DNA from: a virus
Reading direction: 5' to 3' (one strand)
DNA length: 5,582 nucleotides
Virus record (IMG/VR): IMGVR_UViG_3300009507_000007
Location: 1 to 5,582 of that record
In this document: in pieces, positions 1-5,582 of the stretch
Position numbering within the stretch: the first letter of the stretch is position 1
How the letters are laid out: each line of letters begins with the position of its first letter
Notes under the pieces: generated by a model
Told to the model about the DNA's origin: nothing
Seen by the model: the letters and a program-made list of their open reading frames with translations, nothing else
Database searches by the model: none
Program-made: the position numbers and the translations under genes

Positions 1-123
1 TCAACAAACCCAACGCTAAATGAAGACTTTTATTTATGTTCAGGTTTGCACAAAAAAGTATTTGCCGATCAAATATCAGACAGTTTTGAAATTACATGTC
101 TTACAGATATGTCGATTGTAGGA
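1..123. repeat. Terminal redundancy (copy 1), identical to 5460..5582; circular-assembly overlap
   Basis: Manual base-by-base comparison gives 123/123 identity with the last 123 nt of the window. Confidence 0.97.
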
Positions 124-219
124 AACACCGTATTCGGTGCAGGTCTACAAGAAACTGATGCAACATCTGATTACGACACAATCACTTCACAAGTCGATTC
201 CTCGCGTATCGTTAAGTGA
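1..219 (+). CDS. Major capsid protein, 3' end (continues from 4011..5459 across the circular junction); stop TGA at 217..219
   Basis: Frame 1 is open from position 1 to TGA 217..219, and 1..123 duplicates 5460..5582 in the same frame. The joined ORF (4011..5459 plus 1..219) is 1668 nt, giving 555 aa. Confidence 0.85.
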   Translation, partial: STNPTLNEDFYLCSGLHKKVFADQISDSFEITCLTDMSIVGNTVFGAGLQETDATSDYDTITSQVDSSRIVK

Positions 220-223
220 TAAA

Positions 224-258
224 ATGCGGGGTAGCCCTCCCCTACCCCGCATATATTT
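224..258 (+). terminator. Intrinsic-terminator-like hairpin just downstream of the capsid gene
   Basis: Perfect 11-bp stem ATGCGGGGTAG (224..234) pairs with CTACCCCGCAT (242..252), with a 7-nt loop CCCTCCC. It is followed by ATATTT. The T tract is short and interrupted, so termination is likely partial. Confidence 0.6.
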
Positions 259-273
259 AAAAAGGAAAATGAA

Positions 274-798
274 ATGAACAGAATTAAACACGGCAATATA
301 AATAAATGGTCACAAGCAAAAGCGGGCGACGTAATTGAATTTGCATCAAGCAAACCAAGACATGTAAAGTTTGAAGTAACTGCAAACAGTAATATCGAAT
401 TATGGGTTGCAAACGACAACAAAATGTCTGACGCCGTATTGGTGGGAACATCAAACGGAAAAACAGAAATTCAATATACAGCACCCGCCACAACGTATGT
501 GCAAATTAAAGCTGAAAAATCAGCGGCAGTATTTGTAAATATACCAGATATCGATCAATCAGTACAAAATAGCGATGAACCTAGCTACACGTCTATCGAG
601 CCACGTGTAAACAACAGCACTGAATTTGATCGAATGGTTGCATTTATGAAACACAACGAAACGCAACGTAATGCACAATTAGAAGCTGAAAGATCAGCTT
701 TAAGAGCAGAAGTAGCAAAAATTAAAGCAGAAGCTGAAACAGTAGTTGAAGCGCCACAAGAGGCAGAAACAGAAGATGCAGGAGAAACCCCCGAGTAA
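274..798 (+). CDS. Hypothetical structural or assembly protein, 174 aa (possibly scaffold-like or decoration); function unknown
   Basis: ATG at 274 is preceded by AAGGA (262..266) at 7-nt spacing. The ORF fills the gap between capsid and peptidase. The N-terminal ~95 aa looks beta-rich. The C-terminal ~60 aa is heptad-like and helical with an acidic tail (AQLEAERSALRAEVAKIKAEAETVVEAPQEAETEDAGETPE). Confidence 0.75.
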   Translation: MNRIKHGNINKWSQAKAGDVIEFASSKPRHVKFEVTANSNIELWVANDNKMSDAVLVGTSNGKTEIQYTAPATTYVQIKAEKSAAVFVNIPDIDQSVQNSDEPSYTSIEPRVNNSTEFDRMVAFMKHNETQRNAQLEAERSALRAEVAKIKAEAETVVEAPQEAETEDAGETPE

Positions 799-1312
799 GT
801 TTCTACGCTGGATACGGTTTATAGACCGTATCCAGTTTTGGCACCGTGATGAACTGGTGCATAAAACACACGTAGAAGCGGCAAGATCATTAGCAGAACC
901 TAATGCATCAAAATCACTCTGGGTTAAAATTCAGCAAACAGAAAACGATTATGTAGGGGTACATCCCGATATAATTGAGTTTTGGAAAGCATTTTCCAAA
1001 GCAATGAAGCGACGGAATATACCAATCCGAGCGTTTGAATTTGTACGGTCTGCAGAACGACAACAAGAGTTATTTGATAAAGGCAGAAGCAAAGCATCTG
1101 CCGGATTTGGAGCACATCAGTACGGAATGGCCGTGGATATTATTCACGCAACCCGTGGTTGGAATTTAAGTAAAAAAGAGTGGGATTGCATGGTTGCAAT
1201 CGGCAAAGAAGTTGCACGCAAACGCAATATTAAATTGGACTCAGGACATGATTGGAATTTCTGGGACCCAGCTCATTGGGAAATAGACAATTGGCAAGAC
1301 CAAATCAAATAA
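776..1312 (+). CDS. Zinc metallopeptidase, M15 family (VanY / L-alanyl-D-glutamate peptidase-like); probable peptidoglycan hydrolase (endolysin)
   Basis: Motifs read in translation: RSAERQQELF, then H-x6-D as HQYGMAVD (H at 1115..1117, D at 1136..1138), then the distal His in DPAHWE (H at 1274..1276). This is the His/Asp/His zinc triad arrangement of M15 peptidases. The start is uncertain. The track uses TTG at 746, the first ATG is 776 (AAGAGG 12 nt upstream), and GTG at 857 lies downstream of the hairpin. No N-terminal hydrophobic signal sequence is present. Confidence 0.87.
   Translation: MQEKPPSKFLRWIRFIDRIQFWHRDELVHKTHVEAARSLAEPNASKSLWVKIQQTENDYVGVHPDIIEFWKAFSKAMKRRNIPIRAFEFVRSAERQQELFDKGRSKASAGFGAHQYGMAVDIIHATRGWNLSKKEWDCMVAIGKEVARKRNIKLDSGHDWNFWDPAHWEIDNWQDQIK
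808..840 (+). terminator. Intrinsic-terminator-like hairpin 10 nt after the stop of the 174-aa ORF, located inside the 5' part of the peptidase reading frame
   Basis: Stem CTGGATACGGT (808..818) pairs with ACCGTATCCAG (825..835), 11 bp, with a ~6-nt loop. It is immediately followed by TTTTG (836..840). Confidence 0.55.
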
Positions 1313-1318
1313 AAAACA

Positions 1319-1336
1319 GTAAGTTGAATAACTTAC
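1319..1336 (+). other. Small stem-loop directly after the peptidase stop
   Basis: GTAAGTT (1319..1325), loop GAAT, AACTTAC (1330..1336), giving a 7-bp stem. No downstream T tract, so it is not a canonical terminator. Confidence 0.3.
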
Positions 1337-1340
1337 ACAA

Positions 1341-1383
1341 GGCAAACGGAACGGAAACTCCAAGTATTGGAGTTCCGTTTGCC
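1341..1383 (+). other. Large imperfect hairpin with two alternative foldings in the peptidase-Rep spacer; candidate replication origin or primosome signal, or an RNA structure
   Basis: GGCAAACGGAAC (1341..1352) is the exact reverse complement of GTTCCGTTTGCC (1372..1383), a 12-bp stem. Alternatively AACTCCA (1356..1362) pairs with TGGAGTT (1368..1374), extended by AACGG (1350..1354) with CCGTT (1375..1379) around a bulged A. The duplicated CGGAA allows this register slippage. Confidence 0.5.
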
Positions 1384-1452
1384 GACCAGATATCCCTACC
1401 CTTGTTAAGATATGCATTTAGTGACACCAAACTACAGGAACAGCAGTAAATT

Positions 1453-2487
1453 ATGTGCATAGCACCAGTAAAATTAGATGATGGGACGGAAGTTGGGTGT
1501 CGCGAATGCTGGCAATGCCGCAAACGTAGAGTTAACGATTACGTTGGAAGATGCATTGCCGAAAGTAAGTTTTCGAAAAAAACTTACGCTGTAACATTAA
1601 CGTATAACGGAGACCAAGGCGTTAATGCAGTAACGTTAATTTATAAAGACGTTCAGGATTTTCTTAAAAGACTGCGTAAAAAACATAAATGTCGTTACAT
1701 CGTTACCGGAGAATACGGTAGCGCAAAAGGACGCTCACATTGGCATATAATACTATTCTTTAAGGATAGTTGGCCAGAAGTGACGTCAAACAAAAGGGTA
1801 GATTGGAAATATTGGAAACATGGTTTCAGTTATTTTCAAGAACCGGATTGGAAAGGTTTTGAATATTGCCTGAAATATGTTCTGAAAGATCAGACATCAA
1901 GGCAAAGTGATAGCCATTTGGCTATGAGCAAAAAACCACCACTAGGCCACGAGTTTTTTCAACAGTTAGCGAAGCAACACGTTGAACAAGCCCTCGTCCC
2001 ACAAACATATTTTTATAAGTTTGGCGACGTAAGGGATTATAAAAACAGAGAAAAAGGGTTTATGATGCAAGGAAAAACAAGAGAAAATTTTATGGAAACT
2101 TTTGTCAAAGAGTGGGAGGATAGATACTCTCACGAACCGTTATCGGAATTAGTAACAGATTATTACGACGATATAACGGAAATAGAGTACACGGACGAAG
2201 AACTGTACGAAAGATTGCATTATCAACCTGTAAAATATGTAGAACCATGGATCGAAGGACAAGGAGACGGAATATTTAAAGATATAGAATTAGTAGAAGC
2301 AACGTATGACGGAATACCAATATGTTATTGGGATAATAAAAACAAAACAGGCATACATATAGTGACGGAGAACGACGAATGGCACGAAGAAAGACCCGAA
2401 GTAATAAAAACAATAAAACAAGGACAACAAATACAACGACGGCGATCCTACGCCGAAGTACAGTACGCGGAATTGGACGAAATATAG
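1453..2487 (+). CDS. Rolling-circle replication initiator protein (HUH endonuclease; Microviridae gene A / VP4-like), 344 aa
   Basis: N-terminal Cys cluster MCIAP...GCRECWQCRKRR. Motif I is AVTLTY. Motif II (HUH) is SHWHIILF, with HWH at 1738..1746. Motif III is the double-Tyr EYCLKYVLK (from 1864), which matches the Y-x-x-K-Y-x-x-K pattern of the phiX174 A protein active site. Confidence 0.93.
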   Translation: MCIAPVKLDDGTEVGCRECWQCRKRRVNDYVGRCIAESKFSKKTYAVTLTYNGDQGVNAVTLIYKDVQDFLKRLRKKHKCRYIVTGEYGSAKGRSHWHIILFFKDSWPEVTSNKRVDWKYWKHGFSYFQEPDWKGFEYCLKYVLKDQTSRQSDSHLAMSKKPPLGHEFFQQLAKQHVEQALVPQTYFYKFGDVRDYKNREKGFMMQGKTRENFMETFVKEWEDRYSHEPLSELVTDYYDDITEIEYTDEELYERLHYQPVKYVEPWIEGQGDGIFKDIELVEATYDGIPICYWDNKNKTGIHIVTENDEWHEERPEVIKTIKQGQQIQRRRSYAEVQYAELDEI

Positions 2488-2681
2488 AAATATATAGTCC
2501 ACCCGATGAACAACGGGAGCGAACAGCCGCACCACCTCCCGAACGGGATCTAGCGAAGCGGAAAAAATCCCCGAAAAACTTTACGGTCAGAGATCTGCGG
2601 ATAAGGTGTAAGGACAGACCCAAAAAAAACACCCCTACTGGGGGATCAGGGTCTAAAAAAACATTTGTACCTTGGTGTTAA
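2379..2681 (+). CDS. Candidate overlapping gene: highly basic, low-complexity 100-aa protein (possible DNA-binding or packaging protein); uncertain
   Basis: ATG at 2379 has GGAG (2367..2370) 8 nt upstream. It overlaps the last 109 nt of Rep in a different frame and then occupies the otherwise unassigned 2488..2681. By hand count it has about 28 K/R and about 8 D/E. Caveat: this stretch is T-poor, so long stop-free frames arise by composition alone. Confidence 0.4.
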   Translation: MARRKTRSNKNNKTRTTNTTTAILRRSTVRGIGRNIEIYSPPDEQRERTAAPPPERDLAKRKKSPKNFTVRDLRIRCKDRPKKNTPTGGSGSKKTFVPWC

Positions 2682-2842
2682 AAGTAAAAAAATGATACAT
2701 TTTTAAAAAAAGTGCTTTACATTTACAAATGTACAAAGCTATAAAAACGTATGGGTCAACACAACGAGTCTCATAATGGTATCATAATATATATTATCGG
2801 CCATTGAGCGTTTTGACCCTTCTATAAAAGAAGGAGTAAAAA
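2682..2842 (+). promoter_or_regulatory. Main AT-rich non-coding region with repeated TACATTT/AAATGTA motifs and promoter-like hexamers
   Basis: No credible ORF lies here. TACATTT occurs at 2696..2702 and 2718..2724, ACATTTGTA at 2661..2669, and its inverted copy TACAAATGT at 2724..2732. TCATAAT is duplicated at 2771..2777 and 2782..2788. The region sits directly upstream of the coupled gene block that starts at 2843. Confidence 0.4.
2716..2745 (+). promoter_or_regulatory. Candidate sigma70-like promoter (TTTACA - 18 nt - TATAAA)
   Basis: The -35-like TTTACA is at 2716..2721 and the -10-like TATAAA at 2740..2745, with an 18-nt spacer. It overlaps the TACATTT/AAATGTA palindrome and would drive the 2843..219 gene block. 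Confidence 0.25.
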
Positions 2843-3022
2843 TTGCAATTACTACTAATTAAACAAATTCTAAAACCGATTATCACTAGATGTGGTACTA
2901 TGCTTGGCGCTTCGCTTGCGGGCGCAGGAATAGCAGTTGGTACAACTGAAAGTATCGTTTTGGGATTTACCGCTTTAGCGGGAGTATCGATAGACCTCAT
3001 AACACGGAGGTGGATCAAATGA
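2843..3022 (+). CDS. Unlisted small hydrophobic protein, 59 aa, TTG start; candidate holin-like membrane protein
   Basis: A perfect AAGGAG (2831..2836) lies 6 nt upstream of TTG 2843, and an in-frame TAA precedes at 2837..2839. Translation: (M)QLLLIKQILKPIITRCGTMLGASLAGAGIAVGTTESIVLGFTALAGVSIDLITRRWIK. It has two Gly/Ala-rich hydrophobic stretches and a positively charged C-terminus. The stop TGA (3020..3022) overlaps the next ATG as ATGA. At 59 aa it is one residue below the track cutoff. Confidence 0.55.
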   Translation: MQLLLIKQILKPIITRCGTMLGASLAGAGIAVGTTESIVLGFTALAGVSIDLITRRWIK

Positions 3023-3114
3023 AATTAAAAGACATCATAATAGCAACGATAGCGGGAATAGTAATGGGTTTAGCCCTATTCTCGGATACATTGTTAAATG
3101 CGGGAGTTATATAA
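3019..3114 (+). CDS. Unlisted small single-pass membrane protein, 31 aa
   Basis: GGAGGTG (3006..3012) lies 6 nt upstream of ATG 3019. Translation: MKLKDIIIATIAGIVMGLALFSDTLLNAGVI, with a charged N-terminus followed by a ~17-residue hydrophobic helix. The start overlaps the upstream stop (ATGA), and the stop TAA (3112..3114) is 1 nt before the ATG at 3116. Confidence 0.55.
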   Translation: MKLKDIIIATIAGIVMGLALFSDTLLNAGVI

Positions 3115-3115
3115 T

Positions 3116-3946
3116 ATGTGGGGAGCAATAGCCACAGCGGCAATAGGCGCATTAGGCGCACGCAAAACAGCAAAAGCTATGCAAGGAGCAAATGATTTAG
3201 ATTTAGCTAAATTAAGACGCGAAGCAGAGCAAAATGGGTTTAACCCATTAACAGTACTACGAGCAACAGGCGGTCAAGGTAGTACAAAAGGCCCATCTGG
3301 CAATTTAGCCAGTGGGGCATTTTTTCAAACATTTGCACAAGGAATACCAAGTATACTTGAATCAAATTACAATAAAAAAATGAAACAAGCACAGCTTGCA
3401 AATGTTAACGCAAGTACAGAAAATTTGTTAGCAAGTGCAAAATCAATGTCAGGACAAAGTTCTGCAAACGATTTTATTGAAAAACATGCAGTACCAATGT
3501 TAGTTCCAATCACAACAGGTGGTATGGAAGGTAAGCAAAAAGTACTATATATGGGTATAAACCCAGAATTAATGGAAACCCAATTAAGCGAAGCAATGGG
3601 TTCAATGATAGTACAGGGTTTACAATATTCATATCAAAATGGTGTACCTGCATCTGGTTTTACAAAATTAATAAAGGGGTTACCCCCTGCCCTAAAAAAA
3701 TCATTAAACAATATTATGGGTGAATTTGAAAAAACAGGAAAAATACCAACACAGGCACAAATTACAAAAGCATTAGCATCTGAATTTACTGGCCAACAGT
3801 TAGACAGATCGTTGCAACAATTTGAGGCATTAATTGGACACCAACGTAAGAAACCAAAGTTGGAAAGTGAACCTGATTACTACAGTAAAATATCAGGTGT
3901 GCCAATAAATCAGCAACAAAAAATTATGGAAGAATTATTTCCATAA
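3116..3946 (+). CDS. DNA pilot / minor capsid protein (Microviridae VP2 / gene H-like), 276 aa from ATG 3116 (track start 3098 is an alternative)
   Basis: The N-terminus MWGAIATAAIGALGARK is Gly/Ala-rich and hydrophobic. It is followed by AKLRREAEQNGFNPLTVL, which resembles the AGLNPML-type segment I recall from gokushovirus VP2 proteins. Size and position next to the capsid gene also fit. GGGAG (3102..3106) lies 9 nt upstream of ATG 3116, whereas ATG 3098 has no SD and lies inside the 31-aa ORF. Confidence 0.72.
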   Translation: MWGAIATAAIGALGARKTAKAMQGANDLDLAKLRREAEQNGFNPLTVLRATGGQGSTKGPSGNLASGAFFQTFAQGIPSILESNYNKKMKQAQLANVNASTENLLASAKSMSGQSSANDFIEKHAVPMLVPITTGGMEGKQKVLYMGINPELMETQLSEAMGSMIVQGLQYSYQNGVPASGFTKLIKGLPPALKKSLNNIMGEFEKTGKIPTQAQITKALASEFTGQQLDRSLQQFEALIGHQRKKPKLESEPDYYSKISGVPINQQQKIMEELFP

Positions 3947-4014
3947 TGTGCGCCAAGTGTAAAAAAATACGAAAAATTATAACTAAAATCATTGCAAGGA
4001 GAAAACGCAAATGA
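3946..4014 (+). CDS. Unlisted 22-aa extremely basic micro-ORF (MCAKCKKIRKIITKIIARRKRK); candidate J-like DNA-binding/packaging peptide
   Basis: The ATG 3946..3948 overlaps the pilot stop TAA 3944..3946 (TAATG). Its stop TGA 4012..4014 overlaps the capsid ATG 4011..4013 (ATGA). It exactly fills the pilot-capsid spacer. It has 11 of 22 residues K/R, no acidic residues and a CxxC motif. Its position immediately upstream of the capsid gene mirrors phiX174 gene J upstream of gene F. Confidence 0.55.
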   Translation: MCAKCKKIRKIITKIIARRKRK

Positions 4015-5582
4015 GAATGACTGAACTAATACCAAACAGCCCGATTGCTGTACAGAAATCGCGCCGATCTGCAAAAGGTCGAGTATTGACGTCAGGCGAT
4101 GCAGGAAAAATCCTGCCGTTGAAATACGAATGGCTACACCGTGAAGACGGCGTGCAAAGCGGTAAAATCCGCATGAACGTTGAAATGATGGAAACATCAG
4201 AAATGTTAATGAATGGTGTTGGCGTAACATTGTACGCTCATTTCGTCCCAATGTTAGCATTTGATCGTTTTAACGGATCAATGGACGAATTAAACCGATC
4301 ATATAAAAAAGAAAATGGCGCAGCAGGATCTATAGTACCATTTTTTGAAAGTAATAAGGCTTATTATGAACCTACAGGTAGCGTTTCAAATAATAGTCCG
4401 GGATACGCTCAAATGTATGATACAAATGACGATCACAAGACAAAAACTTTTTATCAAACAATGGGTATTCATACTGAAGCAACATCTTTTAATTCAACAA
4501 TAGTTGAAGCATATAATACAATTGTTAATCATAGACGCAAGGCACGATCAAAATCGTTACCATTAAGAAACGTATTTGATCATAGTTTAGCCGACGCGTT
4601 TTGGATTAATAATGGAATGCAAAATATTGTTCCAGATTATGATCAAAATTTAATTGACGGACAAGTTACACTTGCCGGACTTACATTTCAGGCACCAATT
4701 AAAGCACCTAAATATTTAAGTGATTCAGGTTGGGGTACAGCAACAAATAATGATGCTGTATCAGGAAATGCAATATCACCAGGTATGACTGCTTCAGACG
4801 TAGTAGATCAAGGTGATATGTATTTATTTGATGAAATGTACGCTGAATTAACTACTGGCGGGAACGCAACAATGTCATTAGCTGACATTGAACAAGCACG
4901 TAAAACAGCGGCCTTTGCTAAGTTAAGAGCAAAGTATGATGGTATTGACGACGAACACGTAATTGATTTGCTTATGTCAGGAATTAGAGTTCCTGAAGAG
5001 GCATTAAAGCAACCAATATTATTGGGTCGTCAACGTGCAATGATAGGATTTAACCAACGTTATGCCACAGATGGCGCAAACTTGGATAAGTCAGCAACAA
5101 ATGGTATGGCAACAATTGACATGTCAATTAGAACACCAGCTATGAATACTGGCGGCGTTATAATGATAACTGCCGAAATAGTGCCAGAACAACTTTGGGA
5201 ACGTAAGAAAGATTATTTCTTATATACAACAGATCCAGATACGTTACCAAACTATCTTTCTGATGTATTAGACCCAGAAAAAGTGTCAGTTGTAAAAAAT
5301 GACCACGCTGACGTAAATCACGCAACACCAGATGGAACATTTGGTTATGCACCACTTAACCACCAATGGCAAAGAGATGCGGTAAATGTAGGTGGTAAAT
5401 ATTACCGTCCTGCAAATGACGCATTTGATGAAGACCGTGCAAAAATTTGGACGGCTGAATCAACAAACCCAACGCTAAATGAAGACTTTTATTTATGTTC
5501 AGGTTTGCACAAAAAAGTATTTGCCGATCAAATATCAGACAGTTTTGAAATTACATGTCTTACAGATATGTCGATTGTAGGA
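4011..5582 (+). CDS. Major capsid protein (Microviridae F / VP1-like), 5' portion; runs off the window end and continues at position 124 via the circular junction (555 aa total)
   Basis: AAGGAG (3996..4001) lies 9 nt upstream of ATG 4011. The frame is open to the window end, verified by hand translation. It is the largest gene of the genome. The N-terminal pattern G-K-I-L-P-L ... YAHFVPMLAF parallels the G-x-L-x-P ... F-x-VP-x-R arrangement near the N-terminus of microvirus capsid proteins. It is absent from the ORF track only because it has no in-window stop. Confidence 0.85.
   Translation, partial: MRMTELIPNSPIAVQKSRRSAKGRVLTSGDAGKILPLKYEWLHREDGVQSGKIRMNVEMMETSEMLMNGVGVTLYAHFVPMLAFDRFNGSMDELNRSYKKENGAAGSIVPFFESNKAYYEPTGSVSNNSPGYAQMYDTNDDHKTKTFYQTMGIHTEATSFNSTIVEAYNTIVNHRRKARSKSLPLRNVFDHSLADAFWINNGMQNIVPDYDQNLIDGQVTLAGLTFQAPIKAPKYLSDSGWGTATNNDAVSGNAISPGMTASDVVDQGDMYLFDEMYAELTTGGNATMSLADIEQARKTAAFAKLRAKYDGIDDEHVIDLLMSGIRVPEEALKQPILLGRQRAMIGFNQRYATDGANLDKSATNGMATIDMSIRTPAMNTGGVIMITAEIVPEQLWERKKDYFLYTTDPDTLPNYLSDVLDPEKVSVVKNDHADVNHATPDGTFGYAPLNHQWQRDAVNVGGKYYRPANDAFDEDRAKIWTAESTNPTLNEDFYLCSGLHKKVFADQISDSFEITCLTDMSIVG
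5460..5582. repeat. Terminal redundancy (copy 2), identical to 1..123
   Basis: Same comparison. Position 5460 is a codon start of the capsid ORF and position 1 continues the same frame. Confidence 0.97.

Follow-up and report, generated by a model that had tools for sequence, protein, structure and literature searches.

The window, a 5,582-nucleotide stretch covering positions 1 to 5,582 of IMG/VR record IMGVR_UViG_3300009507_000007, represents the complete, circular 5459-nt genome of a microvirus, with 123 nt of terminal redundancy, and encodes a predicted M15 zinc peptidase with no export signal. We favour, with slightly better than even confidence, a split holin–endolysin system that combines this signal-less M15 endolysin with a candidate holin (tm59), a modulator (tm31) and a hairpin at the Shine–Dalgarno (SD) sequence; tm59 together with tm31 probably lets the enzyme out of the cell. 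The features on which this reading draws are as follows.

274–798, + strand: conserved 174-amino-acid protein with no assigned function, directly 5′ of the peptidase gene and overlapping it
746–775, + strand: in-frame stretch 5′ of the peptidase ATG, probably untranslated as part of the peptidase, from stops in relatives
776–1312, + strand: M15 (LAS-fold) zinc peptidase, a predicted cytoplasmic endolysin of 178 amino acids, from the open reading frame (ORF), homology and a structural model
797–844, + strand: cationic, aromatic-rich N-terminal helix KFLRWIRFIDRIQFWH (residues 8–23 of 178), with conserved LRW.RF.DRI
1046–1075, + strand: RSAERQQELF, with the invariant arginine R91 (178-residue numbering), from alignment
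1115–1138, + strand: HQYGMAVD, with the H-x6-D zinc ligands H114 and D121, from alignment
1265–1282, + strand: DPAHWE, with the catalytic aspartate D164 and the third zinc ligand H167, from alignment
2818–2834, + strand: hairpin CCTTCT-ATAAA-AGAAGG; its 3′ arm makes up most of the tm59 SD sequence GAAGGAG (2830–2836)
2843–3022, + strand: tm59, a 59-amino-acid two-helix hairpin membrane protein with a TTG start and the tail TRRWIK, candidate holin
3019–3114, + strand: tm31, a 31-amino-acid single-pass membrane peptide whose ATG overlaps the tm59 stop (ATGA)
3116–3946, + strand: DNA pilot protein (VP2-like), with the likely start at ATG 3116 and not 3098

By sequence relatedness, the genome is that of a marine microvirus (Microviridae) of the proposed subfamily 'Occultatumvirinae', with VP1, VP2 and VP4 related to those of described members. 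It shares about 70% nucleotide identity with the Roseobacter phages CRPss-151/152/153/155 across 55–65% of its length; identity to CRPss-151/152 is 75–76% for the capsid and 65–66% for rep, and rep matched PF23343 and phrog_942. It nevertheless forms a lineage distinct from these isolates, with a G+C content of about 39% compared with 44–45%. The M15 protein of CRPss-151/152/153/155 (PP558214–PP558218) is an orthologue with 57% amino-acid identity over residues 26–187, encoded in the same place after the capsid gene and the 174-amino-acid gene, and it has the same ATG and N-terminal motif. By contrast, the tm59 protein of these phages is strongly diverged (dN 0.53), and in CRPss-151/152 the counterpart of tm31 is a second small ORF without annotation. 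Published reports of microviral M15 genes date from 2012 (PMC3394797) and, for 'Occultatumvirinae' itself, from 2024 (PMC11499846), where the CRPss orthologue was put forward as a lysis gene; GenBank labels the orthologue an M15 metallopeptidase in CRPss-151/152/251. Because the gene has been published and is annotated in the CRPss relatives, its presence in a microvirus is not new, as the first-pass annotation had suspected, and the gene described here is one more member of a published set. The CRPss paper (PMC11499846) makes no mention of holins or membrane proteins. In the papers that we consulted, we found no description of tm59 or tm31 and no account of the exit route of the signal-less enzyme.

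The ORF at 746–1312 (+ strand) is present with the translation quoted in the first-pass annotation. It contains a real gene and not a chance frame, because change relative to relatives is mostly synonymous, with 22 synonymous differences and 1 non-synonymous difference from L005, and 27 and 4 from L006. The three start codons proposed earlier (TTG 746, ATG 776 and GTG 857) are all in frame, but only ATG 776 holds. In L005, L006, L007, L008, L015, L016, L047 and L049 the stretch from the TTG position to the ATG is interrupted by one or two stop codons, which excludes TTG 746 and places the start of the peptidase at ATG 776. GTG 857 was rejected because it is missing in several relatives; ATG 776 is kept in all relatives with the 5′ end on the contig, the CRPss isolates included. 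Read from ATG 776, the gene overlaps the 3′ end of gene 274–798 by 23 nt and comprises 537 nt including the stop codon, or 9.8% of the 5459-nt genome, matching the earlier estimate of a tenth.

The motifs RSAERQQELF, HQYGMAVD and DPAHWE, from which an M15 enzyme had been recognised, lie where they had been placed. Their Arg, His, Asp, Asp and His residues are invariant across 29 homologues, and D164 and H167 align with the counterpart residues of LysECD7. Sequence searches of the PDB matched LysECD7 (1e-8) and ChiX (6e-6), a profile search reached 8e-14, and the PHROGs endolysin family phrog_465 matched at 4.5e-16. Pfam scores fell below the cut-offs (VanY, 24.4 bits against 25; Peptidase_M15_4, 18.1 against 25), and many homologues carry precomputed hits to PF13539 or PF02557. 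For an AlphaFold (AF2) model of the peptidase (pLDDT 83.5), the Foldseek check for M15 structures that had been proposed returned LysECD7 (E 1.8e-7, TM 0.76 on the target), ChiX, RB49, PLY500 and LysB4 at the top, followed by VanY/LdcB, T5 and hedgehog. All 15 PDB matches at E ≤ 0.001 were M15 enzymes, with T5 and the hedgehog domains lower down. The PDB sequence and profile matches, phrog_465 and Foldseek thus bear out the M15 fold and the zinc-ligand layout. Judged from sequence and model, gene 776–1312 is an M15 (LAS-fold) zinc peptidase with its catalytic residues intact, and its product is predicted to degrade peptidoglycan; an L-Ala-D-Glu specificity is predicted by analogy, solely from the nearest solved relatives, which are 21–26% identical.

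LysECD7 (8q2g), RB49 (23ri), T5 EndoT5 (2mxz), PLY500 (2vo9) and LysB4 (6akv) have the same fold and the same R / H-x6-D / D-x2-H layout. Like the M15 enzyme of the window, these dsDNA-phage L-alanyl-D-glutamate endopeptidases lack signal peptides; they are endolysins, and they need a holin. Compared with these enzymes (21–26% identity), the microviral protein has about 52 additional N-terminal residues, forming three helices, and the motifs LRW.RF.DRI and EAARSLA. The second-best structural match, Serratia marcescens ChiX (5opz), is a signal-less L-Ala-D-Glu endopeptidase that requires the small holin-like membrane protein ChiW for its export. We liken ChiX/ChiW to M15/tm59 by logic and not by sequence, and the bacterial pair serves chitinase secretion and not phage lysis.

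The N-terminus of the peptidase is basic and not hydrophobic, as had been noted, with a maximum Kyte–Doolittle 17-residue mean of 0.29 over the first 81 residues; the same measure gave 1.95 for tm59 and 2.48 for the other small membrane protein, tm31. The claims that signal peptide and SAR segment are absent also stood: hydropathy is low, there is no RR-type motif with a hydrophobic core, and the first 50 residues are charged and aromatic, without a hydrophobic stretch. The N-terminal helix carrying LRW.RF.DRI is absent from T5-type endolysins, and an N-terminal extension of at least 50 residues is common to microviral M15 proteins, whereas dsDNA-phage homologues are without it. We rejected an exceptional amphipathic helix for membrane crossing, since its hydrophobic moment of 0.43 was reached in 136 of 500 shuffled versions of the segment; the N-terminal moments of most homologues are likewise unexceptional against shuffles. 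The segment is cationic and conserved, and it is not demonstrably amphipathic beyond its composition.

The first-pass annotation reasoned that such an enzyme would need a separate release factor. This is reasonable, but a candidate in the same window, tm59 with tm31, was overlooked. The SD sequence and the TTG or GTG start of tm59 are conserved, and its frame is open in 37 of 38 diverged relatives, with 15 synonymous and no non-synonymous differences from L006 and 28 and 10 from L037 (dS 1.15). tm31, which occurs only in the marine clade, ends 1 nt before the pilot ATG 3116. Both genes are real and conserved, and tm59 is under strong purifying selection. Within the clade, its dN is 0.07–0.09, compared with 0.28–0.39 for the capsid and peptidase; in L037, L040, L041 and L054 the low divergence of tm59 partly reflects exchange of a tm59–tm31 module between lineages, dS of the module there being 0.6–1.2, below that of most other genes.

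In the structural model of tm59 (pLDDT 93.6), two helices (residues 2–27 and 32–58) form a hairpin with a hydrophobic Gly/Ala-rich tip and basic residues at both ends. The hydrophobic segments are short (about 16 residues), Gly/Ala-rich and pinholin-like; pinholin holes are too small for a folded enzyme. We rejected a dual-start holin/antiholin motif, as Met20 is not conserved and is Ile in relatives. The RNA hairpin upstream has a predicted energy of −12 kcal/mol (z −2.5). Across relatives, 99% of cells are paired and one of the six pairs covaries, with a compensatory change from U-A to A-U, and the 3′ arm would be conserved anyway because it is the SD sequence.

In the split holin–endolysin system that we favour, a soluble 178-residue M15C-like zinc endopeptidase would be made in the cytoplasm without an export signal and act as an endolysin. 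tm59 would sit in the inner membrane as a helical hairpin with both ends cytoplasmic; having built up there, it would make the membrane permeable in the manner of a class-II-type holin, through holes big enough for a folded 20-kDa enzyme. tm31, which may be translationally coupled to tm59, would be its partner or modulator. Both the weak TTG start and the hairpin, by burying the ribosome-binding site of tm59, would limit how much tm59 is made and so help to time lysis. The assignments of tm59 as a holin, of tm31 as its partner or modulator and of the hairpin as a regulator are inferences, as are the activity and bond specificity of the enzyme.

Consistent with a holin function, the sole recurrent Pfam match of the tm59 family is PF23987 (Phage_holin_10), found at E ≤ 0.01 for 8 of 68 members. 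The member from Rhizobium phage RHph_TM1_7A scored 25.6 bits (cut-off 27; E 1.3e-5; profile positions 4–52 of 52), so that the link lies below the curated threshold, and scores of such short membrane proteins are inflated by composition. Family members also matched phrog_6116, again below threshold (0.004). The window's own tm59 gave no direct match to Pfam or PHROGs holin families, a Foldseek search against viral models returned nothing significant (best E 0.1), and we looked for an experimental basis of the 'holin' label of PF23987 and found none. tm59 resembles class II holins and PF23987 (the Pam3 gp28 family) in its small size, its pair of membrane helices, the position of both ends on the same side and its basic C-terminal tail; it differs in that no tm59-family member reaches the cut-off and that its gene stands apart from the endolysin gene. 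We found no further conserved transmembrane ORF on the coding strand, no lipobox-like motif in any + strand frame, and no spanin candidate. An E-like embedded lysis gene was rejected, as the sole embedded hydrophobic ORF (4345–4503) has no alignable relatives and tm59 and tm31 are free-standing.

The Rhodobacter microvirus Ebor (PP754850) has a dedicated peptidoglycan hydrolase, Gp7, that is active by zymogram (PMC11980548). Among the papers that we consulted, this is the sole microvirus peptidoglycan hydrolase with experimental verification. Ebor is likewise an alphaproteobacterial microvirus in which the 3′ end of rep overlaps the gene of a basic protein, and its small membrane protein Gp1 (45 amino acids) is encoded two genes upstream of the pilot gene. 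Gp7 cannot serve as experimental proof for the M15 enzyme family, because it is unrelated to M15 (hhalign probability 0.2; no Pfam hit). Gp1 did not match the tm59-family profiles (E 0.08–0.2).

The tm59 family comprises 72 matches among 1.84 billion representatives, nearly all of 54–87 amino acids, in which P12 is invariant and R16, G18, G29 and D51 are near-invariant; a profile search of a 5.8-billion-protein set returned only members that were already known. The contigs of all nine distant members that we looked up are short and of microvirus size; if the downstream gene is on the contig, it begins at or just after the tm59-family stop. On full-length contigs the order is tm59-family gene, downstream gene and capsid gene, which puts the downstream gene in the place of the pilot gene. 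All complete M15-bearing genomes that we examined contain a tm59-family gene, whereas none was found, stop-to-stop ORFs included, in the complete M15-less relatives, CRPss-154 and three microviruses from the Ciona gut, all four of which keep the pilot protein. Presence and absence of M15 and tm59 are concordant in all complete genomes examined, a co-distribution that is confounded by phylogeny and in which the independent absences are few, namely those in CRPss-154 and in one Ciona clade. We sought relatives of the CRPss-154 capsid in IMG/VR and found none. L086 was rejected as a joint loss of M15 and tm59, as its tm59 frame is intact, with ATC in place of TTG, and only M15 is clearly damaged.

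One alternative, which we consider unlikely, is that tm59 and tm31 are unrelated to lysis and serve as pilot, entry or assembly accessories or in superinfection exclusion. The M15 endolysin would then reach the wall in some other way, for instance with the help of a host factor, of membrane damage from excess pilot protein or of a protein that has escaped recognition. Gene order is consistent with this alternative: the tm59-family gene is followed directly, often across an overlap of stop and start codons, by a gene that proves to be the pilot gene where it is identifiable, and tm59 is never beside M15. In Ebor, a member of the sister subfamily, a small membrane protein is likewise encoded 5′ of the pilot gene, and the authors of the Ebor study did not call it a holin. 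The N-terminus of the pilot protein itself is hydrophobic and Gly/Ala-rich. Yet because the M15-less relatives keep the pilot without tm59, tm59 is not an obligate pilot partner. The genome offers no other candidate for releasing the enzyme, and the weak, repeated similarity of the tm59 family is to a holin-labelled family and not to a structural one. In the window, about 1.5 kb separate the M15 gene from tm59 downstream of it, and about 3.2 kb separate the two along the rest of the circle; in other genomes, too, tm59 never adjoins M15 and is always directly 5′ of the pilot gene. Such non-adjacency to the endolysin weighs less in a 5.5-kb genome coded on a single strand than in a tailed phage.

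It is improbable, in our view, that lysis is driven chiefly by tm59, with or without tm31, through membrane depolarisation or a block of wall synthesis, while M15 only speeds or completes wall breakdown. Microviruses are otherwise known for single-gene lysis, for example by phiX174 E, and few proteins of the genome are as constrained within the clade as tm59, a constraint that would fit a conserved host target. If tm59 sufficed, though, its strict co-occurrence with M15 would be unexpected, and the module exchange described above accounts for part of its low divergence. Protein E of phiX174 is likewise a small membrane protein with a lysis function in a microvirus. It inhibits MraY and has no enzyme partner; its gene lies within gene D in another frame, and its single transmembrane domain is N-terminal. 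In these last two respects tm59 is unlike E. In contrast to phiX174, the window carries a predicted muralytic enzyme and lacks a conserved embedded transmembrane ORF.

We give equally little credence to a main or additional role of M15 as a virion-associated entry enzyme, with the basic N-terminal extension as a packaging or DNA-binding signal: the extension is common to the microviral proteins and missing from dsDNA-phage homologues, the unrelated Ebor lysin Gp7 occurs in trace amounts in purified virions, and phage phi6 uses a single lytic enzyme for entry and exit, but a T=1 capsid with 5.5 kb of ssDNA has little spare room, and M15-less CRPss-154, with homologous capsid and pilot, infects the same Roseobacter host strain, so that entry does not need the M15 enzyme.

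The split holin–endolysin system can also be read more widely, as a multi-component holin–endolysin lysis within about 5.5 kb in which tm59 would represent the first holin family of icosahedral ssDNA phages; taken jointly, we hold these propositions tentatively, at somewhat less than even confidence. The tm59 family would be confined to microviruses and always coupled to the pilot gene, the TTG start and the SD-sequestering hairpin would throttle tm59, and tm31 would be its partner in the marine clade. The cationic extension of M15 might dock to the holin or the membrane, or might disrupt the outer membrane in place of the missing spanins.

Lysis by phiX174 E is the sole microvirus case that is understood. 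M15 genes occur in several microvirus groups and are widespread in one that is abundant in the oceans. A conserved, apparently microvirus-specific membrane protein whose presence and absence follow those of the enzyme makes the question of exit approachable with two or three small genes. If the proposed system is true, the holin–endolysin strategy would not be limited to large dsDNA phages, and a compact holin family would be added.

The genome is circular and 5459 nt long, with the first 123 bases of the window repeated at its end. All of its genes lie on the + strand:

274-798, + strand: gene for a 174-aa protein
746-1312, + strand: ORF of the M15 peptidase gene
1453-2487, + strand: replication initiator gene (rep; PF23343 at 1.8e-18, phrog_942 at 2.8e-38)
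2379-2681, + strand: very basic 100-aa ORF in a different frame from rep, whose 3' end it overlaps
2843-3022, + strand: small hydrophobic ORF (tm59)
3010-3114 as first listed, + strand: small hydrophobic ORF (tm31)
ending at 3946, + strand: pilot-protein-like gene
4011, wrapping round to 219, + strand: major capsid gene

The nearest annotated relatives found by BLASTN were four isolates, Roseobacter phages CRPss-151, -152, -153 and -155, which have an identical gene order, are 70-73% identical to the window over 55-65% of the genome and were assigned by their authors to the proposed subfamily 'Occultatumvirinae' (PMC11499846). Many metagenomic relatives in IMG/VR are closer, with peptidase identity of up to 100%. 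The basic ORF is kept in relatives (83-97% within the clade, 41-45% in the CRPss phages, where it is 'hypothetical') and parallels, by position and charge, Gp10 of the Rhodobacter microvirus Ebor, a virion protein proposed to neutralise ssDNA. For the pilot gene, ATG 3116 is a likelier start than ATG 3098 of the ORF list: GGGAG lies 9 nt upstream, the codon directly follows the tm31 stop and the resulting N terminus, MWGAIATAAIGALGA, resembles those of relatives.

The first-pass annotation had called ORF 746-1312 an M15 zinc peptidase from three motifs, and both the ORF and the motifs are present at the positions given. PHROGs, PDB sequence, profile and structure-model comparisons bore out this identity. 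The Pfam VanY score fell just below the cut-off (24.4 versus 25 bits), and the protein matched the PHROGs 'endolysin' family phrog_465 at 4.5e-16. Searching PDB sequences with phmmer returned LysECD7 (1.1e-8), the RB49 peptidase (4.6e-8) and ChiX (5.6e-6); with a 29-sequence profile these matches improved to between 8e-14 and 4e-12, and LysB4 and PLY500 were added. Foldseek comparison of the AlphaFold model (pLDDT 83.5) ranked LysECD7, ChiX, RB49, PLY500 and LysB4 best, followed by VanY/LdcB, the T5 endolysin and, last, hedgehog domains. No variation was seen across 29 aligned homologues at the RSAERQ Arg, at either zinc ligand of H-x6-D (His, Asp) or at the Asp and His of DPAH, and changes relative to relatives were overwhelmingly synonymous. 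The gene is real and its product, judged from these sequence features, is very probably an active enzyme. We infer L-Ala-D-Glu specificity, as for all of the nearest solved relatives, to which identity is 21-26%. Five microviral M15 homologues (P0009, P0010, P0013, P0020 and P0022; alignment A1, columns 141-182) carry insertions of ~20 to 42 residues that separate His from Asp in H-x6-D and would disrupt the usual zinc-ligand spacing.

Three starts had been proposed for the peptidase, and only ATG 776 held. One or two stop codons separate the TTG 746 position from ATG 776 in 8 relatives, which eliminates TTG 746, and GTG 857 was rejected as not conserved. ATG 776 is kept in all relatives whose contig covers the 5' end, including the CRPss isolates; together with the upstream stops, this makes the peptidase 178 aa long. 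The codon sits 23 nt within the upstream gene, and AAGAGG ends 12 nt upstream of it. The dsDNA-phage enzymes lack an equivalent of residues 1-52, which were modelled as three helices (8-23, low confidence; 32-39, confidently packed; 48-55). Hydropathy analysis found no hydrophobic segment in the N terminus, which therefore has no signal peptide or SAR domain, in agreement with the first-pass annotation. The first, cationic helix (charge +3 to +6 in most homologues) has many Trp, Phe and Ile residues and carries a conserved LRW.RF.DRI motif. We do not claim that it is membrane active, as its hydrophobic moment lies within the range of same-residue shuffles.

Such enzymes have been described before, as the first-pass annotation had suspected; its finding is correct and its interpretation sound. 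Microvirus M15 peptidase genes were reported in 2012 as proposed endolysins (PMC3394797), a peptidase occurs in most 'Occultatumvirinae' except subgroups 6 and 7 (PMC11499846), and the Rhizobium microvirus paper counts 'endolysin' among the basic genes of these phages. In Ebor, which belongs to a sister subfamily, the purified lysin breaks down peptidoglycan. This protein, Gp7 (3581-4021 in the Ebor genome, L124), stands alone among microvirus peptidoglycan hydrolases in the literature considered in having been verified experimentally; by eye, it resembles an amidase-type enzyme. Gp7 is unrelated to M15, and thus separate alphaproteobacterial microvirus lineages have unrelated lysins. No holin is mentioned in the 2012, CRPss, Rhizobium or Ebor papers, and Ebor Gp1 is listed just as a 'membrane protein'. 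Likewise, the words 'holin' and 'transmembrane' are absent from the text of the CRPss, Sulfitobacter and Rhizobium papers.

Between rep and the pilot gene lie two small membrane protein genes. The 59-aa tm59 has a strong Shine–Dalgarno sequence (GAAGGAG) 6 nt before its TTG start, and relatives use TTG or GTG. The 31-aa tm31 starts with ATG 3019, which overlaps the stop of tm59 (ATGA), and ends 1 base before pilot gene ATG 3116; the longer ORF from 3010 is ruled out by a stop codon just before ATG 3019 in relatives. Synonymous versus non-synonymous differences were 15/0, 12/0 and 28/10 for tm59 (relatives L006, L005 and L037) and 8/1 for tm31 (L006). Both genes are under purifying selection. 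The high-confidence tm59 model (pLDDT 93.6) consists of two long helices with a tight turn between them, with a hydrophobic, Gly/Ala-rich tip (residues ~17-50) and basic residues at both ends, so that both termini would be cytoplasmic. tm31 has a short charged N terminus followed by one strongly hydrophobic helix (hydropathy 2.48) and is confined to the marine clade. Synteny of the pair extends to the CRPss phages, and both genes are annotated in CRPss-251. CRPss-152 (L001, ~1616-1711) and CRPss-151 (L002, same place) contain an unannotated 31-aa single-TMD ORF, MRKHFTDIAHGLVAGTIVSVVVFGPTVLGWY, that overlaps the CDS_03 stop, ends at the pilot gene start and is the counterpart of tm31 (annotated in CRPss-251 at 1756-1845). 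In four relatives (L037, L040, L041 and L054) the capsid, rep and peptidase are just 58-67% identical to the window's, with dS saturated for most, whereas the tm59–tm31 module is 74-97% identical, with dS of 0.6-1.2. The CRPss phages show the reverse, with capsid 75% identical and tm59 most diverged. Exchange of the module between lineages appears to have occurred.

The main rival to a role in lysis is that tm59 and tm31 assist the pilot protein or have some other membrane function, which leaves enzyme release unexplained. Start-dependent ORFs and stop-to-stop translations were searched with HMMs for M15 and the tm59 family. A tm59-family gene was present in every complete M15-bearing genome examined; contigs of 5 kb or more that seemed to break this rule either end within a gene (L020, L075) or are not microviral (L055, L056, L058, L060). 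The family was not found in four complete M15-less relatives, CRPss-154 and the Ciona-gut Microviridae MH572490, MH572491 and MH572517, all of which retain a homologous pilot protein. This distribution argues for a link of tm59 to the peptidase rather than to the pilot protein, although the independent absences are few.

In the Ciona-gut genomes, a small ORF that ends just before the pilot start or overlaps it (MH572491, 4804-5073; MH572490, 4573-4803; MH572517, 4102-4473; L121-L123) occupies the slot of the tm59-family gene in M15-bearing genomes. Its hydrophobic segment ends in a lipobox-like L-T-G-C, and it could encode a lipoprotein lysis protein. In CRPss-154 (L061), a 34-aa ORF whose N terminus forms a hydrophobic helix overlaps the HNH gene end, and the slot held by M15 in relatives contains a 191-aa protein without a Pfam match (1657-1761 and 5145-5720 in that entry). 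In a close relative, L086 (IMGVR_UViG_3300031594_000726; 2971-3420 and 5021-5212 in that entry), an in-frame 24-residue deletion removes the catalytic Arg and first zinc His of M15, the third ligand is altered (DPAH to DPSR), and tm59 has an intact frame with ATC in place of the TTG start. Either the lysis module is decaying here or the changes are artefacts of assembly or sequencing.

A tm59-family profile, searched against 1.84 billion representative proteins, found 72 matches, of 54-87 aa save for a few long repetitive proteins. Members share an invariant Pro, a near-invariant Arg, two near-invariant Gly and, in the second helix, a near-invariant Asp. All nine distant members looked up were on short, microvirus-sized contigs. 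Where on the contig, the following gene begins at or just past the stop of the family member, and on full-length contigs it sits between that member and the capsid gene, like the window's pilot gene. A member occupies the corresponding position in Rhizobium and tortoise microviruses as well. The window's tm59 had no match to a family in Pfam or PHROGs. Among tm59-family members, the sole recurring Pfam match was PF23987 (Phage_holin_10), at E<=0.01 in 8 of 68 members. The RHph_TM1_7A member scored 25.6 bits against a cut-off of 27, covering nearly the whole model, and matched the tm59-family HMM at 3e-6; one PHROGs holin family matched at 0.004. These matches are suggestive of remote similarity between short membrane proteins, not of membership.

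Upstream of tm59, a 6-bp hairpin (2818-2834; -12 kcal/mol, z -2.5) holds the Shine–Dalgarno sequence in its 3' arm. Pairing is preserved in 99% of cells across 17 distinct relatives, whose loop and flanks vary; the pair changes are one U-A to A-U in three sequences and one G-U change. The hairpin and TTG start would limit tm59 translation, which on its own hints weakly at a protein whose dose sets lysis time. The sequence ATATTATCGG (2791-2800) precedes tm59 by ~45 nt. The motif A[TC]ATTATN[CG]G occurs within ~50 nt upstream of the tm59-family gene in most marine clades examined (L040, L045, L062 and L105-L107) and was not found in CRPss-152 or terrestrial relatives; possible roles are as a -10 promoter element or as a segment of the replication origin. 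A predicted promoter-like site lies at 2756-2785.

The window genome has no lipobox and no conserved embedded hydrophobic ORF, and no spanin candidate or E-like gene. As the most likely mechanism, held with somewhat more belief than doubt, we propose a holin–endolysin pair split across the small genome, in which tm59 would act as the holin that releases the M15 endolysin and tm31 as a clade-specific partner. The value of this genome lies less in the peptidase than in two tiny, overlooked genes, tm59 and tm31, that may bear on the release of the enzyme and make the question of release testable.

Follow-up and report, generated by a model that had tools for sequence, protein, structure and literature searches.

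Protein E of phiX174 is the only experimentally defined lysis factor in the Microviridae (Roux 2012), and reports of M15 peptidases in many microviruses go back to 2012. Our search of the microvirus literature on lysis and M15 enzymes found no holin or inner-membrane-crossing factor named for the enzymes that lack an export signal. For the Roseobacter CRPss phages, the paper describing them regards the M15 peptidase as the likely lysis gene and mentions neither a holin nor a membrane protein (PMC11499846). In the Rhodobacter microvirus Ebor, a member of the Tainavirinae, a peptidoglycan hydrolase was verified by zymogram in 2025, and a 45-aa membrane protein (Gp1), followed by the 84-aa Gp2, lies ahead of the pilot gene; the authors assigned no function to Gp1 (PMC11980548).

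Several systems from other phages offer points of comparison. Class II holins and the pinholin S21 68 of phage 21 are small proteins with two hydrophobic segments in a probable N-in/C-in arrangement, the first of them weak and Gly/Ala-rich, and with a basic cytoplasmic C-terminus. Pairs of adjacent, co-expressed genes for small membrane proteins that are proposed to make holes jointly occur in mycobacteriophage Ms6 (Gp4/Gp5) and PBSX (XhlA/XhlB). The Pfam family PF23987, Phage_holin_10, groups putative holins from cyanophage Pam3 and from prophages of the Bosea type. The gene for its Pam3 member, gp28, follows that of a lytic enzyme with PG_binding_1 and Peptidase_M15_4 domains, and a gp28 relative from an uncultured genome is likewise preceded by a PG_binding_1 protein. 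No experimental test of holin function was found in the literature on Pam3 gp28, which appears to be a holin through annotation only.

The window, meaning the whole 5,582-nucleotide stretch analyzed here, begins and ends with the same sequence: bases 1-122 recur at 5461-5582, which indicates a circular genome of ~5.46 kb. All genes lie on the + strand. The features relevant to this analysis were as follows:

274-798, + strand: ORF174
776-1312, + strand: M15 (VanY / M15C-like) peptidase, L-Ala-D-Glu endopeptidase-type, the proposed endolysin partner
1453-2487, + strand: Rep
2379-2681, + strand: very basic ORF, overprinted on the 3' end of Rep
2756-2785, + strand: sigma-70-like promoter, consensus-scan match TCAACA-18-TATCAT plus TG, between Rep and smORF-A
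2818-2834, + strand: 6-bp hairpin, CCTTCT / 5-nt loop / AGAAGG, 2818-2823 pairing with 2829-2834
2831-2836, + strand: Shine-Dalgarno (SD) sequence AAGGAG of smORF-A, 6-nt spacer to the TTG at 2843
2843-3022, + strand: smORF-A, TTG start, 59 aa, holin candidate predicted to form a helical hairpin in the membrane
3006-3012, + strand: SD sequence GGAGGTG of smORF-B, within the 3' end of smORF-A, 6-nt spacer to the ATG at 3019
3019-3114, + strand: smORF-B, ATG start, 31-aa single-pass membrane peptide, coupled to smORF-A via an ATGA overlap
3116-3946, + strand: DNA pilot protein (VP2/H-like) gene, ATG one base past the smORF-B stop, assigned from its homologues, the pilots of CRPss and Ebor
4011 across the origin to 219, + strand: capsid protein gene

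The closest GenBank records to the window were those of Roseobacter phages CRPss-151, -152 and -155, classed by their describers in subgroup 11 of the Occultatumvirinae / 'Family 7' (PMC11499846); the groups without a peptidase in this subfamily are subgroups 6 and 7 (Occultatumvirinae paper). A Rep-based scan of IMG/VR yielded 38 related loci, and further scans raised the number to >150.

Direct reading of the sequence confirmed the two small ORFs that a first-pass annotation had put forward as a holin pair, together with their SD sites, spacers and the ATGA at 3019-3022, in which the ATG of smORF-B overlaps the TGA of smORF-A. A single base separates the smORF-B stop codon, TAA at 3112-3114, from the pilot ATG at 3116. 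The same annotation had ranked the two SD sites as the best in the genome, a ranking that does not hold, as the capsid gene has an equal one (AAGGAG at 3996-4001, 9 nt before the ATG at 4011). Its description of the ORFs as unannotated was right only for part of the databases: homologues of smORF-A are entered as hypothetical proteins in the CRPss records, and smORF-B is annotated in GenBank for CRPss-251 only, yet called 'hypothetical protein' in JGI/IMG.

Conservation of the reading frames was examined in the relatives. In 30/30 close loci spanning the region, both ORFs were intact, of the same length and in register, and the ATGA overlap was kept; the SD of smORF-A was conserved in nearly all close loci. 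Relatives at ~40% identity (the CRPss phages and the loci L033 and L035) encode a smORF-A of 61-64 aa and a smORF-B of 30-31 aa and retain the stop/start overlap. Purifying selection was evident from NG86 estimates, with an in-frame dN/dS of 0.03-0.23 for smORF-A and at most 0.24 for smORF-B, whereas the other two frames of the same DNA, used as off-frame controls, gave values >1 in most comparisons. Third codon positions dominated among the variable sites (25/7/44 by codon position in smORF-A and 15/4/22 in smORF-B), and the second clade, that of CRPss, displayed the same coding signature as the close clade. Both smORF-A and smORF-B are real genes under selection, and both encode small membrane proteins. 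Their universal conservation and strong purifying selection in a genome of ~8 genes argue for an essential role.

A profile search of 1.84 billion proteins (E<=1e-3) assembled a smORF-A family of 457 cluster representatives at 50% identity, nearly all 57-70 aa long and, in the contexts inspected, confined to Occultatumvirinae/'Family 7' microviruses. On the microvirus-sized contigs inspected, the gene order was smORF-A, smORF-B where present, pilot, capsid, an ORF of ~165 aa, M15/VanY and Rep, and in ~100 genomes smORF-A lay directly 5' of the pilot gene or of smORF-B followed by the pilot gene. GenBank phage matches to smORF-A were microviruses only (Tortoise, Flyfo and CRPss), all annotated as hypothetical. 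A scan of bacterial genomes for smORF-A homologues with a single protein (P0053) found none. At one locus (L046), smORF-A is present with a non-canonical start.

The hydrophobic segments of smORF-A noted in the first reading, GTMLGASLAGAGIAVGT and IVLGFTALAGVSIDLI, and the cationic tail TRRWIK are present as described. Kyte-Doolittle and Hessa-type window scans leave the number of transmembrane (TM) segments in smORF-A uncertain: segment 2 is moderately hydrophobic (17-residue mean ~2.0), and segment 1, ~15-19 residues long, is weak (15-residue mean ~1.5). Across the family, an amphipathic N-terminus of ~10 residues with an invariant Pro and an R-R-x-G-T motif leads into a weakly hydrophobic stretch of 12-19 small residues up to a conserved Gly; the signature is completed by an acidic/polar loop, by a hydrophobic helix that spans ~18 residues and contains a near-invariant D-L, and by S-H-x-x-R followed by basic residues. 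In the AF2 model (pLDDT 83), helix 2-26 is joined through a turn at the conserved Gly to helix 31-57. Two general features of holins are thus seen in smORF-A: small size with at least one TM domain, according to the hydrophobicity scans and the AF2 hairpin, and a basic hydrophilic C-terminus (TRRWIK in the window; S-H-x-x-R and then K/R in the family). The predicted pattern of charge and hydrophobicity is compatible with a positive-inside, N-in/C-in hairpin. Searched against BFVD with Foldseek, the smORF-A model had no hit at E<=0.001; an entry named 'Holin [Corticoviridae sp.]' appeared at E 0.9, a result that carries no information when the query is a helical hairpin.

The peptide encoded by smORF-B matched its earlier description, with the head MKLKD and one clear TM helix (17-residue mean 2.5; sum ~-1.7 kcal/mol). 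All its variants have a short basic/polar head and only ~3-10 residues after the helix. Similar ORFs of 28-35 aa, frequently with an ALFGP motif, were found downstream of smORF-A in 83/98 loci. Elsewhere the arrangement differs: in two loci (L059 and L060) a 91-aa protein carries the smORF-B helix as its C-terminal domain, two others (L063 and L074) have two small TM ORFs, and in several non-marine lineages smORF-A abuts the pilot gene directly. The distribution of smORF-B is lineage-restricted, and it is absent from many lineages that have smORF-A. No family was detected for smORF-B, which had no Pfam or PHROG match. A spanin or lipoprotein identity was considered and rejected, as smORF-B has neither a Cys nor a periplasmic domain as expected of o-, i- or u-spanins. 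For smORF-B, the label of holin accessory is a matter of inference alone.

Relationships to annotated holins were sought for smORF-A. The window protein had no match in Pfam or PHROG at E<=1. Among 50 diverse family members, 14 matched one recurrent Pfam family in register, PF23987, with a best E of 1.6e-4 and 12-17 bits for the six members examined in detail; all scores of the smORF-A family fell under the 27-bit gathering threshold. None of 100 shuffled or reversed smORF-A controls matched PF23987, which indicates that the similarity is order-specific. Alignment of the smORF-A family with 26 Pam3-gp28 relatives by hhalign covered 54 columns end to end (P=6e-4, with a probability of only 28%), and reciprocal HMM searches between the two families gave medians of +4.0 and +5.8 bits, versus -0.6 and +0.2 for composition-matched shuffles. 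In a locus-/genome-scale scan, the smORF-A profile did not separate the Pam3-type holin from background. The similarity between smORF-A and PF23987 is too weak for proof of homology.

The likeness extends to predicted architecture. The AF2 model of Pam3 gp28 displays the same N-terminal helix, Gly turn and helix as smORF-A, and the gp28 family shares the amphipathic N-terminal helix with a pair of basic residues, the weakly hydrophobic small-residue segment ending at a conserved Gly turn, the acidic/polar loop, the hydrophobic helix and a basic stretch of RRK type. In both cases the enzyme partner, a proposed one for smORF-A, belongs to the M15 peptidase family. Unlike gp28, smORF-A has no C-terminal extension (~35 residues in gp28), is not adjacent to its peptidase and was found in microviruses only. 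A direct relationship of the window peptidase to Pam3 gp27 was not supported by BLASTP (E 0.16); the two have only the Pfam clan in common.

That the M15 peptidase lacks an export signal, a trait expected of the endolysin partner of a holin, was borne out as first noted: it has no TM segment, its N-terminus is not hydrophobic, and its best Kyte-Doolittle window is 0.7. The hydrophilic N-terminus, MQEKPPSKFLRWIRFIDRIQFWHRDE..., has no signal-anchor-release (SAR) domain. The protein resembles soluble M15C-type L-Ala-D-Glu endopeptidase endolysins and ChiX, with a visible H-x6-D motif. Its gene (776-1312) is not adjacent to smORF-A (2843-3022); the two are separated by Rep in one direction and by the pilot, capsid and ORF174 in the other, an order conserved in all relatives. 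In a circular genome of 5.46 kb, however, the lack of adjacency carries little weight.

Co-occurrence of smORF-A with the peptidase was also assessed. Both were present in 82 genomes in which Rep, capsid and pilot were all found, and the discordant loci were truncated contigs. Every complete peptidase-carrying genome of the lineage has smORF-A, with the exception of the more distant L163/L167, which keep the peptidase and lack smORF-A, so that a strict rule of co-occurrence had to be softened. CRPss-154 has neither smORF-A nor a recognizable peptidase; a search for close relatives of this phage found none, and joint loss of the two is therefore represented by a single genome. The co-occurrence is largely phylogenetic.

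The position ahead of the pilot gene is occupied by other small membrane proteins where smORF-A is absent. In L163/L167 an unrelated single-TM ORF of 35-51 aa abuts the pilot start in its place, and CRPss-154 has a 34-aa TM ORF and an 89-aa ORF before the pilot, the same layout as in Ebor. The L163-type ORF had no similarity to Ebor Gp1, and no Pfam family was found for any of the small TM ORFs of L163 type, Ebor (Gp1) or CRPss-154. A small membrane protein thus always stands at the head of the pilot-capsid block, and at least three unrelated types occur there. Non-orthologous replacement is typical of holins, and the exchange of unrelated small TM ORFs in the smORF-A slot has this pattern.

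Signals upstream of smORF-A were examined for evidence of regulation. The promoter match at 2756-2785 could possibly mark the start of a transcript covering smORF-A/B, pilot and capsid, a weak assignment given that promoter-like matches in the Rep-to-smORF-A region were no commoner than in shuffled sequence. The 3' arm of the hairpin at 2818-2834 includes four of the six bases in the SD of smORF-A. Pairing holds in 97% of cells across the 25 close loci compared, and one G-U wobble and one compensatory swap from U-A to A-U (L018/L021) occur. Covariation is thin; the 5' arm is conserved and its flanks are variable. The SD-occluding hairpin and the conserved TTG start suggest deliberately limited translation of smORF-A, a reading that is suggestive only and that would fit a toxic, dose-timed protein.

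On balance, and with moderate confidence, we favor the reading that smORF-A is a class-II-like holin for the signal-less M15 endopeptidase and smORF-B its membrane partner. According to this proposal, smORF-A would enter the inner membrane as a helical hairpin of N-in/C-in topology, composed of a weak Gly/Ala-rich segment, a short acidic loop, a stronger helix with the near-invariant Asp and a basic tail. With its SD partly locked in the hairpin and its start a TTG, the protein would accumulate slowly; at a threshold, oligomers may form lesions through which the cytoplasmic M15 endopeptidase gains access to the murein. The ATGA coupling would supply smORF-B in a fixed ratio, and smORF-B may associate with smORF-A as a co-holin or timing regulator. 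Topology, oligomerization, hole size, the interaction of smORF-A with smORF-B, translational throttling and the lysis role are all inferred. The holin pair of the first-pass annotation is thus upheld as regards real membrane-protein genes, a signal-less peptidase and an order-specific similarity to a putative holin family; on the other side, smORF-A of the window matches no holin model, and the peptidase gene is not a neighbor of the pair. Other points that speak against a holin are the short, weak segment 1, the Asp within segment 2 and the length of 59 aa, at the lower size limit of known holins. The pinholin variant of the earlier proposal conflicts with a peptidase that has no SAR domain: a pinholin-like smORF-A would not release a soluble enzyme, and a pairing of smORF-A, as pinholin, with a SAR endolysin was rejected, as the peptidase has no N-terminal hydrophobic segment.

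Comparison with the systems introduced above sharpens what is particular to this locus. The features listed for S21 68 and class II holins are shared by smORF-A, its topology being a probable one, with the differences that smORF-A has no dual-start motif, no sequence similarity to them and a partner enzyme without a SAR domain, for which a nanometer-scale pinhole would be insufficient. As in Ms6 and PBSX, two small membrane-protein genes are adjacent and appear coupled; unlike those pairs, smORF-B is a bare 31-aa TM helix and is dispensable in many smORF-A lineages, and the two genes lie far from the endolysin gene. Ebor, in a sister subfamily, has a TMHMM-predicted membrane protein at the head of the pilot-capsid block and, like the window, encodes a peptidoglycan hydrolase (PMC11980548), but Gp1 differs from smORF-A in its single TM segment and has no sequence similarity to smORF-A or smORF-B. 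phiX174 E and K are likewise small membrane proteins of a microvirus; they are overprinted and have no muralytic enzyme beside them, whereas smORF-A and smORF-B are free-standing genes in a genome that also has an M15 peptidase.

A more elaborate version of the preferred reading, which we regard as doubtful, takes smORF-A and smORF-B as the smallest natural holin/regulator pair known, with 90 residues in total, in which the Gly/Ala-rich helix 1 of smORF-A would be a releasable, SAR-like segment, smORF-B would act as an in-membrane antiholin and the SD hairpin with the TTG start would serve as timer. If this were true, microviruses would have captured a tailed-phage-type cassette related to Pam3 gp27/gp28 and split it across the genome, and the pre-pilot slot would be a hot spot for the swapping of unrelated holins among microviruses.

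Among explanations that place smORF-A outside an endolysin-dependent pathway, a non-lytic function of smORF-A, smORF-B or both was considered unlikely. The proteins could act in superinfection exclusion, in membrane anchoring of replication or assembly, or in burst enhancement as phiX174 K does, with the peptidase leaving the cell by another route or acting at entry. phiX174 K sets a precedent for small non-lytic membrane proteins in microviruses, smORF-A is not adjacent to the peptidase, and the Ebor lysin, Gp7, was detected in virions, at trace level only (PMC11980548). The essential role argued above from universal conservation and strong purifying selection speaks against this explanation; it would also leave no candidate for exporting the signal-less muralytic enzyme and the holin-family similarity of smORF-A unexplained.

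The first-pass annotation had itself offered a virion or DNA-delivery function as its alternative, and a role of smORF-A and smORF-B as pilot accessories, either as virion-internal or entry-channel parts or as chaperones for the solubility or targeting of the hydrophobic pilot N-terminus, is in our estimate improbable too. The position of smORF-A immediately upstream of the pilot, or of smORF-B and then the pilot, in ~100 genomes fits such a role, as do the Gly/Ala-rich, hydrophobic N-terminus of the pilot and a translational coupling that leads straight to the pilot start. The pattern of exchange among relatives points the other way. A recombination junction lies between smORF-B and the pilot, with variable pilot N-termini right after TAATATG, and pairwise identity of smORF-A in the close clade tracked that of Rep (rho 0.59) and the peptidase (0.44), versus only 0.26 for the adjacent pilot and 0.23 for the capsid. 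smORF-A and smORF-B travel through recombination together with Rep and the peptidase, as one module, and not with the pilot. Homologous pilots also occur without smORF-A in L163/L167, CRPss-154 and Ebor. Gp1 was not among the proteins that mass spectrometry identified in Ebor virions, which were the capsid protein, the basic Gp10 and the pilot, besides the trace of lysin (PMC11980548), a negative to be read with the qualification that small hydrophobic peptides are easily missed and that Ebor has no smORF-A homologue. Together, the module structure and the Ebor virions weaken this alternative.

Quite improbable, in our view, is that smORF-A or smORF-B is a single-gene lysis protein acting through inhibition of cell-wall synthesis, or a depolarizing pinholin, with the peptidase as an auxiliary. 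Among small ssDNA/ssRNA phages, lysis proteins are as a rule small, with a single TM segment (Roux 2012), and segment 1 of smORF-A is SAR-like in composition; nevertheless, the same genomes carry a conserved muralytic enzyme, which, having no SAR domain, would not be activated by a pinhole alone, and neither protein has similarity to known single-gene lysis proteins. Single-gene lysis of the phiX174 E type, defined as lysis without a phage-encoded muralytic enzyme, does not fit a genome with an M15 peptidase. That smORF-A and smORF-B are chance frames in an intergenic or regulatory region, of which the window has many at 25-60 aa, is refuted almost beyond doubt by the conserved frame, start and ATGA overlap, by dN/dS of 0.03-0.24 versus >1 in most off-frame controls and by the size of the smORF-A family (457 clusters).

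A holin-endolysin system is a known kind of lysis system; the candidate in a microvirus is new in that no holin was found named in the microvirus literature. As a conserved candidate in hundreds of microvirus lineages, smORF-A would close the gap in the lysis of the Microviridae. The core genes of an abundant group of marine viruses include small ORFs that fall under the usual annotation cut-offs. If the preferred reading is true, ssDNA phages of 5 kb run a multi-component lysis program in the style of tailed phages, and smORF-A, with 59 aa and a partner of 31 aa, would provide a very small model holin.

The window carries a 122-base terminal redundancy, with positions 1-122 identical to 5461-5582, and is therefore a circularly permuted complete genome of ~5460 bases, in which the capsid gene crosses the end-to-end junction. 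The following elements were found around smORF-A, the 59-aa candidate holin ORF, smORF-B, the 31-aa single-TM ORF, and the Rep and capsid gene ends.

2818-2834, + strand: conserved hairpin sequestering most of the smORF-A Shine-Dalgarno (SD) site
3010-3021 (region), + strand: in-frame GTG three codons before the smORF-B ATG
2379-2681, + strand: very basic 100-aa ORF (MARRKTRSNK...KKTFVPWC) overprinting the Rep 3' end and extending into the intergenic region
226-251, + strand: GC-rich perfect hairpin GCGGGGTAGCCCTCCCCTACCCCGC directly 3' of the capsid stop codon

The hairpin at 2818-2834 occurs together with the conserved TTG start of smORF-A and shows one compensatory swap among relatives. The smORF-A frame is intact in L046 (5039-5215), and the lack of any ATG, GTG or TTG near its N-terminal region (…KINYLLLK…) suggests from sequence that a non-canonical start codon is used there. 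For smORF-B, initiation at the upstream GTG, which is ATG in L057, L058, L034, L037 and L038, would yield MDQM-KLKD. The two codons could constitute a dual-start motif; the GTG is probably not used, as it lies inside the SD.

The smORF-B position and the slot before the pilot gene vary in content among related microvirus loci. The B-ORF of L118 contains an internal tandem duplication (MWIKEIISGLSFGV twice), and L063 and L074 encode two small TM ORFs in succession at this position. In lineages lacking smORF-A, the same pre-pilot slot is filled by unrelated single-TM mini-ORFs, followed in CRPss-154 and Ebor by an 84-89-aa ORF; no family was assigned to the pre-pilot ORFs of L163, L167, L042 and L151.

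L059, 4709-4984: smORF-B variant, a fusion of the TM helix with an N-terminal hydrophilic domain of ~60 aa
L060, 2086-2361: smORF-B variant with the same type of fusion
L063, 5049-5245: smORF-B variant
L163, 2221-2376: pre-pilot single-TM mini-ORF
L167, 1941-2069: pre-pilot single-TM mini-ORF
L042 (CRPss-154), 1657-1761: pre-pilot single-TM mini-ORF
L151, 67-204: pre-pilot single-TM mini-ORF

Directly 3' of smORF-B, the 5' part of the pilot gene is highly mosaic (L014, L017, L019, L008 and others). Although A, B and Rep are near-identical in these relatives, their pilot N-termini are unrelated after the conserved TAATATG junction (MWGAIA..., MGFGTKFR..., MGWKDELK... and MPEGQPYN... among relatives), with just 47-98% identity over the first 80 residues, which indicates that the B/pilot boundary is a hot spot of recombination.

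Counterparts of the basic ORF that keep the C-terminal [FY]VPWC motif were found in CRPss-152 (L001, 915-1244, of which only 1008-1244 is annotated), CRPss-154 (L042, 843-1142), L046, L163 and L167. Its positional analogue in Ebor, Gp10, is a virion protein by mass spectrometry, for which a J/VP8-like DNA-charge-neutralising role has been proposed (PMC11980548).

The hairpin at 226-251 may act as a partial terminator or RNA-stability element, and may thereby set the highly expressed A-B-pilot-capsid block apart from ORF174 and the peptidase.

Follow-up and report, generated by a model that had tools for sequence, protein, structure and literature searches.

Introduction

The peptide analysed here resembles the small basic proteins J and VP8 of other microviruses in size, charge and gene position. 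These proteins are 25–40 aa long and rich in lysine and arginine (PMC3091885), and a hydrophobic or aromatic C-terminus anchors them in a pocket of the capsid (PMC11281519, PMC9865509). VP8 has been built into the cryo-EM maps of SpV4 and phiEC6098 (PMC11281519), and in enterobacterial gokushoviruses its gene directly follows the pilot gene VP2 (PMC7062461). A further basic protein, Gp10, was detected by mass spectrometry in virions of the related alphaproteobacterial microvirus Ebor, where only the capsid protein, the pilot protein and Gp10 were found, and it has been proposed to mitigate DNA charge (PMC11980548). A sequence-only reading of the present locus had stated that microviruses other than phiX174 generally lack an identified J equivalent. 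With VP8 in cryo-EM maps and Gp10 in Ebor virions, that statement is outdated. The same reading had proposed that a very small ORF between the pilot and capsid genes encodes an analogue of J, and this micro-gene is the subject of the present analysis.

Genomic context and layout of the micro-gene

The window, i.e., the whole stretch of DNA that was analysed (5,582 nt, IMG/VR record IMGVR_UViG_3300009507_000007), represents a circular genome of 5459 nt from a marine ssDNA phage, a microvirus of the 'Occultatumvirinae'/Family 7. Microviruses of this group are abundant in the oceans. The DNA pilot protein gene (VP2/H-like, 282 aa) occupies positions 3098–3946 on the plus strand. It was recognised from its ORF and from the motif AE..GFNPLT, which it has in common with Ebor Gp3, and its homologues in the CRPss phages have been named VP2 (PMC11499846). 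The major capsid protein gene (VP1/F-like, 555 aa) was identified by homology at 4011–5582 on the plus strand. Its product is 75–77% identical (tblastn) to the major capsid proteins annotated in Roseobacter phages CRPss-151 to -155. The gene crosses the 123-nt terminal repeat of the window, and its end corresponds to window position 219 on the circular genome. A second in-frame ATG follows at 4017, but the capsid start is the one at 4011, which is conserved among relatives (ATGAGA nearly throughout).

The micro-gene fills the space between these two genes. It consists of 22 codons and a stop at 3946–4014 on the plus strand, and its product, MCAKCKKIRKIITKIIARRKRK, has a mass of 2.69 kDa, a pI of 11.6 and a net charge of +11. 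At its 5' end, the plus-strand sequence TAATG (3944–3948) joins the pilot stop TAA (3944–3946) to the micro-gene ATG (3946–3948) through one common base. At its 3' end, the plus-strand sequence ATGA (4011–4014) joins the capsid ATG (4011–4013) to the micro-gene stop TGA (4012–4014). The spacer of 64 nt between the pilot and capsid genes (3947–4010) is therefore bridged exactly, as the sequence-only reading had described. Its account of the peptide was likewise accurate: the translation contains seven K, four R, no D or E, and a CxxC motif at residues 2–5. There are also five I, and the C-terminus (...ARRKRK) belongs to a peptide that contains no F, W, Y or L. The AAGGAG Shine-Dalgarno (SD) sequence of the capsid gene (3996–4001, plus strand) lies within the A-R-R codons of the micro-gene, so that these nucleotides have a dual use.

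Such an arrangement had been called unlikely to arise by chance. It is indeed rare, as composition-preserving shuffles of the spacer gave an ORF that bridges it exactly from overlap to overlap in 984 of 200,000 cases (0.5%), or in 1.9% under relaxed start rules. Shuffles alone do not decide the matter: the bridging ORF by itself is unusual and not decisive, and it is the comparative data that settle the question.

A minus-strand ORF at 3910–4260 (116 aa) was rejected as a gene, as its product is F/S-rich junk and the genes of these genomes all lie on one strand. The A-rich plus strand is enough to leave minus-strand frames open across the region, as they are in 24 of 27 variants.

Conservation among relatives

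The first comparison set comprised the window, nine GenBank relatives and 80 IMG/VR loci, and 79 of these sequences extended far enough upstream to be assessed. The micro-ORF is intact in 78 of the 79, and distant relatives keep it too. Copies without annotation are found in isolates CRPss-151, -152, -153, -154, -155 and -251, and the corresponding micro-peptide of the CRPss phages is MACAKCKKIRNLIKKLRRKK. The micro-gene is retained even at 34–49% capsid identity, in microviruses from tortoise, bat and rat and in Rhizobium microviruses. These genomes are GC-rich and unrelated to the window in nucleotide sequence, and both cysteines are still invariant in them. When 19 divergent family members are aligned, the Cys-x-x-Cys cysteines (C2 and C5, encoded within 3949–3960 on the plus strand) are the sole invariant columns. 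Family members range from 20 to 45 aa, and all carry a net charge of +9 to +18.

The pattern of substitutions is that of a protein-coding sequence. Across 50 genomes, the pN/pS of the micro-gene is 0.33 in frame, whereas the other two frames give 1.38 and 0.68. The capsid gene of the same genomes has a pN/pS of 0.27. Thirteen of the 25 variable sites in the micro-gene fall at third codon positions. The micro-genes of TM24 and Flyfo83 differ at 11 of 22 codons, seven times synonymously and four times nonsynonymously. Length varies by whole codons, as exemplified by spacers of 58 nt versus 64 nt. In a scan of the pilot–capsid region the micro-gene had 94.6% identity to the sequence studied here, which ranks fourth among 2597 scanned segments. 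The C-terminal two-thirds of the pilot are hypervariable among relatives (identity at 3376–3903 falls to 29–43%), and the 3' end of the pilot gene next to the micro-gene cannot be aligned. We are highly confident that the micro-ORF is a real, conserved protein-coding gene and not a chance ORF. As judged from these genome comparisons, it is conserved across most of the phage family.

Part of this conservation has another source. The pS of the micro-gene is 0.21 versus 0.49 for the capsid gene, and this lower synonymous divergence means that some conservation acts at the nucleotide level. The K/R tail at the C-terminus may in part reflect the purine-rich sequence around the capsid SD.

The micro-gene is present in CRPss-154 and absent from the Tainavirinae (Ebor, ICBM5). 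Among the deep members of Family 7, some lack it as well (Ciona SD_HF_63, Flyfo Tbat2_93). Where it is absent, the pilot gene directly abuts the capsid gene. This means that the micro-gene is not indispensable to this capsid architecture. In genomes that lack it, neither the C-terminus of the pilot nor the N-terminus of the capsid protein was found to contain a fused form of the peptide. A fusion was seen in one contig only, L176, in which an A8 homopolymer with one extra A creates an in-frame fusion of peptide and capsid. Programmed slippage on an A7 run ahead of the capsid start would yield such a fusion, but it was rejected as a general mechanism, given that neither the window nor its clade has the run.

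Further searches added few new sequences. A scan of viral contigs with the capsid of Tortoise microvirus 81 returned only two loci, and the one metagenome scan, run with a capsid profile, yielded mostly near-duplicates of IMG/VR loci. The sampling of deep diversity therefore rests on the 19 GenBank genomes.

Coupling to the pilot and capsid genes

The micro-gene start is tied to the end of the pilot gene throughout the family. A stop/start overlap of 1 nt (TAATG or TGATG) is found in 52 of 76 scored relatives, and in nearly all others the start lies −11 to +8 nt from the pilot stop. A TTG start within a TTGA overlap is seen in some relatives. At the other end, the ATGA overlap with the capsid gene is present in 64 of 77 relatives. 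Stop/start overlaps are conserved at both ends of the micro-gene.

No SD sequence was found upstream of the micro-gene in 47 of 50 distinct contexts, whereas an SD-like core precedes the capsid start in 18 of 18. As the micro-gene has no SD of its own and starts at the pilot stop, its output appears to be linked to the low-copy pilot and not to the 60-copy capsid protein. There are two kinds of exception. In Flyfo Tbat2_43 the micro-gene lies 95 nt from the pilot stop and has its own GAGGA SD. In ten genomes an extra small gene separates the micro-gene from the capsid gene, which then has a separate SD. The micro-gene remains intact in all ten, and in nine of them the ATG of the inserted gene takes over the same ATGA overlap.

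The region gave no RNA structure signal, as it folds no better than its shuffles (z = +0.88), and it contains no plus-strand promoter or terminator and has no Rfam match. An RNA element was rejected as an explanation on these grounds.

It is conceivable that the peptide has no function, and that the ORF is kept open only to couple the pilot and capsid genes and to place the ribosome-binding site of the capsid gene in a leader that is A-rich and unstructured. The overlaps conserved at both ends, the general lack of an SD upstream, the capsid SD inside the ORF, the unstructured RNA and the synonymous divergence below that of the capsid gene all agree with this, and purine-rich DNA in this frame would give K and R in any case. 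However, coupling needs no particular residues, yet the Cys pair, one Arg and the hydrophobic spacing persist despite unrelated nucleotide sequence and GC content. The difference in pN/pS between the coding frame and the other two also speaks against it, as do the persistence of the ORF where an inserted gene parts it from the capsid gene and its own SD where it is parted from the pilot stop. We regard a functionless peptide as very improbable.

Predicted structure and homology of the peptide

An AlphaFold2 model of a homologue (P0002) consists of one helix at residues 11–31, with a pLDDT of 88–90 over this block. The helix starts at the CxxC, which forms its N-terminal cap. The sequence-only reading had suggested an amphipathic helix. 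The model of the homologue supports the helix, whereas evidence for its amphipathic character is weak: the window peptide has a hydrophobic moment of 0.63, and 24% of shuffled versions of the peptide score at least as high. Across the family the moment is high in absolute terms, at 0.56–0.92, and for most members it does not differ significantly from shuffles.

Homology searches assigned the peptide to no described family. The window peptide has no Pfam or PHROG match at E ≤ 0.01, and searches with 19 family members at E ≤ 10 found no J or VP8 family among the matches. The Pfam matches that cover the CxxC are below threshold and inconsistent with each other (zf-CW, Thioredoxin_3 and Zn_ribbon_5; E 0.035–0.14). 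A profile search against PDB sequences gave a chance match only (ribosomal protein S3, E 1.3), and a profile search of 5.8 billion proteins yielded only four homologues, all labelled hypothetical or unnamed. A complete zinc finger, ribbon or knuckle has four Cys/His ligands per chain. The micro-peptide has two invariant cysteines only, and the alignment of the 19 divergent members contains no further conserved Cys or His.

These properties also fit a factor that is not packaged, i.e., a protein that binds nucleic acid or acts on the host, such as a switch from replication to packaging like phiX174 protein C, a translational regulator or a host inhibitor. A basic helix with a Cys cap would be well suited to binding DNA or RNA, low expression coupled to the pilot suits a regulatory dose, and Pfam and PHROG scans identified no C/VP5 analogue among the ORFs of this genome. 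On the other hand, a structural module is suggested by the location of the micro-gene within the pilot–capsid block and by its family-wide conservation, and the homology searches link it to no specific regulator beyond the sub-threshold CxxC matches. We consider such a factor rather unlikely.

A role in lysis is considerably less probable. A membrane-active cationic peptide could assist lysis, e.g., by disrupting the outer membrane after an M15 peptidase has acted, and the 'disruptin' gp28 of phage phiKT is a comparable lysis peptide. The micro-peptide is predicted to form a short, cationic helix that bears a stripe of Ile residues, with the family-wide hydrophobic moments given above, and the genome encodes an M15 endolysin (746–1312) and has no recognisable spanin among its ORFs in Pfam and PHROG scans. 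However, membrane activity leaves the invariant CxxC unexplained, and half of the residues are K or R. The distribution of the gene does not follow that of the lysis genes either: CRPss-154 carries the micro-gene and lacks the M15 peptidase, whereas Ebor and ICBM5 lack the micro-gene and both have peptidoglycan hydrolases. Nor is the micro-gene adjacent to the lysis gene.

The Gp10-like protein of the same genome

The genome encodes a second highly basic protein. An ORF at 2379–2681 on the plus strand, which overlaps the 3' end of the Rep gene, encodes 100 aa with 28 K/R and a pI of 11.6. It shares the C-terminal motif CK.RP..GGS..FVPWC with Ebor Gp10 (BLASTP E 2e-5) and is a homologue of that protein. 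Judging by sequence features, this protein is a better fit than the micro-peptide to the J/VP8 design, in which a basic N-terminus is combined with an aromatic, hydrophobic C-terminus. The virion data for Ebor say little about the micro-peptide, as Ebor lacks the gene and in-gel trypsin digestion would miss such a peptide.

Relatives without the micro-gene still carry Gp10. The length and charge of Gp10-like proteins show no pattern of compensation for a missing micro-gene. Their cysteines do not covary with the presence of the micro-gene and are conserved in genomes without it too. Such covariation might have indicated a four-Cys site shared between a Gp10-like protein and the micro-peptide.

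This bears on whether the micro-peptide is itself a true J/VP8 equivalent. As such, it would be present in about 60 copies per virion, line the capsid interior, neutralise DNA charge and guide ssDNA into the procapsid. By a rough estimate, the charge of 60 copies at +11 would offset about 12% of the 5459 phosphates, a share similar to that for J in phiX174. The micro-gene is also conserved like a core gene, and its product matches J and VP8 in size, basicity and position in the structural block (PMC3091885, PMC7062461). It differs from them in having no hydrophobic or aromatic anchor at the C-terminus (PMC11281519, PMC9865509), and it has no sequence similarity to them and no match to a J profile. 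Initiation without an SD depends on the low-copy pilot, which argues indirectly against a dosage of 60 copies. Furthermore, a protein of J-like design is already encoded in the same genome by the Gp10 homologue, Gp10 is the basic protein of Ebor virions, and it persists where the micro-gene does not. A true J/VP8 equivalent is therefore unlikely. The proposed analogy to J is partly supported, i.e., it holds for size, charge and position and falters on the anchor, the similarity, the SD and the Gp10 homologue, and the micro-peptide is not clearly the counterpart of phiX174 J.

Proposed role of the micro-peptide

The explanation that we favour, tentatively, is that the micro-gene encodes a candidate accessory nucleic-acid-binding microprotein of the structural or assembly module, with a dosage linked to the pilot. 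Ribosomes that end the pilot gene would reinitiate at the overlapping micro-gene ATG, since the micro-gene has no SD of its own. They would translate 22 codons and then terminate on the capsid ATG, while the 3' codons of the micro-gene would double as the capsid ribosome-binding site. The product would be a single short helix with the invariant Cys-x-x-Cys as a cap at its N-terminus and a Lys/Arg tail. It probably binds nucleic acid, and its K/R residues would contact ssDNA. The hydrophobic stripe and the Cys pair could dock the peptide or cross-link it via a shared metal ion or a disulfide, as a complete zinc site requires more than two cysteines. Made in pilot-linked amounts, the peptide would act beside the Gp10-like protein and not as a 60-copy J equivalent. 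We infer a structural, DNA-binding role from the position between pilot and capsid, the charge of +9 to +18, the predicted helix and the likeness to J/VP8.

A more specific and more doubtful version of this explanation is that the micro-peptides form an unrecognised class of structural microproteins in Family 7/Occultatumvirinae. They would be Cys-capped cationic helices of 20–45 aa that are packaged with the pilot–DNA complex, as a second DNA-binding component of the virion that is distinct from J, VP8 and Gp10. The peptide may then be dimerised or tethered by a shared zinc ion or disulfide, and its synthesis may depend on pilot translation. If so, the packaged microprotein could have a role in genome packaging or ejection. 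A lineage with two different basic internal proteins would also bear on how ssDNA is condensed and handed over to the pilot in T=1 capsids.

Published annotations of CRPss-151 to -155, CRPss-251 and the Rhizobium microviruses contain no gene at the pilot–capsid junction, and almost all annotations miss the micro-gene because gene callers discard ORFs this short. A microvirus has six to ten genes, so that a single conserved gene that goes unnoticed makes up a large share of the proteome. The micro-gene is among the most conserved stretches of the pilot–capsid region and could thus serve as a marker for the family, and its high conservation implies that it must be preserved in synthetic or engineered genomes. 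As hosts and isolates exist, the function of the micro-peptide is directly testable.

Comparison with known systems

Protein J of phiX174, G4 and alpha3 (Bullavirinae) resembles the micro-peptide in being tiny, K/R-rich and free of acidic residues, and in being encoded just upstream of the capsid gene. The N-terminus of J is basic, and its hydrophobic or aromatic C-terminus is buried in the capsid (PMC11281519), whereas the order in the micro-peptide is reversed, with the Cys pair first, then the helix and then the basic C-terminus, and with no aromatic residue. The micro-peptide also differs from J in sequence, in the lack of a Pfam match and in the lack of an SD for its gene. J is not known to have conserved cysteines.

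VP8 of the Gokushovirinae (SpV4, phiEC6098, Chp2) is likewise small and rich in Arg and Lys, and in enterobacterial gokushoviruses its gene has the same place after the pilot gene. It lines the capsid interior, and its C-terminal residue is aromatic and buried (Phe38 in SpV4) (PMC11281519), an end that the micro-peptide does not have. Profile scans with the 19 family members detected no similarity between VP8 and the micro-peptide.

Half-site zinc motifs offer a structural analogy only. In the Rad50 zinc hook, two chains share one metal site via their CxxC pairs. As in this hook and in zinc knuckles, the CxxC of the micro-peptide lies at the N-terminal end of a helix. The micro-peptide has no conserved second pair of ligands in cis, and a single CxxC pair cannot supply the four ligands of a zinc ion, so that a putative metal site would have to be shared by two chains.

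The Gp10-like proteins of Tainavirinae and Family 7 belong to the same viral lineage as the micro-peptide. Both are highly basic (the pI of Gp10-like proteins is about 11.5), and both have exactly two conserved cysteines. The Gp10-like proteins comprise 100–185 aa, overlap the 3' end of Rep and carry the motif CK.RP..GGS..F(V/I)PWC, whereas the micro-peptides comprise 20–45 aa, are encoded between pilot and capsid and lack this motif. The micro-peptides thus constitute a separate gene family that coexists with Gp10.

Genome organisation and the micro-ORF

The ends of the window carry an exact direct repeat of 123 nt (1–123 and 5460–5582), and the window is thus a circular assembly with a genome of 5459 nt. 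All genes are encoded on the + strand: an unknown protein of 174 aa (274–798), an M15 peptidase (endolysin, 746–1312), Rep (1453–2487), a basic ORF of 100 aa that overlaps the Rep 3′ end (2379–2681), two small hydrophobic ORFs, the VP2/H-like pilot protein (3098–3946), the micro-ORF (3946–4014) and the major capsid protein (555 aa, from 4011 across the repeat junction to 219). The hydrophobic ORFs lie just 5′ of the pilot gene and likely encode membrane proteins. The first (59 aa, 2843–3022) has a TTG start and an AAGGAG Shine-Dalgarno (SD) site and is homologous to a 61-aa hypothetical protein of the CRPss Roseobacter phages; the second (~31 aa, ~3020–3114) has a GGAGG SD site and overlaps the pilot start. 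The AT-rich region 3′ of the basic ORF (2682–2842) contains no long ORF and is the largest non-coding region; it is a candidate site of a promoter or origin. Searches of Pfam and PHROG gave no match for the capsid protein, which is 75–77% identical to the annotated capsids of Roseobacter phages CRPss-151, -152, -153 and -155, and 34–49% identical to those of CRPss-251, CRPss-154 and tortoise, bat, rat, Ciona and Rhizobium microviruses. This group is referred to as 'Occultatumvirinae' or Family 7 (PMC11499846).

As described in the sequence-only reading, the micro-ORF bridges the 64-nt spacer between the pilot and capsid genes, overlapping the pilot stop in TAATG (3944–3948) and the capsid start in ATGA (4011–4014), and its product MCAKCKKIRKIITKIIARRKRK contains seven K, four R and no D or E. 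The capsid SD AAGGAG (3996–4001) sits within it. That reading also considered such bridging unlikely to arise by chance. Composition-preserving shuffling of the spacer gave an exact overlap-to-overlap ORF in 0.5% of cases, or 1.9% with relaxed start rules, which is suggestive but insufficient by itself. A minus-strand ORF that covers the entire micro-gene (3910–4260, 116 aa) was rejected as an artefact, as the A-rich + strand alone opens minus-strand frames in most relatives.

Conservation of the micro-ORF

The four closest isolates, with ~70% nucleotide identity to the window, contain an unannotated ORF at the junction, MACAKCKKIRNLIKK(L/I)(R/G)RKK, that differs in length from the micro-ORF by exactly two codons and, within a spacer of 58 nt, keeps both overlaps, TAATG and ATGA. 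Our first set combined the window with 9 GenBank genomes and 80 IMG/VR loci, 90 sequences in total, 11 of which had too little upstream sequence to be assessed. The micro-ORF was intact in 78 of the 79 assessable sequences. A 1-nt overlap with the pilot stop was present in 52/76 scored relatives, and an overlap with the capsid ATG in 64/77. In the exception, L010 (about 63–128), TGT at Cys5 is replaced by TGA. A separate locus, L176 (about 40–108), has eight rather than seven A before the capsid ATG, which creates an in-frame fusion of micro-gene and capsid, MCSKCKKIRQIIKKIIGRRKKTMRVTE... Both could be homopolymer or assembly errors or real variants.

The 22-codon form occurred in 57 loci as 19 distinct nucleotide sequences. 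Third codon positions accounted for 13 of its 25 variable sites, with silent changes including CGA/AGA, AAA/AAG, ATT/ATA and ACT/ACC, while amino-acid replacements were concentrated at residues 3–4 or were exchanges between K and R. In frame, pN/pS of the micro-ORF was 0.32–0.33, a noisy value as it rests on a 21-codon region, compared to 1.38 and 0.68 in the remaining two frames of the same DNA and 0.27 for the capsid gene in the same 50 genomes. In a pilot-micro-ORF-capsid alignment of 36 relatives, the micro-ORF was 94.6% identical to the window and ranked 4th among 2597 segments of 69 nt; the pilot region directly upstream (3376–3903) was 29–43% identical and effectively unalignable. This hypervariable region, the C-terminal two-thirds of the pilot protein, is flanked on both sides by sharply conserved DNA in otherwise close relatives, which suggests modular exchange or diversifying selection. 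We consider it very probable that the micro-ORF is a real, translated gene whose peptide is under selection. An ORF that serves only for coupling, with a non-functional peptide, is the least probable of the readings we weighed, as conservation is seen at the peptide level.

Junction peptides of the same design were found at 34–49% capsid identity, where the DNA itself is unrelated and in many cases rich in GC. They include MCKRCQKIRKIVKRILTRKSWKAKRKNKRF in CRPss-251, MPRCKKCAARRKAVKRVLSRLLKRKAKK, MVKRKTPCRACRAARSVIRAIVRKVKPKVK, MKRRPCKACARRRAAISRLWKKVRRK and MRNRCSKCAAIRASIGRKVARILKMKGN in Tortoise microviruses 70, 81, 71 and 37, respectively, ..VKC(A/D)AC(A/T)RRRENIK.AAIKV.R...KGKK in Rhizobium RHph_TM24 and Flyfo 83, and MAVKKCIACRPAKRAVKYGVRMVRTLLNRRKKHYGK in Rhizobium RHph_X92. 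The TM24 and Flyfo83 micro-genes differ in 11/22 codons, 7 of these 11 silently. Across 19 aligned divergent members, only the columns of the two cysteines are invariant, and Arg is found four residues past the second Cys in at least 70%. Judging from these sequences, a CxxC in every independent short ORF of the deep relatives cannot be a compositional accident. This deep sampling consists of 19 GenBank genomes; large scans yielded mostly close marine relatives, with overlap between the metagenome and IMG/VR sets. No relatives of the micro-peptide were found in Pfam, PHROG or PDB. Ciona Microviridae sp. SD_HF_68 (L101), which lacks a micro-gene between pilot and capsid, contains a 45-aa ORF that resembles the family (MKALTHTGPCAKCAKMRRKIRKATRLLAKR..., 18 K/R, 0 D/E) within the pilot gene in a different frame (4755–4892).

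AlphaFold2 predicted a single helix for a 37-aa homologue (residues 11–31, block pLDDT 88–90), beginning at the CxxC and followed by a disordered basic tail, from a shallow family alignment of only five sequences. The amphipathic helix proposed earlier is compatible with the data but is not demonstrated: hydrophobic moments are 0.56–0.92 across the family, and in most members no greater than in same-residue shuffles (window peptide p ~0.24).

Translation and junction architecture

In nearly all scored relatives the micro-ORF starts −11 to +8 nt from the pilot stop, with a TTG start in a TTGA overlap in 4/76. An SD core was present upstream of the capsid in 18/18 distinct contexts, and none was found upstream of the micro-ORF in 47/50. 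From this pattern, the micro-ORF is likely translated by termination-reinitiation following the pilot gene. In Flyfo Tbat2_43, the sole GenBank record found with the micro-gene annotated (as a hypothetical protein), 95 nt separate it from the pilot stop, and it has its own GAGGA.

Ten genomes contain a small extra gene between the micro-ORF and the capsid. As the micro-ORF is intact and the capsid has a separate SD in all ten, the micro-ORF is more than a capsid leader. The ATGA overlap is taken by the ATG of the inserted gene in nine of them, CRPss-251 being the exception. Inserts measure ~186 nt in L060 and L082 and ~122–125 nt in L062, L072, L079, L080 and L089, and also occur in L078 and L005 (CRPss-251). 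Several encode acidic products, e.g., ..WDEEQPENIKDWLTNLLENYGT, and in CRPss-251 an annotated acidic ORF (2712–2849) overlaps the unannotated micro-gene in a different frame. In CRPss-151 (L004), an extra annotated ORF (2567–2725) duplicates part of the capsid N-terminus and is followed by a copy of the micro-gene 3′ end with the capsid SD, so that 2567–2755 is a tandem junction duplication.

Synonymous divergence was 0.21 in the micro-ORF versus 0.49 in the capsid, which fits 3′ codons that double as the ribosome-binding site of the next gene. None of the RNA structures, promoters, terminators or Rfam families searched for accounts for the micro-ORF region.

A second basic protein and the possible role of the micro-peptide

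In Ebor, a related alphaproteobacterial microvirus (Tainavirinae), mass spectrometry of virions detected a single basic protein, Gp10, whose gene overlaps the 3′ end of Rep and for which a VP8/J-like action has been proposed (PMC11980548). The basic ORF of the window (2379–2681) is a Gp10 homologue (BLASTP E 2e-5), ending in ...RCKDRPKKNTPTGGSGSKKTFVPWC compared to ...HCKMRPMDHSSKGGGSRPFVPWC in Ebor; it has exactly two conserved cysteines and CK.RP..GGS..FVPWC as its C-terminal motif. Gp10-like proteins, with a basic N-terminus and an FVPWC end, are conserved in 14/16 scanned Family 7 genomes and in the tainavirus ICBM5. Some CRPss records annotate it only as hypothetical, and it was left out of the CRPss-155 annotation. 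Ebor and ICBM5 have no micro-gene, and neither do Ciona SD_HF_63 and Flyfo Tbat2_93, in which the pilot and capsid genes abut; all four retain Gp10. The Ebor virion proteomics are uninformative on the micro-peptide, because this phage does not carry the gene and a K/R peptide of 22 residues would escape detection after in-gel trypsin digestion.

Based on the position and composition of the micro-peptide, its coupling and its predicted structure, we tentatively favour an accessory role: it may bind nucleic acid as part of the structural and assembly module, would be made in pilot-linked amounts and would act alongside the Gp10-like protein. Its Cys pair could form an inter-chain metal or disulfide linkage, because a full zinc site is impossible with two cysteines. 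A non-structural nucleic-acid-binding or host-directed factor seems unlikely. A membrane-active lysis helper is very unlikely, as the presence of the micro-gene is uncorrelated with lysis genes and the CxxC would be left unexplained.

Small DNA-binding or basic proteins are mentioned in neither the CRPss nor the ICBM5 paper, VP8 appears in the Family 7 classification paper for other groups only, and the isolates' gene tables omit the micro-gene. We rate its product as a small basic protein encoded in the structural block of microviruses; its sequence family is undescribed and has a distinct Cys-capped layout.

Comparison with J and VP8

The sequence-only reading proposed an analogue of the phiX174 basic protein J, on the premise that other microviruses generally lack a confidently identified J equivalent. 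That premise is outdated, as the cryo-EM models of SpV4 and phiEC6098 include the gokushovirus basic protein VP8 (PMC11281519). Size, charge, absence of acidic residues and position do match J. However, Gp10 is the basic virion protein in Ebor, has a homologue in the window genome and is kept where the micro-gene is missing. Moreover, SD-less, pilot-coupled initiation argues for a pilot-like rather than capsid-like dosage, a stoichiometry read solely from translation signals. A true J equivalent, at 60 copies, is therefore quite improbable, somewhat more so than the non-structural factor. Like J, the micro-gene is placed before the capsid gene, and like VP8 of enterobacterial gokushoviruses it is placed after the pilot gene (PMC7062461). 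J and VP8 are characterised by a basic N-terminus and a capsid-buried hydrophobic or aromatic C-terminus (PMC11281519; PMC9865509), whereas the micro-peptide is free of aromatic residues and has the opposite layout.
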